In this document: positions 1 through 64,000 of the stretch, one piece after another
How the letters are laid out: each line of letters opens with the position of its first letter
Numbering within the stretch: the first letter of the stretch is position 1
Made by a program: the position numbers and the translations under genes
The notes under the pieces: generated by a model
The model's database searches: none
What the model was told of the DNA's origin: nothing
Seen by the model: the letters and a program-made list of their open reading frames with translations, nothing else
Assembly: GCA_031377245.1 (NCBI GenBank)
Contig: JANMEU010000004.1
Location: 60,359-124,358, forward strand
DNA: 64,000 nt
From: Bacteroidota bacterium
GTDB taxonomy: Bacteria; Bacteroidota; Bacteroidia; Chitinophagales; Chitinophagaceae
Direction of reading: 5' to 3'

Positions 1-264
1 TGTATAGGGTGGTTAAGTCCTCTTTAGCCCAGCAGCATCTTCTGCACATAATGTTGCGTAAACTACTTTTTAAACACCATTGAAATACCCAAAATACCTA
101 CACAAAAACCATTATTGGTAAAAAAAGAAAATGTTTAATGTACCATAAACCAAGGCAACGTTTTATTACCAACTTTTCTACTTAATAATTTTACAGTATA
201 AAAAAATTGGCTGGTTATTTGTATATAGTTTAAATAATTTATCTTTTCATTTTTAATCATACGT

Positions 265-777
265 ATGAACAAGATTTTTTTACTTAGAATGCCCTTTAGA
301 ATAACGATTTTTTTATTATTCTTGCAGCTGGCCACTTACGCTCAACTAAAACCACTTGCAAAAGTATATTGCTATTATACTGTACGTTTTCCGGGTAATG
401 TACCCGTTGATTTAAATGGTAATATTAGAAAAGTGCAACCCGATACTACCCTTTTTATTTATGCAGTAACTACAACTAAACGTATTAATTGGAAAAACTT
501 TTGGTACAATGGCAAGTTCTATGCAGTATCTTCTCAACGTATTATTTCTGTTCCTTTTGCTGTTGGAACAACTAAAGCAGAGAGAAAAGAAGTCTCTATC
601 AATACGGTAAAAGGGAATTATTTGTGGCAATTAAGTTTGGCGCTTTCTCCATTGCAGAAACCAACTCCAAAAGCTTATAAAAAAAGTAAACTACTATTGT
701 GTGGAAATAATAAAGGAAAAAACTTTTTTATAACCACCGATAAGTCTATTGAACTTTATACTGTTCCTTCGCAGTAA
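265..777 (+). CDS. Hypothetical secreted protein
   Basis: 170-aa ORF with hydrophobic signal-like N-terminus ending ATYA-Q; no recognisable catalytic motif. Confidence 0.6.
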   Translation: MNKIFLLRMPFRITIFLLFLQLATYAQLKPLAKVYCYYTVRFPGNVPVDLNGNIRKVQPDTTLFIYAVTTTKRINWKNFWYNGKFYAVSSQRIISVPFAVGTTKAERKEVSINTVKGNYLWQLSLALSPLQKPTPKAYKKSKLLLCGNNKGKNFFITTDKSIELYTVPSQ

Positions 778-871
778 ATTTCTGCTCAGCAACTTTCCTG
801 CAAAAACCTTGCATAAACTTCTTTTTAAAAACAAATGCAACGTCCATAGCCATTAAACTAAAACCATGGGG

Positions 872-879
872 TAACTTTG
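872..879 (+). promoter_or_regulatory. Bacteroidota sigma70 -7 element TAACTTTG
   Basis: Matches TAnnTTTG, 18 nt upstream of the ATG at 898. Confidence 0.6.
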
Positions 880-897
880 CTAAAAAAATAAAGAAAA

Positions 898-1614
898 ATG
901 TACAAGTATTTAATGGCAATTTTATTTTTTATTCCAAGTATTGTACAAGGGCAAAACGCTGATTTAGGCACTTGGAATATTTTAAATTTAAAATACAACG
1001 TGGATACTAAATGGAGTGTTTTTGGCGAAGCTCAATTACGATCCTTAAAATTTTACAACAACTTTCATTATTACGAATATAAAGGTGGCGTTAACTACAA
1101 GGTTAGTAAAAACCTTAAGTTATCGTTGGGTGCTGGTAGTTACCAAACCTATAAAGAAGGCGGAGATTTTGTTTTACCTAAAAACAATAATGAATTTAGA
1201 ATTTGGCCTCAAGTTATTCTTTTTCAATCCATAGGAAAAGTAAAAATAGAACAGCGTTATCGTGCCGAATTAAGGTTTACAAGCAGTGGCTACCGCAATC
1301 GTTTTAGGTACAGACTTGGCGCTTCGTACCCTTTTGGAAAAGAAAGAAAGGAGTACAAACCTTTTCAACTTAGTGCTAGTAATGAATTATTTTTTACAGA
1401 CAGGGAGCCTTATTTTGAACGAAACAGACTATTACTTGCCTTTACCTACAAACCATCAAAAGCAACCAGTTTGCAAGTAGGTTATTTACATCAGTTCGAC
1501 TATAAAATTAATGATGAAACGGGTCGTGACTTTTTTCAACTAGGTTATTTTATAGAACTGTTTAGAAAGACAGCTCCAAACACCATTATGGATACCGACA
1601 TCAAAGACAATTAA
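898..1614 (+). CDS. DUF2490-type outer-membrane beta-barrel protein
   Basis: Signal peptide; alternating aromatic beta-strand pattern; EQRYRAE and RFRYRL motifs typical of DUF2490. Confidence 0.8.
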   Translation: MYKYLMAILFFIPSIVQGQNADLGTWNILNLKYNVDTKWSVFGEAQLRSLKFYNNFHYYEYKGGVNYKVSKNLKLSLGAGSYQTYKEGGDFVLPKNNNEFRIWPQVILFQSIGKVKIEQRYRAELRFTSSGYRNRFRYRLGASYPFGKERKEYKPFQLSASNELFFTDREPYFERNRLLLAFTYKPSKATSLQVGYLHQFDYKINDETGRDFFQLGYFIELFRKTAPNTIMDTDIKDN

Positions 1615-1809
1615 ATAAAACACAAAAAATAATAATTTACTTGGGCTTACAAAAACGCCAGTAAATAATTGGGTTTTCTTGTCAGTAGTATTTCTTATAC
1701 ATAGCCTAAACTGCTTTTAATAACAACCAAACTGTACAACTATAAAAAAAAGTTTTCTTTCTTGTAATAAATCATTTACTCGTGCCACTTATATATAAAA
1801 TACACGATT

Positions 1810-2079
1810 ATGAAACAGGAATTATCAACTGAAACTACTCCAAAATTTACCCCGTTTAACCGATACGCTTATGTAGGTTTTTTGGTACTTGTTATTTACC
1901 TTTTTATAAAAGGCGATTACGAGTGGGCATTTGCCAACCTTGGTATTGCATTGGTGTTTGATCCGTTTGACCCATCGGTTAAATGGCAGCAACGACCTAT
2001 GTATCAAAAAGTATGGCTGCTGGTGCATTTAGCCCTCACATTTGCAGGTTTATTTTATACCATCTTTCTAAAAAACTAA
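1810..2079 (+). CDS. Small membrane protein
   Basis: 89 aa, about three hydrophobic segments, ALxFDPFD...WQQRP.YQK motif. Confidence 0.65.
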   Translation: MKQELSTETTPKFTPFNRYAYVGFLVLVIYLFIKGDYEWAFANLGIALVFDPFDPSVKWQQRPMYQKVWLLVHLALTFAGLFYTIFLKN

Positions 2080-2104
2080 ACATCCCTTTTAAAAATTTAA
2101 AGAA

Positions 2105-2992
2105 ATGAAAAGAAATTTTATACTGGCAGTGCTATGCCTATCATGGTCATTACTTGTAGTAGCGCAACAAAACAACACCGCCAATGCATTACTTTGGAAA
2201 GTTAGCGGCAACGGATTAAAAAAACCATCTTACCTTTTTGGTACCTATCACTTTTTTTCCAGCGGATTTGTAGATACCATGCAAGCGGTAACAAAAGCAT
2301 ATGCAGCAAGCGATGCTGTTGTGGGAGAATTGGTTATTGATAGCAACATACAAACCTCCATGATGGAAGCCTCCATGCTAAAGGGAACAACACTGCAAAA
2401 AGAATTACCCGATACCCTTTACACAAAAGTAAGCAAATGGTTTAAAGAAGAGGCTGCATTTGATATTGCACAACTAAACCAGGTTAGTCCATTTGCTGTG
2501 ATGTCTTTTGCAATGGGTATTACACAGCAAAAGTATTTTCCTACTAAAAAAGGAGAAGTACAATTGGATACGTATTTTCAGCAAGCAGCAAAAAAGGATG
2601 GGAAAAAAGTATTGGGTTTAGAAACTATACAAATGGAAATAAACGCCATTTTTGGACAGATGACCCTACAAAGGCAGGTAGAGCTTTTAAGCGAATTGTT
2701 GAATGAAAAGGATGGATTGAAACGAATGATTGGCATTATGAATACTGCCTACACTACACAAAACCTGAGTGAGCTACAACAATTAATGTATGGTAATAGT
2801 TATAAGCCCAATGAGCTAAAAGCATTGTTGGATGACCGTAATAATTATTGGATGCAGCAACTACCAAATTTGATGAAAGAACAAGCTTTGTTTGTTGCTG
2901 TAGGAGCTTTACATTTGGTAGGTAAAACTGGGTTGATTAATCAATTAAAAGAGATGGGTTACACCATAACACCAGTAAATACAAAAAATTAG
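2105..2992 (+). CDS. TraB/GumN (TIKI-like) family secreted protein
   Basis: Signal peptide; LLWKVSGNGL..PSYLFGTYH, GLET, RN..W and AVGALHL motifs. Confidence 0.85.
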   Translation: MKRNFILAVLCLSWSLLVVAQQNNTANALLWKVSGNGLKKPSYLFGTYHFFSSGFVDTMQAVTKAYAASDAVVGELVIDSNIQTSMMEASMLKGTTLQKELPDTLYTKVSKWFKEEAAFDIAQLNQVSPFAVMSFAMGITQQKYFPTKKGEVQLDTYFQQAAKKDGKKVLGLETIQMEINAIFGQMTLQRQVELLSELLNEKDGLKRMIGIMNTAYTTQNLSELQQLMYGNSYKPNELKALLDDRNNYWMQQLPNLMKEQALFVAVGALHLVGKTGLINQLKEMGYTITPVNTKN

Positions 2993-3465
2993 TGAGCGAA
3001 AAAGAATTTTTGTCACAGCTTAAAGAGCACCAGAATATCATTTATAAGCTGGTGCATCTTTATGCAAATTCAGAAGAGGACAAAAAGGATTTATACCAAG
3101 AGATTGTATTGCAAGCATGGAAAACGTACTCAGCTTTTAGAGGCGAAGCAAAGTTTAGCACCTGGTTATATCGCCTTTGTTTAAACACCATTTTTACTTT
3201 TCAACGAAAAACAAACCGGATTGAATATACCGATACCTTAAAGTATGAGCAGCAATATTCATCCACATCAACCTCCGACGAAGCAGAGCGATTGTACAAA
3301 GCCATCCGTACACTTCCCGAAACGGAAAGAGCTGTAATATCGCTGCATTTAGATGGGTACGACAATAAAGAAGTAAGCGAGCTAATAGGCATAACATCAA
3401 ATTTGGTGGGCGTAAAACTTCACCGGATTAAACAACATTTGGCAACACTTTTAAAAGATATATAA
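2992..3465 (+). CDS. ECF RNA polymerase sigma factor
   Basis: DLYQEIVLQAWK, FRGEAKFSTWLYR (region 2) and region 4 HTH; GTG start overlaps the upstream TAG by 1 nt. Confidence 0.92.
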   Translation: MSEKEFLSQLKEHQNIIYKLVHLYANSEEDKKDLYQEIVLQAWKTYSAFRGEAKFSTWLYRLCLNTIFTFQRKTNRIEYTDTLKYEQQYSSTSTSDEAERLYKAIRTLPETERAVISLHLDGYDNKEVSELIGITSNLVGVKLHRIKQHLATLLKDI

Positions 3466-4070
3466 TGAACATCAAAAATATATGGGACCAACCCAGCGGA
3501 AGTGATACCGAATTGAATAAACTATTTGAGCAAAAAGATTTTAGAAACCTTCAATCCAAATTACCTTTAGAAAAATTAAAGAAAAATCTTTTCATGAGTT
3601 TACTATTGGCTATTCTTATTACTGCCGTTTATCTGCCCTTATTTTACTTCATCCATATTTGGCAGGTTCAAGTAGCTTTGTGTATTGGCATACTCTTCAA
3701 TATTTTTGTAGGGGTTGATACCTGGAAATTGTATAAGAACATCAATGTAAACGTTTCCACAACAAACTCATTAAAAGACGAGCTGCAAAAAAACTATTCA
3801 AGCTTTCAAAAGTGGTGGCGTATACAAGAAAGGTTGGGTTTATTTGTTTATCCCATAGCAGCAACCGGTGGTTTTATATTAGGTGGTGTTGAGGGTTCGG
3901 GCAAATCGGTAGAAGCATTTTTATACAATCCAAAAATGTTGCTTGTACTCTTAGTTACGCTGTTAGTTTTAGTTCCATTATGCTATTTTGGAGCAAAATG
4001 GATGTTCAACTTTGCTTATGGCAAACACTTGAAAAAACTAAAGGCAACCATTGATGAATTGAACGATTAA
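3465..4070 (+). CDS. Membrane protein, putative anti-sigma factor
   Basis: Start overlaps the sigma stop (TAATG); short soluble N-terminus then about four TM segments. Confidence 0.6.
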   Translation: MNIKNIWDQPSGSDTELNKLFEQKDFRNLQSKLPLEKLKKNLFMSLLLAILITAVYLPLFYFIHIWQVQVALCIGILFNIFVGVDTWKLYKNINVNVSTTNSLKDELQKNYSSFQKWWRIQERLGLFVYPIAATGGFILGGVEGSGKSVEAFLYNPKMLLVLLVTLLVLVPLCYFGAKWMFNFAYGKHLKKLKATIDELND

Positions 4071-4109
4071 TTTTAAACAGGTTAACTTTAAACTGTACAA
4101 TATTTAACT

Positions 4110-4913
4110 ATGATACAAAAATTAAATCTTGCATCACCTTTAAAAAGCCCACCGTTTAATAACAAAAGAAGCAGCATGCTACCCATTAAATTTGCCCTAC
4201 TTTTTATTTTTTTTGTGGGCACTAGTTTTGCACAATCAAAAAATACTAAACTTAACATCTCACCTTTAAAAGGCGACTTTTATATTTATACAACGTACAA
4301 TACTTACGAAGGAAGTAAAGTGCCTGCTAATGGAATGTATGTAGTAACTAACAAAGGCGTTATACTTTTTGATACCCCTTGGGATACCACACAATTTCAA
4401 CCGTTGCTGGATAGTATTAAATTAAGACATAACAAAAGTGTTGTATTATGCATTGCCACACATTGGCATAGCGATAGAACAGAAGGACTTGAATACTATA
4501 GGAAACAAGGAATTAAAACCTACACCACTTTTTTAACAGATGAATTAAGTAAAAAGAATGGTAAAAAAAGAGCTGAATTTTTAATTGCAAAAGATACCGT
4601 GTTTAATGTTGAGCCATACATTTTTGAAACCTATTACCCAGGCCAAGGGCATACGGCAGACAATATTGTTGTTTGGTTTAATAAAAAAAAAATACTTTAC
4701 GGTGGTTGTTTAATAAAAGGTGCAGAGGCTGAAGATTTGGGTTACTTAGGAGATGGTAATGTGTTGGAGTACGAAACCACCCTTAAAAATGTGCAAAAAA
4801 AATATCCTAATCCAACATTTATAATTGTATCCCATCACAACTGGACTAATAAAAATTCATTGAAGCATTCAATAAAGATGGCAAAGAAATTGAAAAAGGA
4901 AAATAACCGTTAA
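4110..4913 (+). CDS. bla: Subclass B1 metallo-beta-lactamase (BlaB/IND-like); true start probably ATG 4176
   Basis: Full B1 zinc-ligand set: THWHSDR (H116/H118/D120), GHT (H196), YGGCLIK (C221), VSHH (H263); signal peptide from Met at 4176. Confidence 0.9.
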   Translation: MIQKLNLASPLKSPPFNNKRSSMLPIKFALLFIFFVGTSFAQSKNTKLNISPLKGDFYIYTTYNTYEGSKVPANGMYVVTNKGVILFDTPWDTTQFQPLLDSIKLRHNKSVVLCIATHWHSDRTEGLEYYRKQGIKTYTTFLTDELSKKNGKKRAEFLIAKDTVFNVEPYIFETYYPGQGHTADNIVVWFNKKKILYGGCLIKGAEAEDLGYLGDGNVLEYETTLKNVQKKYPNPTFIIVSHHNWTNKNSLKHSIKMAKKLKKENNR

Positions 4914-4953
4914 ATTGGATAAGTAATAGGAACTAATGAAATAGCTAGTTTAG

Positions 4954-5889
4954 TTAGGCAACTTGTGCTGCTTTGTTTCGTATAGCTCCGTACATGTCGT
5001 ACATAATTTGCATATGCGGTGCAGTAAGTACTGCCAAGCCTAAAAATATATACCCTGCAACCGAATTTTTATTTATAAACATAAACCCAGTTAAGCCAAA
5101 TAAGCCAATACCTACAATGGCTAAAAGGCTATAGATTACTATTTGCTTTATAATTGTTTTATGTGAAAATGTATTTTGTTTGGTTAAAAAAGTTACAATA
5201 TTATTTAAGGATAATACAGAGTGCCATACCACAAAATAAAAAGTAAAGCCCAATAACATAGGTAAATTAAATAGTATGAAAATTATACAGGCAAAAAGAA
5301 CTAAAAATTCACCCTTATCGTTTTTGTCAAAATGCTTATTCCTTAAAAAATAAATAAACGTTGAGGTAAAAAACAAAATTCCTATAATAGAAATAATATA
5401 ATATCTGTTTAAACTTATCCAATTAATAATGGCCACATTTTTTTTACCTGATTCAAACAATTGATAAATGGGCATTACGTCATCAAAATGATGGAGTAGT
5501 ATTACACTTAAAATGACTAACCCATAAGATAGTACAAAGAGTTTTCCTAAGAGTGTATCGGTTTTAAATTGATGTAAATCTGTTTCGCCAAAATGATAGG
5601 CAGCAAAAAAAATAAAAAGTAAGTTACCAGCAACAGGAAATAAAAATAAGGTAATAGCAAATATGGCTAGCTTGCCTATATATACTATAAAGAAATATTT
5701 TTTTGAAAACGTTTTTGCAGTTTCGTCTGCATTTCTTTCGGCTACAAGTAAATCTGCAGCGCCATGGGGTACGCCAAGTAGTAGAATTCCAATAATAAAA
5801 ATTATGAATTGTGTATTAGTTTCTATGGGTACAATATAATGTTGTACAAGAAGTAAAAGAACACCAAGAATTAATAATACAATTTTCAT
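4954..5889 (-). CDS. blh: Brp/Blh beta-carotene 15,15'-dioxygenase (retinal synthesis)
   Basis: GVPHGAAD, AAYHFGETD, VVWHSVLSL and TAPHM His motifs; polytopic membrane protein directly downstream of the rhodopsin. Confidence 0.9.
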   Translation of the reverse strand: MKIVLLILGVLLLLVQHYIVPIETNTQFIIFIIGILLLGVPHGAADLLVAERNADETAKTFSKKYFFIVYIGKLAIFAITLFLFPVAGNLLFIFFAAYHFGETDLHQFKTDTLLGKLFVLSYGLVILSVILLHHFDDVMPIYQLFESGKKNVAIINWISLNRYYIISIIGILFFTSTFIYFLRNKHFDKNDKGEFLVLFACIIFILFNLPMLLGFTFYFVVWHSVLSLNNIVTFLTKQNTFSHKTIIKQIVIYSLLAIVGIGLFGLTGFMFINKNSVAGYIFLGLAVLTAPHMQIMYDMYGAIRNKAAQVA

Positions 5890-5913
5890 ACTACTTAAAT
5901 ATATATTAGTAAT

Positions 5914-5948
5914 AAAAAAAAGGTGTGATAAAATTTATCACACCTTTT
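5914..5948 (-). terminator. Intrinsic terminator between rhodopsin and blh
   Basis: Perfect 15-bp inverted repeat AAAAGGTGTGATAAA-A-TTTATCACACCTTTT (5918-5948); U-tract on the minus strand. Confidence 0.8.
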
Positions 5949-5957
5949 AAATAAATA

Positions 5958-6698
5958 TTAAGCATTTTGTGTGCTACTCTTGTCTGATACTGCTAAAGCA
6001 TATATCACTAAACCAAAACCAATTTTATTGATGGCATCACCAATGTTATATACAACATCCATTGATAAACCTTGGAATACTTTCATTCCAAATAATCCAC
6101 CTTCTGTACCAGCAATGTATCCAATTGGATAAATAGCCCAACCAACTAGTACAAACCATCCAAGCGTTTTTACTGCTTTTTGTACAGCAGGACCAGCGTT
6201 ACGAGCAAGATTTGCTACTTCGCCGAACCATACTAAGTACACTATGTAGAAATAAGCGATACCGCTAAGTAAACCCCAAATCCAACTTTGAGTTTCTTTA
6301 CCATAAACAGCCTCACCAATGTAACCTGTTACAAGCATAACTACAGAAGCAAAAATTAATTGCCAAAGTAATGCAATTTTTGCACCTGCTTTTTTAGTGA
6401 TTAAATAAAACTCAACACACATTAACGGAACGGTTAAAATCCAGTCAACGTAACGGAAGAATATTGGTGATTCTCCAGTTTCTAAATTGTAGCCTCTCAT
6501 GTAATAGTAGTGAACAGCAGCAATAAACGTAATTAAGCCAGAAACAAGTATTGATGTTCTCCATTTTTTGTCCACATTAGACATTTCAAAGAAGAAAAAA
6601 ACACAAGCGGCCATCATTGCCATAGTGCCTACAAAGAATGTAAAGGCAACGTAGTTGTTGTTTGCAATTGCATGTACTTGCAATAAATTTTTAAACAT
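5958..6698 (-). CDS. Proteorhodopsin-type light-driven proton pump (DTE motif, green-tuned Met, fenestration Gly)
   Basis: Helix C RYVDWILTVPLMCVE gives D85/T89/E96 and M93; H63 in AAVHYYYM; retinal Lys in DAINKIGFG (D221/K225); G142 aligns with GPR F152. Confidence 0.96.
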   Translation of the reverse strand: MFKNLLQVHAIANNNYVAFTFFVGTMAMMAACVFFFFEMSNVDKKWRTSILVSGLITFIAAVHYYYMRGYNLETGESPIFFRYVDWILTVPLMCVEFYLITKKAGAKIALLWQLIFASVVMLVTGYIGEAVYGKETQSWIWGLLSGIAYFYIVYLVWFGEVANLARNAGPAVQKAVKTLGWFVLVGWAIYPIGYIAGTEGGLFGMKVFQGLSMDVVYNIGDAINKIGFGLVIYALAVSDKSSTQNA

Positions 6699-6739
6699 AG
6701 TCAGTTTTTTTTAAATTAAACAATATAACAGTTGAATAA

Positions 6740-6747
6740 CAAATGTA
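6740..6747 (-). promoter_or_regulatory. -7 element TACATTTG for the rhodopsin gene
   Basis: Plus-strand CAAATGTA, 41 nt upstream of the start codon; no clear -33 element. Confidence 0.55.
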
Positions 6748-7115
6748 TGGAGGGATGGTTTAAATTAATGGAACTATTTTATGAAATAATTAAATGTTAT
6801 TGTTTTTTGTGTAATGTTGAAAAAAAATATTTGATTTTATTTAAACAAAAAGATAAACTTTTATCATTTAACGGGTTCGTAATTTGTTAAATTCGTTTGT
6901 TTGAAAGGGATTCAAGTAATCGGTTAATAGCTTTCTTCTTTTTTATAAATTTTTTTTTCGTTAGTTTTATAAAAGTTGTTGAAAAAATATGATTAGGTAT
7001 TGCTTTTCTTTAAACAAAAAAATAAAATGAATAGTTTACCGAGTAACTGTATTGTTACTTTGTGTAGTTAGCGTTTGTTATGCCTTAAATATATACTTTA
7101 GTAAAGATAAATTTT

Positions 7116-8198
7116 TTAATACGCCCTTCCAATTGTATCGCATACCGCTTTTAATAATGAATTGCTAGAGTGGTTATCTTGCCCTTTTTCCCACATCATT
7201 ACTCCATTACAACGCTGTAAAGCTAGTTTGGCTTTTAGTTTTGTAGTATACGTACCGTTATAGTAAACCGTATAATTTGCAATACCTCCAGCGGTAACTA
7301 GTGCACTATCTTTTAGCGGATCGCCTCCTTGTGTTAAAATACCATTATAGGTTAATACGGTACCCGTTTGGGTAATACCACTTGGCCTGCCATACGCTGG
7401 TATACCTAGCACACATTTATTTATTGGAGCAGCCCTTGTTGTTAACCAATAGTTTAAACAGGTGTTAGATAACGCTATATCACTATGATGCTTATACGCA
7501 ACTGTTGTGCTAAAATCATCATAAGCCATTACATTAAAAAAATCTACATAACCAAATACTTCATCTTTAATAGCATCTCTTACACTGCCTGCATATTTTC
7601 CTGCTGTAAGCGCTGCGGTTAAATAATATTTAGCATCTCTGTGGCAACTATCACTAAACTCTTTCATTAAAGCTGTGTACGTAACATCTGTACCATTTGT
7701 TGTACGAGGAAACTCCCAATCAACATCTACCCCATTTAAATTATATTGACGAACAATATCCATTACACTTTTTATAAATCCATTTCTTCCTGTTACAGTA
7801 CTAGCCATATTTAACCAATCGGTTTCGCTACCATTTAAACTTATAAAAACTTTTGCTCCGTTAGCTTTTGCTTTTGTAGTAACTGCTGCTAAAATTGATG
7901 GGGCTGCTAGGGTTACTGTACCACTAGTATTTACGGTTGCAAATGCATAATTAACCACATTACACATTCTAAATTTTACATCGGGTACGGTATTAGGATC
8001 TCTATAACTAGGGAAATAACCAACAATATAAGGACCAAAAGCTGGTGGAGGTGTTATAACTATGGTGCCCCCACCCGAGCCTCCTCCACTACCGCCACCA
8101 TTTCCGTTGGACGGAGCAGCTTCTTTTTTACAACTTGTAAAATAAAGGATTAACAATGAGGCAACTAAAAAAAATATTTTTGAAATACTATTTTGCAT
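7116..8198 (-). CDS. GH18 chitinase-like lipoprotein
   Basis: Lipobox LYFTSC; Gly-rich linker; K..ISL.G and DVDWE (DxDxE) catalytic motif; VMAYD; terminal GVMMWE. Confidence 0.9.
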   Translation of the reverse strand: MQNSISKIFFLVASLLILYFTSCKKEAAPSNGNGGGSGGGSGGGTIVITPPPAFGPYIVGYFPSYRDPNTVPDVKFRMCNVVNYAFATVNTSGTVTLAAPSILAAVTTKAKANGAKVFISLNGSETDWLNMASTVTGRNGFIKSVMDIVRQYNLNGVDVDWEFPRTTNGTDVTYTALMKEFSDSCHRDAKYYLTAALTAGKYAGSVRDAIKDEVFGYVDFFNVMAYDDFSTTVAYKHHSDIALSNTCLNYWLTTRAAPINKCVLGIPAYGRPSGITQTGTVLTYNGILTQGGDPLKDSALVTAGGIANYTVYYNGTYTTKLKAKLALQRCNGVMMWEKGQDNHSSNSLLKAVCDTIGRAY

Positions 8199-8281
8199 AT
8201 AACAGTTTTAAAAGGAAAGTTACAATCCTTTTAGTACATTTTTATTGCATGTGTTAAAATAGATGTGTAAATTTACCCTGT

Positions 8282-8815
8282 GTGAAAACAGCACTTACCA
8301 TACTTACTTTTTTTAGTGTATCCATTTTACTTTGCGGCTGCCCTTACAGCTCTCCTTATGGGTTAGACGAGGCTTCAACTATTTATGTACAAGATAATTT
8401 ATTAGGCAAGTGGGCCACCTTTGTAAAAAAACCTGGTTTTGAAAAAGAAGAGCCTGTAAAAGTTATTTTGGGGAGAAAAACAGATACCGAATATACTATT
8501 GCGTTTACCGGCTATTTAAATGAGCTAAAAAGATTTGGTGTAGTTCAATCAGATTCAATAACGGGTACTGCTTTTATGAGTATTATAGGTAACTATCAAT
8601 TTTTAAACATTACCATAAAAGATAAAATTTACATTGCACAATTGGTTGTAAAAGATGAAACCATATCTATACTTCCTTTAGTAGAACATTTTACTGCAAA
8701 AATGGTGCACAGCACACAAGGCTTACGTATAGCTGTTGATTATCATTACAAAATGAGGGTACACCCTATGATAGATGAAGAATTTTGTTTAAAAGATATG
8801 GTTAGGGTGAATTAA
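8282..8815 (+). CDS. Hypothetical lipoprotein (GTG start)
   Basis: Lipobox-like LLCGC after a hydrophobic N-terminus; 177 aa. Confidence 0.6.
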   Translation: MKTALTILTFFSVSILLCGCPYSSPYGLDEASTIYVQDNLLGKWATFVKKPGFEKEEPVKVILGRKTDTEYTIAFTGYLNELKRFGVVQSDSITGTAFMSIIGNYQFLNITIKDKIYIAQLVVKDETISILPLVEHFTAKMVHSTQGLRIAVDYHYKMRVHPMIDEEFCLKDMVRVN

Positions 8816-8830
8816 TTTATAATCTTGACC

Positions 8831-8876
8831 TTGAAAATTTCGAATTGAAAATTAACCAATTGAAAATTCGAAATTT
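8831..8876 (+). repeat. Degenerate TTGAAAATT / GAAAATT-type repeat tract
   Basis: TTGAAAATT at 8831, 8845 and 8860; same core as the AATTTTC heptamers at 41070 and 63792, in opposite orientation. Confidence 0.5.
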
Positions 8877-8951
8877 AATATTAGTTGCATTTGTAACAGT
8901 TGCAATTCCACTACATTTTTGTAATTTGCTTACTCAAAAATTAACGATTGT

Positions 8952-10001
8952 ATGCCAGCTAGCAAAATTGCAGGGGTAGGTATGTACGTGCCTTCCAACG
9001 TTTTTACCAATGAAGATTTAAAAAAATACATGGATACCAGCGATGAATGGATACAAGAACGTACAGGTATCAAAGAACGTAGATATGCCCATAGAACAGA
9101 AGAAACAACCACAACTATGGCAGTGGAAGCCGCAAAAATTGCTATAGAACGAGCCGGAACAACTGCACAGGATATTGATTTTATAATTTTTGCAACCCTA
9201 TCGCCCGACTATTATTTCCCCGGCTGTGGGGTTTTAGTACAACGGGCTATGAAGATGAAAGAAATTGGCGCCTTAGATATTCGCAACCAATGTAGCGGTT
9301 TTGTATATGCTTTATCGGTAGCCGATCAATTTATTAAAACAGGCATGTATAAAAATATATTGGTTATTGGGTCAGAAAAGCATTCGTTTGGGTTAGACTT
9401 TACTACAAGAGGTAGAAATATTTCGGTAATATTTGGAGATGGGGCTGGGGCTGTAGTACTACAACCTACAACAGAGGTAGGAAAAGGGATTTTAAGTACT
9501 CATTTACATAGCGATGGTGAGAGTGCAGAAATATTGGCCATGTACAACCCCGGTACACATGCTAACTATTGGATGAAAGATAAGGTAGCTAATTTTGATG
9601 ACGCCGAAATGGGGCAAATGTTTATGAGCCATGCTATGATTGATGATGCACAAAATTTTCCAAACATGGATGGCCCCTCTGTATTTAAAAAAGCGGTTGT
9701 AAAATTTCCGGAGGTAATTATAGAATCTTTAACAGCAAATGGATTAGCTGCAAAAGATATCAACTTACTAATACCACACCAAGCCAACTTACGCATTGCA
9801 CAATTTGTACAACAAAAATTACAATTAACCGATGAGCAAGTGTATAATAACATACAACATTACGGCAACACAACAGCAGCAAGTGTACCTATTGCCTTAT
9901 GTGAAGCTTGGGAAAAAGGTAAAATAAAAGAGGGTGATTTAGTTTGCCTTGCAGCATTTGGTAGTGGCTTTACATGGGCAAGTGCGTTAATACGTTGGTA
10001 A
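8952..10001 (+). CDS. fabH: 3-oxoacyl-ACP synthase III
   Basis: Cys-His-Asn triad: NQCSGF, PHQAN, YGNTTAAS; RTGI.ERR and FGDGAGA motifs. Confidence 0.92.
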   Translation: MPASKIAGVGMYVPSNVFTNEDLKKYMDTSDEWIQERTGIKERRYAHRTEETTTTMAVEAAKIAIERAGTTAQDIDFIIFATLSPDYYFPGCGVLVQRAMKMKEIGALDIRNQCSGFVYALSVADQFIKTGMYKNILVIGSEKHSFGLDFTTRGRNISVIFGDGAGAVVLQPTTEVGKGILSTHLHSDGESAEILAMYNPGTHANYWMKDKVANFDDAEMGQMFMSHAMIDDAQNFPNMDGPSVFKKAVVKFPEVIIESLTANGLAAKDINLLIPHQANLRIAQFVQQKLQLTDEQVYNNIQHYGNTTAASVPIALCEAWEKGKIKEGDLVCLAAFGSGFTWASALIRW

Positions 10002-10018
10002 ACTTATCGAATAAAAAG

Positions 10019-10026
10019 TATCTTTG
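10019..10026 (+). promoter_or_regulatory. -7 element TATCTTTG
   Basis: Consensus TAnnTTTG, 15 nt before the ATG at 10042. Confidence 0.6.
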
Positions 10027-10041
10027 TAAATAAAAGAAATT

Positions 10042-10491
10042 ATGAAAAAGAAAGTAGTATTATTTTTTACATTTTGTGCAATTATTTTATCAATTAATGC
10101 ACAAATTAAGGTGAATGTTTTTATTAATGGTATAAAGGCTGGTGCCTATGCTGTTAAGATCGACGATGTTGATGATGAAGGAATTTCGTACAAGAAAAAA
10201 GTATTTAAAAATGCTGATAAACTAACTGTTGAGTTAAGTGGTAAATCCTTACTTAAAAGACATACAAGAAAAGTACAAGTAGTTGGTGATGGCGATAAAG
10301 ATAAAGTGCTTGAAACCTTTAACGAAACAGTAGGCGCAGAAGGACAATTTATTTTAACGAACAATACTATTTTTAATCGCTTAAGTAAAGGCAATGCTAT
10401 TAAGCTTTATTTGCTAATGACACCGGTAAATACAAAAAGCAAAATGCCAAGTAAAAAAATATTTATTGGTACAATTTCTAGAGAAAAATAA
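10042..10491 (+). CDS. Hypothetical secreted protein
   Basis: Signal peptide (SINA-Q), Lys-rich, 149 aa. Confidence 0.6.
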   Translation: MKKKVVLFFTFCAIILSINAQIKVNVFINGIKAGAYAVKIDDVDDEGISYKKKVFKNADKLTVELSGKSLLKRHTRKVQVVGDGDKDKVLETFNETVGAEGQFILTNNTIFNRLSKGNAIKLYLLMTPVNTKSKMPSKKIFIGTISREK

Positions 10492-10531
10492 GTTTAATTG
10501 TTAAGAGGGTGCTTGTTACCCAATGAAATTT

Positions 10532-10574
10532 AATCCTTACCTAACTTTATTTTTTCGAAAGTTAGGTAAGGATT
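10532..10574. repeat. Perfect 17-bp inverted repeat (REP-like hairpin or terminator)
   Basis: AATCCTTACCTAACTTT-9 nt-AAAGTTAGGTAAGGATT between two co-directional genes; no clean U-tract. Confidence 0.7.
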
Positions 10575-10629
10575 TGTGTAATTTTATGGTCCTTGTTTAA
10601 ATACAATTGGTTTCCCTCAAATTTGCAGT

Positions 10630-11529
10630 ATGCAACGTCGTTTTATTTATTTTATAAACCCAATATCTGGCACTAAAGGCAAAGAAGCTTTAACGAGTTT
10701 AATTAAAGAAAAAACGACTGCTCAACATATTCCGTTCGAAATTTTACCTACCAATGCTACTGGTAATTATGATTATTTAATTGAAAAAATAAAGGCTGAA
10801 AATATAACGGATATAATTGTGTGTGGTGGTGATGGTACCGTTAATCAAATTGGGAACGCTTTATTAACTGTTACTGTAAACATTGGCATTATTCCAATGG
10901 GTAGTGGTAATGGTTTAGCCTTAGCAGCAAAAATTAGTAAAAATGCTGCTGAGGCGTTAAACACTATTTTTGCAGGAAACACAGCATTAATAGATTGCTT
11001 TTATATTAATGAAAAATTTAGCTGCATGCTTTGTGGGTTGGGTTTTGATGCACAAGTAGCACATGATTTTGCTAAACAAAAAAAAAGAGGGTTATCCACT
11101 TATGTTAAACAATCCATAAAAAATTTTATTGTAGCTAAGCCATACGAATTTACATTAATGGTAGATGGTAGCCATATTAAAACAGAAGCTTTTTTTATAA
11201 GCATAGCCAATAGCAATCAGTTTGGCAATAATTTTACCATTGCCCCTAAAGCTAGTTTACAAGATGGTTTGTTAGATATTATTATTGTAAATAAAATGAG
11301 TAAAGCAAGAATGTTATGGACAGTTTTAAAACAACTTAAGGTTGGGGAAGTACGCCCCTATGAAGATAAAAAATATCATCGTACCGATATTGGTTATTTT
11401 CAAACTGCAAGGCTATCTATACAAAATCCTGGCTTAGCACCTTTGCATATTGATGGTGACCCTGTAGAAACAACAACTAATTTTAATATTGAAATTATAC
11501 CCAAAGCATTGCGGCTGTTGGTGAACTAA
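10630..11529 (+). CDS. Diacylglycerol/lipid kinase (YegS/DgkB family)
   Basis: INPISG, CGGDGTVN, IPMGSGNGLA, GLGFDA, NQFGNN and HIDGD motifs. Confidence 0.92.
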   Translation: MQRRFIYFINPISGTKGKEALTSLIKEKTTAQHIPFEILPTNATGNYDYLIEKIKAENITDIIVCGGDGTVNQIGNALLTVTVNIGIIPMGSGNGLALAAKISKNAAEALNTIFAGNTALIDCFYINEKFSCMLCGLGFDAQVAHDFAKQKKRGLSTYVKQSIKNFIVAKPYEFTLMVDGSHIKTEAFFISIANSNQFGNNFTIAPKASLQDGLLDIIIVNKMSKARMLWTVLKQLKVGEVRPYEDKKYHRTDIGYFQTARLSIQNPGLAPLHIDGDPVETTTNFNIEIIPKALRLLVN

Positions 11530-11531
11530 AC

Positions 11532-13748
11532 TTACTTAACACCAAGCCCCACTTTAATTTTTTGTAAACACTGTTGATTGTAGGTATTGTAAAACGAAGA
11601 CTTAATATCTCTTTTTTCTCGAGCAGTTAAATGAAAATTTAATGCTGCACTTTTATCTTCTTTTTCGGGTATATACATTAGGGTTAGTTGTTGTAAAGAA
11701 GAGTCTAATTGCTTATGTAAATAACTATACTGTTGTGTAATACTATAATCTTGTAGCTTAAACCAATTATGTTGTAACATTGTTCCGGGCTTAATTAATA
11801 CATCGGAAATATCTGTATTTTCAAAAGGATGATACCAATTATCTTTTGGTCTATCTCGTAATTGTATTATTAATACGCCACTTGTATTCTCTTTAATCCA
11901 ATCGCTAAAATTTTCAATAAAACGAAGGGTAGTTTCTTCCCCAAAATTATCTCGTAAGCCTGCATCCATAACATCAATTACAGGCTGGGTTGGTAGCCAT
12001 ACATTTGGCAGAACGTAGGGGAAAGTTGCATTCATACGCAATAAGGTTAGTAAGCGTATGTTTTGTGGGTTTTGTTTACTTAACAATGCTGCAAAGTCAA
12101 TAGCATCAGGACTTATAGTGGTATCATTAGCAAATAATAAAGGCTTCATCATAAAGCTTATTGGCTGGCTACTAACCATCATTTTTCTTCCATCTCTACT
12201 TATGGTACTATTAAAAATAAGCAAGGGTACAGTCGCTTTTTTTTCATCATCGGCAAAGTCTTTAAGCTGTTTGTTTAAAATTCCGTTTGTATTTTCACTA
12301 AGCTGATTTTCAAAAGCATATCCTCTATCTTTTACATATTGATAATTATCTACAGAAAATTTTTGTGCCGGGGCAAAAATATCTCTTGCAATCATTGATG
12401 AAAAAACGGGATTTAATAAATCTTTTGTAATATCTTCTGTATAAATAGGGTCTGCTATATTTTTAATTTCCTTGTTTCTATACAACTCTCTATAATAAGT
12501 TGCAGCTAACATTCCACCACTAGCACCACTAATTAAAAAGGTATGTTTCATTAGTTCGCCATTGGTCATACTATCCATTTTTTGTAACGTATTCATTACA
12601 AAAGTGGCACTACGTAGGCCGCCACCACTTACATTTATAAAAATCATTTTGGGTTTATCTTCTTTTTGTTTCGCTTTCCAATTATTTAAAATTGTAAGCA
12701 TATTAGCCTTGTCTGTTGTTATTTTTTGTGGAGTAGTTAATTGTAGTAAGGTAGTTTTATTATAGTTGGGTCGCTCATTTTTATTGGTATAATTTAATCC
12801 GTATGCTTTGTTACGAGGGTCAATAATTTCTGTTTTATACAATACATTTAATACTACAATTAAGCCAAGCACAAAAAGTAAACTCCAACTTTGTAAAAAA
12901 TAAGTAAGTGCACCAATAAGCGCCATTAACACTGCAAAAAAAACTAAAATACTTGCAGCAGCTGGTGGCCTAAAAAAAGAATAGTCTAAAAAAAAGCCAA
13001 CCGTAGTTAAAAATAAAAATGCTAATACTATGCTTCCTATAGCTGCAAGATGGTGTCGCTTAAAAATTAAGTCTAAAAAATTTTGGTTGTAATGCGCTAC
13101 TTTACGTACTTGTTTAATTTGCAACCCAGTACTTAAATAGGTAGTTACTTTTAAACCGAACGCATCAAATGGCAAACCACCTATTGGGGCAAATTTTGTT
13201 TTAAACGTTTGTTTATCTGCTACAATAGGTGCAATACTCCGTATTATAGTTTTTTCTGCCCCAAAAAAATATCCAAAGGAAATTATAAATAATAAAAATA
13301 AGCCACATAAAATGCCTACTAAAATAACGACTATTAAATTTACTTCCATCAACTCTTTATATTGATTAAACATAAAAAGCTTAACACAATAAAAAATTAA
13401 AAAAAATAAGGGGAATAGCGAATTGTTAATACAGTATTTTAAAAATGGTTTAGATGTACTTGCTAAAAACTTACATCGTTTACTATGTAAAATAAAAGTG
13501 GTAATATGCCAACTCATAAAAAAAACACCTAAGGCTACGCCAACAATAAGTGCAGCAAAAAAATTTACATCCCCTAAATATTCTGGTACAAAAAATAAGG
13601 CATCGGCTCCAAAATTTTTCATAAAGCCACTATTAATTACACTAAAAAGTAAAAACCAAAAAATTAGTAAAATTTGGTATTTTCTAAAATGTAGAATTAA
13701 AAGTTGTACAGGAAAAGAGTGTAAAACCCCATTAAAAAATTGCCGCAT
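11532..13748 (-). CDS. Membrane-anchored patatin-like phospholipase
   Basis: Multi-TM N-terminal half; SGGGLRS, GASGG (nucleophile elbow) and DAG motifs. Confidence 0.85.
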   Translation of the reverse strand: MRQFFNGVLHSFPVQLLILHFRKYQILLIFWFLLFSVINSGFMKNFGADALFFVPEYLGDVNFFAALIVGVALGVFFMSWHITTFILHSKRCKFLASTSKPFLKYCINNSLFPLFFLIFYCVKLFMFNQYKELMEVNLIVVILVGILCGLFLLFIISFGYFFGAEKTIIRSIAPIVADKQTFKTKFAPIGGLPFDAFGLKVTTYLSTGLQIKQVRKVAHYNQNFLDLIFKRHHLAAIGSIVLAFLFLTTVGFFLDYSFFRPPAAASILVFFAVLMALIGALTYFLQSWSLLFVLGLIVVLNVLYKTEIIDPRNKAYGLNYTNKNERPNYNKTTLLQLTTPQKITTDKANMLTILNNWKAKQKEDKPKMIFINVSGGGLRSATFVMNTLQKMDSMTNGELMKHTFLISGASGGMLAATYYRELYRNKEIKNIADPIYTEDITKDLLNPVFSSMIARDIFAPAQKFSVDNYQYVKDRGYAFENQLSENTNGILNKQLKDFADDEKKATVPLLIFNSTISRDGRKMMVSSQPISFMMKPLLFANDTTISPDAIDFAALLSKQNPQNIRLLTLLRMNATFPYVLPNVWLPTQPVIDVMDAGLRDNFGEETTLRFIENFSDWIKENTSGVLIIQLRDRPKDNWYHPFENTDISDVLIKPGTMLQHNWFKLQDYSITQQYSYLHKQLDSSLQQLTLMYIPEKEDKSAALNFHLTAREKRDIKSSFYNTYNQQCLQKIKVGLGVK

Positions 13749-13796
13749 AACTCATTTTGTATAAAACTACAAAAATGTATGCCAAAACAAGCCTGC

Positions 13797-14828
13797 TTAG
13801 GCTGATTTAAACAAACTTGTATTTAGCCAACTATAAAAAGCCGATACAAAAAGTACCGAGCTAAATAATAAATGGAGCGGTTGTGCAATTGCAGGTATAT
13901 CAAAATAGGCCATTACAATACCCAACATAATTTCGGCAAAAAGGCAAACAACAATTAAGGTATTGCTAAATAGTTTTACCCCAATTTTTTTAAACCCATA
14001 CACCACATATAAAAAAATAGCGGTTACTAGCAACGAAAATGAACGGTGAATTAAAAAAATGTAATCTAATTTATCAATCCACCTATCTCTCCCCCCATAA
14101 GCTAATGATTTACTAATTTCATCAATTTGCTCTCGTACTTGTGTACCCAAAATAATTTGCAGGGTTAGTAATAGCAAGCCTACTAAAGTTAACCAATACA
14201 GTTTTTTAGTTTGTACTTTTTTAGTTTGTTGTACTACATAAATAACAGTTAAAGCAATTGCTGCAATTAGCAAGGCTACAAGCAAATGAGTCGTAATTTT
14301 TACACCAGCCAAATTTGTATCTACAACGGTTTTACCCAACCATGCCTGAAAACCAGTAAGCAATACATTTGCAAAACAAAGTGCACTAATTTTTTTATTG
14401 GTGCTCCAAAATTTTAAACTCCATAGTAATTGTATTAATAAAAAAACACCTAGCAATGCACCTAACAATCTATTTATATATTCAATCCAGGTTTGGTAAA
14501 TAACTATTTTAGTATACCCATGTTTGTTGTAATGTTGCCAATTTGTTCTATCAAAATTTTCTTTACTTTTAAAATTAAAAGCGGCAAACCATAAGCTATC
14601 GTTATGGCGTATAAACTGACCTTTAGGGTAGTTTTTATTTGCGCTAAAAAACACTTGTTCCATTTTAGTTGGTGGAATGTATTGCCCAAAACATTTTGGC
14701 CAATCGGGACAGCCCATACCACTTTGTGTACTACGTACAACTGCACCTGCAGCTATTACTAAAAACACCAGCACTAAAACCCATTTGCTAAAGCGTAAAA
14801 AAGAAGAAGAAGTTTGCATATTTTGCAA
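13797..14828 (-). CDS. ctaA: Heme A synthase (COX15/CtaA)
   Basis: GMGCPDWPKCFG, EYINRL, THL, IHRS and LHL motifs; eight-TM pattern. Confidence 0.9.
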   Translation of the reverse strand: MQNMQTSSSFLRFSKWVLVLVFLVIAAGAVVRSTQSGMGCPDWPKCFGQYIPPTKMEQVFFSANKNYPKGQFIRHNDSLWFAAFNFKSKENFDRTNWQHYNKHGYTKIVIYQTWIEYINRLLGALLGVFLLIQLLWSLKFWSTNKKISALCFANVLLTGFQAWLGKTVVDTNLAGVKITTHLLVALLIAAIALTVIYVVQQTKKVQTKKLYWLTLVGLLLLTLQIILGTQVREQIDEISKSLAYGGRDRWIDKLDYIFLIHRSFSLLVTAIFLYVVYGFKKIGVKLFSNTLIVVCLFAEIMLGIVMAYFDIPAIAQPLHLLFSSVLFVSAFYSWLNTSLFKSA

Positions 14829-14868
14829 AGGTATTGCACAAATGGTTTGTAATTAATTTTGTTGAAAG

Positions 14869-15468
14869 ATGTTATTATCGTATTATAAAAAAAATAAAGT
14901 TGAAGCTGGTATAGATGAAGCTGGAAGGGGTTGCTATGCCGGCTCTGTTTTTGCAGCAGCCGTTATTTTACCAACCGATTTTTTTCATCCCTTATTAAAC
15001 GATAGCAAACAACTAAAGGAAAAAGAAAGAGATATTTTACGCCCCATTATAGAAAAAGAAAGTATTTGTTACTCCGTACAAGCTGTAAATCATATTGAAA
15101 TAGATAAGATAAATATTTTACAGGCTACCTACAAAGCCATGCACTTATGTGTAGCAGCCTTAAAAATTAAACCTAATTTATTGCTGATTGATGGTAACCG
15201 ATTTAAACCCTATGCTAAAATTGCACATCAGTGTATTATTAAAGGCGATGGTAAATATGCCAGCATTGCTGCCGCCAGTATTTTAGCCAAAACCTATAGA
15301 GATGAAGAAATGAAAAAACTACATCAGCAATTTCCGCAGTACGACTGGTTACATAATAAAGGCTACGGAACCTTAAAGCACCGCTTAGCCATTGAAGAGT
15401 TTGGCTTGTGCAAATACCACCGCAAAAGTTTTAATATTTTGCCTAATCAATTAAGTATTTTCACATAA
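14869..15468 (+). CDS. rnhB: Ribonuclease HII
   Basis: GIDEAGRG, LNDSKQL, LIDGN, KGDGKYASIAAASILAK and HRKSF motifs. Confidence 0.96.
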   Translation: MLLSYYKKNKVEAGIDEAGRGCYAGSVFAAAVILPTDFFHPLLNDSKQLKEKERDILRPIIEKESICYSVQAVNHIEIDKINILQATYKAMHLCVAALKIKPNLLLIDGNRFKPYAKIAHQCIIKGDGKYASIAAASILAKTYRDEEMKKLHQQFPQYDWLHNKGYGTLKHRLAIEEFGLCKYHRKSFNILPNQLSIFT

Positions 15469-15618
15469 ATAGTAATTCTAATAAACACTTTATCAATAAT
15501 AGTTGTGTAATTAGCGTTATCGGCTAAATAATTTTTTTATCGGCTTTTAAACCTTTACCATCTTTAACCATCTATGTAGGTATAAAACAAAATTTAAAAC
15601 TTTATAAAAACAAAAATT

Positions 15619-15930
15619 ATGACTTTAAAATTATTATCAGCAGCTATTGTGGCCTTAGCATTAAGTATTAATACCGCCGATGCTCAAACCGTAACAGGTA
15701 AAGCCCAAAACCAACGCCAACGTATTAAGCAAGGCGTAAAAAGTGGCGAATTAACTAAAGCCGAAACTCGTAATGTAGTAAGCGATCAAAGAGAAATTCG
15801 TCAAGATGTAAAAGCAGCAAAATCCGACGGTACGGTAACTAAAGAAGAAAGAAAAGATATTAAGCAAGACCAAAGACAAGCTAGCCGTAAAATTTACCGC
15901 AAAAAACATAATAACAGAGATAGAAACTAA
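15619..15930 (+). CDS. Small basic secreted/periplasmic protein
   Basis: Signal peptide (ADA-Q); QRQRIKQGVKSGELT motif with internal charged helical repeats. Confidence 0.7.
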   Translation: MTLKLLSAAIVALALSINTADAQTVTGKAQNQRQRIKQGVKSGELTKAETRNVVSDQREIRQDVKAAKSDGTVTKEERKDIKQDQRQASRKIYRKKHNNRDRN

Positions 15931-15935
15931 GAATC

Positions 15936-15969
15936 AAAAAATCCTCAACAACTCTGTTGAGGATTTTTT
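15936..15969. terminator. Bidirectional intrinsic terminator
   Basis: AAAAAATCCTCAACA-ACTC-TGTTGAGGATTTTTT between convergent genes. Confidence 0.9.
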
Positions 15970-16579
15970 ATTCCAAAACTATTTCGCCCAGGCCCTGCCT
16001 TGTTATATGCCAATCTGCAGTTACACAATCCACAATTGTACTGGGTATAATTCCGCCTATACCTCCATCAATTACAAAATCTACCAAGTGCCCAAGTTTT
16101 TCGTAAATAATTTCAGGGTCGGTATACTCCTCCACCATATCTCCTGGTAAGGATGCACTTAAAATAGGCACATCTAATTCGTTTAATATTTGCTGGCAAA
16201 TTTCGTTATCGGGCACCCTTAAACCAATAGTACTTTTTTTACTTTGCAAAATTTTAGGTACTTGCTTACTAGCCGGTAAAATAAACGTAAACGGACCTGG
16301 CAAATAACTTTTTAATAAGCGATATAAGGGAGTGTCAATACTTTTTGTATAATCGCTAAGGTGGCTCAAATCTTTACAAATAAAGCTTAGCTGTGCTTTT
16401 TCAGGATCCACATTTTTTATTTTACAAATACGCTCTACTGCTTTATGGTGGTTAATACTACAGCCCAAGCCATAAATAGTATCGGTTGGGTAAACAACCA
16501 CACCCCCATTGTGCAAACAGTCTACTATTTGTTTAATTAGCCGTGGCTGCGGATTTTGTGGATGAATTTGTATAAGCAT
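15968..16579 (-). CDS. Sua5/YciO/YrdC family (L-threonylcarbamoyladenylate synthase-like)
   Basis: GVVVYPTDTIYGLGC, LPGPFTFIL, IGLRVP and PILSAS motifs; the IHP.NPQ.R N-terminus is YciO-like. Confidence 0.9.
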   Translation of the reverse strand: MLIQIHPQNPQPRLIKQIVDCLHNGGVVVYPTDTIYGLGCSINHHKAVERICKIKNVDPEKAQLSFICKDLSHLSDYTKSIDTPLYRLLKSYLPGPFTFILPASKQVPKILQSKKSTIGLRVPDNEICQQILNELDVPILSASLPGDMVEEYTDPEIIYEKLGHLVDFVIDGGIGGIIPSTIVDCVTADWHITRQGLGEIVLE

Positions 16580-16582
16580 ATG

Positions 16583-16805
16583 CCTAAACCCCTAAAGGGC
16601 TTTAATGATGTTTTGTTGTTAATTACTTTATCAGCATTTTTTTAAAAATCAACATCGTTTCTGACTTATGCTGTCTTTTGACTTAAAGAAAAATAACCTG
16701 CCTTGTGCCCCATACCCTTATTCAGCCATAACTCAACTTCTCCAAATTTTAGCATATACGTTGCAAAAGTATAAACAAAGTTCCCCCTTTAGGGGGCGGA
16801 GGGGG
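16583..16805. repeat. REP-doublet / MITE-like element, copy 1
   Basis: Left end CCTAAACCCCTAAAGGGCTTT (16583-16603); right end CCCCTTTTAGGGGGCGGAGGGGG (16783-16805); same ends recur at 61742-61861. Confidence 0.75.
16764..16771 (-). promoter_or_regulatory. -7 element TACTTTTG (Sua5/YciO gene)
   Basis: Plus-strand CAAAAGTA; divergent partner at 16827. Confidence 0.55.
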
Positions 16806-16826
16806 TAAAATTACACTCAATCATCT

Positions 16827-16834
16827 TACTTTTG
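16827..16834 (+). promoter_or_regulatory. -7 element TACTTTTG (PfkB gene)
   Basis: Consensus match 36 nt upstream of the ATG at 16871. Confidence 0.6.
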
Positions 16835-16870
16835 CCCAATTATTAATTATTCATATCAACACAACTAAAA

Positions 16871-17794
16871 ATGAGTTTAATTACAGTAGGCACAATGGCT
16901 TTTGATGCTATTGAAACCCCTTTTGGCAAAGTAGATAAAATTGTAGGCGGTAGTGCTACCTACGTGGCTTATGCTGCAAGTAATTTTGTACAGCCCGTGC
17001 AACAAATTTCAATTGTTGGTTACGATTTTCCGCAAGAAGAAATGGACGAACTAAAAAAACGTGGTGTACAATTAGATGGAGTTGAAATTGTACCCGATAA
17101 AAAATCTTTTTTTTGGAGTGGTAAATATCATAATGATATGAACTCTAGAGACACCTTAATTACCGACTTAAATGTGTTAGAAGATTTTAACCCTATTGTA
17201 CCCGATAGTTACCAAGGCGCCGAGTTTTTAATGCTAGGTAATTTAATGCCTAAGTTACAATTAAGCGTAATTAATCAATTAAAAACACGACCAAAATTAA
17301 TAGTAATGGATACTATGAATTTTTGGATGGAAATAGCCCTAGACGATTTAAAAGAAGTACTTAAAAAAGTAGATGTATTAATGGTAAACGATGGTGAAGC
17401 TAGGCAACTTAGCGGCGAATACTCCTTAGTAAAAGCTGCTAAAGTAATTATGGAAATGGGGCCTAAGTTTTTAATTATAAAAAAGGGTGAGCATGGTGCC
17501 TTATTATTTCATGAAAACCATGTGTTTTTTGCACCAGCCTTACCGCTAGAGGAAGTTTTTGACCCAACAGGTGCTGGTGATACCTTTGCTGGTGGCTTTA
17601 TTGGGCATATTGCTAAAACAAAAGATATTAGTTTTGAAAATATGAAAACCGCTATAATTGTAGGTAGTGCTATGGCAAGCTTTTGTGTGGAAAAATTTGG
17701 ACCACAGCGCATGAAAGAAATTACCAAAGAAGATATTGATGCTAGATTAAGTGAGTTTGTACAATTGGTGAACTTTGATATTGATTTGGTGTAA
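16871..17794 (+). CDS. PfkB family carbohydrate/nucleoside kinase
   Basis: GGSATY, NDGEA, IIKKGEHG and DPTGAGDTFAGGF signature. Confidence 0.93.
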   Translation: MSLITVGTMAFDAIETPFGKVDKIVGGSATYVAYAASNFVQPVQQISIVGYDFPQEEMDELKKRGVQLDGVEIVPDKKSFFWSGKYHNDMNSRDTLITDLNVLEDFNPIVPDSYQGAEFLMLGNLMPKLQLSVINQLKTRPKLIVMDTMNFWMEIALDDLKEVLKKVDVLMVNDGEARQLSGEYSLVKAAKVIMEMGPKFLIIKKGEHGALLFHENHVFFAPALPLEEVFDPTGAGDTFAGGFIGHIAKTKDISFENMKTAIIVGSAMASFCVEKFGPQRMKEITKEDIDARLSEFVQLVNFDIDLV

Positions 17795-17826
17795 AAGAAA
17801 ATAACCTATACTTTTAAAATAAAAAT

Positions 17827-18135
17827 ATGTTAGAAATTATTGCCTTAGTATTCCTTACAAAAAATATAGGAAGTTTAGCTCAACGCAAAGGCTTAAAGCC
17901 TGGAACTTGGAAATTATATACAGTACTCTGTTGGTTTGGTGCAGAAATACTTGGTGCCCTAATTGGCGTTCTTGTTTTTGGTAGCGAAAACATTGTTGGT
18001 GCTGTACTTTTAGGCTTAGCCTGTGCTGTAGGTAGCTACTTTGTATTAAAAGCTAATTTAGATAAGCGACCAGATGCAATGGATGATGATATAAACAGAA
18101 TTGGTGTTAGCGATTTATATCCAGATAAAAATTAA
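17827..18135 (+). CDS. Small membrane protein
   Basis: 102 aa with two to three TM segments and an acidic C-terminal tail. Confidence 0.65.
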   Translation: MLEIIALVFLTKNIGSLAQRKGLKPGTWKLYTVLCWFGAEILGALIGVLVFGSENIVGAVLLGLACAVGSYFVLKANLDKRPDAMDDDINRIGVSDLYPDKN

Positions 18136-18141
18136 ATGATA

Positions 18142-18172
18142 AAAAAACCGAAGCTCTTTGCTTCGGTTTTTT
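18142..18172. terminator. Bidirectional intrinsic terminator
   Basis: AAAAAACCGAAGC-TCTTT-GCTTCGGTTTTTT between convergent genes. Confidence 0.9.
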
Positions 18173-18186
18173 AGTATCGTTATTTA

Positions 18187-20346
18187 TTATTTTGTTATCC
18201 CTTCCAGCGCAAATAAAAATGCATATTCTCTTGCACGGTCTTTTAATGCTTTAAATCTTCCAGAAGCCCCACCATGACCAGCTTCCATATTGGTATACAG
18301 CATTAACTTGTTTTTATCAGTTTTCATTTCTCTAAGTTTGGCTACCCATTTAGCCGGTTCAAAATATTGCACTTGGCTATCGTGTAAGCCAGTTGTTATT
18401 AGCATATTTGGGTATGCTTGTTTAGTTACATTATCGTAAGGCGAGTACGATTTCATGTACATATAATTTTCTTTATTAGCTGGGTTACCCCATTCATCGT
18501 ATTCATTTGTTGTTAAGGGTATAGATGGATCACTCATGGTGGTAAGCACATCAACAAATGGAACTCCTGCAATAACACCATGCCACAAATCGGGTCTCAT
18601 GTTTACTACTGCGCCCATTAATAAGCCGCCAGCACTTCCACCACTGGTGTACAAATGTTCTTTGCTGGTGTATTTACCTGCCAATAAAAATTCGGCACAA
18701 TCAATAAAATCGGTAAAGGTGTTTATCTTTTTATTCATCTTTCCATCTTCGTACCAACTTCTACCCATCTCTTGTCCGCCACGTATGTGTGCTATTGCAA
18801 AGGCAAAGCCACGGTCTAGTAAACTTAGTCGTACACTGCTAAAAGATGCTTCCATACTTGCGCCGTAAGAGCCATATCCGTATAGCATTAGTGGCCCATT
18901 ACCATTTTTCTTAAATCCTTTTTTATATACTATAGAGATAGGAATTTTTGTTCCGTCTTTTGCTGTTGCCATTACTCTTTCAGTTGCATAATCTGCCGGT
19001 TTAAAGCTACCAATCACTTCTTGCTGCTTCATCAGTTTCTTTTCTTTGGTAGCCATGTTGTAATCAAATACAGAGTTAGGTGTGGTAAGCGATGTATAAT
19101 TGTAACGCATTACATCGGTATTGTAATCGGGTATGTAAGACAGATTAGCTGCATAAGCGGCTTCATCAAAAGGCAGATAATGTGAGCTGTTGTTTGCAGT
19201 ATTTAAAATATGTACTTGTGTTAAACCATCTTTACGTTCCGATATGGCCATATAGTTTTTAAATAGATCAAAACCCTGTATCAAAATTTCATTATTGTGT
19301 GCAACAAGATCCTTCCAGGATGTTGTATCAGTCTTATTTTCGGGGCATGTTACTATTTTAAAATTCTTTGCTTGTAAGTTAGTGCGTATGTAAAATTTAT
19401 CATTTGCATGATCAACACTATACAATACTTCCTTCATCCTAGGCTGAAAAATAGTGAATGCACCTTCGGGTTTATTGGCATCAATCCATTTTATTTCTGA
19501 TGATAACGTTGCTTGTGAAGTGATAAGAATAAATTTATCAGACTTCGTTTTACCTACGCCAATATAATTGCTAGGGTCTTTTTCTTCATATACTGTTTTG
19601 TCCGTTGATGCATCTGTACCCAGTTTATGCTTTTTAATTTTTTCAGATAAAAGTGTTATCGGATTTTTTGAAGTATAAAACAACGTAAGATTATCATTCG
19701 CCCAAACCGGGTCTCCTTGTGAATTTGGTATCTTGTCTTTATAAATTTCGCCTGTCTCTAGGTTTTTAATAAAGATGTTGAACTGGTTTCTGCTCAGCAT
19801 ATCAATTCCATAAGCAAGTAATTTATTATCCATACTTACATCAAAACCCGTTGCCGAAAAATAAGAATGGCCTTCTGCCATCGCATTTACATCTAGCAAT
19901 ACTTCTTCTGCTGCCTGTAGGTTTCCTTTTTTTCTGCAGTACACAAAATAATCTTTGCCTTCTACCACACGGCTGTAATAAAAATATCCGTTTTTAAAGG
20001 TGGGTACACTTTCATCTTTTTCTTTTATCCTAGCCTTCATCTCGGTATATAAATTTTCCTGCAACGTTTTTGTACCACTCATCATGGTATCATAATAGGC
20101 GTTCTCTGCTTTTAGGTAATCAACCACTTTGGTACTGTCTGGCCCTTTTTTAAAATAATCATTCATCCAGTAATAATTATCAATACGGGTATCGCCATGG
20201 GCAATTAATTCTTTTGCTTTTTTCTCTGCAACTGGGGCTGCAATACTATCGGCCCATTTGTACGGCATTGTTGTTGTGTTAGTTTGATTTGTACAAGAAA
20301 ATAAGGAACATAATGCTACTAAGAGTAGCCATTGATTTTTTTGCAT
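18187..20346 (-). CDS. ptrB: Oligopeptidase B (S9A), lipoprotein
   Basis: Lipobox LFSC; HGDTRIDNYYW; GGSAGG nucleophile; HDSQV and GHGG catalytic Asp/His. Confidence 0.95.
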   Translation of the reverse strand: MQKNQWLLLVALCSLFSCTNQTNTTTMPYKWADSIAAPVAEKKAKELIAHGDTRIDNYYWMNDYFKKGPDSTKVVDYLKAENAYYDTMMSGTKTLQENLYTEMKARIKEKDESVPTFKNGYFYYSRVVEGKDYFVYCRKKGNLQAAEEVLLDVNAMAEGHSYFSATGFDVSMDNKLLAYGIDMLSRNQFNIFIKNLETGEIYKDKIPNSQGDPVWANDNLTLFYTSKNPITLLSEKIKKHKLGTDASTDKTVYEEKDPSNYIGVGKTKSDKFILITSQATLSSEIKWIDANKPEGAFTIFQPRMKEVLYSVDHANDKFYIRTNLQAKNFKIVTCPENKTDTTSWKDLVAHNNEILIQGFDLFKNYMAISERKDGLTQVHILNTANNSSHYLPFDEAAYAANLSYIPDYNTDVMRYNYTSLTTPNSVFDYNMATKEKKLMKQQEVIGSFKPADYATERVMATAKDGTKIPISIVYKKGFKKNGNGPLMLYGYGSYGASMEASFSSVRLSLLDRGFAFAIAHIRGGQEMGRSWYEDGKMNKKINTFTDFIDCAEFLLAGKYTSKEHLYTSGGSAGGLLMGAVVNMRPDLWHGVIAGVPFVDVLTTMSDPSIPLTTNEYDEWGNPANKENYMYMKSYSPYDNVTKQAYPNMLITTGLHDSQVQYFEPAKWVAKLREMKTDKNKLMLYTNMEAGHGGASGRFKALKDRAREYAFLFALEGITK

Positions 20347-20401
20347 AAGTTAAAATTTGTACTAATATAAAGTATTATTTTAATAACTTTTTTAATTTTC
20401 T

Positions 20402-22207
20402 TTATTTTCTTCTTGCTACTACCAGTGTATTCTTAAACCTTTTTTTCTTACCGTCTAAATTAAATACCTCAGTATAAATTATATAAATACCGGTAGCTAT
20501 TTGTTGATTTCTTTCACCCAACCCATCCCATCTAAAGTTACCTCTTGTACCACACAACGCATTCCGTTGTAGGTTACGCACCACTCTACCAGCGGCATCA
20601 AAAATAGTAATATTGGCTACATAGCCAGGTTGCGGAAAACTATAATTTACTGTAGCAAAATCATCCATACCATCGTTATCTGGACTAACAATTTCTGGTG
20701 TTGTTGTTATTTCGCCTTGTAGTTGATCGTTAATTCTGTATTGACTATTCTTATATGTTGGTGTGCCATAACCTACGCTAGTGGCGGCACTATGCCAGTT
20801 TTCTTGGCTTTGCGTTGGTGCATTGTAATCTATTCGTTCTAATGCCACTCCCTCTCTATTCGTTATTAAACTAAAATGCCATTTTTCATCGTATTTTAAC
20901 TCATCCACAACATCGCCTTGTGCATTTAAAATGAGTACACTGCTTTTATCATCATTAAAAGAAGGTATAGTAGGTACAATTATAAAAGCATTTAAATTTT
21001 GTACAATGTAGTTTGCTTTTACTAAAGATGAGTCCTCGGTAATAACCACAAAACTTTGTGGAGCTAAAAAGTAACTATTGGTTGTTAATGTTTTTATGCT
21101 ACTAACTTGTCCTGCGGTATTTCTATTCGCAATTTTTACATTTTTTAAATCAATAGTAAAATTGGTATTATTATAAAGCTCCACATAATCGGTGCTTGTT
21201 GGCGTTGGGTTAAATAAAATTTCATTTAGTACAATATCTTTTTGTTGCAGTACAAAATAAGTGAATGAACTAGTTGCATTACTAATTGCATTGGCAGATA
21301 AATCTCTTACCCCATTTACGCTTAATTGCAAATTAGTACGTAGCGGAAAACTGTTTGCAAATGTTAAGTGTACTAACTCTAAATTAGTAGCATCTCTTAT
21401 TACCGTTAGGGGAGAGCCTACACTATTATTTACAACATAGTTTGCTGCCGTTTGGCTAGTAGTTAAATCAACAGCCTCGTTAAACAATACATCTAACGTA
21501 GTAGAGGTTAGTGCTGTTGCACTTATAAGAGCTGGAGCAGTTACATCTGGCACAAAAACTTGTACAATAATATCATCAAAATAATGTCGTTGAAAAAAAC
21601 TTGCTGTGCTTTGCTTTATTAAAATGCCAAAAAAAGCTGATGTGGTATACGTAACATCTGTAATTACCCCTTCGGTAAAATAACTATTACCAGTGCCGGT
21701 TAAATCTCTGCTCAGCGTCCATTGGTTAGCGGCATTCCGTACCACTTTTATCTTCATTACATTATTACTTGTATTTAAAACTCCATCAACTCCGTCAATA
21801 ATTTTTGTAACTACTGCTCCATCTTTTCTATATAAAGCAATTTCATCGGCGGTGTTACCAATACGTACAAAATAACCATTTGTTGCTGTAGCTGTTAAAT
21901 CGCTGGCACTTGCAGTTAAAAAAACATCCGTATAATTTGCACTTGATGGGTTAAAGGTTATTTGGTGATAAAACTCCCATTGGGCAGTTGTTGCCAATGT
22001 ACTTGCTGTACTTAAATAATACGTACTATTTATAACTGTATTATTACTTTGTAATTGAAAAACTGGATTAACTGTAAAATCGGCTAAGCCTCCCACCCAA
22101 GCAGGGTTTGTTGTAATATCGCCATCGGTAAAGCTTTCGGTAAACTGGGCTTTCGTAAATAAGTTAGCAAAGCAAATGATGTATATAAGAAGTATCCCTT
22201 TTTTCAT
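20402..22207 (-). CDS. Lamin-tail-domain protein with Ig-like domain and T9SS type-B (gliding motility-associated) C-terminal domain
   Basis: Signal peptide; IVLNEILFNP...DYVELYN (LTD); SPDNDG.DD...IFDAAG.VVR...WDG...TGIYI C-terminus. Confidence 0.8.
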   Translation of the reverse strand: MKKGILLIYIICFANLFTKAQFTESFTDGDITTNPAWVGGLADFTVNPVFQLQSNNTVINSTYYLSTASTLATTAQWEFYHQITFNPSSANYTDVFLTASASDLTATATNGYFVRIGNTADEIALYRKDGAVVTKIIDGVDGVLNTSNNVMKIKVVRNAANQWTLSRDLTGTGNSYFTEGVITDVTYTTSAFFGILIKQSTASFFQRHYFDDIIVQVFVPDVTAPALISATALTSTTLDVLFNEAVDLTTSQTAANYVVNNSVGSPLTVIRDATNLELVHLTFANSFPLRTNLQLSVNGVRDLSANAISNATSSFTYFVLQQKDIVLNEILFNPTPTSTDYVELYNNTNFTIDLKNVKIANRNTAGQVSSIKTLTTNSYFLAPQSFVVITEDSSLVKANYIVQNLNAFIIVPTIPSFNDDKSSVLILNAQGDVVDELKYDEKWHFSLITNREGVALERIDYNAPTQSQENWHSAATSVGYGTPTYKNSQYRINDQLQGEITTTPEIVSPDNDGMDDFATVNYSFPQPGYVANITIFDAAGRVVRNLQRNALCGTRGNFRWDGLGERNQQIATGIYIIYTEVFNLDGKKKRFKNTLVVARRK

Positions 22208-22249
22208 ATAATAAATGTGTGTTTTAAAGATACAAATTTTAGATGCTTA

Positions 22250-22280
22250 TTACACTAATTTTTACGAATTACACTAATTA
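22250..22280 (+). repeat. 9-mer repeat half-element (TTACACTAA-type) upstream of asd
   Basis: TTACACTAATT TTTACGAATT ACACTAATTA; 22258-22280 matches the reverse complement of 23356-23378 at 22/23 positions. Confidence 0.7.
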
Positions 22281-22337
22281 ATAAAAATTAGATAATATAT
22301 AAGAGATAAGCATTTTCTTTGCAAAAAGATAATTTAC

Positions 22338-23327
22338 ATGAAAGTAGCGGTAGTAGGTGCCACAGGTTTAGTAGGCACAAAAATGTTGCAAGTTTTGGCA
22401 GAGCGTAATTTTCCGGTAACGGAATTAATAGCTGTAGCATCGGAAAAATCAATTGGTAAACAAATAGAATTTAAGGGTAATAGATATAGTATAGTTAGTA
22501 TGCAAGATGCTATTGATGCAAAACCAGCTATTGCTATTTTTAGTGCTGGTGGTGGCACTAGTTTGGAGTGGGCGCCAAAATTTGCAGCCGCTGGCATTAC
22601 TGTAATTGATAATAGTAGTGCATGGCGAATGGATGCTACAAAAAAATTAATTGTGCCAGAGGTTAATGCTACTGTACTAACCAGTACCGATAAAATTATT
22701 GCCAACCCAAATTGCAGTACCATACAAATGGTAGTGGTTTTAAAACCATTGCATGATAAATATAAAATAAAAAGAGTAGTGGTAAGCACTTACCAAAGCG
22801 TTACAGGTACTGGTGTAAAAGCCGTTACACAACTTATGAATGAGCGTAAAGGTATTGAGGGAGAAATGGCGTACAAATACCCTATTGACATGAACGCTAT
22901 ACCACAAATAGATGTTTTTTTAGATAATGGTTACACCAAAGAAGAAATGAAAATGACCAACGAAACTAAAAAAATAATGGGTGATGATAGTATACTAGTA
23001 ACAGCAACCTGTGTACGCATACCAACTATGGGTGGCCACAGCGAAAGTGTAAATATTGAGTTTGAAAATAATTTTGATTTAGAAGACGTTAAAACCATTT
23101 TAAGCAATGCCGATGGTGTAGTAGTAAAAGATGATATGGCTAATTTTATTTACCCAATGCCCCTTACTGCTTACGATAAAGATGAAACGTTTGTAGGGCG
23201 ACTACGCCGAGATGAAACACAACCAAACACCCTAAACTGCTGGATTGTAAGCGATAATTTACGAAAAGGTGCTGCTACTAATGCGGTGCAGATTGCGGAG
23301 TATTTGGTAGAGAAGAGCTTGTTATGA
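22338..23327 (+). CDS. asd: Aspartate-semialdehyde dehydrogenase
   Basis: VAVVGATGLVG, IDNSSAWRM, ANPNCSTIQM, TYQSVTG and DNLRKGAATNAVQI motifs. Confidence 0.97.
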   Translation: MKVAVVGATGLVGTKMLQVLAERNFPVTELIAVASEKSIGKQIEFKGNRYSIVSMQDAIDAKPAIAIFSAGGGTSLEWAPKFAAAGITVIDNSSAWRMDATKKLIVPEVNATVLTSTDKIIANPNCSTIQMVVVLKPLHDKYKIKRVVVSTYQSVTGTGVKAVTQLMNERKGIEGEMAYKYPIDMNAIPQIDVFLDNGYTKEEMKMTNETKKIMGDDSILVTATCVRIPTMGGHSESVNIEFENNFDLEDVKTILSNADGVVVKDDMANFIYPMPLTAYDKDETFVGRLRRDETQPNTLNCWIVSDNLRKGAATNAVQIAEYLVEKSLL

Positions 23328-23331
23328 TATC

Positions 23332-23378
23332 TTACACGAATTACACCAATTGATTTAATTCGTGTAATTCGTAAAAAT
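23332..23378. repeat. 9-mer repeat hairpin element between convergent asd and korB
   Basis: TTACACGAATTA (23332-43) inverted with TAATTCGTGTAA (23356-67), extended by TTCGTAAAAAT. Confidence 0.75.
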
Positions 23379-23394
23379 AAGTGAAATGCAACTT

Positions 23395-24429
23395 TTAGCT
23401 AATCGTCCAAGTTTCATTTCCTCTCAACAACTTATCTAAATCGCCTTTGCCTTTTTTAGCAATAATATCTTCTATTTGTAGTTGCATACTATCTTCGTAA
23501 CAAGCTCTTTCGGTTTCGAAAAAAACGCCAAATGGACGTGGTAAATGCCCAGCAAGTTTTGGATCGTCAAACATTCTTATTAATATCTGTGCTTTGTAAA
23601 AATCTTTTTCGTCATGTATCCACAAATCATCGGTACTTGCTCCCTCTTCTAAATTTACAATTACCGGTTTAAAACCATCTAACTTAATGCCTTTATTATT
23701 AGTTGCGCCAAAAACTAATGGTTTGCCTTGTTCCAAAAACAACACTTCATCTGCCTTACTGCTTTTTTCGGTAAATACTTCAAAAGCACCATCGTTAAAA
23801 ATATTACAGTTTTGATAAATTTCTAAAAACGATGCTCCTTTATGTGCTTGGCTGCGAAGCAACATAGCTTGTATATGTTTAGGGTCTCTATCCATAGTAC
23901 GGGCAATAAAACTAGCATCGGCACCCATAGCTAAGGCTAAAGGGTTAAATGGATGATCGATACTGCCAAACGGTGTTGATTTAGTTATTTTATTTTCTTC
24001 ACTGGTTGGAGAATATTGGCCTTTTGTTAACCCGTAAATTTGGTTGTTGAATAACAAAATATTGATATCAAAATTTCTACGCAATAAATGAATAGTGTGA
24101 TTACCACCAATGCTTAAACTATCGCCATCGCCTGTTACTACCCAAACACTAAGCTCGGGCCTTGCGGCTTTTAAACCACTAGCAACTGCGGTTGCTCTTC
24201 CATGTATGCTGTGCATTCCGTAGGTATTCATATAATACGGAAAGCGGCTACTACAGCCAATGCCACTTACAATTACAATATTTTCTTTAGGTATGCCAAG
24301 CGTTGGCATTACCTTTTGCACTTGTGCTAAAATAGAGTAATCGCCACAGCCGGGGCACCATCGTACCTCTTGATCGGTGGTAAAATCTTTTGCGGTAAGT
24401 GGTGGAGTTGTTATTGCTGTATCATTCAT
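23395..24429 (-). CDS. korB: 2-oxoacid:ferredoxin oxidoreductase beta subunit
   Basis: WCPGCGD, SGIGCSSRFP, HGR, GDGD...GGNH TPP-binding motif; NCNIFN. Confidence 0.95.
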   Translation of the reverse strand: MNDTAITTPPLTAKDFTTDQEVRWCPGCGDYSILAQVQKVMPTLGIPKENIVIVSGIGCSSRFPYYMNTYGMHSIHGRATAVASGLKAARPELSVWVVTGDGDSLSIGGNHTIHLLRRNFDINILLFNNQIYGLTKGQYSPTSEENKITKSTPFGSIDHPFNPLALAMGADASFIARTMDRDPKHIQAMLLRSQAHKGASFLEIYQNCNIFNDGAFEVFTEKSSKADEVLFLEQGKPLVFGATNNKGIKLDGFKPVIVNLEEGASTDDLWIHDEKDFYKAQILIRMFDDPKLAGHLPRPFGVFFETERACYEDSMQLQIEDIIAKKGKGDLDKLLRGNETWTIS

Positions 24430-24493
24430 AATGTAATAATTAAATGATAAAGTTAGTTAAATAATGTTCAACAATTAAGATAGAGTAGTGAAA

Positions 24494-26134
24494 TTAGCGA
24501 TGCCCTTTTTTGAAAATCGTCTTCTTTTTTCCTGTTTCTGAAATCTCATAAACTCTATTCGGCTTTAGGTTTTTTAAAATGGTAGTTCCATTTACCGTCC
24601 ATTTTATAGTAGCCTTTTCCAATTTTTTGATTTGCCCCAATCCAAAATAAATGAATTTACTACCCTGAGATCCATGACCACTTCCCCCATCCATTTCTTT
24701 CATTTGTACTAATGAATCAGTTTGAATGGTTACACTACATCCAATACAGCTATTATTGATCTTACGGGTTCCTTTTAATTTAAACCCTATCCAATTATTG
24801 GCTATATTATTTTCGTTTCTAAACAATTTTAGCTTTTGATCAATATTTGCAAATTCACTTCTATTAACCTTTATTACCGATGATAGAATATCTACCTTAC
24901 CATCATGGTCAAAATCAATTAAACCTGCCCCTCTATGTGATAGCATATCATCTACGCCTGCAGATGCGGATATCTCTTTAAAGGTTTTATTACCAAGGTT
25001 TAAATATAATTTGTTAGGATCTTTAATTACAGTTTTGGGAATCATTGTTTGTAGATAACCTTTGGTTACATACAAATCAAGGTCTGTATCATTATCAATA
25101 TCAACAAAAATTCCACTCCATGCCGACCCTCTGATGGAGTCTTTAACAAAAGTATTATCTATACTTAATTGTTTGGCAATTTCTGTAAAAGAATTACCGT
25201 TATTTTGGAACATAAAATTTTCGCCAATATTGGTGATAAAATAATCTAGGTCGCCATCATTGTCGTAATCTCCAGGGCCTACGCCCATACCATACATTTC
25301 TTTATAAAAAACACTTTCGCTACTTACTTCCGTAAAGTGATTTTCTGGGTAGTCATTTCTATACAACTGGTTTCCTAAATGATTCCACTCACCAAAGTCG
25401 TTTAGCAGCATAAGGTCTACGTCGCCATCATTATCGTAATCGGTAAATGCACAAGCAAGTCCGCAACCTTTGTTATTTAAACCCAACGAAGCTGCTGCCT
25501 CCCTGAACCCTTTACCTCTCTCGTTTATATAAAATTTGTTTTCATTACACCTAGGATCGTAGGCTATAGGCTTATTCAATGAATCTCTTATTTCATGCAT
25601 CCTATCAACATAATCGGTTACAAAAAGGTCAACAAAACCATCATTATTATAATCGCCCCAAGTACAAGATGTGTAATTACCGGGTTTAGAAAAAGTTTGT
25701 GTAAAAACAGGTTTAAAATATTTACCTTCTACGTTCATTAAAAGCACAGGTCCTTTTTCATCTCCTTGTCTTCGACCTATACCTTGGTTGCATATAAAAA
25801 GATCTTCGTACCCATCATTATTAAAATCTGCAGCAGCCCCTCCTTGTATGTAAAATCCCTGCAAGGTATCTAGGCCAAATTCTTTTGTAGCATCAATAAA
25901 TTTTCCTTTTTTATTTATCCAAAGTTTAGATTGAAATACACCCCCAGCCTGAAAAAAATCATCCCATCCATCATTATTAACATCAAACACTACTATACCA
26001 GAACCTACCTCTTGATTATCGTTGCCAGGGTAAATATAATTAAGACCCACTTTACTGCTAACCTCTGCAAATTTTTGTGCATGCAGTTGTAATAAAAAAA
26101 ATAGGGCGACAAAAAAGGCTATACACTTTTTCAT
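24494..26134 (-). CDS. CRTAC1/ASPIC-UnbV family secreted protein (FG-GAP/VCBS beta-propeller)
   Basis: Signal peptide; about seven D-x-N/D-N/H-D-G-x-x-D repeats; C-terminal N..IG..V...GSGHGSQ...FGLG ASPIC/UnbV pattern. Confidence 0.88.
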   Translation of the reverse strand: MKKCIAFFVALFFLLQLHAQKFAEVSSKVGLNYIYPGNDNQEVGSGIVVFDVNNDGWDDFFQAGGVFQSKLWINKKGKFIDATKEFGLDTLQGFYIQGGAAADFNNDGYEDLFICNQGIGRRQGDEKGPVLLMNVEGKYFKPVFTQTFSKPGNYTSCTWGDYNNDGFVDLFVTDYVDRMHEIRDSLNKPIAYDPRCNENKFYINERGKGFREAAASLGLNNKGCGLACAFTDYDNDGDVDLMLLNDFGEWNHLGNQLYRNDYPENHFTEVSSESVFYKEMYGMGVGPGDYDNDGDLDYFITNIGENFMFQNNGNSFTEIAKQLSIDNTFVKDSIRGSAWSGIFVDIDNDTDLDLYVTKGYLQTMIPKTVIKDPNKLYLNLGNKTFKEISASAGVDDMLSHRGAGLIDFDHDGKVDILSSVIKVNRSEFANIDQKLKLFRNENNIANNWIGFKLKGTRKINNSCIGCSVTIQTDSLVQMKEMDGGSGHGSQGSKFIYFGLGQIKKLEKATIKWTVNGTTILKNLKPNRVYEISETGKKKTIFKKGHR

Positions 26135-27462
26135 TTTACAAATTGAAGTGATTGGATACTATTATCGCCTATTTTACTTCCGAACTTTAAGCTAACTACA
26201 AGGGTATTTTTAAAATGGATACCACCATAAAATCTTGACATGGAAATTTCTTCAGCCATTGTCGAAAAACTAGTGAACCGTCGCATTTTATCTATAAGAT
26301 CATTACGATCAATATTTGTACTATCTGTAAACGCAAATTCTTCTCCAAAAAAATTAATAAAAACTTTTAAAGCAGCACCTGATTGATAGGAATGACCAGA
26401 TGGAAATTCTGGAAATGAAGGAGAAGTAAGTACCGTGTTAAAATCAGCTCTTATATACTTTTGAATATAGGTTATGGGTCTGATGAGGTTATACAGGTAT
26501 TTTATATTCCAACACTCTATCAAAGCGTCGTTTACAGCAATTCCCAATAAAACATATAAATGAAGTGTTTTCTCCAAATTGAAATGCTCACTTTTAGATA
26601 GTTGATTTGCAATTGAAAATAGATGGCCAGAGGGTGTGCCAGAATAACCGGGCGAATCATCCCAATACTTTGCAATATGGGTTTGCACTTTTTTTAAGGT
26701 ATCATATAACAAAACCATTTCTGCTGCACCTTTATAAAATGCAGAAACTGTATCTGTAGAAAAAGGAACAAAGGGAACATCTTTTTTAAAACCAGCATTA
26801 GACAATAACATTAACCTATTGTTGCCCCAGTAAGGTTGCAACGCTGGTAAATAGCCTGGCCCAGTTGGCGACCAACAACCAAGGCATTGTGGTGGAAGAT
26901 AAGCTTTAGGAAAGTTGGTGTTATAACCACCATCTCCATTATCATTTTTTGACCAATTAATAATTTCTGTCGCTATTTTTTGACCATATTCTTCTGATAG
27001 TTTTAACCTTGATTTTGAAATTTTTCTTGAATAATACTGTTGTAAAGTTTTAAATCTAATATTAAGCAGCTTAGCATTGGCTGGTGGCATATTTTTATAA
27101 AAATATTCTGCCATTTTTAACATGGCAGTATTGGCAACATGTGGCCAATTAAGCTTAACTTCTTTTCCAAGCCAAATAGTTCTATTATAACCCTGCAATT
27201 GGCCAGTTAAAGATTGATAATTATCCATCTGCTCTACTTGCGACTCATACATACCAATGCTCATATAACAAAAAGCCCTAGCAGCAACCGGGGCACTGAA
27301 TCCTACACAGTTTTTTGTAAGGATGTGTATTTCCTGCATCCAACTATTCAATACAACTAAACTTTCTTCTTTTTCTTTTGCAGGCAAAGGCAGTTTTCCT
27401 GAAGCTAGCAAAGAAAGCAGCTTGAATGAAAGTATTAATGAGAAAGATTTTATGAAAACCAA
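26131..27462 (-). CDS. Vanadium-dependent haloperoxidase (PAP2 superfamily), secreted
   Basis: K-x6-RP (KYLYNLIRP), PSFPEFPSGHS and SRFYGGIHF vanadate-binding motifs; YWDD.PG...TP.GH; signal peptide; 4-nt overlap with the next gene. Confidence 0.87.
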   Translation of the reverse strand: MVFIKSFSLILSFKLLSLLASGKLPLPAKEKEESLVVLNSWMQEIHILTKNCVGFSAPVAARAFCYMSIGMYESQVEQMDNYQSLTGQLQGYNRTIWLGKEVKLNWPHVANTAMLKMAEYFYKNMPPANAKLLNIRFKTLQQYYSRKISKSRLKLSEEYGQKIATEIINWSKNDNGDGGYNTNFPKAYLPPQCLGCWSPTGPGYLPALQPYWGNNRLMLLSNAGFKKDVPFVPFSTDTVSAFYKGAAEMVLLYDTLKKVQTHIAKYWDDSPGYSGTPSGHLFSIANQLSKSEHFNLEKTLHLYVLLGIAVNDALIECWNIKYLYNLIRPITYIQKYIRADFNTVLTSPSFPEFPSGHSYQSGAALKVFINFFGEEFAFTDSTNIDRNDLIDKMRRFTSFSTMAEEISMSRFYGGIHFKNTLVVSLKFGSKIGDNSIQSLQFVK

Positions 27463-27680
27463 ATTAGGCTGTTTGATATGTAAGGAAAAAATAATAAAAA
27501 AGCAGTGGGTTTTACTCAGCTAAAAAAATGCAATATAATACAATAATTGATTGTTGGAATGCTCCCGAAATCAATACCCCATCCGACTCCTCTAAAAAAA
27601 AATACCCGCAATTGAAAATTATCATTTTTATTTTTAGTAATTTGCTATCAGTCTGATTAAACCAGCAGCAACCTCACCAC

Positions 27681-30600
27681 ATGTTACGAACGACTATGAA
27701 AAAAATTATTGTACAAATCTTTTTTTGTGCCTTTTGCTTACCCGTTTTTGCACAATCAAGCCTATACGTTACCGCAACCGGCACTGGTATAGGTACAAAG
27801 GCTAGCCCTGCAAGTTTATCTAACGCTTTACTAATTGCAACCCCTGGTACGGTAATTAAAATGGCAACCGGTACTTATACTATTAATAACCCGCTTAATC
27901 TGATAAACGGCGTTACCCTCGAGGGAGGTTTTCAAGCCGGGGCAGCCTGGGTAAAAACCAGTATACCCGGTGCTACAGTCATTAACCGTAGTACATCAAA
28001 TCCTGAGGGTGTCCCAAACCAGCAAAGACTGGTGTGTGTGTATGGCAATAATGTGTCTAATTTCAGGTTACAGGATATTACCATTACCACTGCAAATGCA
28101 AATATACCCGGAGAATCAACCTATGGTATTCACTTAACCAATTGCTCAAATTATAATATTATAAGAACGGATGTACTAGCCGGAAACGCAGCAGCCGGAC
28201 AGTCAGGTACTGCTGGCACTGCCGGCTTAAATGGTACAAACGGGGGTGCTGGTTTTAATGGAGATGGAGACGATAATAACTTAAATGCACGTGGGGGTAA
28301 TGGAGGCGCAGGTGCTGGGCCGGGTGGTGCCGGGGGTGCTGGTGGTTCTGTATCGGTTAGTGCCAATAGCGGTAATGGCGCCAATGGCGTTACATCGGCA
28401 AGCATAAGGGCTGGCGGTGGCGGTGGTGGTGGGGGTGCAGGTGGTAGAGAGAATTTTGATACACGGGGAGGAACGGGAGGAAATGGTGGAGGAGTAAATG
28501 GTGGTGCAGTGCAAACTGGCGGTGGATTAGGAGGAGCATGGGGCGATCCCGGACAAACAGGCCAAAATGGCACTGCTGGAACTGCTGGCGCTGTAGGAGC
28601 TGCTGGCGCTGTTGGGGTTGCTGGTATGCATACAGGGGGCTTTTGGGTGCCAGGTGTGCAAGCTGGAACAGGTGCTGACGGCAATGGTGGAAGAGGTGGC
28701 GTAGGCGGCGGCGGCGGCGGCGGGCAATGGTGCACTTTTTGCACTGATGGCACCGGAAATGGTGGAGGTGGAGGCGGAGGTGGTGGCCAAGGTGGTACGG
28801 GTGGTACTGGCGGACGTGGTGGCGGAAACAGCTATGGACTATATTTAGTTAATAATGGAGCAAACGGTATTGTAGACCAATCAAGAATTAATGCAGGTAA
28901 TGGCGGAGCCTTCAGTTCCGGGGGTGCTGGCGGTGCTGGCGGTGGTGGCGGTGCTGGTGGTCTTGGTGCTTCAGCTTGGACGGGTGAAGTAGGTCGTGGC
29001 GGCAATGGCGGTGCTGGCGGTGTTGGCGGTGCTGGTGGTGCTGGTGGTAGTGGTGTACCGGGGTCACCAGTCAATTTTCGCTTTGAATCAGGTACCGTGT
29101 TGGTTACAAATAACGCTGCATTTAACCTTGCAGGGCAGCCTGTAATTACTGTTGAGGATATAGATGCAACTGGTCTATCCATTAATTTTACCAACCCATC
29201 AAGCGTAACCTGGGATTTTGGAGCCAGTGCTGCTCCACAAAACCCTGTTGGTGCAAGCGTAAACACCATCTTTTCAACACAAGGAAGAAAAGATATAATA
29301 GCTGGGGCAAATACCTACTTAGGTTTTGCCAACATTAACAAAGGCCCGGCCACGGGATTAAATTTTGACGGTGTAAACGACCGCATAGATTGCGGAGCAG
29401 GTGCAAGTATAACCAACTTAGGAAGGGATGGCTTTACAATTGAAGCCTGGATTAACCCAACCGCTGTTGCAGCCACACATGCCATTGTGCAAAAAGATGG
29501 CGATTATAATTTCTACATTTTAAACAATAAGCTGGTAGTGGAAATATGGAACCTAGGTACAGGCAATACAGCCCGTCAGGTGGTTACCGGTACTAGTAAT
29601 ATAGCTACCAATAATTGGACTCATGTGGCAGCCAAATGGAATGGAACCAATGCTACTTTTTATATTAATGGCGTTATTGATCCATCAGCACTGGTGTCAA
29701 ACACATCTACCGCAACTGGAAATCTTTTAATCGGAAATTCTGCTTCCTTAAATCGTTCTTTTAATGGAACGATGGATGAATTAAGGATTTGGAACCGTCC
29801 TTTATGCGTAGGAGAAATCCAAAATAACATGAATTGTAATCTTAATCCGGCTGGTCAAACAGGGCTGCTGGCACTATATGATTTTGATGAAGGAATTGCT
29901 TATTATGACAATGCTACAACAACAACGCTTTCTGATGCAAGCGGCAACAGCAACAACGGTACTTTACAAACTTTCGCTTTGTACAATGGTATATCCAATT
30001 GGGTGTATGGTAATGCCAGTGGTACCTGCACGGCTTTTACCTATACTAACCTAGCTGGTACCACAGGCGGCCCTACGGTTACTGCTTCGGAAGTAGTTGA
30101 TGCAGCAGGCACTGTGTACATTGCAGAAAATTGCGACCTTATCGCAAAAATACTTCCCTCGGGAGCCGCTCCGGTAAATGGCAGTATAACTTGTAAAGTA
30201 ATAATTGATGCAACTGTGCAAGTATTCAATGCCGACCCCTATGTACAGCGACATTACGATATAGAGCCCGTTAATAATGCGGCAAACGCAACTGCAACAA
30301 TTACCTTATATTTTACACAAACAGATTTTGATAACTATACAGCAGCGAGTGGTGCCTTTCCAGATTTGCCTACCGGCCCTGGCGATGCTGCTGGTATTGC
30401 CAACTTACGTATTACCCAATACCATGGTACTGGTACACAACCCGGAGCTTATACGGGTTCTGCAATTTTAGTTAACCCTGTTGATACAGACATTGTTTGG
30501 GATGCAATTTTAAACAGATGGGGTATCACTATTAATGTAGTTGGATTTAGCGGATTTTATGTACACACTAGGTCTTTCGGTGAATATCCACTATCTGCCT

Positions 30601-31145
30601 ACCAAGTTAATTTAAGTGGTAACAATAAGGGAAACAACAATGAATTAAAGTGGAACTGTTCGGTTGATGAGCCCGGAACAAGGTTTGAACTAGAAAGAAG
30701 TAAGGATGGTATCAACTTTAACCGAATATATACTGTATCGGCTTCAGCTATTGGCATACCCAATTCAATTTATACCTATTCCGATCCAATAGGCAGTAGT
30801 CGTCCAGTATATTTCTATCGCATAAAAATGATTTTACCATCAGGAGCAATAAAGCTTAGTAGTCAATTAAAAATAAATCCGGCAATTAAAGCTTTTAAGG
30901 TGAGTGCGTCTCCAAATCCGTTTACCGATAATTTGCAGGTTATTATTAACTCCCCTTTAGCAACACAGGCTCAAATAGGGATTATTAATACGAATGGACA
31001 GGTTGTTGCAAACCGGAGAGAGACCTTTAGATCGGGTGTTAATACTATTTCCATTACTAATCTTGTTGATTTACCTACCGGTACTTACTTTATAATGATT
31101 ACTACCGAAAATCAAAAACAAACTATTAAAGTAGTAAAAAAATAA
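27681..31145 (+). CDS. T9SS type-A cargo: beta-helix (DUF1565-like) + polyglycine-rich region + LamG-like domain + CTD
   Basis: LYVTATG.G.GT..SP.SL..AL...PGTVI...GTY start; about 290 aa of G-G-x repeats; FDGVNDRI...FTIEAWI...MDELRIWN LamG; SPNPFTD...G.Y CTD. Confidence 0.85.
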   Translation: MLRTTMKKIIVQIFFCAFCLPVFAQSSLYVTATGTGIGTKASPASLSNALLIATPGTVIKMATGTYTINNPLNLINGVTLEGGFQAGAAWVKTSIPGATVINRSTSNPEGVPNQQRLVCVYGNNVSNFRLQDITITTANANIPGESTYGIHLTNCSNYNIIRTDVLAGNAAAGQSGTAGTAGLNGTNGGAGFNGDGDDNNLNARGGNGGAGAGPGGAGGAGGSVSVSANSGNGANGVTSASIRAGGGGGGGGAGGRENFDTRGGTGGNGGGVNGGAVQTGGGLGGAWGDPGQTGQNGTAGTAGAVGAAGAVGVAGMHTGGFWVPGVQAGTGADGNGGRGGVGGGGGGGQWCTFCTDGTGNGGGGGGGGGQGGTGGTGGRGGGNSYGLYLVNNGANGIVDQSRINAGNGGAFSSGGAGGAGGGGGAGGLGASAWTGEVGRGGNGGAGGVGGAGGAGGSGVPGSPVNFRFESGTVLVTNNAAFNLAGQPVITVEDIDATGLSINFTNPSSVTWDFGASAAPQNPVGASVNTIFSTQGRKDIIAGANTYLGFANINKGPATGLNFDGVNDRIDCGAGASITNLGRDGFTIEAWINPTAVAATHAIVQKDGDYNFYILNNKLVVEIWNLGTGNTARQVVTGTSNIATNNWTHVAAKWNGTNATFYINGVIDPSALVSNTSTATGNLLIGNSASLNRSFNGTMDELRIWNRPLCVGEIQNNMNCNLNPAGQTGLLALYDFDEGIAYYDNATTTTLSDASGNSNNGTLQTFALYNGISNWVYGNASGTCTAFTYTNLAGTTGGPTVTASEVVDAAGTVYIAENCDLIAKILPSGAAPVNGSITCKVIIDATVQVFNADPYVQRHYDIEPVNNAANATATITLYFTQTDFDNYTAASGAFPDLPTGPGDAAGIANLRITQYHGTGTQPGAYTGSAILVNPVDTDIVWDAILNRWGITINVVGFSGFYVHTRSFGEYPLSAYQVNLSGNNKGNNNELKWNCSVDEPGTRFELERSKDGINFNRIYTVSASAIGIPNSIYTYSDPIGSSRPVYFYRIKMILPSGAIKLSSQLKINPAIKAFKVSASPNPFTDNLQVIINSPLATQAQIGIINTNGQVVANRRETFRSGVNTISITNLVDLPTGTYFIMITTENQKQTIKVVKK

Positions 31146-31158
31146 TAGGGCATACCTT

Positions 31159-31199
31159 AAAAAATCTCCTGTTCAAACTAAAAGAACAGGAGATTTTTT
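31159..31199 (+). terminator. Intrinsic terminator
   Basis: AAAAAATCTCCTGTTC-9 nt-GAACAGGAGATTTTTT after the T9SS gene. Confidence 0.9.
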
Positions 31200-31319
31200 T
31201 TCGAGTTTTTAGTAGTTGATGTTTTTGTTAACGGGTAGTTTTATTACCTAAATCATATTTTATACCTACCTGTATTTATTGGTGAAACTGTTTTAAATTG
31301 AAACTCTTTACAAAACTGC

Positions 31320-32768
31320 ATGAAAGGACTCTTTACAAAATATAAAAAAGAAACGTGGTTAACTATTGGTGTTTTTTTATTTGTGTTGATGTTTGGCATT
31401 AATCCATTTGCATTATCAACCAAAGCCAACTTAGTTTTAAGCATAGGTATATTAATGATTAGCTGGTGGGTTTTAGAGGCTTTACCACTGGCTGTTGTAG
31501 CACTGTTACCAATTGTGCTATTTCCACTAACTGGTATAAGCACCATTAAAGAGGTTACCAAATCGTATGCGGATAGTAATATTTTTTTATTTATGGGTGG
31601 CTTTTTTATTGGCATTGCTATTGAAAAATGGAATTTACATAAACGCATTGCCTTAGGTATTATAAATATAACAGGCACAAATGGTAACCGAATTATTTTG
31701 GGTTTTATTATTTCTACGGGGCTTTTAAGTTTGTTTTTGAGTAATACGGCTACTACTATGATGATGTTTCCGATTGCTATGAGTGTTATAAATGTTATAT
31801 CATCGCACAACAAAGAAAGTACAGGTGTTAAAAATTTTAGTTTAGTATTAATGTTATGTATTGCTTATGCTAGCAATTTTGCAATTGGTACTATTATAGG
31901 CACACCGCCAAATGTAGCGTATGCAGGTTATGTACAAGAAAAATTTAACCATAGTATTGGGTTTATAAATTGGATGTTGGTTTTTACCCCACTTACTGTG
32001 TTGTTATTGCTAATGTTATATTGGGTTATGGTAAAATGGTTGTACCCAAATAATATTAAACATAGTGCCGAGGGTAAAAGCTATATAAAAACAGAATTAC
32101 AAAAATTAGGAAAATTATCTATCGCAGAAAAAAGAGTGTTGGTGGTTTTTGGCACAACTATTTTTTTATGGATATTTAAAGATTTGATTAATTCTTTTCA
32201 AAAAGCAATTGTGTTAGATGATACCATTATTGCATTAATTGGTGCCATAACTTTATTTATACTACCCAGCGGTAAAAATGCTGACCGACTTTTAGAATGG
32301 CCAGATACTACAAAAATGGCTTGGGGCATTTTATTGCTATTTGGTGGTGGTATTGCCTTAGCAAAATCGTTAGAGGATGTAAAAATTATAGATCAATTGG
32401 GTAGTTATATAGCTTCGTTTGCTACCACTAATATTTTTTTAATGATATTAATTGTTACCACTATTTCAGTTTTTTTAAGTGAGGTAATGAGTAATGTGGC
32501 TCAAGTAATTGTAATGGCGCCTGTAATTACTTCTGTTGCTATTGCCTTAAAAATAGACCCCTTGTTATTGGGCATACCCATGACGTTGGGTGCAAGTTGT
32601 GCTAGTATGTTACCCATGGGTACACCACCTAATGCTATTGTGTTTGCAAGTGGGCATATTAAAATTAAGGATATGATTAAAACGGGTTTTGTACTAAATA
32701 TTATTTGTATAATTTTTATAACCTTGTTTTGTTGGTTGTTGCAACCATTGGTGATGAGGTTGATGTAA
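31320..32768 (+). CDS. SLC13/DASS family sodium-coupled anion/dicarboxylate symporter
   Basis: FLSNTAT and VMSNVA (SNT-like) motifs; GTIIGTPPN; LPMGTPPNAIVF. Confidence 0.9.
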   Translation: MKGLFTKYKKETWLTIGVFLFVLMFGINPFALSTKANLVLSIGILMISWWVLEALPLAVVALLPIVLFPLTGISTIKEVTKSYADSNIFLFMGGFFIGIAIEKWNLHKRIALGIINITGTNGNRIILGFIISTGLLSLFLSNTATTMMMFPIAMSVINVISSHNKESTGVKNFSLVLMLCIAYASNFAIGTIIGTPPNVAYAGYVQEKFNHSIGFINWMLVFTPLTVLLLLMLYWVMVKWLYPNNIKHSAEGKSYIKTELQKLGKLSIAEKRVLVVFGTTIFLWIFKDLINSFQKAIVLDDTIIALIGAITLFILPSGKNADRLLEWPDTTKMAWGILLLFGGGIALAKSLEDVKIIDQLGSYIASFATTNIFLMILIVTTISVFLSEVMSNVAQVIVMAPVITSVAIALKIDPLLLGIPMTLGASCASMLPMGTPPNAIVFASGHIKIKDMIKTGFVLNIICIIFITLFCWLLQPLVMRLM

Positions 32769-32825
32769 CTATGTACCTATATGTTTTATAAAAGTTAAAC
32801 ACATAGGCACTTTAGAAACATAGTT
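32767..32825. repeat. Imperfect 8-9-mer (CTATG/CATAG) hairpin element between convergent genes
   Basis: AACTATGT/ACATAGTT outer arms and CCTATATGTTT/AAACACATAGG inner arms. Confidence 0.6.
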
Positions 32826-32827
32826 AT

Positions 32828-34585
32828 TTACTCTTTACACTTTTCTAAAAACTCCTTCATCCCTTCCACCACTTTATTTACAAATTGCCATTGAAAATTT
32901 TCGTCCATAATTTTCATTTCATCCTCTGGGTTGCTAATAAATAATGTTTCTAATAATGCATTAGGATACTCTGTTGGGCTGTTTAACATAAAGTTAAAAC
33001 TACCATTGTTACCATATTCTTTTAAGCCTAGTTCTAGTAATTTTTTATAAATAGAATTTCCAAAATTTTTAAAGCCAATATGCCTATAAAAAACACTTGT
33101 ACCGCTTACAGTTATAGGGTTAGCGGCAGAGTTTAAATGTACGCTAAGCAATAAATTGGGCAGACTATCTCTATAAAATAAAATGCGTTGCTTATTTTCA
33201 AAGTCTTTATCAGTAACTCTGCTCATAATAACTTTAGCTCCTTCTTTTTCTAGTGCCTGTTGAAGTTTTAAAGCAATTTGTAGAGTTATTATTTTTTCGG
33301 ATGAGCCTGTTGGTCCGCCTGCCCCAGTGTTGCTGCCGCCGTGCCCAGCATCTACACCAATAACTAAATTTGATAAACTTAAATTTTTAGGCTGTCTTCT
33401 AACTTTAATTACTAATGCATTGCCTCTGTAATAAATAAAATACCCCCAATGTTGTTGATGCTTTAATTCAATTGTAATTCTAAAAATTTCATCTTCCCTT
33501 TGTTCGTAATAAACATTTTTTATTTCTTGGCAGCTTTCTAATTGAGTTATCCAATTGGTATTATTAGTTGCCCCAAAAACATCTACTACAATTTTATTGG
33601 GATTAATAAGCTGCATACTTTGGTAGGGCAATTTTGTAGTTAGCCCAAGTGTTACATAGTCGTAAGTGCTATCGCCATAAACACTCCAAGCATTGGTTAA
33701 ACTCTCTGGCGTAAACGTTCCTTTGGGTAAAAATTCTATTACATCATCTGGTACATAAGCTGTTCTATATTTACTTAATTGCACTTTATAATTACTACCT
33801 ACTTTACCTATAACATTTAATTGTATGGCGCTATCTATATAACCAATTTTTGCTCCACCCAATCTATCCTCTCCTAAGCCAAAAAGCAAATGAGCTAGTC
33901 TGCCCTTTGTAATTGCAATATTGGGTGCCAATGAGCTAAACATACTTATCCAATTGGTAGTTTTTGTGTCAAATGACTTTCCTACTTTATCGGTAAGGGT
34001 TATAGGCAGTTTTGTAACCAAAAAGCTATCTGTTTCTTTTACCACATATTCGCCTTGGTAAATGCCTGGTGTTTTATTTTGGGTAGATGTTGGCATTTCG
34101 TAAAGTGGAATTGTACCATTTACAACTACGTTACAATTGGGTAAAGCCTTTACTTTAAACTTAATTCTATCTCCAGGTTTTACATATAAGTTTCCTTCGG
34201 GTAAAACAGCTATGTTTGTTATTGTTAACGTTTTTACTGTGTCAGGCAATGTTGGTAAACTATAGCTGTACGTTATTTTTTTTGAGGCAGATTTAATTTC
34301 TGAGTTTGTTGCTATAAGTGTAAACGCTGTATCGCCTGCATTAAGATTTACTTCATACGCAAATGCCCCAGTTGCATACACTTTTACAGGGTTATTATTT
34401 ATAGTTAGGCTACAAGTTTTGCAAGTACTACCAACTAAAAATTGTTTGGATGATTTTACAACTAGGTTTTCTTTGGTAGGCTGTACAAGTTTTATAAATG
34501 GATTATCTACTGTTTGAGAATTACTTACATTTGCCCAAACCATCAATAAAAGTATAAAAATCTGTTTCATTCCTACAAAATTCAA
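32828..34585 (-). CDS. N-acetylmuramoyl-L-alanine amidase (Amidase_3) with N-terminal Ig/AMIN-like domains
   Basis: IGVDAGHGG...E...SVHLNS...LLETLFISN zinc/catalytic motifs; signal peptide. Confidence 0.9.
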   Translation of the reverse strand: MNFVGMKQIFILLLMVWANVSNSQTVDNPFIKLVQPTKENLVVKSSKQFLVGSTCKTCSLTINNNPVKVYATGAFAYEVNLNAGDTAFTLIATNSEIKSASKKITYSYSLPTLPDTVKTLTITNIAVLPEGNLYVKPGDRIKFKVKALPNCNVVVNGTIPLYEMPTSTQNKTPGIYQGEYVVKETDSFLVTKLPITLTDKVGKSFDTKTTNWISMFSSLAPNIAITKGRLAHLLFGLGEDRLGGAKIGYIDSAIQLNVIGKVGSNYKVQLSKYRTAYVPDDVIEFLPKGTFTPESLTNAWSVYGDSTYDYVTLGLTTKLPYQSMQLINPNKIVVDVFGATNNTNWITQLESCQEIKNVYYEQREDEIFRITIELKHQQHWGYFIYYRGNALVIKVRRQPKNLSLSNLVIGVDAGHGGSNTGAGGPTGSSEKIITLQIALKLQQALEKEGAKVIMSRVTDKDFENKQRILFYRDSLPNLLLSVHLNSAANPITVSGTSVFYRHIGFKNFGNSIYKKLLELGLKEYGNNGSFNFMLNSPTEYPNALLETLFISNPEDEMKIMDENFQWQFVNKVVEGMKEFLEKCKE

Positions 34586-34691
34586 TTATTATAAATGTAT
34601 TGCATTTAGTTAAGTAAATTACAAATGTTATCAATAACAAAATTGTTTAACAAAATATTTATATTTTTGAATAAATATTTAACCCTTTTAA

Positions 34692-36065
34692 ATGAAACTT
34701 TTTTTGTCCTTTTTTTATATTTCTCTCATATGTATTAGTTCCTTTGGCCAAGCCGAAAATTCTTTTACTCCCCTCAAAGACGACTCAATTGCACTTCAGT
34801 TAATTAAGGAAAATATTAAACTTCGTTATATAGCTGATAGCATTGCCGAAAAAGGAGAAAACAAGAAATATACCATTCAAGCTTATAGAGAAAGAAAGGA
34901 TTACATAACAGAAATGTTTTCTCATAAAGAAATTTTATTTTCTGCTGAAACCAATACGTATTTAACAACGATTACCAATCAAATATTGGATGCCAACCCA
35001 TCGTTAAAGGTTTTGGGTAGTCGATTTTTATTTTCTAGAGCCTACTGGCCAAATGCATCAAGCATGGGAGAGGGAACAATTATTTTTAATATAGGTTTGT
35101 TTTACAGATTACAAAACGAAAGTCAGGTGGCTTTTGTGCTTTGCCATGAGTTAGCCCATTTATATTTAAACCATTCCAACAAATCAATAAACCAATATAT
35201 TGCTACCCTTTATTCCGAAGAATTTCAGCAGAAATTAAAAGAATTAAAAAAGCAGAAATATGAAAAAAATAAAGAGTTGGCAGCGCTAGAAAAAGGTGTT
35301 GTTTATAAAAGCAGGAAGCATAGTAGAGAGCATGAAAGTGAAGCAGACTCTATGTCGGTGGCTTTTATGAAAAATACTAATTTTGATACAAGAGAGGCTA
35401 TAAGCTGCTTAAGCTTATTAGATATAATTGATAAAGATGTATTTGAAGTAGATTTATTCATGAAGCAACAATTTAATTTTGGCGACTACCCTTTTCAAGA
35501 TAAATGGTTAACAAAAGAAGAAGCTTTTTTTGGAGGCATTAGCCTTAAAGATGAAAATAACAAAGAACGAGACTCTTTAAAAACCCACCCCGATTGTAAG
35601 CAAAGAATAAGTAAGCTTGAAAGCTTTGCTAACTCTAACATTAAAAATACAGCCAAAAAAAATGTTGTAAGTGAAAATGATTTTAATAAATATAAAAAAC
35701 AATTTGGATTTGAGACAATAGAATTTTGCTACAATTCTAATAGGATATCTAAGTGTTTGTATTTAGCTATGGAAGCTTTTAAAAAATATCCAAACAATGA
35801 ATATTTAGCAACAACTGTTGCTAAATGTTTTAATAGATTTTATTTAAATCAAAAAGAGCACACACTTAATCAAATTATAGATTTGCCATCTCCTTATCAA
35901 GATGAAAAATACAATATATTACTAGTTTTTTTACAAAATACTAATATTACAGATTATATTAGCATAGCACATTATTTTATGCAACAACAGTTATCTAATT
36001 TTAATAATAGTAAAGAGTTTACATCTACTTTAAAAATAATTTCAGAGAATTATAGAAAAAAATAA
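34692..36065 (+). CDS. M48 family metallopeptidase
   Basis: PNASSMGEG, FVLCHELAH (HExxH), SREHESEAD and THP motifs; signal peptide. Confidence 0.88.
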   Translation: MKLFLSFFYISLICISSFGQAENSFTPLKDDSIALQLIKENIKLRYIADSIAEKGENKKYTIQAYRERKDYITEMFSHKEILFSAETNTYLTTITNQILDANPSLKVLGSRFLFSRAYWPNASSMGEGTIIFNIGLFYRLQNESQVAFVLCHELAHLYLNHSNKSINQYIATLYSEEFQQKLKELKKQKYEKNKELAALEKGVVYKSRKHSREHESEADSMSVAFMKNTNFDTREAISCLSLLDIIDKDVFEVDLFMKQQFNFGDYPFQDKWLTKEEAFFGGISLKDENNKERDSLKTHPDCKQRISKLESFANSNIKNTAKKNVVSENDFNKYKKQFGFETIEFCYNSNRISKCLYLAMEAFKKYPNNEYLATTVAKCFNRFYLNQKEHTLNQIIDLPSPYQDEKYNILLVFLQNTNITDYISIAHYFMQQQLSNFNNSKEFTSTLKIISENYRKK

Positions 36066-36090
36066 ACACAAACTTAAAATCAACAAATAC

Positions 36091-37662
36091 ATGAAAAAAA
36101 GTATTTATTATTTATTTGCAACACTATTAATGTGTTATTCACAAAACGGTTTAGCCCAAAACAAATTAGATATTGAAAACGTACGGTCTGTATATGCTAG
36201 AAGTAGTGGACAAATAATGGATGGGGAAGAACTCAAAGGATATTTTGTTTTTTACGAATCGGATAAGATTGATAAAAAAACATATGAATACACTGTTCAG
36301 ATTATGGATAATAATCTTAACAAGATAAAAGATATAAAATTTGAAGCAGATAAAAATATAGAAATACTAGAAAGTAGTTATAATGGAAATACTATTATGT
36401 TTTTATTTTATAATGACAAAACAAGAACCTTAGAATTTAGAAGCTATGGTTTTGATGGAAAACAAAAAACTAGTTATGAAAAAGAGTTAGGGAAGAGAAG
36501 TGATGCATTGTTAAAGGCTATTTATGGAAGTAATAGTGAAGATGCACAAAATGAAAACTTATTTAGTGTAAATAATGTTGGTTATGTATCTGTATTTCCA
36601 ATTAGAGAAAAAAAGTATTATAGTTATGAAGTTAATTTTTTCTTTACAGATAGAAAAAAACAGTGGGCATATGAAGCTGTTGAAGAACAAGAAGAGAAAT
36701 GGGCTAATGCTCAATATTTAGGCGCAACTGATTCTTTGCTAATTTTTGAGATTGTAAAACTTAAGCGTTTAAATTTATCAAATCCTCATTCGTGGATAGT
36801 AGGTATAAATATTTTTAGTGGTAAAAAAGTTTTTGAATTTTCTACAGAAGCGACAGATTATAAGTTTTTTCCAATGAATATTTCAAAAGTAAATGGAAGT
36901 TCGAATTTTTTATTGCTAGGTACTTATTATGAACCTGATGGAAGAATTATGAAAGATGCTAGCCTTGGCCTTGCTGCTTGGACATTTAATACACAAGGTA
37001 AAATTGTTAGTAAAAAATACAATTCGTGGAGTAGTGATATTGGTAAATATTTAGATGTTAGCAAAAGCGGAAAAGTTAGTGATGTAGGTTATATATATTT
37101 TCATAAAATTTTACAACTTCAAAATGGCAAATTTTTTGCAGTTGGTGAAGGATATAAAAAAGTTGCTGATGGTGCAGGCATTGCCATGCAAATTTTAGCC
37201 GGCGCAACAAGAGGGCGATCAAATGCAAGTACAGTAAAAGCTAAAATTACTGACTTAATAACTTTTGAATTTGATGAAAATTTTGTTATAAAAAATGCAA
37301 CTGTTTATGATAAAAATAGCAACAGTGTTAGTATGCCTGGGGGTTCGGAGTTTTTGACCCCACATACCATGGCTTTATTAGTTAAAGCTTTTGGAGGTTT
37401 TGATTATGATTTCACCCAAACCGATAAAGCACATACCCGTTTTTCAATAGGATATAGCGATTATGTAAAAGACAAAGAATACAAAGGCCGTACTTTTAAT
37501 GCAATAAGCTATGCAGATGGAAAAACAACTGTTGATAAAATTGAATTAAGTTCCAAGGCAAAATGGACTAGAGTATTTCCTGCAAAACCCGGTTCAATAA
37601 TGATATCGGAATATTTTAAAAAAGATAAAAAGCTTGAATTAAGATTAGAAAAAATAAATTAA
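36091..37662 (+). CDS. DUF6770-like secreted beta-rich protein
   Basis: Signal peptide; GYFVFYESDK.DKK..EY...IMDNNLN N-terminus; 25 nt downstream of the M48 gene. Confidence 0.65.
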   Translation: MKKSIYYLFATLLMCYSQNGLAQNKLDIENVRSVYARSSGQIMDGEELKGYFVFYESDKIDKKTYEYTVQIMDNNLNKIKDIKFEADKNIEILESSYNGNTIMFLFYNDKTRTLEFRSYGFDGKQKTSYEKELGKRSDALLKAIYGSNSEDAQNENLFSVNNVGYVSVFPIREKKYYSYEVNFFFTDRKKQWAYEAVEEQEEKWANAQYLGATDSLLIFEIVKLKRLNLSNPHSWIVGINIFSGKKVFEFSTEATDYKFFPMNISKVNGSSNFLLLGTYYEPDGRIMKDASLGLAAWTFNTQGKIVSKKYNSWSSDIGKYLDVSKSGKVSDVGYIYFHKILQLQNGKFFAVGEGYKKVADGAGIAMQILAGATRGRSNASTVKAKITDLITFEFDENFVIKNATVYDKNSNSVSMPGGSEFLTPHTMALLVKAFGGFDYDFTQTDKAHTRFSIGYSDYVKDKEYKGRTFNAISYADGKTTVDKIELSSKAKWTRVFPAKPGSIMISEYFKKDKKLELRLEKIN

Positions 37663-37673
37663 GCTACCCAATA

Positions 37674-37713
37674 TAAAAAAATCCATTCCGAAATTTCGGA
37701 ATGGATTTTTTTA
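37674..37713. terminator. Bidirectional terminator (40-bp perfect palindrome)
   Basis: TAAAAAAATCCATTCCGAAA/TTTCGGAATGGATTTTTTTA between convergent genes. Confidence 0.9.
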
Positions 37714-37725
37714 TTAAGTCGATCC

Positions 37726-39519
37726 TTACCAACAATACTTCCCTTCTCCAATCATTTTATCTGCCACTCTTCTCCTTGCATCTTTTACATTAAATGGCTC
37801 TACTTTTGTAAAACGTTTTAAGCCTAAAAGCATCATACGTTGCTCATCGCCACTTGCAAAACTATTAATAGCATCTTTAGCAAATTTATTTACTCTATCC
37901 ATAGCATCGCATAAATAAACCCTCATCATATCTAACTCTTGTAAACAATTAGCTTCGCCAGTTTTATCTACCATTTTCATTACACGTAATAAAGTGCTCT
38001 CTACTTCAAAAGTTTCAATGGCCATATCGGCTATGTTCATTAATATTTCTTGCTCTTTATCCAACGTCATCATTAATTTTTGCACCGCTGCACCAGCAAC
38101 CATTAAAATACATTTTTTCATATTCACTACCCCTTTGCGTTCTTTAGCAAAAGGCGTTTCATCATCGCTACCAAATTCTGGTATGCTCATTAACTCTTTA
38201 CTAACTGCCATTGCTGGGCCCATTAAATCTAACTTGCCTTTCATAGCTCTTTTCAAAATCATATCTACAGTAAGTAAACGATTAATTTCGTTTGTTCCCT
38301 CGTAAATACGGTTTATACGGCTATCTCTATACGCTCTACTAATTTCGTACTCATCGCTAAAGCCATTGCCACCATGTACTTGTACGCCTTCGTCTACCAC
38401 ATAATCTAACACCTCACTACCATGTACTTTTAAAATAGCACATTCAACAGCATATTCTTCTGCTGCACCTAACAACGCTTCGTTAAAGGGTTTACCAGCA
38501 TTTTGTAATTCTATTTCTTTATCGTCAATCCATTTTGCAGTACGGTACAAGGCGCTTTCGCTTACAAAAATTCTTGTTGCCATTTCGGCCAACTTATACT
38601 TTATTGCACCAAAGTTGGCAATAGATGTTTTAAATTGCTCCCTTGCAATGGCATATTTTACTGATTCGTTCACTGCCATTTTTGCTCCACCTAATGCTGC
38701 AGCACATAATTTTAATCTGCCTATATTTAAAATATTGAATGCAATAATATGTCCTTTACCAACTTCGCCTAACAAGTTTTCGGCAGGTACTTTACAATCT
38801 TGAAAATACAATTGTACTGTACTACTTCCTTTAATACCCATTTTATGCTCCTCTGGCCCTTGTGTAAACCCTTCGGTACCTTTTTCAACTATAAAACAAC
38901 TGAATTTATCGCCATCTATTTTTGCAAATACAGTAAACACATCGGCAAATCCACCATTGGTAATCCAACATTTTTGGCCGTTTAAACTATAATACTTTCC
39001 ATCGTCACTAAGTTTTGCAGAAGTTTTTGCACCCAATGCATCACTACCACTATTCGGCTCCGTTAGTCCGTAAGCGCCTTTCCATTCTCCGCTTGCCAAT
39101 TTTGGAATATATTTTTCTTTTTGAGCATCTGTACCAAAATACAAAATTGGCAATGTACCAATACCTGTATGTGCTGCAATAGCCACACTAAACGAATAGC
39201 CTCCACCAAGGCCTTCATTTACTAGAGTTGAGGTTATAAAATCTTTTCCTAGGCCCCCTAAATTTTCTGGGATAGATGAACCCAATAAACCTTGCTCACC
39301 AGCTTTTACCATTAAACTAGGCATTAAGCCTTGTTCCATTTTATCTATTCTATCACTTACAGGCAAAACTTCGGAGGCTAAAAACTGTATACACATTTCT
39401 TTAACCATTAATTGCTCTTCATTAAAATCTTCTGGTGTAAAGGTTTCAAAAGCATTGCTTTCTTTAATTAACCATTCGCCTCCTTTAAGTGGCGTAATTG
39501 TTGATGTTGACGTGCTCAT
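37726..39519 (-). CDS. Long-chain acyl-CoA dehydrogenase (FadE-like)
   Basis: AYGLTEPNSGSDA, GQKCWITNGG, KMGIKGSST, REQF, GGNGFS.EY and RIYEGTNEINR motifs. Confidence 0.93.
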   Translation of the reverse strand: MSTSTSTITPLKGGEWLIKESNAFETFTPEDFNEEQLMVKEMCIQFLASEVLPVSDRIDKMEQGLMPSLMVKAGEQGLLGSSIPENLGGLGKDFITSTLVNEGLGGGYSFSVAIAAHTGIGTLPILYFGTDAQKEKYIPKLASGEWKGAYGLTEPNSGSDALGAKTSAKLSDDGKYYSLNGQKCWITNGGFADVFTVFAKIDGDKFSCFIVEKGTEGFTQGPEEHKMGIKGSSTVQLYFQDCKVPAENLLGEVGKGHIIAFNILNIGRLKLCAAALGGAKMAVNESVKYAIAREQFKTSIANFGAIKYKLAEMATRIFVSESALYRTAKWIDDKEIELQNAGKPFNEALLGAAEEYAVECAILKVHGSEVLDYVVDEGVQVHGGNGFSDEYEISRAYRDSRINRIYEGTNEINRLLTVDMILKRAMKGKLDLMGPAMAVSKELMSIPEFGSDDETPFAKERKGVVNMKKCILMVAGAAVQKLMMTLDKEQEILMNIADMAIETFEVESTLLRVMKMVDKTGEANCLQELDMMRVYLCDAMDRVNKFAKDAINSFASGDEQRMMLLGLKRFTKVEPFNVKDARRRVADKMIGEGKYCW

Positions 39520-39535
39520 ACTACTATTTATTTTA

Positions 39536-39976
39536 TTATTTTAAATTATCGTACACTACTTGTAAAACTTCCTTTGCTATTTCTATTTGCCCATTTGTTA
39601 CCCCTACCAATGCTTCGTTTAATGTTTGATTAGCTAAATCCATTGTTTGCTCCTGTAAAGACTGAGCACCTGGCGCTAAGTAAATCATATTTATTCTTCT
39701 ATCGTTTTTACTAGCCACTCGTTTTACCAATTTTAACTTTTCTAAATTATCTACTAGTCTTGTTATACTTGGTTTATCTCTAAAGGTGGCATCGCAAAGT
39801 TGTTGTTGGCTAAGCCCATCTTGCTTCCATAAATGATACAAAACACTCCATTGTTCAATTGTAATATCTACTCCATTTTGCTTAAAGTTTTTTTGAAGCC
39901 GCCTAGCTATAGCCGTACTAGCCTTACCTGTAATAAAGCTGTATAATTCCCCTCGTTTAAATTGGTTGTTTGGCAT
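39536..39976 (-). CDS. MarR family regulator
   Basis: ITIEQW.VL..LW..DGLSQQQL...KPSITRLVDNLEK...VKR....DRR winged-HTH pattern. Confidence 0.93.
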   Translation of the reverse strand: MPNNQFKRGELYSFITGKASTAIARRLQKNFKQNGVDITIEQWSVLYHLWKQDGLSQQQLCDATFRDKPSITRLVDNLEKLKLVKRVASKNDRRINMIYLAPGAQSLQEQTMDLANQTLNEALVGVTNGQIEIAKEVLQVVYDNLK

Positions 39977-39977
39977 A

Positions 39978-39995
39978 TAGTTGTTTATGCAACTA
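39978..39995. promoter_or_regulatory. Candidate MarR operator TAGTTG-N6-CAACTA
   Basis: Inverted repeat lying between the -7 element (39999-40006) and the marR start codon. Confidence 0.6.
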
Positions 39996-39998
39996 CCT

Positions 39999-40006
39999 CA
40001 AAGATA
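39999..40006 (-). promoter_or_regulatory. -7 element TATCTTTG (marR-fadE)
   Basis: Plus-strand CAAAGATA, 22 nt upstream of the marR ATG. Confidence 0.65.
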
Positions 40007-40072
40007 ATAATTTTTTTGATTTGTAAAATTTTATTTTTGTGTTACCGGCAGTAGTGCAAAAATGCAACATTC

Positions 40073-41302
40073 TTGCGTCGCACTCTTTTACGGCATACCA
40101 AAATGCAGCAGGCTTTACTCATCCTTTGTTTATTACTAATTATCAGTTATACTGCTATAATCATTTATTATGCAAGTAGTTGGAGGAGAATAAGCAATTG
40201 GCAATTGGCAATTGGCAATAACTTACCACTCACCGCTCACCTATCCATAATAATCCCTGCCCGTAATGAGGAAGAAAACATTGCTACTTGCATTCAATCT
40301 ATATTAAATCAATCTTACCCAAAAAATTTGTACGAAATAATTGTAGTGAATGATCATTCAACAGATGCAACAGCAAGTATTGTAAAAGCGTTTAATGAAC
40401 CCAATATAAAATGTATTGATTTAATAAATTTCATTGGCAACGAAACCAATAGTTACAAAAAAAAGGGAATTGAAGTTGGTATTGAACAAGCTGTGGGCGA
40501 ATTAATAATTACCACCGATGCCGATTGTATTGCACCTCCAAATTGGTTACAAACTATTGCCGTATTTTACGAAGAAAAAAAACCAGATTTAATAGTGATG
40601 CCAGTATCTATTCTCCCCTCTCCAATTGGAGAAGGGTTGGGGACGAGGTGGTTTATAGAAATTTTTCAAGCCCTAGACTTTATGACGCTACAAGGCATAA
40701 CTGGTGCTGCTGTACATAAAAAAGTTCACAGCATGTGTAATGGTGCAAATTTAGCGTATACAAAAAAAGCGTTTAATGCTGTAAATGGTTTTGCAGGTAT
40801 TAATAGTATTGCCAGTGGCGATGATATGTTGTTGATGCACAAAATTTACACTCAACATAAAAAGGGCATTGCCTATTTAAAAAATGCAGCAGTTATTGTA
40901 CAAACTAAACCAGTAAAAACTATCACCGAATTTATTAATCAACGTATACGATGGGCTAGTAAGGCAGATAAGTATGAAGATAAAAGAATGTTACCTGTAT
41001 TGATAGTGGTTTATTTTTTTAATGTGCTACTATTAGCCATGCCCATAATTGGTGTTATTACAAATTTCAAATTTTCAATTTTCAATTTTCAATTTTCAAT
41101 TTTTCAATTGTGGTTTTGGCTTTTACTTTTTAAAATGGTAATCGAAATTATATTTCTTATTCCTGTTGCAAAGTTTTTTAATAAACTACCCTTACTATTT
41201 TTATTTCCGTTTATGCAGCCTTTTCATATTATTTACACCATAATTGCTGGTTGGCTAGGTAAGTTTGGAAGGTATAGCTGGAAGGGGAGGCAAGTAAAAT
41301 AA
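40073..41302 (+). CDS. GT2 family glycosyltransferase (probable start ATG 40103)
   Basis: IIIPARNEE, VNDHSTD, TTDADC (DxD), NGANL, GDD and QRIRW motifs; C-terminal TM helices. Confidence 0.92.
   Translation: MRRTLLRHTKMQQALLILCLLLIISYTAIIIYYASSWRRISNWQLAIGNNLPLTAHLSIIIPARNEEENIATCIQSILNQSYPKNLYEIIVVNDHSTDATASIVKAFNEPNIKCIDLINFIGNETNSYKKKGIEVGIEQAVGELIITTDADCIAPPNWLQTIAVFYEEKKPDLIVMPVSILPSPIGEGLGTRWFIEIFQALDFMTLQGITGAAVHKKVHSMCNGANLAYTKKAFNAVNGFAGINSIASGDDMLLMHKIYTQHKKGIAYLKNAAVIVQTKPVKTITEFINQRIRWASKADKYEDKRMLPVLIVVYFFNVLLLAMPIIGVITNFKFSIFNFQFSIFQLWFWLLLFKMVIEIIFLIPVAKFFNKLPLLFLFPFMQPFHIIYTIIAGWLGKFGRYSWKGRQVK
40194..40242 (+). repeat. In-frame heptamer tracts in the GT2 gene
   Basis: (GCAATTG)x3 + GCAATA (40194-40220) followed by CTTACCA CTCACCG CTCACCT (40222-40242). 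Confidence 0.8.
40613..40648 (+). repeat. REP-like hairpin element inserted in frame in the GT2 gene
   Basis: CTCCCCTCTCC-AATT-GGAGAAGGGTTGGGGACGAGG; exactly 36 nt, 12 codons (LPSPIGEGLGTR); GC-rich against an AT-rich gene. Confidence 0.75.
41063..41110 (+). repeat. In-frame (AATTTTC)n heptamer tract in the GT2 gene
   Basis: Four perfect AATTTTC units at 41070-41097 with degenerate flanks; translates as FKFSIFNFQFSIFQL. Confidence 0.85.
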
Positions 41303-41322
41303 AACATTTGTACATTTAGGTA

Positions 41323-42426
41323 ATGCAACAATCTTTTTCATTTAAACAACAAACCTATAAACGCCTTAAAAAAAAGAAAGGCGCTATGTTTGGTTTATGT
41401 GTCATATTTATAGCGTTATTTGTTAGCTTATTTGGATATATTATTGCACCAGATAATAGCCCTAATGCCGATTTGCAAACAGTGGAAATACAAGCAAAAA
41501 AATTAGGCTATACCCAACAATTTTTAAAAATTTACGATGATGTAAGTCTGCCAGAAACAAGCTGGTTTACAAAAATAAGTAGTGGCAAAAAAAATAATTA
41601 TCGTTTAATTCCAATTAGCAACTACACCATAAAAAACGATAGTTTATTAATTAATAAATTCATTGATGATGATACATCGGTTGTACAATATTATTCCATT
41701 AATCAATTAACAAAAAATCAACCTACTCATCTTACTAAAAAAAATATTATTGTAAAAAAATATTGGCTAGGCACCGATAAATTTGGAAGAGATATTTTAA
41801 GCCGTTTAATTATTGGCACAAGGGTAAGCTTAGCCGTAGGCCTAATTGCTGTAGTTATTGCATTAAGCATTGGTATTATTTTAGGCGCTTTAGCTGGTTA
41901 CTATAAAGGCAAAACAGATGCGGTTATTATGTGGATAGTAAATGTTACTTGGAGTATACCTACCTTACTTTTAGTGTTTGCTATTACTATGGCTTTGGGT
42001 AAAGGTTTTTGGCAAATTTTTATAGCTGTTGGTTTAACTATGTGGGTACCTGTAGCTAGACTAGTACGGGGGCAAGTATTAGCCGTAAAAGAATTAGAAT
42101 ATGTTACTGCAGCCAAGGCATTAGGGTTTACTAATTTTAGAATAATTATACGGCATATTTTACCCAATATTTTAGGGCCAATTTTAGTATTAGCTGCTAG
42201 CACTTTTGCAACAGCAATAATTGTAGAAGCTGGCTTAAGCTTTTTAGGTATTGGTGTACAACCCCCACAGCCAAGTTGGGGCTTAATGATAAAAGAAAAT
42301 TATAATTTTTTAATAACCAACAATCCATTGTTAGCCTTAATACCGGGCTTTGCCATTATGCTTTTGGTATTAGCTTTTAATTTATTAGGCAATGGATTAA
42401 GAGATGCAGTGGATGTAAAAAATTAA
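41323..42426 (+). CDS. Peptide ABC transporter permease (DppC/OppC-like)
   Basis: LGTDKFGRDILSRL, EAA-like EYVTAAKALG...II.RHILPN and EAGLSFLGIGVQPP.PSWG motifs. Confidence 0.93.
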   Translation: MQQSFSFKQQTYKRLKKKKGAMFGLCVIFIALFVSLFGYIIAPDNSPNADLQTVEIQAKKLGYTQQFLKIYDDVSLPETSWFTKISSGKKNNYRLIPISNYTIKNDSLLINKFIDDDTSVVQYYSINQLTKNQPTHLTKKNIIVKKYWLGTDKFGRDILSRLIIGTRVSLAVGLIAVVIALSIGIILGALAGYYKGKTDAVIMWIVNVTWSIPTLLLVFAITMALGKGFWQIFIAVGLTMWVPVARLVRGQVLAVKELEYVTAAKALGFTNFRIIIRHILPNILGPILVLAASTFATAIIVEAGLSFLGIGVQPPQPSWGLMIKENYNFLITNNPLLALIPGFAIMLLVLAFNLLGNGLRDAVDVKN

Positions 42427-42436
42427 ATACTTTATT

Positions 42437-42655
42437 ATGAAACTTATCATTAATATTTTAATAATTTCAGCATGTGCTTATGCTATTCTTATCCATATTT
42501 TTAGAATATTATGGCTTTATAAAAAAGAGATTAATATCCCTTTTTTTAATAAAAGAAAAAGAGTTGAAAAGTACGAGATGTTTCTTTATTACCTACTTAC
42601 TATTTTAGCACTAGCGTATACAATATTTAATAAATGGGAAACTATTAATTTTTAA
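42437..42655 (+). CDS. Small membrane protein
   Basis: 72 aa, two hydrophobic segments, fills the gap between permease and asnC. Confidence 0.5.
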   Translation: MKLIINILIISACAYAILIHIFRILWLYKKEINIPFFNKRKRVEKYEMFLYYLLTILALAYTIFNKWETINF

Positions 42656-42697
42656 CAAATCACTTTAAGCAAGCTGAATAAAATCATCAGCCTGCTT

Positions 42698-43171
42698 TTA
42701 TATGCCTCTAGCTACTTGTACATTTCTATTAAACCCTTCCTCTAACGAAATAAACGTTTCGGTACGTTCAATCCCTTTAATTTTTTGTAACTCATCATGT
42801 AATACAAAACGTAGTTGATTAATATCTTTACAAACAATTTCTATAAACATACTATAGTTGCCTGTTATATAATTTAACCGAATTATTTCGGGTATTTTCA
42901 TAAGGTCTTTTGCTACACTATCGTACAAATCGCTTTTTTCTAAATAAATGCCTACAAAGGCGGTAATATCGTAGCCTAATTGTTTAACATCCACATTAAG
43001 TTTTGTACCTTTAACAATACCAAATTCTTGTAATTTTTTTATACGTACATGAATGGTACCGCCGCTTACAAATAGTTTTTTTCCTAAATCGGCATAACTA
43101 ACTTCGGCTGTTTCCATCATTTCATGAATAATCTGAAGATCGAGTTTGTCAAGATTTAATTTTGCTGCCAT
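42698..43171 (-). CDS. asnC: Lrp/AsnC family regulator (AsnC-like)
   Basis: LD.LD..I......SYADLGKKL.VS.GT.HVR.KKL HTH; ITGNYSMF and I.GI.RTET.ISL. Confidence 0.88.
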   Translation of the reverse strand: MAAKLNLDKLDLQIIHEMMETAEVSYADLGKKLFVSGGTIHVRIKKLQEFGIVKGTKLNVDVKQLGYDITAFVGIYLEKSDLYDSVAKDLMKIPEIIRLNYITGNYSMFIEIVCKDINQLRFVLHDELQKIKGIERTETFISLEEGFNRNVQVARGI

Positions 43172-43279
43172 AACTATATTTCAATTTAGTAATTATCAAA
43201 TAATAATTGCAAATATTTAAATAATTTCTATATTTTCCAAATTTATTATAAAAAATATTTAACGTATTGCTATTTTCTA

Positions 43280-43287
43280 TAGATTTG
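43280..43287 (+). promoter_or_regulatory. -7 element TAGATTTG driving the tRNA-like RNA
   Basis: Consensus TAnnTTTG, 21 nt upstream of the predicted mature 5' end at 43309. Confidence 0.7.
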
Positions 43288-43308
43288 CATTATAATAGTT
43301 CTTAACAA

Positions 43309-43482
43309 TGTGGGGTGATGAAATTTTTGGCAGACATACCCTCTTGTCTCGAGGGTGGGGATAACAGGACAAACGAAACATAGAGCCGTTATTGTAGCAA
43401 TACAGTATCGACCGGGGTCGACCACCGAACTTTGTGTTTTAGCTAACTGCCTCGTGGAGGTTCGATCCCTCCCCCTACAGCA
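43309..43482 (+). ncRNA. tRNA-like RNA (GUC/Asp anticodon) with a 100-nt structured insertion in the variable arm
   Basis: Acceptor TGTGGGG/CCCTACA + G73; D-stem ATG/CAT with GG in the loop; anticodon stem CCCTC/GAGGG with loop TTGTCTC; T-arm GGAGG-TTCGATC-CCTCC; insert 43356-43455. Confidence 0.85.
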
Positions 43483-43492
43483 TTTTATTTTG

Positions 43493-43525
43493 GCCTTTCG
43501 ATAGAGTTATCGAAAGGCTTTTTTG
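43493..43525 (+). terminator. Intrinsic terminator of the tRNA-like RNA
   Basis: GCCTTTCGATA-GAGT-TATCGAAAGGC followed by TTTTTT. Confidence 0.9.
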
Positions 43526-43555
43526 TGCTCCACATTTTATTACCTTTGCCGCCCA

Positions 43556-44263
43556 ATGGCACAAAAAAAATTACAGCGCTTTGCCGATATTAAAACATTT
43601 AAAAACGTTTTAGAATACCCTGAAAATATGCAGGGTAAATGGAGCAGTTTTTTTGAAAACGAAAACCCAATTGTATTGGAGTTAGCTTGTGGCCGTGGAG
43701 AATATACGGTGGGTTTGTCTACCCTTTATCCAAACAAAAATATAATTGGGGTTGATGTTAAAGGCAACAGAATGTACATTGGTGCAAAAAAATGCTTAGA
43801 AAATAAGTTAAGCAATGCTGCATTTTTACGTACACAAATTGAACTTATTGCTAACTATTTTGCAGCTGGCGAGGTAGACGAAATTTGGATAACTTTCCCC
43901 GACCCTCAGCTACGAACATCTAAAGCAAAAAAGCGGTTAACGCATCCTCGATTTTTAAGGCTGTACGCTCAACTATTAAAACAAGGGGGTTGTGTTCATT
44001 TAAAAACAGATTCGCCTAAATTATTTTTGTTTACAAAAAGAGTAATTGAACTTTTTGACCTTTTTGTTGTTGAACAGAACGATAGTATATATGCAAATAA
44101 AGAAGTTAACCCAGCATTAACCATTAAAACCCACTACGAAAGTTTAGATATTGCACAAAGTAAAAGAATACATTATCTTCAATTTAAACTTACAACTCCC
44201 CTTACAAACTTAAACGATAACCAACTGCAAGAAATTTTAAAGGATGAAGAAAAAGCTGATTGA
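43556..44263 (+). CDS. trmB: tRNA (guanine-N7)-methyltransferase (ORF track extends the start to 43523)
   Basis: LELACGRGEY, GVDVKG.R, WITFPDP..R..KAKKRLT and LKTD motifs; -7 element TACCTTTG at 43541-48 favours ATG 43556. Confidence 0.95.
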   Translation: MAQKKLQRFADIKTFKNVLEYPENMQGKWSSFFENENPIVLELACGRGEYTVGLSTLYPNKNIIGVDVKGNRMYIGAKKCLENKLSNAAFLRTQIELIANYFAAGEVDEIWITFPDPQLRTSKAKKRLTHPRFLRLYAQLLKQGGCVHLKTDSPKLFLFTKRVIELFDLFVVEQNDSIYANKEVNPALTIKTHYESLDIAQSKRIHYLQFKLTTPLTNLNDNQLQEILKDEEKAD

Positions 44264-44432
44264 GGGCGAAGATTTTTATTACAATGCACATGGCTATATG
44301 GTGCTAACGGCAAAGTTTCATTTAGAAAAAGGAAACTGCTGTGGTAACGGCTGTTTAAATTGCCCGTTTGATTATAAAAATGTTGCAGAGCCAAAACGAA
44401 GTGAATTAAGAGCGGCTGAAAAATCTTCTTAA
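44244..44432 (+). CDS. DUF5522-like small Cys-rich protein
   Basis: EGEDFYY...G..V.T..FHL.KG.CCGNGCLNCP; overlaps the trmB 3' end by 20 nt. Confidence 0.75.
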   Translation: MKKKLIEGEDFYYNAHGYMVLTAKFHLEKGNCCGNGCLNCPFDYKNVAEPKRSELRAAEKSS

Positions 44433-44475
44433 TTTGTACCATCCCATATTCAATATTTTTTGTACCTTTTCGTAA

Positions 44476-44853
44476 ATGATCAACAAAATTTCTTCTCCCA
44501 AAGAAAAAATAAAAACTCCTAAAGAATATAGTTTTTTTACGGATGTTTATGAGGTGGTAAGGCAAATACCAAAAGGCAAAGTAACAAGCTATGGTGCTAT
44601 TGCAAATTACTTAGGCACAAAACTTAGTGCCAGAATGGTTGGTTGGGCAATGAATGCGGCACATAGTGCAAAACCAAAAGTACCTGCACAACGAGTGGTA
44701 AATAGAAATGGAATGCTTACAGGGAAATTTCATTTTGAAACACCAACAAAAATGGAAGAGTTATTAAAAAAAGATGGAGTAACGGTAAAAAAAGATACTG
44801 TTATTGATTTTAAAACCCGATTTTGGGACCCTGCAACTGAATTAAGTTTATAG
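44476..44853 (+). CDS. Alkyltransferase-like protein (ATL/YbaZ, MGMT family lacking the active Cys)
   Basis: VYEVVRQIPKGKVTSYG.IA, AR.VGWAM; PAQRVVN in place of PCHRV. Confidence 0.88.
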   Translation: MINKISSPKEKIKTPKEYSFFTDVYEVVRQIPKGKVTSYGAIANYLGTKLSARMVGWAMNAAHSAKPKVPAQRVVNRNGMLTGKFHFETPTKMEELLKKDGVTVKKDTVIDFKTRFWDPATELSL

Positions 44854-44860
44854 AAATTTC

Positions 44861-44885
44861 CCACAAAGGCACAAAGAACACAAAG
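44861..44885 (+). repeat. 8-9-mer CACAAAG triplet half-element
   Basis: CACAAAG at 44862, 44870 and 44879, 7 nt after the ATL stop. Confidence 0.65.
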
Positions 44886-44926
44886 TGAAAATGAAAACCA
44901 GATTAAAATTTGTTTTAAAAAATTAA

Positions 44927-45643
44927 GTGATGAGTAATAGTATTATTTTAGGAAAAGTATCGTTTGTTAATCATGAAAAAAATTATGTATTAATTGAGTA
45001 TGATGTTAATGGAAAAAAGAAAGCCATTAACGGAAAAATTGATGATGCTACCCAACAAGAACTTATTGATAAAAAAATTATTAAAAAGAAACATCATTAT
45101 CATATTGGTGATATAGTAAATTTTGTTGCCAAGCTTAGCGATAGGGGAGATAAAATGGTTGCTTTAAACATTCAATACAAATACAACGAAGCGTTAGATA
45201 TTTTAATTAACAAAGCAAAAACAAACAACTTATTTATTGGTTATTTAAAAGAAGTAGAGGGTAAGTATTTTGTAAAAGAAATTGATAGTTATCTTTTTTT
45301 ACCTACCACTATATCGCCATGGCAAATAAAACCGACAGAGCATGAGCTTAACGAACAAGTAGATTTTACCTTAGAAAATACGGACAATAAAGAAAAAGTA
45401 TTTGCACAACTAACACAAGTAAAATACATAGACGAATATTATGTTGCTGAAAAAGCTTTTAAACAAAAAATTACAATTGATACAAAGGTATACGGCATAA
45501 AACCCCACGGCATTTATGTAAACGTAGTAAATGATAAAATTCAGGCTAAGCTTCCTTTTAAAGAAGGTGTAAAAATTGACGATGTAATTGCAGTAAAAAT
45601 AAGTTATTTATCGCCATTAAAAATTGTGGTGGAGGATGTGTAA
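44927..45643 (+). CDS. Hypothetical protein with tandem OB/S1-like folds
   Basis: GKVSFVN..KNYV.I...HIGDIVNF and C-terminal VY.IKP.GIYV...I.AKL.....V..DDVI.VKI S1-like patterns. Confidence 0.55.
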   Translation: MMSNSIILGKVSFVNHEKNYVLIEYDVNGKKKAINGKIDDATQQELIDKKIIKKKHHYHIGDIVNFVAKLSDRGDKMVALNIQYKYNEALDILINKAKTNNLFIGYLKEVEGKYFVKEIDSYLFLPTTISPWQIKPTEHELNEQVDFTLENTDNKEKVFAQLTQVKYIDEYYVAEKAFKQKITIDTKVYGIKPHGIYVNVVNDKIQAKLPFKEGVKIDDVIAVKISYLSPLKIVVEDV

Positions 45644-45647
45644 TTAA

Positions 45648-45673
45648 AACCGCAGAGACGCAAAGACGCAGAG
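45648..45673 (+). repeat. 8-mer CGCA(G/A)AG triplet half-element
   Basis: CGCAGAG/CGCAAAG/CGCAGAG at 45651, 45659 and 45667, 7 nt after the stop codon. Confidence 0.65.
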
Positions 45674-45719
45674 AAAATACCAGAAAAGGATTTTACTTAA
45701 GACGAGCTAGAAATGATAA

Positions 45720-46187
45720 TTATAACTCTTCTAAATCTTGTGGTGTTATACCTAATTGTATAGCCATTTTTGTTTTGTTTGGCCCAAGTAATGCAAAAAA
45801 TAAAATACATACCCCACCTAATACAATAAAAGAATAGTTACCAACTAAAAAATAAGCAATTCCATTAAATAATGCTGCTGCCTCTAGCAAAGCCCATTGT
45901 ATTAAACTAGCGATTTTATATTGCTCAAATACCTGCTGGGTGCTTAAATTACTCGATTCTTTTATTTTAGCTATTTTCTTTTTAAAAAAAAGATGCCCTA
46001 TAAAAAAAGCAAGTGCCGTAAATAATAAAGCTACTAACTGAAAAAGCCTATCCTGGCTAGCAAAAGAGGGTGTTTGTATTTTAGTAATCGTTAAAACTAA
46101 AAAAATAGTTAGCGCTATTACTTGCCCTGCAAGCATTGCTTTATGAATTAATTTAAAAGCGAAAAAGGTATTTTTTTGTTGTTGCAT
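45720..46187 (-). CDS. Hypothetical membrane protein
   Basis: Four TM segments; Y..A.LI.WAL.E.A.LF...YFL motif. Confidence 0.7.
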   Translation of the reverse strand: MQQQKNTFFAFKLIHKAMLAGQVIALTIFLVLTITKIQTPSFASQDRLFQLVALLFTALAFFIGHLFFKKKIAKIKESSNLSTQQVFEQYKIASLIQWALLEAAALFNGIAYFLVGNYSFIVLGGVCILFFALLGPNKTKMAIQLGITPQDLEEL

Positions 46188-46218
46188 AGTGTAAATGTAT
46201 TACTAAATAATATAAAAT

Positions 46219-46251
46219 TAAAAACCGCCTTACCAAAATAGGTAAAGCGGT
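46219..46251 (-). terminator. Intrinsic terminator for the FN3/GEVED gene
   Basis: Minus-strand ACCGCTTTACC-loop-GGTAAGGCGGT (one G.U pair) followed by TTTTT. Confidence 0.75.
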
Positions 46252-46301
46252 CTCTATTTTTAATGCCGAATAAAATATAGCTTGTAAATCAACTATACCT
46301 A

Positions 46302-47678
46302 TTATTGCACTATCAGCTTGGTTGTTTGTTTATTTCCTTTTTTATTAAACACAACTAGTAAATACATCCCTTTAGCTTGGGTACTTAAATTTATTGGAAA
46401 ATTTCCTTTTGTGTTAACTATACTTTTTTGAATAGTATTACCATTTGTATTTACAACCTCATATCTATCTGCATCAAAGCCACTAGGCACCATAATATTA
46501 AATAGACCAACTGAAGGATTTGGTGTTGCAGAAATTGCTTTTAATTTATTTTCTTGTATAGATTCATTTTGGATTTTAGATAAAGTAGAATTCGTTGATG
46601 CAAAATTGCCAGATGTAATTAAATTAACAGTATAATCTTCTGTTTCGCCTAAGTAGCCCGTAAGGCAAGGGTTGGTTATAGTACCAGAGTTTTTAATCAT
46701 AAATACCCTCATTCTTGTAGTACCAACAGTGGCAGTTGCAGGAATATTTATAGTAAAGTTTTTAATAGTAGTGCCAGAAATACTAGCTGCCCCATTACTT
46801 AAAATTAAACGTTCACCTGCATCGCTAAAGCTTCCATTTCTATTAAAATCTATCCAAACCATAAATCTACTATTACTTGAGTTGCCCGAAAATCCTGTAC
46901 GTATTTGTCCAGCATTATTGTTAGAGCCAATTACTAAATCTGTGCTTAATGGAATAGTTGCATAGCCACCTGGCTCTGCAACAGAGGTTCGGTTAATAGT
47001 ACCTAATTTAAAATAGTTAATCCAAAGTGATGAATTACTACCATTTGATATACAATAAGCAGGTTGAGTTACAAATTGACTTGTAATATAATCACTATTA
47101 AAGGCAGAACAAACTCTTCTTACTCTCCATTCATAGGCTGTATTAGCTGCCAAGCCTGTTAAATTAAAAAATGTTGCTGTAGGATTATTATAAATATTGG
47201 TTAACTGTATCCAAGCATTGGTAGTATTGGCTAAGCGGTAAGATACAGAAAACCCTGTGTTTGCATTATTAACAGTACTAGCTTGTTGCCAATTTAATAC
47301 AGCACTTACAGAAGTAATATTTGTAGTTGATAAATTAAATGGCTGTAAACATGGAGTGCTAAAAAAAGCAGTAGTATACACACTTGTTCCGTTTATACAA
47401 TTAGCTTTTACTCTCCATTGAAAGTTACCGCCTTGCATTAAGCCAGTTATGGTATAAGGGATTGATGTTACTGCAATTTCGCCAAAACTCCAGTCGCCAC
47501 CGGCCCAATCAATTTCAAAAACATAATCGGTTGCACCTAAAACCGGATCCCAAATAAAAGTAGCTACATTATTACTATAACTGCTTTGTAAATTAGTAGG
47601 AGCATCGCATTGTGCTGTACTATTATTAGCTAAAAGCAGTATTGAAGCAAATAATAGAAGGGTAAATTTTTTTTTCAT
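46302..47678 (-). CDS. T9SS type-A cargo with two FN3 domains and a GEVED domain
   Basis: Signal peptide; two C..P.NL...W...Y.WRV FN3 units; VWIDFNRNGSFSD.GE...TRMRV...GETEDYTV; PNPS.G...GMY CTD. Confidence 0.88.
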   Translation of the reverse strand: MKKKFTLLLFASILLLANNSTAQCDAPTNLQSSYSNNVATFIWDPVLGATDYVFEIDWAGGDWSFGEIAVTSIPYTITGLMQGGNFQWRVKANCINGTSVYTTAFFSTPCLQPFNLSTTNITSVSAVLNWQQASTVNNANTGFSVSYRLANTTNAWIQLTNIYNNPTATFFNLTGLAANTAYEWRVRRVCSAFNSDYITSQFVTQPAYCISNGSNSSLWINYFKLGTINRTSVAEPGGYATIPLSTDLVIGSNNNAGQIRTGFSGNSSNSRFMVWIDFNRNGSFSDAGERLILSNGAASISGTTIKNFTINIPATATVGTTRMRVFMIKNSGTITNPCLTGYLGETEDYTVNLITSGNFASTNSTLSKIQNESIQENKLKAISATPNPSVGLFNIMVPSGFDADRYEVVNTNGNTIQKSIVNTKGNFPINLSTQAKGMYLLVVFNKKGNKQTTKLIVQ

Positions 47679-47723
47679 TTTAATTTGTTTAATGATGAAT
47701 AATTTTTTGCCTAGTTTTCATTG

Positions 47724-47791
47724 TAAACCTACTCTTATCTTTTATCCCTATTTTTAGAAATGTACAAGTGAATCAAAATAATTCATAAGTG
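47724..47791 (-). promoter_or_regulatory. Candidate LytTR-type operator pair + promoter (minus strand)
   Basis: CACTTATGAATT (47780-91) and CACTTGTACATT (47759-70), 21-bp period; TAGGTTTA 27 nt downstream. Confidence 0.45.
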
Positions 47792-47825
47792 ATTTTAGTT
47801 CTACTTTAACTTCTCAAGACAACCG

Positions 47826-48026
47826 TTACTGTGTTTTTTTTATTGGCTTATATAACCAAACCCCAATACAAGCAAATGCTATAATGTAGGGTAGTTTTTT
47901 AGTAAATTTTATTTGTGTTTTTTCTTCAATTAATGTAATTAGTAGCGCCCCTGCAACTACAATTAAAAAAATTATTCCCCCTTTTTTTAGTTTGCCTTCT
48001 TTGGGCCAAAAATCTTTTTTTTCCAT
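47826..48026 (-). CDS. Small membrane protein
   Basis: 66 aa, two hydrophobic segments. Confidence 0.5.
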   Translation of the reverse strand: MEKKDFWPKEGKLKKGGIIFLIVVAGALLITLIEEKTQIKFTKKLPYIIAFACIGVWLYKPIKKTQ

Positions 48027-48124
48027 TATTAAAATTTTAATAAAGCAACAAAAAAATAAACCTTAATTAATTATGGTTTTATAAATGAGGGTGATTAGTT
48101 AACAAGTGATAATTTTAAATTAAG

Positions 48125-48193
48125 CGACTATAAAACAGTTACCTACAGTTATGAAAGGATATGGAAAACTAATAGACTATGTTATTACATTTG
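48125..48193 (+). promoter_or_regulatory. Candidate LytTR-type operator pair + -7 element
   Basis: CGACTATAAAAC (48125) and CAGTTATGAAAG (48146), 21-bp period; TACATTTG at 48186, 28 nt after the second box. Confidence 0.6.
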
Positions 48194-48212
48194 ATTTCAA
48201 AAAAAGATAATT

Positions 48213-48641
48213 ATGAAAGGTCTAGTAAAAATTTCGATTGTACTATTTATGCTTTCCTCTTGTGGCGGAACTGCAGATAATAAAGCCCCAGAATTAGCGA
48301 ATGCTATGTGTGATTGCTTTAGCAGTTTTCAAAATGGCTTAAGTGAAAATGCAAAAAAACTAATGAAAGAAGTTTCAACAGCAGCTAAACCACAAGAAGT
48401 AATGATGGCAGGTATGTCAAAATTTACACCTGAAGAAGCTAAAACTTTTGGAGAACAGTTAAAAACTATTGGAGATAAAAACTCAACAGTATATAAGTGC
48501 TTACAAGATTTTGATAAACAACATACTAACGAAACTACAATTGATAAAAAAGCATTAACTGATAAATTATTAATGGAAATGCAAAAAAGCGGCGGTTGTT
48601 ATGTTGGTGCCGCTATAGTAAATCTTAATCCTAAAAAATAA
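48213..48641 (+). CDS. Hypothetical lipoprotein with two extra Cys pairs
   Basis: Lipobox LSSC; A..MCDCF motif plus two later Cys. Confidence 0.7.
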   Translation: MKGLVKISIVLFMLSSCGGTADNKAPELANAMCDCFSSFQNGLSENAKKLMKEVSTAAKPQEVMMAGMSKFTPEEAKTFGEQLKTIGDKNSTVYKCLQDFDKQHTNETTIDKKALTDKLLMEMQKSGGCYVGAAIVNLNPKK

Positions 48642-48642
48642 G

Positions 48643-49395
48643 TTATCTGTTTTCCAAAAAATGTATCACAAAATCTTTTTTCCGTTGCGATACTGGTATG
48701 GTATGGCCTCCTTCTAAAATAAGTGTACCACTGTCAGTTTTGCGGTCGTACACTTTTATTTTTGTTGGATTTACTAAGCAGCTATGGTGAGTACGAATAA
48801 AGCCAGCTGGTGCCAACAATTCTTCATAGCTACGTAAATTTCGACTTACAAAAATGGGTTCGGCGTTTGTAAGGTAAAATTTTGTATAGGAACCCTCTGC
48901 TTCGCAATACAAAATATCATTCATTTTTATAAAATAGGTTTTATCAATATCCTTTAACACAATTTGTTGCTCGGGCTCTGCTTTGCTATTAAGCTGCTGC
49001 ATTAAAACTGCAAATTGGTTTTGCAAGATTTCTTTTGGTGCAATTAGTTCTTTCGCTTTTTTTACACTTTCAGTAAGCTCTTCCGGATCTATTGGTTTCA
49101 GCAAATAGTCAAGTGCACTTATTTTAATTGCCTTTACTGCATATTCACTGTATGCTGTTGTAAAAATCAACTTAAAATCTTGTTCTTTACAAGCATCCAA
49201 TATATCAAATGCTAGCCCGTCTGTAAGCTGTATGTCCATAAATACCAGAGCTGGTTTTAAAACTGTAATTTTTTCTATGGCTTCTTTTACTGTTTTTGCC
49301 TCTCCAATAATCTCAAGCTCGGGGCAATGATATTTTATTTCAGCTTTTAATGCTGATATGGCTTGTATTTCGTCTTCTACTATTAATGTTCTCAT
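48643..49395 (-). CDS. LytTR family response regulator
   Basis: IVEDE...VFMDIQL...FTTAY...ALDYLLKP receiver; I.YCEAEGSYT...FIRTHHSCLVN LytTR domain. Confidence 0.95.
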   Translation of the reverse strand: MRTLIVEDEIQAISALKAEIKYHCPELEIIGEAKTVKEAIEKITVLKPALVFMDIQLTDGLAFDILDACKEQDFKLIFTTAYSEYAVKAIKISALDYLLKPIDPEELTESVKKAKELIAPKEILQNQFAVLMQQLNSKAEPEQQIVLKDIDKTYFIKMNDILYCEAEGSYTKFYLTNAEPIFVSRNLRSYEELLAPAGFIRTHHSCLVNPTKIKVYDRKTDSGTLILEGGHTIPVSQRKKDFVIHFLENR

Positions 49396-49404
49396 ATTAC
49401 ATTT

Positions 49405-52269
49405 TTAAGCTGTTTTTTTTATTGGCATTGTTATAATAACTTTTGTACCTGCTGGTTTATTGTATTGTTGCTTATCAAAATACTCCATTGTGCAAGTTTT
49501 GTCAAAAAGGGCAAGTCTTTCTCTTATTATATCACCTGCTTTAGATTTATATTCCCGTTGTGCCTGGTTTTTTAAAGCTGCCTCTCTACCAATTCCATCA
49601 TCTTCTACAATACACAAAAGGTTTTCATTATTTATTTCGAAAACAATGCTTAAAAACCCTTTTTCAGGTTTAGGGCCTAGTCCATAAATGATTGCATTTT
49701 CTACAAGCGGCTGTATCAATAGATTGGGTATTAACAATAATTGAGGTTCAATTTGTGGCGCTAAAGTAATTACATAATCAAACTTACCTTGGTACCTTAT
49801 TTGTGTAAGTTCAATATAGAGTCTCAGCATTTCAATTTCGTTATCTAGTGTGGTTACCTGCTCTTCATTTTCCAAAAGTTTTCTAAGCAATTTTGAAAAT
49901 TTGGCAATATAATTACTTGCATGAACAAAATCCCCTTCTGCATAATACCCTTTAATTGTATTAAGTCCATTAAAAATAAAGTGTGGGTTCATTTGCAGTC
50001 GCAATGCTTTTTGCTCTAATTCAATTACCTGCTTTTCCATTTTTGCCATATCTCTCTCTTCTTTCATTTTAATACGCTCTCTTTCAAAAAAATTTCGTTG
50101 TTTTAAAAACCTGCTACGTAAAAAATATACTAAACCTATAACAAGAAACAAAAAAGTAAAAATTCTAAACCACCATTTTTGCCAAAAGGGCGGCAGCACT
50201 TCAAAGCTGTATGTTTGAGTGAGGCTTTTTTCTCCAAAACCATTTACACAATAAACGCTAAAGGTGTACTTGCCTGCTGGCAGCGATTTGTAATTGATTT
50301 GCGATTCTTTTGTACTAAACCATTCCTTTTCCTGATTTCCAAGTTTGTAAAAATATTTTACATCCCCCAAGTCAATAAAGGATATACCATTGAATGAAAT
50401 ACTGATACTGTTATCAAAATAATTAATGGTATTAGTTCCTTCAAATACTGCATTAATGTCTGTAATAATACAGCTAGGCTTTATCTGCCTCTTGCTTAAA
50501 ATGTTTTTACTAAAGCATAACAAACCATAATCTGTTGCAAGATAAAGAGTGTCGGCAACCATTTCTATATCTTCAATTCGTCTGTTTTTTATTCCCAAAT
50601 ATGAATTGAAATTTGTTATATCAAGTAATCCTACTTCTGTGTTTATTATTATTTTATTTATCCCATTATTCCCCCCTATGAGATAAGTATTTTTTTCTAT
50701 TTTTTTAATACTTGTAACTGTATTGCTATTTAGCCCATCAAGTACGTTTGCTTTTTTGTATACAGAATCATCTTTAATAATAACAAGCCCCTTTGATGCC
50801 GTAGCAACAAGTAAAAATTCATTTTCGGTATCATAGTATAAATCTTCTATTGAAGCAGAGAGATCGTCTTTTTTGGAATCTATGTAAATCATAGAGTCTT
50901 TGCTTGTGTATTTGTAAAGGCCGAAATTTGTACCTATCCACAAATTACTTTTATCATCAAAGCAAAACACATTAGTTCGCTTATTCAATATCTTTCGCTG
51001 CTCAATTTTTTTTAAACCAATACTATTAAACTCAGTACATTTCATTTTGGCTGCAAAAGTGGTGGCAAAAAATACCTCATCGCCCCAAAAAAACATATCA
51101 TTAAACCCTATTGGAATTTCCTTACTACCTTTTTTTGTAATTATTTTTACGCCCCCTTTTCCAACGGCCAATACAGTATCTCCAATAATTCGAATATTAG
51201 TTAGCTTGTCTTTTCTGAACGTAGCACCAAGCAATTCCTTTTTAATTATACTTTGTTTTTTTATATAATAATTCCCAGCATAATCGCCTGCCCATAGTTC
51301 CTGATTATTTTTTTGGGCCAGGCTACTAATTTTTATTTCCTTTAAAAGTTGACTTATACTAAACGATGGCACAAATAGCACTCCTTTATTTAATGAAGTA
51401 ATCCAATAATTGCCTTCATGATCTTTGAGGATATCGGAAACAATATAGTCTTTAAAATACACCGTTTTATACGTGTTATTTTCATAAAGTAAAAGCCCTG
51501 TTCTTGTGCAAAACCAAATTTTGTTTTCCTCTTCCTTTACTTTTATTATGTCATATGTTTTATCAAGTGTTAGCCTTTGTTCAATACGCCCATTTGATAC
51601 ATCAAATAGGTTGTTTGGAACGCTGACATATGTTTTACCGTTTGTATGACTTATTCTACATGAAAGCTTTGGAACATCAGCATTTTTTTTGGGGTTACCT
51701 TTAGATGTAAATGTAAAAATACCGTCAGTAGTAAAAGCATATAAATCATTTTCCTTCCACATGCCTATAAGTGATTCTTGCGTCAAACTAATTTTGCTTA
51801 CTGAATCATTTTTATCAATAATATATATGTCCCCGTTTCTGTAACCAAAATAATTTCTCCCTTCATTGTCTTCCAAAAAATCCATAAGCATACCATTGCC
51901 ACTTATTTTTTTTAAACTTGAGTTTTTATTTTCATTAACTATTTTACCCTTTTCGAGGTAACACATTTTCCCATTTGCTGTTTGAAGCCATATTCTTCCT
52001 CTACTGTCTTCATTCATACTGAACACCTCATTGTCAGTTAACCCATTATCGGTATTAAACAATTCAAATGTTTTACTATTGTAGCGTATTATTCCTACAT
52101 CAGATGTAAACCAAATAATACCATTTTTTTCCTGAAAAACTGAATAAATATTTGATGAAGGAAGGCCCTCACCGATAGAGTAGTTGATACTATACGGCTC
52201 TTGAGCCGTTGCAAAATAACTGCACAGCACCAATACAAATTGAAATAAAAATGCAACAATGGTTTTCAC
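49405..52269 (-). CDS. LytS-type sensor histidine kinase with periplasmic beta-propeller and Y_Y_Y domain
   Basis: Reg_prop-like repeats (GL..N.V......G.IW); Y..L..G.Y.F.V; TM helix; LRLQMNPHFIFN.LN.I; IQPLVENAI..G; DDGIG. Confidence 0.93.
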   Translation of the reverse strand: MKTIVAFLFQFVLVLCSYFATAQEPYSINYSIGEGLPSSNIYSVFQEKNGIIWFTSDVGIIRYNSKTFELFNTDNGLTDNEVFSMNEDSRGRIWLQTANGKMCYLEKGKIVNENKNSSLKKISGNGMLMDFLEDNEGRNYFGYRNGDIYIIDKNDSVSKISLTQESLIGMWKENDLYAFTTDGIFTFTSKGNPKKNADVPKLSCRISHTNGKTYVSVPNNLFDVSNGRIEQRLTLDKTYDIIKVKEEENKIWFCTRTGLLLYENNTYKTVYFKDYIVSDILKDHEGNYWITSLNKGVLFVPSFSISQLLKEIKISSLAQKNNQELWAGDYAGNYYIKKQSIIKKELLGATFRKDKLTNIRIIGDTVLAVGKGGVKIITKKGSKEIPIGFNDMFFWGDEVFFATTFAAKMKCTEFNSIGLKKIEQRKILNKRTNVFCFDDKSNLWIGTNFGLYKYTSKDSMIYIDSKKDDLSASIEDLYYDTENEFLLVATASKGLVIIKDDSVYKKANVLDGLNSNTVTSIKKIEKNTYLIGGNNGINKIIINTEVGLLDITNFNSYLGIKNRRIEDIEMVADTLYLATDYGLLCFSKNILSKRQIKPSCIITDINAVFEGTNTINYFDNSISISFNGISFIDLGDVKYFYKLGNQEKEWFSTKESQINYKSLPAGKYTFSVYCVNGFGEKSLTQTYSFEVLPPFWQKWWFRIFTFLFLVIGLVYFLRSRFLKQRNFFERERIKMKEERDMAKMEKQVIELEQKALRLQMNPHFIFNGLNTIKGYYAEGDFVHASNYIAKFSKLLRKLLENEEQVTTLDNEIEMLRLYIELTQIRYQGKFDYVITLAPQIEPQLLLIPNLLIQPLVENAIIYGLGPKPEKGFLSIVFEINNENLLCIVEDDGIGREAALKNQAQREYKSKAGDIIRERLALFDKTCTMEYFDKQQYNKPAGTKVIITMPIKKTA

Positions 52270-52341
52270 TCAATGATAAAGCTAAGAAATAATGGGTTGT
52301 TAAATACATCTGTTTTTAAGGGTTCAATAGCTGATACTATT

Positions 52342-52473
52342 CGTTTTTCAAACGATGAAATTGATTTCACAAATGATTTGAGTTATGGGCACTTTACTTC
52401 TGTACGATTATCAAACAAGTATTATCGTTTATCAAACGGAGGTCTTTTTCTATAGATGTAGGGAGTAGATTTA
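52342..52473 (+). promoter_or_regulatory. LytTR-type direct-repeat operator array + -7-like element
   Basis: CGTTTTTCAAAC (52342), CGATTATCAAAC (52405) and CGTTTATCAAAC (52426), all in 21-bp register; TAGATTTA at 52466, 28 nt after the last box. Confidence 0.7.
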
Positions 52474-52497
52474 GTTATTAAAAATTAAAAATATTTT

Positions 52498-53874
52498 ATG
52501 AAATCAATACTATTAGTGTTAATGTGTGTTATTGTTTGCGCTACTTCTATTGCACAAGTAGATGCTAACTATACTGGCGCTGCAAAAACGTATGTAAAAT
52601 CTTTTTGGAACCATGCAGAATTGTTAAAAAATGGTAAAGGCGGTTCCCTAACCTTAGCTAATATGAAAAGGGCGCTTGACAATGCCAAGGGAAAAGACCC
52701 AGCATACAATTTTGTATCTATGGAAAACGAAATAAAAAAATGGCAGGCCGAAGAAGATAAAAAGATAGAAGCAGGAAAAACAGAGGAAGAAAAAGCAGCT
52801 GATGCAAAGATTGGAGATTATGCAGGTGCAGCCAAAAACCAAGTAAATTATTTTTGGAATAGGGCAACAATGCAAATTGATAAATTAAGTGAAGGAGAAT
52901 TGAGCGGAAATATACGTGATATGGAATATGCTTTAAAAGCTACAAAAGAAAAAGACCCAGCTTACAACGCTTCGGAAATGGAGAGTGCCTTAAAAAAAAT
53001 AAAAGATGATTTAAAGGCAAAAAAACTTGCCGAAGTAAGAGGTACTAGCGGAGACAGAACTAAAGCTCCACAACAGAGCGAAACAGCAACTAATGACCCC
53101 GTTAAATTGATGGAAAAATTATTTATAGATGCAAGAATTAGCGTTGGTTCTACAAGTGATATACCAGAAGCACCAACTAAAATTGCAGCATATAAAGCAA
53201 AACTTGAAAAGCTATTGTCAATAGATTATACCGATGCATTAATTAAAACGGGCAGAAATGCAAAAGGAAATATAAGCGGATTTAAAGCAAGTACCGATAG
53301 AGAAATAGATAAAATAGAAGGGTTGTTAAAAGAAGCTAGAGAAAAGTCAAGTATGGAATATAGATACTATACACTACAATATCATCAAGCATTTTGGGAT
53401 GCCGCACAAAAAGTATTTCCTGAAGAAAGTTCTTATATAGAAATGTATAAAAAAACAACTACGGCTTTTACAGGAATGGGAAGTTTAGAGCAATTATATG
53501 CAAAAGCAGAAGTAAACAGAATTGAGTACATTAAAAATACTAAGTTTCCTCCGGCAGCAGTAAAAGATGCAAAATTTGAAAAATTATTAACCGATGGCTT
53601 TAATAAGGTATATGGCGCACAACACAATGTAACTTCTTTAAAGGCTGTACTTACTCAAAACGGTTGGACTATAGTTCGCAATTCGCTTACAGGAATAGTT
53701 ATTGGCCGTAACCGTAGTGCAAAACTAGCGTATAAAGGAAGCGATGGAAAATGTTATCTGTTACCAGACTATGTATTTATTAGAGAAGATTATGTAGGTA
53801 GTTCGTTTATAAATACTGTAGCCGTTTTTAATGGATTAGATGGCCAAGAAATGCTTTGTGAAAATGTAAAATAA
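52498..53874 (+). CDS. Secreted hypothetical protein with a duplicated N-terminal helical repeat
   Basis: Signal peptide; two copies of Y.GAAK..V..FWN.A ... M..AL...K.KDPAYN...ME. Confidence 0.75.
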   Translation: MKSILLVLMCVIVCATSIAQVDANYTGAAKTYVKSFWNHAELLKNGKGGSLTLANMKRALDNAKGKDPAYNFVSMENEIKKWQAEEDKKIEAGKTEEEKAADAKIGDYAGAAKNQVNYFWNRATMQIDKLSEGELSGNIRDMEYALKATKEKDPAYNASEMESALKKIKDDLKAKKLAEVRGTSGDRTKAPQQSETATNDPVKLMEKLFIDARISVGSTSDIPEAPTKIAAYKAKLEKLLSIDYTDALIKTGRNAKGNISGFKASTDREIDKIEGLLKEAREKSSMEYRYYTLQYHQAFWDAAQKVFPEESSYIEMYKKTTTAFTGMGSLEQLYAKAEVNRIEYIKNTKFPPAAVKDAKFEKLLTDGFNKVYGAQHNVTSLKAVLTQNGWTIVRNSLTGIVIGRNRSAKLAYKGSDGKCYLLPDYVFIREDYVGSSFINTVAVFNGLDGQEMLCENVK

Positions 53875-53952
53875 ATTTTAACCCTTAAAAACTAAAAAAT
53901 AATATGTGACTTTCAAATTAGAAGTTACAACCTATTTTAATGATAAGAGCCC

Positions 53953-54561
53953 TTACTTATAATAAGGGCTTATCATTAAATAAACAATTACGCCAGTAAT
54001 GGCTACATAAAACCATATTGGCCAAACATATCTAACTAATTTTTTGTGCTGTTCAAACTCACCAGTTAATGCTCTATAAGCAGCAAATAAAATAAAAGGC
54101 AATACTAAACCTGCTAATGGAATGTGTGTTAGTAAAATAAGCAAATAGATTGATCTTTTACTTCCCACAGCGGCTAATTCTTCTGGGCTTAAAAATCGTT
54201 TTCCTTCACTATTGAATAAACCATCAACATCACCATAAATTGCTTCGCCGGCAAATAAATGATGACAAATGTAGGAGACTAAAAACAAAACAGATAATAC
54301 CAATGTAAACAGCATAATATTTTTATGCATTTGATACTTTTTTTGTTTAATAGCAACTAGGCCTAATACTAATAAAAAAGCCACACAACCATTTATACAA
54401 GCATTTATAACTGCAAAAACATGTACATCAAAGGGCAATGTTACTTTTCCAGCTAAATTATATTTGCCTAAAACAGTAACAGCACAAAATACAATAACCG
54501 ATACAATACCAATTAACCATTTTGCTTTTGAATCATTTTTTGTTAGCGTTGGTTGAAGCAT
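53953..54561 (-). CDS. DUF420 (CtaM/YozB-like) oxidase assembly membrane protein
   Basis: HK.IML, FLVSYICHH, ILLTHI.LA, H.KL.R..WPIWFYVAITGV.VY.M. Confidence 0.85.
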   Translation of the reverse strand: MLQPTLTKNDSKAKWLIGIVSVIVFCAVTVLGKYNLAGKVTLPFDVHVFAVINACINGCVAFLLVLGLVAIKQKKYQMHKNIMLFTLVLSVLFLVSYICHHLFAGEAIYGDVDGLFNSEGKRFLSPEELAAVGSKRSIYLLILLTHIPLAGLVLPFILFAAYRALTGEFEQHKKLVRYVWPIWFYVAITGVIVYLMISPYYK

Positions 54562-54564
54562 AAT

Positions 54565-55371
54565 TTAATTTTTATTTTTCTTTTTATTTCTATTTAATAA
54601 AATAATAACAACAAATACAATAGCAATAGCAATAAAAATTACTGGTAGTATGGGAATAAAGGTTCTAAAAAAAGATGGTTTACTTCTGTCTTTTTCTAGT
54701 AGTAGCAAAGGAATATCTCTGGCTAACTTACTCATTGCTTGTTCATTTGTAGTATTGTCTTCATTTAATGAATGATAAAATCCACGTACAATTCTATATT
54801 TATCTACCAAAAAAAACATATCGGTATGTACAAATTCTGGGGTAATCGTTTTATCGGCAATACTTGCTTTTAGCTCTTGTAACATAAAGCTATATAATTC
54901 ATTTTTGTCGCCCGTTACAAACCACCAATTATCTTGGTTAGCATTAAATCGTTCGGCAAATTTTCTTAACTGATGTGCAGAGTCATAAATAGGGTCAACC
55001 GTTATAGAAATAAATTGTACTAAGGAATCGCTTTTTTCAAAACTAGTTTGTAAACGTTTCATTACACTTGTTGTTTTAGGGCAAATGCCTGCACATCGTG
55101 TAAAAATGGTATTAAACACTAAAATTTTTCCTTTAGCGCTATCTAAGTTTACTTTTTTTCCAAATTGATTTATAAATTCTACATTTTTTATTTTATGCCA
55201 AATAGTATCTGTCGTCGTTTTCCCTCCTTTTGTTTTTACAATAACACTGTCTGGAGCAAAATATTTACGAGGCATTGTTGCGGCGTTTTTACTTAAATAT
55301 TTTACTAAAAAATATCCGCTAAAAGGGAGTAAAAGTGCAAGGAGTAAACCAAGTATTGAAGATTTTTTCAT
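54565..55371 (-). CDS. SCO1/SenC family Cu chaperone
   Basis: FTRCAGICP (CxxxC), SITVDP.YD and FVHT motifs. Confidence 0.92.
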   Translation of the reverse strand: MKKSSILGLLLALLLPFSGYFLVKYLSKNAATMPRKYFAPDSVIVKTKGGKTTTDTIWHKIKNVEFINQFGKKVNLDSAKGKILVFNTIFTRCAGICPKTTSVMKRLQTSFEKSDSLVQFISITVDPIYDSAHQLRKFAERFNANQDNWWFVTGDKNELYSFMLQELKASIADKTITPEFVHTDMFFLVDKYRIVRGFYHSLNEDNTTNEQAMSKLARDIPLLLLEKDRSKPSFFRTFIPILPVIFIAIAIVFVVIILLNRNKKKNKN

Positions 55372-55531
55372 ATATAATTTAACGCTTAAAGGTATTGTAA
55401 GTAGTTAAGCGTATTGACCTAAGCAATACAACTACTAACCCTAAAAAGTTGTAATTTTTTGCAAAGGTAACACAATAAAAAACCATCCTTAAAAAACAGG
55501 ATGGCTAATTAATAAATATTTTTATTACTAC

Positions 55532-55978
55532 TTATGGTTTTGCATTTTTATCTACTGCTGCTGGTATTATTTGCTCAGTTTTTGGCGCTTCTCTACTACC
55601 AGCATTGGTGTTTTTTAAATTTTTCCAACTATTGCCATCCATTAAAAATGCGGCAATAAACCATATAAATAAGGCTAGTGTAGTTACAATAGTTAATCTA
55701 AAGTTTTTAAGCTCTCCGCCCAAATGCATAAATACGCCTACAATGTAGTATGCTTTTGCAACAGATAAAATACAAATAGCTCCAACAAAAAACATCCCTA
55801 GTGCAGAGCTTTTTTCTACCCATCCTGCTTGTTTTGTCATGGCATAACCCATAACCAACTCTACAATTGTAACTACAGATAGTAAGGTAAAAACTTGCCA
55901 AATTCTTTTTACACCCGAATTATCATGCTTTGGTGCAAGTGTAATTTCTGGTGATGATACTGCTGAATGACTACTCAT
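55532..55978 (-). CDS. Cytochrome c oxidase subunit IV family
   Basis: Three TM segments; KAYYIVG.FMHL..E motif; position in the oxidase operon. Confidence 0.85.
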   Translation of the reverse strand: MSSHSAVSSPEITLAPKHDNSGVKRIWQVFTLLSVVTIVELVMGYAMTKQAGWVEKSSALGMFFVGAICILSVAKAYYIVGVFMHLGGELKNFRLTIVTTLALFIWFIAAFLMDGNSWKNLKNTNAGSREAPKTEQIIPAAVDKNAKP

Positions 55979-56066
55979 AATTAATTAAATCTTTTTTATT
56001 TTCAATCGCCTCTTTCTCATTTTATAATAACATGATATAAGGCTTACTATTTATACTTTTTTTATA

Positions 56067-56948
56067 CTAAACTAGGTAAAAACATAAAAACACAAAAACC
56101 CAAACTAAATCTACAAAATGCCAGTATAATCCTGCTTTTTCAATCATTTCATAATGTCCTCTTTGATCAAAATGACCAAGTTTAGTTTTTAAATACATGA
56201 TAATATTTATTACCACACCACTAAAAACGTGAAAACCATGGAAACCTGTAATACCAAAAAAGTAACTTCCAAATGCTGGCGGCCCTTGCGAACCTACATG
56301 TACAGTACCTGCATTTACTAATTTTGTAGCTTCTTCTACTAATTGTGCAGTACCTACGCCTTGTGCATTAAAAGCATGATTATGTTCATGAATCATTGCA
56401 GTTAATAACTCAGGGCTAGCTTTTGGTAATGCGCCTATTACAGCAGACTTATCTACATGATCAATACCCCAAGGGTTATGGCTAGGTGTTGTATTTAATG
56501 CACTTAATACGCCTTCTTTAGATAAAATAAAATGTTCGCCAGTTAACAAATGCGTCCACTCCCAAGCTTGACAACCTAAGAAAGCGGCACCCCCTAAAAT
56601 TGTCCAAAGCATGTACTTCTCCACACCTTTTCTATTCATATTATGGCCTTCGTGAACTGCCAACACCATCGTTACTGAACTAAAAATTAATATAAACGTC
56701 ATTAAACTCACAAAAGCTAAAGGCAAATCTGCTCCATGTAACCCAGGAAAAGCGTTAAACACCTGATTAGCATCTACCCAACTATTCATACTAAAACGCA
56801 ATGTAGCGTAGCTAATAATAAATGCACCAAATGTAAAGGCATCACTCATTAAAAAGTACCACATCATTACTTTTCCGTAACTAATGTTAAATGGGCTTCT
56901 ACCGCCATTCCACCATTTTGTGTTCGATGGTATTGTTGTTGCTGACAT
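56067..56948 (-). CDS. Cytochrome c oxidase subunit III (long paralog)
   Basis: MW.FL.SD.FTF, FFGITGFHGFHVFSG and GLYWHFVDLVWVFVF. Confidence 0.92.
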   Translation of the reverse strand: MSATTIPSNTKWWNGGRSPFNISYGKVMMWYFLMSDAFTFGAFIISYATLRFSMNSWVDANQVFNAFPGLHGADLPLAFVSLMTFILIFSSVTMVLAVHEGHNMNRKGVEKYMLWTILGGAAFLGCQAWEWTHLLTGEHFILSKEGVLSALNTTPSHNPWGIDHVDKSAVIGALPKASPELLTAMIHEHNHAFNAQGVGTAQLVEEATKLVNAGTVHVGSQGPPAFGSYFFGITGFHGFHVFSGVVINIIMYLKTKLGHFDQRGHYEMIEKAGLYWHFVDLVWVFVFLCFYLV

Positions 56949-56992
56949 AATTATGTTTTAATACATGGTACTCCGTACAAAGTACTTCATAC

Positions 56993-57559
56993 TTATTTTA
57001 TCATTAATAAAAAAATCAATAAATAAATCCAAAGGGCACCTACAAAGTGCCAATATGTACTTACTAAATCTACACTTATATTGCTATAGCTTTTTGTTTT
57101 TGTATTAAATGCTTTAGCAAATAAAACAACTAATGCAATTACACCACCTATTACATGGGCAGCATGTAAACCTACTATTACGTACAAAAACGAGTACGAC
57201 ACAGTTGATTGTAAGGTGTTGCCCATACTCCACAATTCCTTAAAGCCCAATACTTGAAAAGCCAAAAAAAGAACGCCTAAAACGGTTGTGGCTGTTACCA
57301 ATTGGCGGTACTTTGCCATTTCCCTATTTTTAAATGCATTGCCAGCCAAGTAAAGCAATATACTACTTAAAATTATAGCTACTGTACTGTACCAAAATAA
57401 ATTAGGTATGTCAAATGTTACCCAATTAGCTTGGTTACGTTTTACAATGTAAGCACTTGTTAATCCTGCAAACATCATAACAATACTCCCCAATGCAACC
57501 CACAACGTAAATTTGTGTGGATGTATTTTATCTTTTTGTTTCATTACCACTGTATTCAT
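56993..57559 (-). CDS. Cytochrome c oxidase subunit III (short paralog)
   Basis: MMFAGLTSAYIV, GLHAAHVIGG and YWHFVG.LWIYL. Confidence 0.9.
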   Translation of the reverse strand: MNTVVMKQKDKIHPHKFTLWVALGSIVMMFAGLTSAYIVKRNQANWVTFDIPNLFWYSTVAIILSSILLYLAGNAFKNREMAKYRQLVTATTVLGVLFLAFQVLGFKELWSMGNTLQSTVSYSFLYVIVGLHAAHVIGGVIALVVLFAKAFNTKTKSYSNISVDLVSTYWHFVGALWIYLLIFLLMIK

Positions 57560-57770
57560 TTCTCTACTTACTAAAAATCAAAAAATTATTTTTATATACT
57601 TAGCTTTTGTTCTACTATTAAACATCGTTGTGTCACTCACTTGTGCTTTTACATCTTTATTCAGCTCTTTCAATTCAAAACTATTTTTTAAAATAGAACT
57701 CTTTTATTCCCTTAAAAACTATACAAAAAATTCTAAACTTGCTAAACCCCTAAACATTCTAAACCATGTT

Positions 57771-58682
57771 TTACACCACTCTAATTTTATCTGCATACAT
57801 ACTCAAAAAAACGACTAACAAGTAAAAATAAGAACTAAACATTACCCGTCTTGCGCTTTTAATATCCATATTTATAAATAACAACACACTTACATAAACC
57901 ATTGCCAAATTACAAGCAATCAAAATCCACATACTTACACTTCCTGTCATGTTAAAAAAGTGTGGCAATAATCCAACAGGTAGCATTAAAGCGCTGTAAA
58001 TTATTGTTTGCAAAGCGGTAAATTTTGTTGGTCCTTTATCGCTAGGTAAAAGCTTAAAACCAGCAGCAGAATAATCTTTATGTGCCACCCAAGCTATTGC
58101 CCAAAAATGTGGAAACTGCCATAAAAATTGAATACCAAACAATATCCATCCACCTGCACTAAAACTATCTGTAGCTGCAACCCACCCAATTAGGCAAGGT
58201 AAAGCGCCAGGTAATGCACCTACTAAAACCGAAACGGAGTTTATTTTTTTTAATGGCGTATATACAAAGCCATATAAAAATAAACTAAACAAACCCACCA
58301 TGGCACTACTAAAGTTAAAAAACCACCACATAATAAAAATGCCTAAACCTCCAGCAACAACCGCAAAAATACTTGCTTCGGTTACAGTCATCCTGCCGCT
58401 AGGTAATGGCCTAGTAGCTGTTCGTTTCATTAGTGCATCGGTGTCTTTCTCCAAAATTTGATTAATGGTATTTGCACTTCCGGTTATTAGCATTCCGCCA
58501 ATAAAAAGTAAAAGAACTTGTAGTAAATCAAAACGTATATTAGGTGCCAACAAGTAGCTTACTACTGTGCTAAATACCACCATAAAGCTTAACGTGAATT
58601 TTATTAATTGAAAATAATCTTTCACTTTACTTGCCAACCCAAACGATGCTGAGTTTTTTATGTTGGTATCTTCTTGTTGCAT
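57771..58682 (-). CDS. cyoE: Heme O synthase (protoheme IX farnesyltransferase)
   Basis: D.LM.RT..RPLPSG, YTPLK, GALP.LIGW and WQFPHFWAI motifs. Confidence 0.95.
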   Translation of the reverse strand: MQQEDTNIKNSASFGLASKVKDYFQLIKFTLSFMVVFSTVVSYLLAPNIRFDLLQVLLLFIGGMLITGSANTINQILEKDTDALMKRTATRPLPSGRMTVTEASIFAVVAGGLGIFIMWWFFNFSSAMVGLFSLFLYGFVYTPLKKINSVSVLVGALPGALPCLIGWVAATDSFSAGGWILFGIQFLWQFPHFWAIAWVAHKDYSAAGFKLLPSDKGPTKFTALQTIIYSALMLPVGLLPHFFNMTGSVSMWILIACNLAMVYVSVLLFINMDIKSARRVMFSSYFYLLVVFLSMYADKIRVV

Positions 58683-58787
58683 TATTCTGTTAATGGTTAA
58701 TCGTTAATGGTAATAGCCCTCAACAGTTATAAAATTCTAACTCACCATTATCGCATTACCAAATCATCGAATTATCACATTGTATTA

Positions 58788-60593
58788 TTAATGCCCACTC
58801 GTTTCATCTTCACCCACTGGTACATTTTGTGGTGTAAATTCTTTACCGTCTTTTGCATAATCATATGCACCTCTGTATACTTCTGGTATTTCGCCAGGCC
58901 AGTTACCATGCCCTGGGTTAATTGGTGTTGTCCACTCCAATGTATTACTACCCCAAGGATTTTGTGTAGTTACTTTTCTTCCTTTAAAAACACTGTAGAA
59001 AAAATTAAACACAAATAATAATTGTACAGCAAATACCAATAGCGATACAAAACTTATAAACTCATTTAAGCCACCAAACATTTTAAACGACTCCCAGTTA
59101 CTAAAATCATAATAACGACGAGGCATACCTGCTAAACCTTCGTAATGCATTGGCCAAAAAATTAAATACGCACCAATAATAGTTACCCAAAAGTGGATAT
59201 AAGCCATCGTATTATTTAAAAACCTGCCAAACATTTTAGGAAACCAATGATACACCCCTGCAAACATTCCAAAAAACGAAGCTACACCCATTACAATATG
59301 AAAGTGAGCAACTACAAAATAAGTATCATGTAAGTGCAAATCTAACGCTGAGTTTCCTAAGAAAATACCTGTTAAACCTCCACTAATAAATAAACTTACA
59401 AAGCCAATAGCAAATAACATAGCTGGTGTAAAACGAATATTTCCACGCCATAATGTTGTAAGCCAGTTAAATACTTTAATAGCACTAGGTACAGCAATTA
59501 GTAAAGTAAGTAATACAAAGAATGCACCTAAGAAAGGATTAAGCCCTGTAACAAACATATGATGCGCCCAAACTAAAAAGGCTAAAATTGCTATTGCAAA
59601 TAAAGACGCAACCATTGCCATGTAACCAAATATTGGTTTACGGCTATTAACAGATAGTATTTCTGAGCTCATTCCCATTGCTGGTAATAAAATAATATAC
59701 ACTTCTGGGTGACCTAAAAACCAAAATAAATGTTGAAATAAAATTGCACTACCGCCTTCGTTTGGTAAAACTTTTCCTGCAACATAAATATCACTTAAGA
59801 AAAAGCTTGTGCCTAAATTTCTATCAAATAATAATAAAATAGCGCCACTTAATAATACAGGGAAACTTAAAACACCTAATACTGCAGTAAAGAACAAAGC
59901 CCAAATAGTTAATGGCATCCTTGTCATACTCATACCCTTGGTACGCATGTTAAGTATTGTGGTAATGTAGTTTAAGCCACCTAATAAAGATGATACAATA
60001 AACATGGCCATACTTACAAGCCACAAATCCATACCAATTTTACTACCACTACTTGCATCACCTAAGGCACTTAGTGGTGGGTAAATGGTCCATCCGCCAC
60101 TTGCTGGGCCAGTTTGTACAAACAATGAACTAAACATTATTACACTAGCTAAAAAGAAAAACCAATAGCTAAGCATATTTAATAAAGGCGAAGCCATATC
60201 TCTTGCACCAATTTGTAAAGGAATTAAAAAGTTGGCAAACGTACCGCTCAATCCTGCAGTTAATACAAAGAATACTAAAATAGTACCATGCATAGTTACT
60301 AATGCATAATAAAACTCTGGTTGTAGTTTACCACCCTTTGCCCAATGCCCTAAAAAATCTTCTAAAAAAGGGAAAGTTTGGTCGGGATAACCCAATTGTA
60401 AACGGAAGATTACCGAAAATAATCCCCCGATAATAGCCCATATCATACCAGTAATTAAAAATTGCTTGGCAATCATTTTATGATCTTGGCTAAAAACATA
60501 TTTACTTATAAATGTTTCGTGGTGGTGATGTTCGTGGTGTGCATCATGTGCTGCATGAACATCTACTTCTTGTAAGGTGGCTACGCTACTCAT
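58788..60593 (-). CDS. ctaD: Cytochrome c oxidase subunit I, A1 type
   Basis: TMHGT, GWTIYPPL, WFLGHPEVY, VWAHHMF, HDTYFVVAHFH and GMPRRY; D- and K-channel residues present. Confidence 0.97.
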   Translation of the reverse strand: MSSVATLQEVDVHAAHDAHHEHHHHETFISKYVFSQDHKMIAKQFLITGMIWAIIGGLFSVIFRLQLGYPDQTFPFLEDFLGHWAKGGKLQPEFYYALVTMHGTILVFFVLTAGLSGTFANFLIPLQIGARDMASPLLNMLSYWFFFLASVIMFSSLFVQTGPASGGWTIYPPLSALGDASSGSKIGMDLWLVSMAMFIVSSLLGGLNYITTILNMRTKGMSMTRMPLTIWALFFTAVLGVLSFPVLLSGAILLLFDRNLGTSFFLSDIYVAGKVLPNEGGSAILFQHLFWFLGHPEVYIILLPAMGMSSEILSVNSRKPIFGYMAMVASLFAIAILAFLVWAHHMFVTGLNPFLGAFFVLLTLLIAVPSAIKVFNWLTTLWRGNIRFTPAMLFAIGFVSLFISGGLTGIFLGNSALDLHLHDTYFVVAHFHIVMGVASFFGMFAGVYHWFPKMFGRFLNNTMAYIHFWVTIIGAYLIFWPMHYEGLAGMPRRYYDFSNWESFKMFGGLNEFISFVSLLVFAVQLLFVFNFFYSVFKGRKVTTQNPWGSNTLEWTTPINPGHGNWPGEIPEVYRGAYDYAKDGKEFTPQNVPVGEDETSGH

Positions 60594-60675
60594 ATTTTAT
60601 TTTTTGTTACTCTCTCCATTAAAAATATTTCAATTTTTAAAGGAGGAATCTTTTACTTTAATTTTCTAAAAATCT

Positions 60676-61722
60676 TTACTTCTTTAACAACTGTGCTGTA
60701 ATCTTTGTTGGAATACTATCTGTTTTTATTTCTTTTGGAGCTCTTGAAGGATCTACCGTCCAAAGCTCAGGCTTTTGAGTACTTAACCATTTATTATATT
60801 CCTCCATTGTTTCAACAATAATTACTCCTCTCATACTAAAATGTCCTGCACCACACATTTGATCGCAACTAATTTCGTATACAAAATTTGGATTGCCTGT
60901 TCGTTTTTTCATTTCCTCTGTAGTCCACTTTGGTGTAAACCATTGTGTTGTAGGTATGCCTGGTACAGCGTCCATTTTTAAACGAAAATGAACTAATCCT
61001 ACATCATGTATTACATCTTGTGCATTTATAACCATTTTACAAGGAACCCCTACTGGTATGTGCAATGTACCAGCTACATGTATATCGTCTAAGCTTGATT
61101 TATCATTAAAATCTACGCCAAGGGTGTTAATACCTGTAGTTAATTTATAATTTTTTGCGCCAAGCACTTTATCGTTTCCTGGGTACCTAAACTCCCAACC
61201 AAATTGGTGACCTGTAACTTCAACAACTATAGAATTTTTTGGAGCATCACCAGTTATTTTTAACCAAGCTTTTAAACCAAAAACCACTAAAACACACAAT
61301 ACAATTGCAGGTACGCCTGTCCATAACAATTCTAATTTATTATTATGAGGGAAATAAAAGGCTTTTTTACCATCTTTTTCTTGATACTTAAATGCAAACC
61401 AAAACAGCAATATTTGGGTAATTACAAAAACGATCCCTGTTACCAAAGTTGTCAACATAAACATTCTATCCAACTCTTCTCCTTCAATAGAGGCAGAGCC
61501 TTGCACAAATAATGTTTTTCCATAGTACAATTCATTACAATACCAAGCCCCTAGTAATCCAAATACCATAAAACCTAAAAGCATAAATGCGTTTATTTTA
61601 TTGTTTTGTTTACGGGTTTTATCTTCCCCTTTTAAAACGCTTACATACTCACTAGCTTTTGCTATTTGAAAAATAACAACAAACACTAATAAAACTAACA
61701 GGACTAATAAAAACTCTTTCAT
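60676..61722 (-). CDS. ctaC: Cytochrome c oxidase subunit II
   Basis: LELLWT, QFGWEFRYPG, DVIH and CDQMCGAGHFSM CuA site. Confidence 0.95.
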   Translation of the reverse strand: MKEFLLVLLVLLVFVVIFQIAKASEYVSVLKGEDKTRKQNNKINAFMLLGFMVFGLLGAWYCNELYYGKTLFVQGSASIEGEELDRMFMLTTLVTGIVFVITQILLFWFAFKYQEKDGKKAFYFPHNNKLELLWTGVPAIVLCVLVVFGLKAWLKITGDAPKNSIVVEVTGHQFGWEFRYPGNDKVLGAKNYKLTTGINTLGVDFNDKSSLDDIHVAGTLHIPVGVPCKMVINAQDVIHDVGLVHFRLKMDAVPGIPTTQWFTPKWTTEEMKKRTGNPNFVYEISCDQMCGAGHFSMRGVIIVETMEEYNKWLSTQKPELWTVDPSRAPKEIKTDSIPTKITAQLLKK

Positions 61723-61741
61723 ATAAAATTTATTAACGATG

Positions 61742-61861
61742 CCCCAAACCCCTAAAGGGGCTTTTGTACCCTAATAAGGTGGAGAGCTTTTCAATATTTT
61801 TTTACAATACTTTATTCAATCAATAATTAACTTACCCAATTCCCCTTTAGGGGCAGAGGGG
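61742..61861. repeat. REP-doublet / MITE-like element, copy 2
   Basis: CCCCAAACCCCTAAAGGGGCTTT (61742-64) ... CCCCTTTAGGGGCAGAGGGG (61842-61), abutting the actF stop. Confidence 0.75.
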
Positions 61862-63133
61862 TTAAGTATGATGTATCATACTTTCTTTTAAGAATGGATG
61901 ATTTTTAGGTACTAACGAATTTGCCGTTAAGTATCTACCAACTCCCCACATAATAATTCCAATGAATATACAAGGCACACCAAATTCAAATAAATTCATT
62001 TGTGCATGTTCATGTAAAGTGCCCGGCATTATCATTTGATATAAATCTATCCAATGTCCAAAGATTATTAAAATTCCCATCAAGGTAACCATTGTCCAAT
62101 TACGTTTTACACCTCGTTTCATTAATATTAATAATGGGCATAAAAAATTCAACACAAGGTTTAAAAAGAAGATGCCATAATAAGGTCCACTTTTTTCTGC
62201 TGTACCAATTCTTTCTACAAAATACTTTGTTTCTTCTGGTTGGTTACTATACCAAATAAGCATGTATTGGCTAAACCATAAGTATGTCCAAAATACTGAG
62301 AAGGCAAACATAAACTTACCTACATCATGTAAATGTTCTTCGGTTACATATTCTAATTGACCCTTATTTTTTAACCAAATTACAAAAATGGCGATTAAAC
62401 TCATTCCGCTTACAAATGTACTTGCAAAGGTGTACCAGCTATACATTGTACTATACCAATGAGCATCTATACTCATTAACCATAACCACGGAATTGTAGA
62501 GGCTACTGTTAAACCAAATGTTACAGTGAATAACGATGCCCAAACCGTATTTTTCCAAATCCATTTTTTTGCTGTTTCGTAATCCATTGGGCCTGTCTTA
62601 TCGCTTTCCAAGCTCATGCTACGCATTTTTCGTCCTAAAAACCACCACAAGAAAATGGATACACCTGATACAATTAAAAAGAATGCTGGATTTAAAAAGC
62701 CTTTTTTACCATTTAATATTTTATCTGCTGCTACCGCATCTTTATCTAACCAATGATAAATATCTGTACGATGCCCCATAATTATAGCCACCAATACTAC
62801 AAACGCAATTACACCTAAAATTGGCACTACGCTACTAATAGCTTCGGGCACTCTACGTAAAGCAACTTGCCAACCACCCATAGCCATAGTGGTAACACAT
62901 AAAAAGAACATGCTAGCATTTACAACTAACAACCAAAAAACACTATTTTGTAACAACACTGCCCAAAAACGAGTAGCGTTTACACTTGCATGAGCATCAT
63001 GACCAGCGCCATGCGTTACTGGGGAAAATGGGTGGTACATAATTAACCCCCATACAATTGCTAACGCACCTGCAATAATTAAACCCAGTGTCCACTTTTT
63101 ATAACTGCCTGGTAATTCGAATGTAGAAGCCAT
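61862..63133 (-). CDS. actF: Alternative complex III membrane subunit ActF
   Basis: GWQVALRRVPEA, DWLM-type WLMSID.HWYSTMY, EHLHD.GK.MFAFS.FW.YLWFSQYMLIWY.N.PEE. Confidence 0.9.
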   Translation of the reverse strand: MASTFELPGSYKKWTLGLIIAGALAIVWGLIMYHPFSPVTHGAGHDAHASVNATRFWAVLLQNSVFWLLVVNASMFFLCVTTMAMGGWQVALRRVPEAISSVVPILGVIAFVVLVAIIMGHRTDIYHWLDKDAVAADKILNGKKGFLNPAFFLIVSGVSIFLWWFLGRKMRSMSLESDKTGPMDYETAKKWIWKNTVWASLFTVTFGLTVASTIPWLWLMSIDAHWYSTMYSWYTFASTFVSGMSLIAIFVIWLKNKGQLEYVTEEHLHDVGKFMFAFSVFWTYLWFSQYMLIWYSNQPEETKYFVERIGTAEKSGPYYGIFFLNLVLNFLCPLLILMKRGVKRNWTMVTLMGILIIFGHWIDLYQMIMPGTLHEHAQMNLFEFGVPCIFIGIIMWGVGRYLTANSLVPKNHPFLKESMIHHT

Positions 63134-63157
63134 TTAAAATTATTTTTATTGAATTAC

Positions 63158-63787
63158 TTATTTTGTTTTTGCAACCGAAGCGCTGTCTGCTTTTGCAGGA
63201 GTTGCTTTTGGTTGTAATGTTCTTACATAGTTAATAACCATCCAACGTTGTTTTCTATCTAGTTGAGATGCATAGCTACCCATATTATTTTTACCATAGG
63301 TTAAAGAATGAAACATTGTTCCATCTGTCATACTAACATATAATGGTAAATTAAGGTTAGCTACTGCTCCAATCTTTCCAGCTATTGGGCCATTACCTCC
63401 ACCTTTTTCTCCATGGCAAACACCACAGTTAATATTATACAATCTTCCAGCCTCTGCTAATTCATCTTTTGTAAATGTAGTAACTGGGTTTTGTAAAGAT
63501 GCGCTTGCTGCGTAGCCGGCACTATCATTTTTGCCTGTGTAGGCAAACAATTCGCCTCTTTTAACGGTGCCTTCAACAGGCGATGCATTAAAAAAAGCAT
63601 TGCGCCTATTTTCAGCATCTTCTCTATTAAGAGAAAAATTGGTGGTGTCTAATAGGCTATATGCTTCGTAAGCTCTGCTATATGCCATATCGGGCATATA
63701 TATTTTGCCTGGGTTTTGTTTATTACCACAGCTACTAATAGTAATAACTGCTAAAAGAGTTAAACCTATATTGATAATTTTATTCAT
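63158..63787 (-). CDS. actE: Alternative complex III monoheme cytochrome c lipoprotein ActE (ORF track starts at 63793, TTG)
   Basis: Lipobox ISSC; YMPDM..S.AYE; CGVCH heme site; MGSYA...RW. Confidence 0.88.
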   Translation of the reverse strand: MNKIINIGLTLLAVITISSCGNKQNPGKIYMPDMAYSRAYEAYSLLDTTNFSLNREDAENRRNAFFNASPVEGTVKRGELFAYTGKNDSAGYAASASLQNPVTTFTKDELAEAGRLYNINCGVCHGEKGGGNGPIAGKIGAVANLNLPLYVSMTDGTMFHSLTYGKNNMGSYASQLDRKQRWMVINYVRTLQPKATPAKADSASVAKTK

Positions 63788-63791
63788 TTTC

Positions 63792-63812
63792 AATTTTCAA
63801 TTTTCAATTTTC
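63792..63812 (-). repeat. (GAAAATT)x3 heptamer tract between actD and actE
   Basis: Three perfect plus-strand AATTTTC units filling the short intergenic gap. Confidence 0.8.
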
Positions 63813-63814
63813 TA

Positions 63815-64000
63815 TTAATATCCTACTTCTTCTTTATACAATTTTTGTTCTCTGTCATATCTTCCTATCCACCAACCCGTTTCTGCAACCTGTATATTTA
63901 TTTCTGTTGCTCCTGCATTGCTTAAAAAGGATTGCACTTCGGCTTCGTTGGTTTTATCGGTACACTCAATTGCCATTACAAATAAATCGTCGGTTGCTCT
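63815..64000 (-). CDS. actD: Alternative complex III subunit ActD (DUF3341), 3' end only
   Basis: My translation of 62 codons: RATDDLFVMAIEC...GATEINIQ...EVGY*; sits directly upstream of actE; truncated by the window edge. Confidence 0.8.
   Translation of the reverse strand, partial: RATDDLFVMAIECTDKTNEAEVQSFLSNAGATEINIQVAETGWWIGRYDREQKLYKEEVGY

Follow-up and report, generated by a model that had tools for sequence, protein, structure and literature searches.

Three loops of a membrane glycosyltransferase from a freshwater Chitinophagaceae bacterium are encoded by repeat DNA

The glycosyltransferase gene and its repeat segments

The window, a 64,000-nt stretch of DNA from a freshwater Chitinophagaceae bacterium of a Ferruginibacter-like lineage (genome ~33% GC), contains a gene for a membrane GT2 glycosyltransferase with three segments of repeat DNA (Table 1). 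The reading frame is intact through all three, from the ATG at 40103 to the stop at 41302. Since orthologues begin with MQQALL, this ATG is probably the true start, rather than the TTG at 40073. The predicted protein consists of a first transmembrane helix (TM1, residues 2-29), a GT-A domain (~47-290) and three C-terminal TM helices (296-388). It matched the Pfam families PF00535, PF13641, PF13632 and PF13506, and the best full-length NCBIfam match was HpnB-like, below the cutoff. The AlphaFold (AF2) model had a pLDDT of 84.9 and was matched by Foldseek to hyaluronan synthase, PcManGT and BcsA. A preliminary description, made from the sequence alone, had reported three in-frame repeat features in this gene and had read them as repeat DNA translated into loops. 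The sequence and TRF confirmed the features at those places, and the model put all three in linkers or loops, with residues 30-46, 171-182 and 320-336 falling between secondary-structure elements. Predicted peptides from the repeat segments include LPSPIGEGLGTR and FSIFNFQFSIFQ. Rfam gave no meaningful match, either for the whole window at gathering thresholds or for the hairpin region at E values up to 10.

Table 1 Repeat features of the window and the gene that carries three of them.
Feature	Position	Strand	Basis
Membrane GT2 glycosyltransferase CDS, 399 aa	40103..41302	+	Pfam, NCBIfam, AF2, Foldseek, orthologue starts
Segment 1a, perfect GCAATTG x3.7	40194..40219	+	TRF, 100% match
Segment 1b, three CTCACCN-type heptamers (CTTACCA CTCACCG CTCACCT)	40222..40242	+	Read from sequence; encodes LPLTAHL
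Segment 2 (HP1), 36 nt	40613..40648	+	Hairpin pattern, covariation, fold, copies elsewhere
Segment 3, heptamer array AATTTTC	41061..41109	+	TRF CAATTTT x6.7; AF2; orthologues
Intergenic GAAAATT x4.4 (segment 3 heptamer, minus strand)	63786..63816	-	TRF
GTTAATG x3.3 (plus), CATTAAC (minus)	58689..58711	-	TRF
Family-2 hairpin TTCCCCCTTTAGGGGGCGGAGGGGG, intergenic	16783..16805	+	21 family copies in 1.34 Mb (window + loci)
Family-2 hairpin TTCCCCTTTAGGGGCAGAGGGG, intergenic	61842..61861	+	Sequence search

Heptanucleotide arrays

The window held three perfect tandem repeats with 3 or more copies, all with period 7 and two of them in the GT2 gene, while order-3 Markov simulations of the window gave an expectation of 0.0 for perfect tandem repeats of periods 6 to 12. 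The window and its close relatives (218 kb) held 32 period-7 arrays, compared with 2 to 9 at other periods, and the majority of the 32 were located in the ~1.2-kb GT2 gene. In 80 distant loci (1.28 Mb), 8 perfect period-7 arrays were found versus 0 to 2 for the other periods from 5 to 12; 4 of the 8 were again in the GT2 gene. Period 7 was the sole over-represented tandem-repeat period in the genomes examined, and by these counts the gene is the hotspot it had been proposed to be.

Outside the gene, the GAAAATT array extends into the start codon (ATG, 63787-63785) of a lipoprotein-like gene on the minus strand and, in the minus-strand orientation, contains TGA in all three frames. The minus-strand gene at 57771-58682 has the CATTAAC array 6 nt upstream of its ATG. 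Arrays adjoining the starts of minus-strand genes were also found in relatives (9359-9390 in locus L137; 9287-9365 and 19789-19819 in L139). The source metagenomes also contain the AATTTTC array in many other locations. Of the two intergenic AATTTTC copies previously reported in the window, one corresponds to the GAAAATT array, but the other (8831-8873) is just a looser TTGAAAAT repeat with a spacing of 14-15 nt.

Segment 1a encodes SNWQLAIGN (residues ~31-39) in the cytoplasmic linker after TM1. In relatives, TRF detected the segment 1b array as ACTCACC with 3.0 copies in L131, 6.0 in L137 and 4.1 in L138. The unit at segment 1 varied between loci, with GCAATTG in the window, TAGATTT in L001, GGCAGAT in L002, CAAACCA in L010 and L024, CCATCAA in L139, CYACTCA in L137 and L138, and GGCAATN (x5) in L140. 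The GCAATTG array had no second copy in the 64-kb window and little extra depth in the metagenomes. An origin of segment 1 as a 5' leader array fused into the ORF was not supported, as TM1 is present in all orthologues, array-less ones included.

Segment 3 has a perfect core of AATTTTC x4.9 (41070-41103) flanked by 8-nt variants, and encodes NFKFSIFNFQFSIFQ (residues ~320-336), predicted to form a beta-hairpin loop between TM helices (pLDDT ~80). The unit is AATTTTC in the window and L136, AATATTC in L131, L132, L135, L138 and L140, AATGTTC in L009, and ATTATCC in L002; perfect tracts of 4.6 to 5.1 units were found in L136, L140 and L002. The segment is absent from orthologues at <= ~55% identity and represents an old insertion that evolves by concerted turnover of its heptamer unit. 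A -1 ribosomal frameshift site at AAATTTT was considered and rejected, since the zero frame reads AAA TTT and not X XXY YYZ. The AATTTTC tract is a place where assemblies break or are wrongly joined.

Because 7 and 3 are coprime, a heptamer array yields one cyclic heptapeptide in every frame, and three AATTTTC units read NFQFSIF. The heptapeptide pattern N-x-Q-x-S-x-F was conserved across 59-92% identity, and its variable positions 2, 4 and 6 are exactly those holding the variable fourth base of the unit, which is common to the units within one array. Array length changed mostly by 21 or 42 nt (+21 in L132, L133 and L081; +42 in L140; -21 in L082 and L139).

Palindromic elements in the catalytic domain

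HP1 is composed of a left arm (40615-40623), the loop AATT (40624-40627), a right arm (40628-40636), a TT spacer and a G-run tail (40639-40648). It reads CCCCTCTCC-AATT-GGAGAAGGG (one C/A mismatch), TT, GGGGACGAGG in the window (40615-40648), and its general form over 33-36 nt is CCCCTCTCC-N4-GGAGAGGGG-YTR-GGGGTGAGG. The encoded peptide, LPSPIGEGLGTR(W), forms residues 171-182 between MPVSI and FIEIFQ and was modelled as a coil that links a strand to a helix, with pLDDT <50 at 175-178. The GC content of HP1 is 61%, compared with a background of ~32%, and its hairpin pattern occurs once in the window (expectation 0.00 to 0.06). The 5' flanks of HP1 copies (ATTCTC, ATATTC, TCAATC, ACTTTC, CAAAGC) contain no GTAG or GTGG.

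Copies of HP1 outside the GT2 gene were found between convergent genes in loci L034 and L040, and each source metagenome held 2 to 4 further contigs with HP1 in different flanks. One of these contigs had a depth of 25.4, compared with 28.9 for the window's own contig, and one metagenome flank contained another HP1 copy. In 64 kb of its own genome, the relatives' loci and the metagenome contigs, the copy number of HP1 looks low. A scan for the HP1 peptide, as had been proposed, returned the GT2 gene alone, and no other ORF of >=100 aa carries the peptide in 1.84 Mb. Literature searches with the HP1 sequence and its peptide gave unrelated papers only. The hairpin had been likened to the REP-like ends at 16783 and 61842, which belong to a family of the form TTCCCC(C)TTTAGGGG(G)C(G)GAGGGG(G). 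HP1 and these ends do share one layout, in which a C-run is followed by a loop, a G-run, a spacer and a further G-run, but the sequence family is different. The broader assignment of the three segments to intergenic repeat families is valid for HP1, a dispersed palindrome otherwise found between genes, and for AATTTTC with its copies elsewhere, but not for GCAATTG, which is neither dispersed nor intergenic.

Outgroup orthologues carry a short 'NCSNK' loop at this site instead of HP1, and segment 2 is the derived state; the event replaced ~15 nt (~5 codons) by ~36-39 nt and was not a simple insertion. The peptide PSPxGEGLGxR was present in 35 of 108 orthologues, and the distribution of HP1 among these 108 was patchy, with at least 22 state changes on a neighbour-joining tree. 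Other lineages have a second palindrome, HP2, at the same site, unrelated to HP1 and also with compensatory changes. The short NCSN allele was considered as a nucleating palindrome; its AATTGCAGCAAT arms are just 5 bp and the palindrome is not conserved (L142, L010), leaving this unsupported.

Stem positions of HP1 were paired in 88.9% of cells, compared with 49-63% when the partner was slid, and two pairs changed on both sides. This sample comprised 11 related sequences and two events, and the observed score was reached by 5 of 500 shuffles. Within one species, a series from PSPSGEG to PSPSGVG (L143) and PTPSGVG (L081) was found. The stem appears to be conserved as nucleic acid and not as peptide, via compensatory changes; compensation in a quasi-palindrome can also come from template switching without selection.

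Origin and significance of the repeat-encoded loops

No segment was inserted recently into this genome: relatives at 80-92% identity carry all three, and far more distant ones carry segments 2 and 3, contrary to the earlier picture of ongoing recruitment by fresh insertion. The three loops are old, fast-evolving repeat-encoded features common to relatives. An origin of all three by insertion agrees with the orthologues that lack segments 2 and 3, but segment 2 is a replacement, and segment 1 is not an insertion, its linker being equal in length (to within 0 to 3 residues) in distant orthologues, the outcome that had been named beforehand as refuting an insertion. Recruitment as coding sequence would, in addition, imply a function, and nothing in our analysis shows one. 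The gene is also mosaic. The window and L131 are 96-99% identical except at the hairpin (79-84%) and segment 3 (63-72%), and identity to L132 is 93-99% in mid-gene and 77-88% at segment 1. A metagenome scan for close relatives gave two loci, L081 and L097.

The explanation we favor, and consider probable though by no means secure, is that permissive loops tolerate slippage-prone and palindromic DNA, which recombination reassorts. Three permissive linkers or loops of a four-TM GT2 enzyme would be encoded by two unstable kinds of DNA that this lineage commonly carries outside its genes. Segments 1 and 3 would be heptanucleotide microsatellites, born and continually re-homogenised through replication slippage, which we infer to be the generator of the arrays. 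To survive in an ORF, such an array needs a stop-free orientation and can change length only by 21-nt steps (3 units, 7 aa). The arrays are old and have remained at two sites, with the unit sequence drifting in concert. HP1 has a length that is a multiple of three and, as its C-rich and G-rich arms are translated stop-free to PSP and GEG, may be tolerated in a GT-A surface loop. All three segments would behave as cassettes reassorted among related strains and species via homologous recombination; one mosaic pattern and the homoplasy on the neighbour-joining tree suggest that recombination produced the patchy distribution. The repeat segments would presumably be neutral for the enzyme. Permissive loops alone leave unexplained why the GT2 gene carries far more elements than its neighbours. 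One could imagine a gene that is 'designed to vary', with heptamer frameshift switches under second-order selection and a loop that serves as a dedicated landing or recombination site for HP1, HP2 or empty cassettes, so that arrays and hairpins provide lineage-wide variation or regulation of envelope glycolipid synthesis in free-living bacteria. We find this composite reading doubtful.

Gain or loss of one 7-nt unit would frameshift GT2, and the arrays might constitute a contingency locus by which a glycosyltransferase for lipids or polysaccharides is switched on and off within the population (phase variation). Glycosyltransferases are a classic phase-variable class, and there are heptanucleotide precedents, e.g. 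(AATTTTG)14 in the hmw1a ORF with a frameshift (PMC2651432). The ORF contains the heptamer arrays, whose perfect tracts reach 3.7 and 4.9 units in the window and similar sizes in the several lineages listed above, and the arrays stay at two sites while their units turn over, as expected if mutability and not sequence were selected. High slippage rates usually need at least 6 to 8 repeat units, however, and a fast switch would call for more copies than are present here. Frameshifted alleles were not found among close relatives; in the nearest species-level group, each of the 41 cluster representatives has a length of 426 aa. The sole array-truncated protein, P0054, which is cut off at the AATTTTC tract, was rejected as a frameshift allele because it is an artefact of a scaffold N-gap with foreign sequence joined at the repeat. 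No indels were seen in contigs from four metagenomes; these are assembled Logan contigs, which drop rare variants. Phase variation is possible but unlikely.

Selection could alternatively act on the peptides, above all an aromatic hairpin (N-F/I-Q-F/Y-S-I-F) that lies at the membrane surface and a PSPxGEGLGVR loop, with the DNA repeats a mere footprint. The conserved heptapeptide pair and the beta-hairpin modelled for segment 3 leave some room for protein-level selection, and the HP1 peptide is conserved in about a third of the orthologues (see above). Each loop is, however, wholly missing in many orthologues, the L002 unit ATTATCC gives HYPLSII at the segment 3 site, and amino-acid variation tracks the nucleotide unit in all three phases. 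In HP1, stem changes alter S to T and E to V jointly, keeping the pairing and not the peptide, the hairpin loop coincides exactly with the variable x of PSPxGEG, and the unrelated HP2 replaces HP1 at the same site. Together these observations make a peptide-level function improbable. The same stem covariation, and the retention at one site of two independent palindromes that each show compensatory changes, would suit cis-acting RNA or DNA signals within the ORF, i.e. binding or pausing sites regulating translation, mRNA stability or co-translational membrane insertion; one factor might, for instance, bind both these elements and the heptamer arrays that precede start codons. The arrays at 63786 and 58689 in the window, and those in L137 and L139, adjoin start codons, which fits a proposal made for TAACTGA arrays (PMC4679880). 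We consider such signals quite improbable, given the lack of an Rfam match, an RNA fold of the window's HP1 no better than shuffles (z = -0.9), and the absence of the elements from many orthologues. From the ~33% GC content and the breaks and mis-joins at the AATTTTC tract, one might suspect an assembly artefact or the chance low complexity of AT-rich DNA. Both are refuted, with hardly any doubt left, by the Markov simulations and by the same architecture in independent NCBI, JGI, ENA and Logan assemblies.

In-frame palindromic elements are known from Rickettsia (RPEs), along with other intragenic MITEs such as ERIC (reviewed in PMC10969869). Like these, HP1 is a dispersed palindromic repeat in frame in a normal enzyme gene and adds a fold-compatible peptide. 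RPEs are ~100-150 nt long and belong to Rickettsia, whereas HP1 is 33-36 nt, unrelated in sequence and carried by a free-living member of the Bacteroidota, which places it outside the RPE families. HP1 further differs in having one carrier gene in 1.84 Mb, in replacing ~5 codons, in sharing its site with HP2 and in being patchy among orthologues. It resembles REP/BIME elements as a short, imperfect, GC-rich palindrome (stem 9 bp, loop 4 nt) with a conserved 3' tail and with copies between convergent genes, sometimes adjacent to each other, but the GT2 copy is intragenic, there is no GT(A/G)G head and the copy number is apparently low.

According to Mrazek 2007, as cited in PMC4679880, the long simple-sequence repeats of many bacteria are most often made of heptamers. 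The arrays described here share with other bacterial heptanucleotide arrays (cyanobacterial STRR; Mrazek 2007; TAACTGA arrays, PMC4679880) the enrichment of period 7, a mostly intergenic location abutting start codons with stops in all frames, and occasional stop-free arrays in ORFs that yield a 7-aa repeat. They differ in their lineage-specific units and in occupying two fixed sites in one conserved enzyme gene over deep divergence, with concerted turnover and 21-nt quanta. In common with phase-variable glycosyltransferase and adhesin genes (Haemophilus influenzae, PMC2651432), GT2 has a non-triplet tandem repeat in the ORF that would cause a frameshift upon one-unit slippage, but it has few units, neither frameshifted alleles nor copy-number polymorphism were seen, and its host is environmental and not a host-adapted pathogen. 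If the tracts do switch GT2, contingency loci would be extended to environmental Bacteroidota.

The gene thus offers a multi-lineage example, outside Rickettsia and pathogens, of non-coding-type repeats long carried inside a conserved enzyme gene. The rules that make this possible are a stop-free orientation, a period of 7 that is coprime to 3, length changes in 21-nt quanta and palindrome lengths divisible by three. Nucleotide-level forces (concerted unit turnover, stem compensation) would override peptide conservation in the loops. Loops of this kind should be flagged as repeat-derived in annotation and alignment; they break assemblies and can give rise to spurious truncated proteins.

Repeat segments in the GT2 gene

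The reading frame of the GT2 (membrane glycosyltransferase) gene was intact on translation (40073/40103–41302, + strand), and the ATG at 40103 is its likely start since orthologues begin MQQALL. The product matched Pfam families PF00535, PF13641, PF13632, PF10111, and PF13506. In full-length NCBIfam comparisons the best resemblance was to HpnB-type lipid glycosyltransferases, and CruG matched most of the protein length, both far under the cutoff. Foldseek grouped the AlphaFold2 model (mean pLDDT 84.9) with the membrane-embedded GT2 synthases hyaluronan synthase, PcManGT, and BcsA, at query-normalised TM-scores of 0.56–0.69. An acyl-CoA dehydrogenase and MarR lie upstream and an OppC-like permease downstream; judged from homologues and synteny, the window is assigned to Ferruginibacter-like Chitinophagaceae. 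Runs containing its sequence were freshwater sediment and lake metagenomes. In some relatives DUF433, or a DUF433/DUF5615 pair (putative toxin-antitoxin-like), is located between GT2 and the permease; the window is without them.

The preliminary description had reported three repeat segments in this gene, namely heptamer arrays in the linker after the first TM helix (segment 1), a GC-rich hairpin (segment 2), and an AATTTTC array between C-terminal TM helices (segment 3). All were present, in frame, and not due to chance. Order-3 Markov simulations of the window gave an expectation of 0.0 perfect tandem repeats (≥3 copies, periods 6 to 12) vs 3 observed; each has a period of 7, and two lie inside GT2. 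The third was an intergenic AATTTTC array at the place described, near 63792. As anticipated, all three segments fall in coil or hairpin loops of the predicted structure, the segment 2 peptide being its lowest-confidence region.

Positions of repeats and associated features in the window, the predicted GT2 protein, and loci of relatives (L numbers)
Feature	Position	Remarks
Predicted N-terminal TM helix	residues 2–29	AlphaFold2 model; GT-A domain after
Predicted C-terminal TM helices (n = 3)	residues 296–319, 333–358, 362–388	AlphaFold2 model
Segment 1, GCAATTG ×3.7	40194–40219	TRF, 100% match
Segment 1, CTCACCN units (n = 3)	40222–40242	After GCAATTG array; read from sequence
Segment 1 units elsewhere		TAGATTT (L001); GGCAGAT (L002); CAAACCA (L010, L024); CCATCAA (L139); CYACTCA (L137, L138); GGCAATN ×5 (L140)
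Segment 2 hairpin, CCCCTCTCC-AATT-GGAGAAGGG, then TT, then GGGGACGAGG	40615–40648	61% GC; surrounding region 32% GC
Segment 3, CAATTTT ×6.7	41061–41109	TRF; perfect core AATTTTC ×4.9 at 41070–41103
Segment 3 units		AATTTTC (window, L136); AATATTC (L131, L132, L135, L138, L140); AATGTTC (L009); mixed (L001, L010, L015); ATTATCC (L002)
HP2, two copies flanking 40-nt spacer	L138 ~4270–4345	−46.7 kcal/mol
HP2, one copy	L139 10500–10560	z = −4.9; two compensatory pairs
Intergenic AATTTTC array (GAAAATT on gene strand)	63786–63816	Overlaps ATG of lipoprotein-like gene
CATTAAC (gene strand) array	58689–58711	6 nt from ATG
Start-codon arrays in relatives	L137 9359–9390; L139 9287–9365; L139 19789–19819	
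Family-2 hairpins, intergenic	16783–16805, 61842–61861, 61741–61765	18 more in L001–L045
DUF433 or DUF433/DUF5615 insertions	L136 3156–3377; L137 11217–11779; L138 5023–5585; L139 11202–11761	

Turnover of the heptamer arrays

Proteins were compared with 30 database homologues (59–92% identity) and 57 orthologues from GTDB genomes (44–63%), and DNA was obtained for ~25 of those aligned. At segment 1, distant orthologues align with a linker of the same length (difference 0 to 3 residues), so this segment is not the insertion that had been proposed; equal length in distant relatives was the finding the preliminary description itself had set against the idea. The linker of most relatives is likewise made of heptamer arrays, with a unit particular to each, and is longer by 21 nt in L132, L133, and L081 and by 42 nt in L140. 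The suggestion that GCAATTG belongs to a dispersed repeat family also failed, as the array had no second copy within the window and little added depth in the metagenomes.

For segment 3 the proposed insertion was borne out in part. At ≤ ~55% identity, orthologues are 14 to 18 residues shorter here, but the insertion is old, since an equal-length, alignable N-x-Q-x-S-x-F pair is found throughout the Ferruginibacter-like clade. All clade members carry a heptamer array here in their DNA, and exactly 21 nt fewer are present in L082 and L139 (DNA) and in the orthologous proteins P0071, P0077, and P0087 (protein level). Heptapeptide positions 2, 4, and 6 vary, these being the residues that contain the unit's variable fourth base; this base is common to the units of one array and varies between arrays, a case of concerted evolution acting on the DNA. 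In the source metagenomes the AATTTTC tract proved to be dispersed, with word depth climbing from ~29 to 211–413 across it and more than 12 contigs with other flanks terminating in it; the run's own contig is broken there. In the orientation of the GT2 ORF, AATTTTC is stop-free and gives the same cyclic peptide, NFQFSIF, from every frame; GAAAATT, the orientation toward the downstream gene at 63786, reads TGA in all three frames.

Enrichment of period 7 is general in the lineage. Perfect period-7 arrays numbered 8 in 1.28 Mb of distant loci (4 of them in the GT2 orthologue) vs 0 to 2 for periods 5 to 12, and TRF found 32 in 218 kb of the window and close relatives (about two-thirds in GT2) vs 2 to 9 for other periods. 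Outside genes, five arrays adjoin start codons, 0 to 17 nt upstream, with lineage-specific gene-strand units GAAAATT, CATTAAC, TAACAAT, TATGAAC, and CGATGTA, four of which contain a stop codon. Their placement resembles that of TAACTGA leader arrays described from Beggiatoaceae, cyanobacteria, and some Bacteroidetes (PMC4679880). As summarised in that paper, Mrazek found that in many genomes heptamers are the most common class of long simple-sequence repeat; segments 1 and 3 work like such repeats.

Palindromes at the segment 2 loop

The loop at segment 2 was short in 64 of 108 orthologues and in outgroups (consensus I-N/D-C-S-N-K/R), contained HP1, the palindromic element forming segment 2, in 35, and a different insert in 6. 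HP1 encodes LPSPxGEGLGxR, intact or decayed, the variable residue x coming from the hairpin loop. The short outgroup loop favours the proposed insertion, but HP1 replaces sequence, with ~12 to 13 codons in place of ~5. Outside GT2, convergent genes flank the copies in L034 and L040, and each metagenome had 2 to 4 further contigs carrying a copy within differing flanks, one at a depth of 25.4 (the window's own contig: 28.9). In L040, a 14-nt tandem repeat of two 7-nt halves (CAAGATTTAAGGAA × ~4, 11018–11085), intergenic and directly after the GT2 orthologue, precedes the HP1 copy (11134–11167).

Stem positions of HP1 were paired in 88.9% of cells vs 49–63% in slid controls, with both sides changed in two pairs. 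One of these is a synonymous covariation (CCC...GAG vs CCT...GAA). The other is a series within one species, which ran from PSPSGEG (perfect stem) through PSPSGVG (L143, one mismatch) to PTPSGVG (L081, stem restored). By these sequence comparisons the stem is conserved as nucleic acid. Template switching within quasi-palindromes is an established mutational mechanism, and the compensation could reflect either selection or such switching.

The different insert at this site, HP2, is a palindrome unrelated to HP1 and containing EcoRI sites (GGAATTCGCC-ACAA-GGCGAATTCC); its arrangement in L138 looks MITE-like. On a neighbour-joining tree with the three segments masked, loop state required at least 22 changes, vs ~38 with shuffled tips. 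The hairpins at 16783 and 61842, which had been likened to segment 2, share its layout but not its sequence family. They typify a second, more abundant family widespread in Chitinophagaceae MAGs, TTCCCC(C)TTTAGGGG(G)C(G)GAGGGG(G). The family had no Rfam match and was counted 21 times across 1.34 Mb (window plus loci); in its pattern, TTCCCC(C)TT(T/C)AGGGG(G)-N3-4-GGGG(G), the C-run is able to pair with either G-run.

Probable exchange and origin of the segments

In sliding windows of DNA identity, the window and L131 were 96–99% identical, but 79–84% around the hairpin and 63–72% at segment 3. Against L132, identity was 93–99% through the middle including the hairpin, 77–88% at segment 1, and 64–73% at segment 3. 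The three segments are thus the fastest-diverging parts of the gene, assorting independently among close relatives, a pattern we take as evidence of recombinational cassette exchange. Such exchange would also explain the patchy distribution of HP1, short, and HP2 states, because the ancestral NCSNK cannot be regenerated by deletion.

The segments are probably repeats, heptamer microsatellites plus one small palindromic element, that three permissive loops tolerate. The microsatellites would arise by slippage and be homogenised at the DNA level, the only constraints on the repeats would be a lack of stop codons and the reading frame (21-nt quanta; elements 33 or 36 nt long), and recombination would shuffle the segments. 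The main rival, in which the heptamer tracts form a contingency locus, seems unlikely to us: slippage by one unit would frameshift a glycosyltransferase, and H. influenzae has heptanucleotide repeats including (AATTTTG)14 within an ORF (PMC2651432), but the tracts here are short, and neither close relatives nor assembled metagenome contigs showed a frameshift allele. The one candidate allele, the 372-aa P0054, was rejected as a scaffold-gap artefact; in public scaffold L143, GT2 is fused at the heptamer tract (3220–3360) to an N-gap and to foreign sequence that contains AATTTTC, and this mis-join produced the spurious truncated protein in databases. A protein-level function of the loops and cis-acting RNA roles of the segments are less likely.

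Segment 2 behaves like the palindromic elements of Rickettsia and like intragenic MITEs (PMC10969869), although HP1 differs from RPE families in size, sequence, and host and is not a member, and it is missing the GT(A/G)G head that is the hallmark of REP. Unusual here are the concentration of both repeat kinds in a single conserved enzyme gene, the persistence of arrays at fixed sites across deep divergence while their units turn over in concert, and a single loop site that alternates between being empty and carrying one or the other of two palindromes.

Elsewhere in the window, a GC-rich island at 28319–29055 (49% GC vs ~33%) is built of Gly-rich coding repeats with units of 9, 12, and 18 nt (GGTGCTGGC ×13, others) and probably encodes a surface or secreted protein that is repetitive and rich in glycine.

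Follow-up and report, generated by a model that had tools for sequence, protein, structure and literature searches.

A tRNA-derived RNA with a large variable-arm domain, abundant and widespread in two classes of Bacteroidota

Cellular RNAs that are derived from tRNA and do not decode are rare, with tmRNA (SsrA) and the Y-RNA-like RNAs as the main examples. tmRNA is processed by tRNA enzymes. YrlA, a bacterial Y-RNA-like RNA, carries its tRNA-like module internally, while its termini form a Ro/Rsr-binding helix and its genes lie near rsr. PMC4201824 presents it as a tRNA mimic that does not decode and that has features of the T-arm and the D-arm. A decoding tRNA may also serve biosynthesis: tRNA-Asn is the cofactor for conversion of Asp to Asn, and some bacteria that carry AsnRS make asparagine in this way (PMC1635274, PMC2811023, Alperstein 2014). 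Amidation by the bacterial GatCAB is promoted by a U1-A72 pair and blocked by G1-C72 (PMC1635274, PMC2811023), and in tRNA-Asp an additional nucleotide in the D-loop acts as an antideterminant for GatCAB (PMC1635274 / PMC2811023). For aspartate identity, G73, G34, U35, C36 and C38 are strong determinants and G2-C71 a minor one, with G1-C72 helping to place the acceptor end in E. coli AspRS (PMC9976931).

The DNA considered here (the window, a stretch of 64,000 nucleotides) encodes a tRNA-derived, non-decoding and abundant RNA with a large extra domain, which comprises 172 nt, U1 through the discriminator G73 (Table 1). An earlier note, made from the sequence alone, had described it as a tRNA-like RNA with aspartate identity and a giant variable arm; its position was given correctly, and homologues and covariation now put its existence far above chance. 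The family to which it belongs has at least 122 distinct members of 108-201 nt, found in Chitinophagia and Cytophagia and on some phage contigs, with many of the hosts coming from soil and freshwater. ARAGORN made no tRNA or tmRNA call in the window, nor in 44 family loci. With Rfam 15, nothing in the window reached the gathering threshold, and only noise was obtained at the locus at E <= 10 and at six member loci at E <= 1; in particular, RF00005 had no match at E <= 1 in the six member loci, while a control tRNA-Leu scored 50.8 bits. Both searches had been proposed in the earlier note, and by them the RNA matches no Rfam 15 family; in the literature searched, no earlier description of the tRNA-like RNA family was found. 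The breadth of that family, the invariance of its U1:A72 pair and the probable class-II, tRNA-Leu-like origin of its frame had all been overlooked. The element forms a GC island (47% vs about 30%). Its single-sequence fold is unremarkable (z = -1.1), so that support for the structure comes from the comparison of homologues.

Table 1. Features of the RNA locus and its regulator gene, in window positions
Feature	Position	Strand	Remarks
Predicted AsnC-orthologue regulator gene	42698..43171	-	157 aa; divergent from RNA gene; Pfam AsnC_trans_reg and HTH_AsnC-type
Two palindrome copies AAATATTT	43211..43260		43211-43218 and 43253-43260; candidate AsnC operator in shared 137-nt intergenic region
Bacteroidota-type -7 promoter box TAGATTTG	43280..43287	+	
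5' leader	43288..43308	+	removed from mature RNA; family consensus A-4, A-2, Y-1; RNA-seq depth
Mature tRNA-like RNA	43309..43480	+	family nhmmer E = 2.6e-56 spanning exactly 43309-43480; RNA-seq; covariation
Acceptor stem, 5' strand UGUGGGG	43309..43315	+	pairs with 43473-43479 (CCCUACA)
D-arm	43318..43337	+	3-bp stem AUG/CAU (43318-43320 with 43335-43337); 14-nt loop with GG
Anticodon-like arm	43339..43355	+	stem CCCUC/GAGGG, covaries; loop UUGUCUC 43344-43350
Inserted domain in variable arm	43357..43453	+	97 nt; conserved core GRRG-AUNACAGGAUAAA...CUAACUG-CYYC
Insert base, 5' side	43357..43370	+	P1 GGGG 43357-43360; bulge AUAA; P2 CAG 43365-43367; internal-loop GAC
P3 long helix	43375..43440	+	43375-43385 with 43430-43440; encloses three-way junction
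P4 variable hairpin	43387..43410	+	GCAA tetraloop 43397-43400; strong covariation
P5 hairpin	43413..43427	+	CGGGG-UCGA-CC(A)CCG, bulged A
Insert base, 3' side	43444..43453	+	internal-loop UAA 43444-43446; P2 CUG 43447-43449; P1 CCUC 43450-43453
T-arm GGAGG-UUCGAUC-CCUCC	43456..43472	+	100% paired
Intrinsic terminator	43492..43525	+	12-bp stem, 4-nt loop, U-tract; terminator scan; trimmed off mature RNA

In an alignment of 53 diverse homologues, 98.5% of the cloverleaf cells pair, against 50-59% when the partners are slid, and double changes are seen at 10 pairs against 2-3 in the slid controls; of five measures, four were matched by none of 500 shuffles and the fifth by one of 500. The full cloverleaf frame recognized earlier, with its acceptor, D, anticodon and T arms, is thus supported by covariation. 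Acceptor pairs 4-7 change in a compensatory manner, while pairs 1-3 are invariant UGU/ACA (U1:A72, G2:C71, U3:A70). The D-stem pair 10:25 (alignment columns 10:37) is A:U in 36 members, U:A in 13 and G:C in 3, and the D-loop varies between 11 and 14 nt, with an added GNRA-type hairpin in some members. The anticodon-like loop and the T-loop are as the earlier note had read them; in the former, G34 lies at 43346, followed by U35, C36 and U37, with C38 at 43350. Its NNGUCUC form occurs in 116/122 members, with variation at positions 32 and 33. Position 33 is U in 96 of the 122, C in 13 and G in 7, the rest being two CUGUCCC loops (with U33) and four members that have no recognizable loop; position 37 is U in 116 and C in 2. 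The T-stem pair 50:64 (alignment columns 90:104) is G:C in 24, G:U in 21 and A:U in 8. Immediately beyond the discriminator, C74 (43481, +) is C in 115/115 members and is followed by variable bases, CCA being encoded in only 7/115.

The invariant positions include those that matter for aspartate identity. G73 is found in 122/122 members, G34, U35, C36 and C38 in 53/53 aligned members, G2:C71 without exception, and U1:A72 in 53/53 aligned and 122/122 unique members. The strong aspartate set is complete in the aligned members, and the aspartate elements listed in the earlier note are not only present in this RNA; the same positions stay invariant across its relatives. The 1:72 pair is U:A instead of G:C, and at position 10 the 53 aligned members have mostly A (36), then U (13) and G (3). 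As to GatCAB, the U1-A72 first pair that favors amidation is present throughout the family; the D-loop is not compact.

The inserted domain stands where a class-II variable arm, as in tRNA-Leu, would have its loop. Its length in the family is 35-125 nt, and in this RNA it is slightly shorter than the 100 nt (43356-455) given before. P1 and P2 are each 100% paired, with compensatory changes at the two inner of the four P1 pairs, which upholds the GGGG/CCUC closing helix of the earlier note. The insert base (AUNACAGGAUAAA / CUAACUG) is the most conserved non-tRNA feature, and its GAN/UAA layout may correspond to the UAA/GAN internal-loop motif. P3 is 94.8% paired with 7/11 pairs compensatory, and it displaces the AGGACAAA/UUUGUGUU helix that had been drawn there in error. 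P4, the GCAA hairpin already noticed, is a single hairpin in 58/58 long-form members and has the GCAA loop in 39. In P5, pair 106:118 is A:U in 29 and G:C in 29, while pair 105:119 is C:G in 39, U:G in 6, U:A in 4 and unpaired in 9; the UCGAC-CGGG-GUCGA hairpin suggested for this region shows no covariation, clashes with the P4 base and P5, and has been dropped. Two other topologies have been tried and rejected. A pseudoknot between the CGGG loop and the downstream CCACCG is superfluous, since P5 as a simple hairpin with a bulged A accounts for the same covariation, and a tmRNA-like arrangement with a GGCAG/CUGCC helix in place of the anticodon arm has been set aside because it is the insert-closing helix and the anticodon-like stem that covary instead.

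The RNA is transcribed from a promoter belonging to its own gene, is trimmed at both ends to tRNA-like boundaries, and becomes very abundant. In freshwater metatranscriptomes the depth over it ranges from thousands to about 12,000 and is confined to ~43310-43482, with the flanking genes near 0-2; depth is 0-1.2 at 43289-43309 vs hundreds to thousands from 43310 on, and drops from about 2,400 to 0 beyond 43484. Independent transcription from a promoter and into a strong terminator had been claimed in the earlier note, and all three are confirmed: the signal of an abundant RNA stays within the predicted ends, a -7 box lies upstream and overlaps a sigma-70-like TTGCTA-18-TATAAT (43267-43296; sigma-70 scan), and a terminator scan returns a hairpin spanning 43492-43519. 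In 68/115 members a TAnnTTTG precedes the mature RNA, its end 20-35 nt before the 5' terminus, and comparable terminator hairpins lie downstream of most members. Adapter junctions in metatranscriptome contigs were seen to follow G73 or G73-C-A, never CCA, which is weak evidence on the 3' end because the contigs derive from randomly primed libraries; the isolate sequencing runs inspected for CCA contain genomic DNA.

The divergent neighbor of the RNA gene is, on sequence comparison, a specific AsnC orthologue: it scores 156 bits against the NCBIfam AsnC equivalog (cutoff 227) vs 54 bits for Lrp, the top hit in the PDB is E. coli AsnC (2cg4, E = 1.7e-31), and it is 40% identical to that protein in an ungapped alignment. 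The AsnC link drawn in the earlier note proves to be general. An AsnC homologue is the nearest upstream gene in 73/81 pattern-seeded loci, always divergent and at a median gap of 150 nt -- the asnC-asnA spacing of E. coli K-12 is 151 nt -- and a search that started from the AsnC protein rediscovered the RNA at locus L212. The top recurrent 8-mer of the regulator-RNA intergenic regions is AAATATTT, present in 71/117 unique regions, and the 7-mer AATATTT occurs in 75/117 against 26 in shuffles; this palindrome is a candidate operator to which AsnC may bind. The other neighbor emphasized before, trmB, adjoins the RNA in only 14/83 loci and is incidental, which leaves the suggested role of TrmB and G46 without a basis. 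The RNA is not linked to any gat, aspS or asn gene, no enrichment of Asp/Asn or tRNA-related genes is found nearby, and the 64-kb window holds no GatCAB genes.

Members of the Cyclobacteriaceae type and the phage copies are not adjacent to AsnC. AsnC orthologues of Saprospiraceae have neither a recognizable RNA nor asnA alongside; in this family and one sparse lineage there are gene-free gaps beside AsnC, again with no asnA. Of the loci inspected in this way, L212 alone had a recognizable RNA. Two IMG/VR contigs carry family members, one of them (L081) phage-like. Phage or plasmid origin was considered and rejected, since the element has no blastn match in the phage and plasmid collections. 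Some paralogues lose the tRNA features and keep the insert, and integration has been discarded as the cause of truncated tandem copies, the repeat units being only about 230-350 nt and free of cargo.

What such an RNA might do can be approached from its fixed positions and its neighbor. The reading preferred here, held tentatively and built on sequence features, is that the RNA may be a scaffold for off-ribosome asparagine synthesis, controlled by AsnC, charged by AspRS and amidated by GatCAB. When asparagine is scarce, AsnC would turn the RNA on, as E. coli AsnC does for asnA; CCA would be added and AspRS would aspartylate the RNA, a step proposed because the full strong aspartate set and G2:C71 are present; the invariant U1:A72 would then let GatCAB convert Asp to Asn on the RNA. 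U37, the free position 33 and the bulky insert would hold the Asn-charged GUC RNA off EF-Tu and the ribosome, so that asparagine could be made without miscoding and without a non-discriminating AspRS. The distribution of the RNA is consistent with this to the extent that it is found in gatCAB-bearing classes, gatCAB content being taken from the published genus table. In that table, Chitinophaga and Niastella have gatCAB, asnS and glnS and lack asnA, the seven Cytophagia genera looked up carry gatCAB, and most of the Flavobacteriia and Bacteroidia entries looked up lack it (Alperstein 2014 Table S1). The Chitinophagaceae surveyed there also carry asnB (Alperstein 2014 Table S1), so that the proposed pathway would not be their sole route to asparagine.

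Several observations speak against an asparagine-making scaffold. The D-loop of 11-14 nt sits badly with the D-loop antideterminant of GatCAB, G10 gives way to A or U in most members, and G1-C72 is replaced. AsnC is absent beside the Cyclobacteriaceae-type and phage copies, Saprospiraceae AsnC orthologues stand without RNA or asnA, and gat, aspS and asn genes are unlinked. The adapter junctions, weak as they are, stop short of CCA. To our knowledge, there is also no mechanism for freeing Asn from the RNA. The fullest form of the idea, which is doubtful, would make the RNA a dedicated non-translational cofactor for amino-acid assembly, in which a discriminating AspRS charges Asp, GatCAB makes Asn, the insert bars the ribosome and AsnC switches the system on. 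If true, it would explain why GatCAB is retained in Chitinophagaceae and others that have both AsnRS and GlnRS, and would provide the first known case of an RNA gene replacing asnA, the gene of an amino-acid biosynthetic enzyme, within a regulatory unit that is conserved.

The identity elements and the AsnC association would serve equally for an RNA that is never charged and instead binds AspRS (perhaps GatCAB) as an abundant decoy, sponge or sensor, tuning the formation of Asp- and Asn-tRNA or signaling amino-acid status under AsnC control. Very high abundance would suit a stoichiometric titrator, and 3' junctions at G73 and G73-C-A would suit an uncharged RNA, though the latter are weak evidence; U1:A72, C74 and tRNA-like end processing would be needless for a pure anticodon-arm decoy, there is no obvious logic in sequestering AspRS when asparagine is low, and the proposal is considered improbable. 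An RNA with a regulatory or structural role, for which the tRNA shape served only processing and stability, is likewise thought unlikely. Its GUCUC loop and insert-base loop would bind protein or RNA, AsnC would provide transcriptional control only and the match to the aspartate set would be coincidental, which fits the exceptional conservation of the insert base, the paralogues that have shed tRNA features while retaining the insert, and the phage copies that lack AsnC. It gives no account of the fixation of exactly G34, U35, C36, C38, G73, G2:C71 and U1:A72 next to drifting positions 32 and 33, nor of the invariance of acceptor pairs 1-3 and C74. Another reading is that SerRS would charge the RNA with serine through the long variable arm, G73, G2:C71 and R4:Y69: bacterial serine identity lies in G73, G2-C71, R4-Y69 and a large variable region, and also in C72, C11-G24 and G30-C40 (PMC9976931). 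The first four are all present in the RNA, and SerRS ignores the anticodon, so that a Ser-RNA might feed a non-ribosomal or tRNA-dependent conversion. The remaining three are replaced by A72, U11-A24 (in 51/53) and a 30:40 pair that is U:G, C:G or U:A (Y30-R40), the insert base has a bulge and an internal loop in place of a plain helix, and neither the invariant GUCUC loop nor the AsnC link would be explained; a serine acceptor is considered very unlikely.

Phage-like contigs that hold family members, a strictly conserved loop core and great abundance could be taken to indicate an anticodon-nuclease decoy or target mimic in phage-host conflict, whose GUC-type loop diverts toxins that cut Asp/Asn/His/Tyr-type anticodon loops. 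A chromosomal gene inherited stably and vertically beside AsnC in two classes, with no linked defence genes and with an invariant acceptor end that such a role would not explain, makes this highly unlikely. If the RNA were a true tRNA-Asp that decodes and merely has too large a variable arm, it would have the complete cloverleaf, GUC anticodon and canonical T-loop that are seen here. In decoding tRNAs, U33 is near-universal and position 37 almost always a purine; position 33 here is U, C or G (C or G in 20/122) and position 37 is U, which argues that the RNA is not a decoder, as the earlier note had held, and ARAGORN and the Rfam tRNA model miss it while finding a control tRNA. The variant of this idea in which the insert is excised, also raised in that note, fails because RNA-seq contigs cross the insert at high depth, the sole form that 'skips' it being a divergent natural variant; a decoding tRNA of either kind can hardly be entertained. 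That the locus might be a decaying tRNA pseudogene hit by a chance insertion is suggested by nothing but the unusual shape; the RNA is extremely conserved, every helix shows compensatory changes, expression is huge and the synteny is kept, which refutes the idea.

Among known RNAs, it is tRNA-Leu of class II from which the frame probably evolved, judging from shared sequence. The RNA has in common with this tRNA a D-arm made up of UG, a 3-bp stem and a loop of ~11 nt (GAAUUGGYAGA), as well as U44, the variable-arm ends (GGGG...CUAACUGCCCC), a GU linker and the T-arm. The D region is identical at up to 16/20 positions to that of the tRNA-Leu(GAG) in L103, a locus that was retrieved by a T-arm pattern, so that its similarity to the 3' half is biased. 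The RNA differs from tRNA-Leu in its acceptor UGU start, NNGUCUC loop, variable-arm domain of 35-125 nt and escape from tRNA detectors, and in having G73 for A73, G73 being a LeuRS antideterminant (PMC9976931). With the tRNA-Asn of the ND-AspRS/GatCAB pathway it shares U1:A72, G73, G34 and U35. That tRNA, however, is a class I ribosomal decoder with anticodon GUU and needs a non-discriminating AspRS, whereas the RNA combines the cognate Asp anticodon, GUC, with U37, and a class-II frame with a giant insert. Like tmRNA, it is an abundant tRNA-derived RNA with an acceptor/T-arm module and large extra domains, also present in some phages; in tmRNA an extra domain takes the place of the anticodon arm, and there are a G3:U70 alanine identity, an internal ORF and pseudoknots, whereas the RNA keeps a full cloverleaf with an anticodon-like arm and carries its domain in the variable arm, with helices that covary. 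It differs from YrlA in that its termini form the acceptor stem, its neighbor is AsnC, and it has no Rfam match. The RNA is widespread in two Bacteroidota classes and among its hosts' most abundant transcripts in lakes and rivers, yet has been missed by standard annotation. Should the asparagine hypothesis fail, a new RNA that is abundant and structured, has a conserved domain and is paired with a regulator of its own would still merit study and an Rfam entry, and host genera include cultured species (for example Ferruginibacter lapsinanis, and species of Niastella, Algoriphagus, Cecembia and Siphonobacter). Since the fixed positions fit AspRS/GatCAB rules and the gene sits at the place of asnA beside asnC, the retention of GatCAB despite AsnRS and GlnRS becomes a testable matter. 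The locus is closest in layout to E. coli asnC-asnA, with an orthologous regulator (by sequence), divergent genes and a spacing of roughly 150 nt; the partner here is an RNA gene, not that of asparagine synthetase A, and its regulation by AsnC is presumed.

The tRNA-like RNA lies inside the 384-nt gap between the AsnC/Lrp-family gene and trmB. Across the whole 64-kb window ARAGORN called neither a tRNA nor a tmRNA, and Rfam 15 gave nothing at gathering thresholds and noise alone at E <= 10; the single-sequence fold of the RNA is also unremarkable (z = -1.1), and the case for the RNA therefore rests on comparison of homologues. L103:1590-4029, on a contig of high GC content that encodes a tRNA-Leu(GAG), a class A RNase P RNA and a c-di-AMP riboswitch, was the positive control for both scans. 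The DUF6770 protein in the window and the several T9SS-tailed surface proteins near it are ordinary Bacteroidota content with no bearing on the RNA.

Features of the window around and within the tRNA-like RNA, with other proteins observed
Feature	Position	Strand	Remarks
T9SS-tailed surface protein	20402-22207		
DUF6770 protein	36091-37662		523 aa, end-to-end match (681 bits)
AsnC/Lrp-family gene	42698-43171	minus	
AGTTCTT box	43297-43308		in the 5' leader
tRNA-like RNA	43309-43482	plus	sharp GC island, 47% vs roughly 30% background
Insert	43357-43453		35-125 nt across the family
P3	43375-43385 with 43430-43440		95% paired, 7 of 11 pairs compensatory (58 long-form members)
P4	43387-43410		single hairpin in 58/58 long-form members, GCAA loop in 39
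P5	43413-43427		pair 106:118 split A:U 29 / G:C 29
Intrinsic terminator	43492-43519		12-bp, after the RNA
trmB	43556-44263	plus	
T9SS-tailed surface protein	46302-47678		

Among 80 Chitinophagaceae genomes, trmB-seeded loci held full-length homologues in 14 and three more cut by contig ends; in these loci the first ~33 nt of the RNA are nearly invariant, yet TrmB is 58-83% identical. A 21-nt degenerate pattern drawn from the most conserved stretch, used as a search seed, matched 2 IMG/VR loci and at least 120 metagenome loci. With copies delimited by their acceptor pairing, the family has at least 122 unique full-length members, which range from 108 to 201 nt. Judged by neighbouring proteins, they belong to Chitinophagia (Ferruginibacter, Niastella, Flavihumibacter, Lacibacter) and Cytophagia (Ohtaekwangia, Chryseosolibacter, Siphonobacter, Algoriphagus, Cecembia, Belliella), with further members from a marine lineage of Tara Oceans. 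The member at locus L212 was recovered protein-first (nhmmer E = 1.4e-23) and would be missed by the DNA pattern; the family therefore exceeds the sampled set. Rfam has no family for it, and no prior description was found in the literature searched. These tRNA-derived RNAs form a new family, and that it is a real, conserved and abundant tRNA-like noncoding RNA family is close to certain.

The cloverleaf frame proposed in an earlier note is real, as judged from covariation. The structure was counted pair by pair in an alignment of 53 diverse members from which the insert's hypervariable middle had been taken out: standard pairs fill 98.5% of cells as against 50-59% with partners slid, and double-side changes occur at 10 pairs as against 2-3; none of 500 shuffles matched the observed value on four of five measures, and one did on the fifth. 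Compensatory changes are seen at acceptor pairs 4-7, at two pairs of the insert-closing helix and in the 3-bp D-stem (A:U 36, U:A 13, G:C 3), while U1:A72, G2:C71, U3:A70 and G73 never change. The commonest acceptor stems among the at least 122 members are UGUGGGG/CCCUACA (77), UGUAGGG/CCCUACA (11), UGUGGAG/CUCUACA (11) and UGUAGGA/UCCUACA (9). The D-arm layout -- UG, 3-bp stem, loop GAAUUGGYAGA -- is shared with bacterial tRNA-Leu. The genuine tRNA-Leu(GAG) of L103, the sole false-positive pattern match among the matches listed, shares up to 16 of 20 D-region positions with family members, and its variable arm, GGGG-CUAACU-GCCCC, matches both ends of the family's insert; the 3'-half likeness is biased because the search pattern retrieved L103, while that of the D-arm is unbiased. 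The simplest reading of these likenesses is probable descent from a class-II tRNA with an expanded variable-arm loop. In some members (L100, L106, L128, L138, L144, L163, L198 and others) a small GNRA-type hairpin, such as GGCGUAAGCC or UGCGAAAGCA, replaces the U-run of the D-loop, which is thus a second expansion site.

At the conserved base of the insert, the 4-bp P1 is separated by a bulge, AUNA, from P2 (CAG/CUG), beyond which lies the internal loop GAUAAA / CUAA; the GAN/UAA arrangement beside P2 resembles the UAA/GAN internal-loop motif. Across 58 long-form members P1 and P2 are 100% paired. No compensatory change backs the AGGACAAA/UUUGUGUU helix or the UCGAC-CGGG-GUCGA hairpin of the earlier note, and both are incompatible with P3, P4 and P5. 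One metatranscriptome contig of X21 (depth about 100) fuses 43377 to 43431, omitting the 53 nt of P4 and P5 (43378-43430); other contigs have quite different insert sequences. These look like natural short-insert variants of other species, not like products of splicing.

The RNA sequence is present in 14 freshwater, lake and estuary metatranscriptomes and in another five runs for which no library type is stated. Contig word depth within roughly 43310-43480 reaches about 4,000, 5,600 and 12,000 in the metatranscriptomes X21, X22 and X25, as against 0-2 over asnC and 0 over trmB, which bears out the independent transcript suggested earlier. A Bacteroidota -7 box ends 20-35 nt 5' of the mature start in 68 of 115 members, and the leader is conserved at A(-4), A(-2) and Y(-1). 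Over the leader the depth falls to about 0, and the terminator is not contained in the RNA, so both ends are trimmed at tRNA-like boundaries, presumably by RNase P together with tRNA 3'-processing enzymes. C74 is found in 115/115 members and CCA is encoded in 7/115; adapter junctions in the metatranscriptome contigs, from randomly primed libraries, fall after G73 and G73-C-A, with none after CCA; the isolate transcriptomes examined for CCA were DNA-contaminated. The AGTTCTT box recurs in the leader of many Chitinophagaceae members, immediately 5' of the conserved A(-4), and might act in processing, as an operator or as the initial transcribed sequence.

Some phages appear to carry the RNA, since members lie on IMG/VR viral contigs (L081:2444-2591 and L082:45-202, both minus) and on the similar metagenome contigs L088 and L092, amid small ORFs on the same strand that have a metallo-phosphoesterase and phage families of unknown function as their PHROG matches, and with no AsnC neighbour. 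Tandem arrays with units of 230-350 nt are found at L036:2310-2940, L011:586-997 and L021:600-761. Every copy after the first starts at ...GCAGCGACCC, without the acceptor strand UGUGGGG or most of the D-arm. Some have the T-arm rebuilt or destroyed, yet the inserts of the later copies are identical to that of copy 1, and at L036 a conserved hairpin (GCCCCGGCAGCGGTTGCAAACCCTGCCGGCGGC) precedes each later copy. The later copies may be duplicates in decay, or else a separate form of the RNA that lacks the tRNA frame. In the second tandem copy of L117 (minus strand, 163 nt) a longer UUCG-type-capped hairpin replaces the anticodon-like arm, with no GUCUC, and the 146-nt member of L135 has the loop CGAUCCC, so the aspartate-like loop is not kept by every copy.

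Across the at least 122 members the NNGUCUC loop begins with UU (80), CU (16), UC (11), CG (7) or CC (2), and two further members have CUGUCCC; position 33 is therefore unconstrained and position 37 a pyrimidine. The RNA is not a decoder. The aspartate elements named in the earlier note -- G34, U35, C36, C38, G73 and G2:C71 -- are fixed across the family, the first five being the strong determinants and G2-C71 a minor one (Giegé and Eriani, PMC9976931); only part of the serine identity set is present. U1:A72, also invariant, promotes amidation by bacterial GatCAB, which G1-C72 and an extra D-loop nucleotide block (PMC1635274, PMC2811023).

The link to AsnC held up and that to trmB did not: among the matches listed for pattern-found loci, the nearest upstream ORF is a homologue of the window's regulator in 73 of 81, always divergent (median gap 150 nt, 47-100% identity), and TrmB lies downstream in just 14 of 83. 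Among 396 neighbouring ORFs surveyed there is no second general partner, nor any Asp/Asn or aminoacylation gene, and the window likewise has no gene of the latter two kinds. By sequence comparison the regulator is AsnC-specific: it scores 156 bits against the NCBIfam AsnC equivalog (cutoff 227) and 50-63 bits against Lrp, LysM, LrpA and ChrS, its best PDB match is E. coli AsnC 2cg4 (E = 1.7e-31, as against 5.8e-11 for E. coli Lrp 2gqq), and it aligns gap-free with E. coli AsnC over 146 residues at 40% identity. JGI labels these proteins 'regulator for asnA, asnC and gidA', and a Saprospiraceae representative bridges the groups (62% to an RNA-linked regulator, 52% to E. coli AsnC). The palindrome AAATATTT occurs in 71 of 117 shared control regions, with two copies 42 nt apart in the window. 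The lineage of L212 has its pair of RNA and AsnC orthologue in a translation-related neighbourhood: at L212:3501-7492, trmD, a NUDIX gene, rplS and an EF-Tu gene come after the AsnC orthologue in the same orientation. In Saprospiraceae and in one lineage with sparse sampling, AsnC orthologues likewise have gene-free stretches of 270-580 nt just upstream (L204:3420-4001, L206:3730-4001, L210:2719-3038, L211:3127-3501). Hairpins and terminator-like elements occur in these stretches, but neither asnA nor a recognisable member does; a diverged RNA, or a different one, might lie there.

Table S1 of Alperstein et al. (PMC4206432), which scores gene presence across 547 genera, has entries for Chitinophaga (asnA 0, asnB 3, gatCAB 1, asnS 1, glnS 1) and Niastella (asnA 0, asnB 1, gatCAB 1, asnS 1, glnS 1); by these entries both lack asnA and have a GatCAB without obligatory translational role. 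The same table places gatCAB in seven Cytophagia genera and not in Flavobacterium, Cellulophaga, Bacteroides or Alistipes; the RNA members sampled fall in gatCAB-bearing classes. The best explanation proposed is that AsnC, responding to asparagine, would switch on a tRNA-derived scaffold, which would receive CCA, be charged with Asp by AspRS and be amidated by GatCAB, while its U37, its unconstrained position 33 and its variable-arm domain would bar it from EF-Tu and the ribosome; Asn would thus be produced off the ribosome with no need for a non-discriminating AspRS. That the RNA acts through AspRS in Asn/Asp homeostasis seems to us evenly balanced, and the full mechanism is doubtful. Against the latter stand the long D-loop, the unconserved G10, the Cyclobacteriaceae and phage copies without an AsnC neighbour, and the Saprospiraceae AsnC orthologues with neither RNA nor asnA beside them; G1-C72 is absent as well, and the adapter junctions, none of them after CCA, count weakly against it. 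To our knowledge there is no route for release of Asn from the RNA. The presence of asnB in the surveyed hosts, by the entries in PMC4206432, also counts against it.

E. coli K-12 has asnC and asnA diverging across a 151-nt gap; here the RNA gene sits in the place of asnA. The RNA differs from tmRNA and YrlA in having a full cloverleaf with the structured domain in its variable arm.
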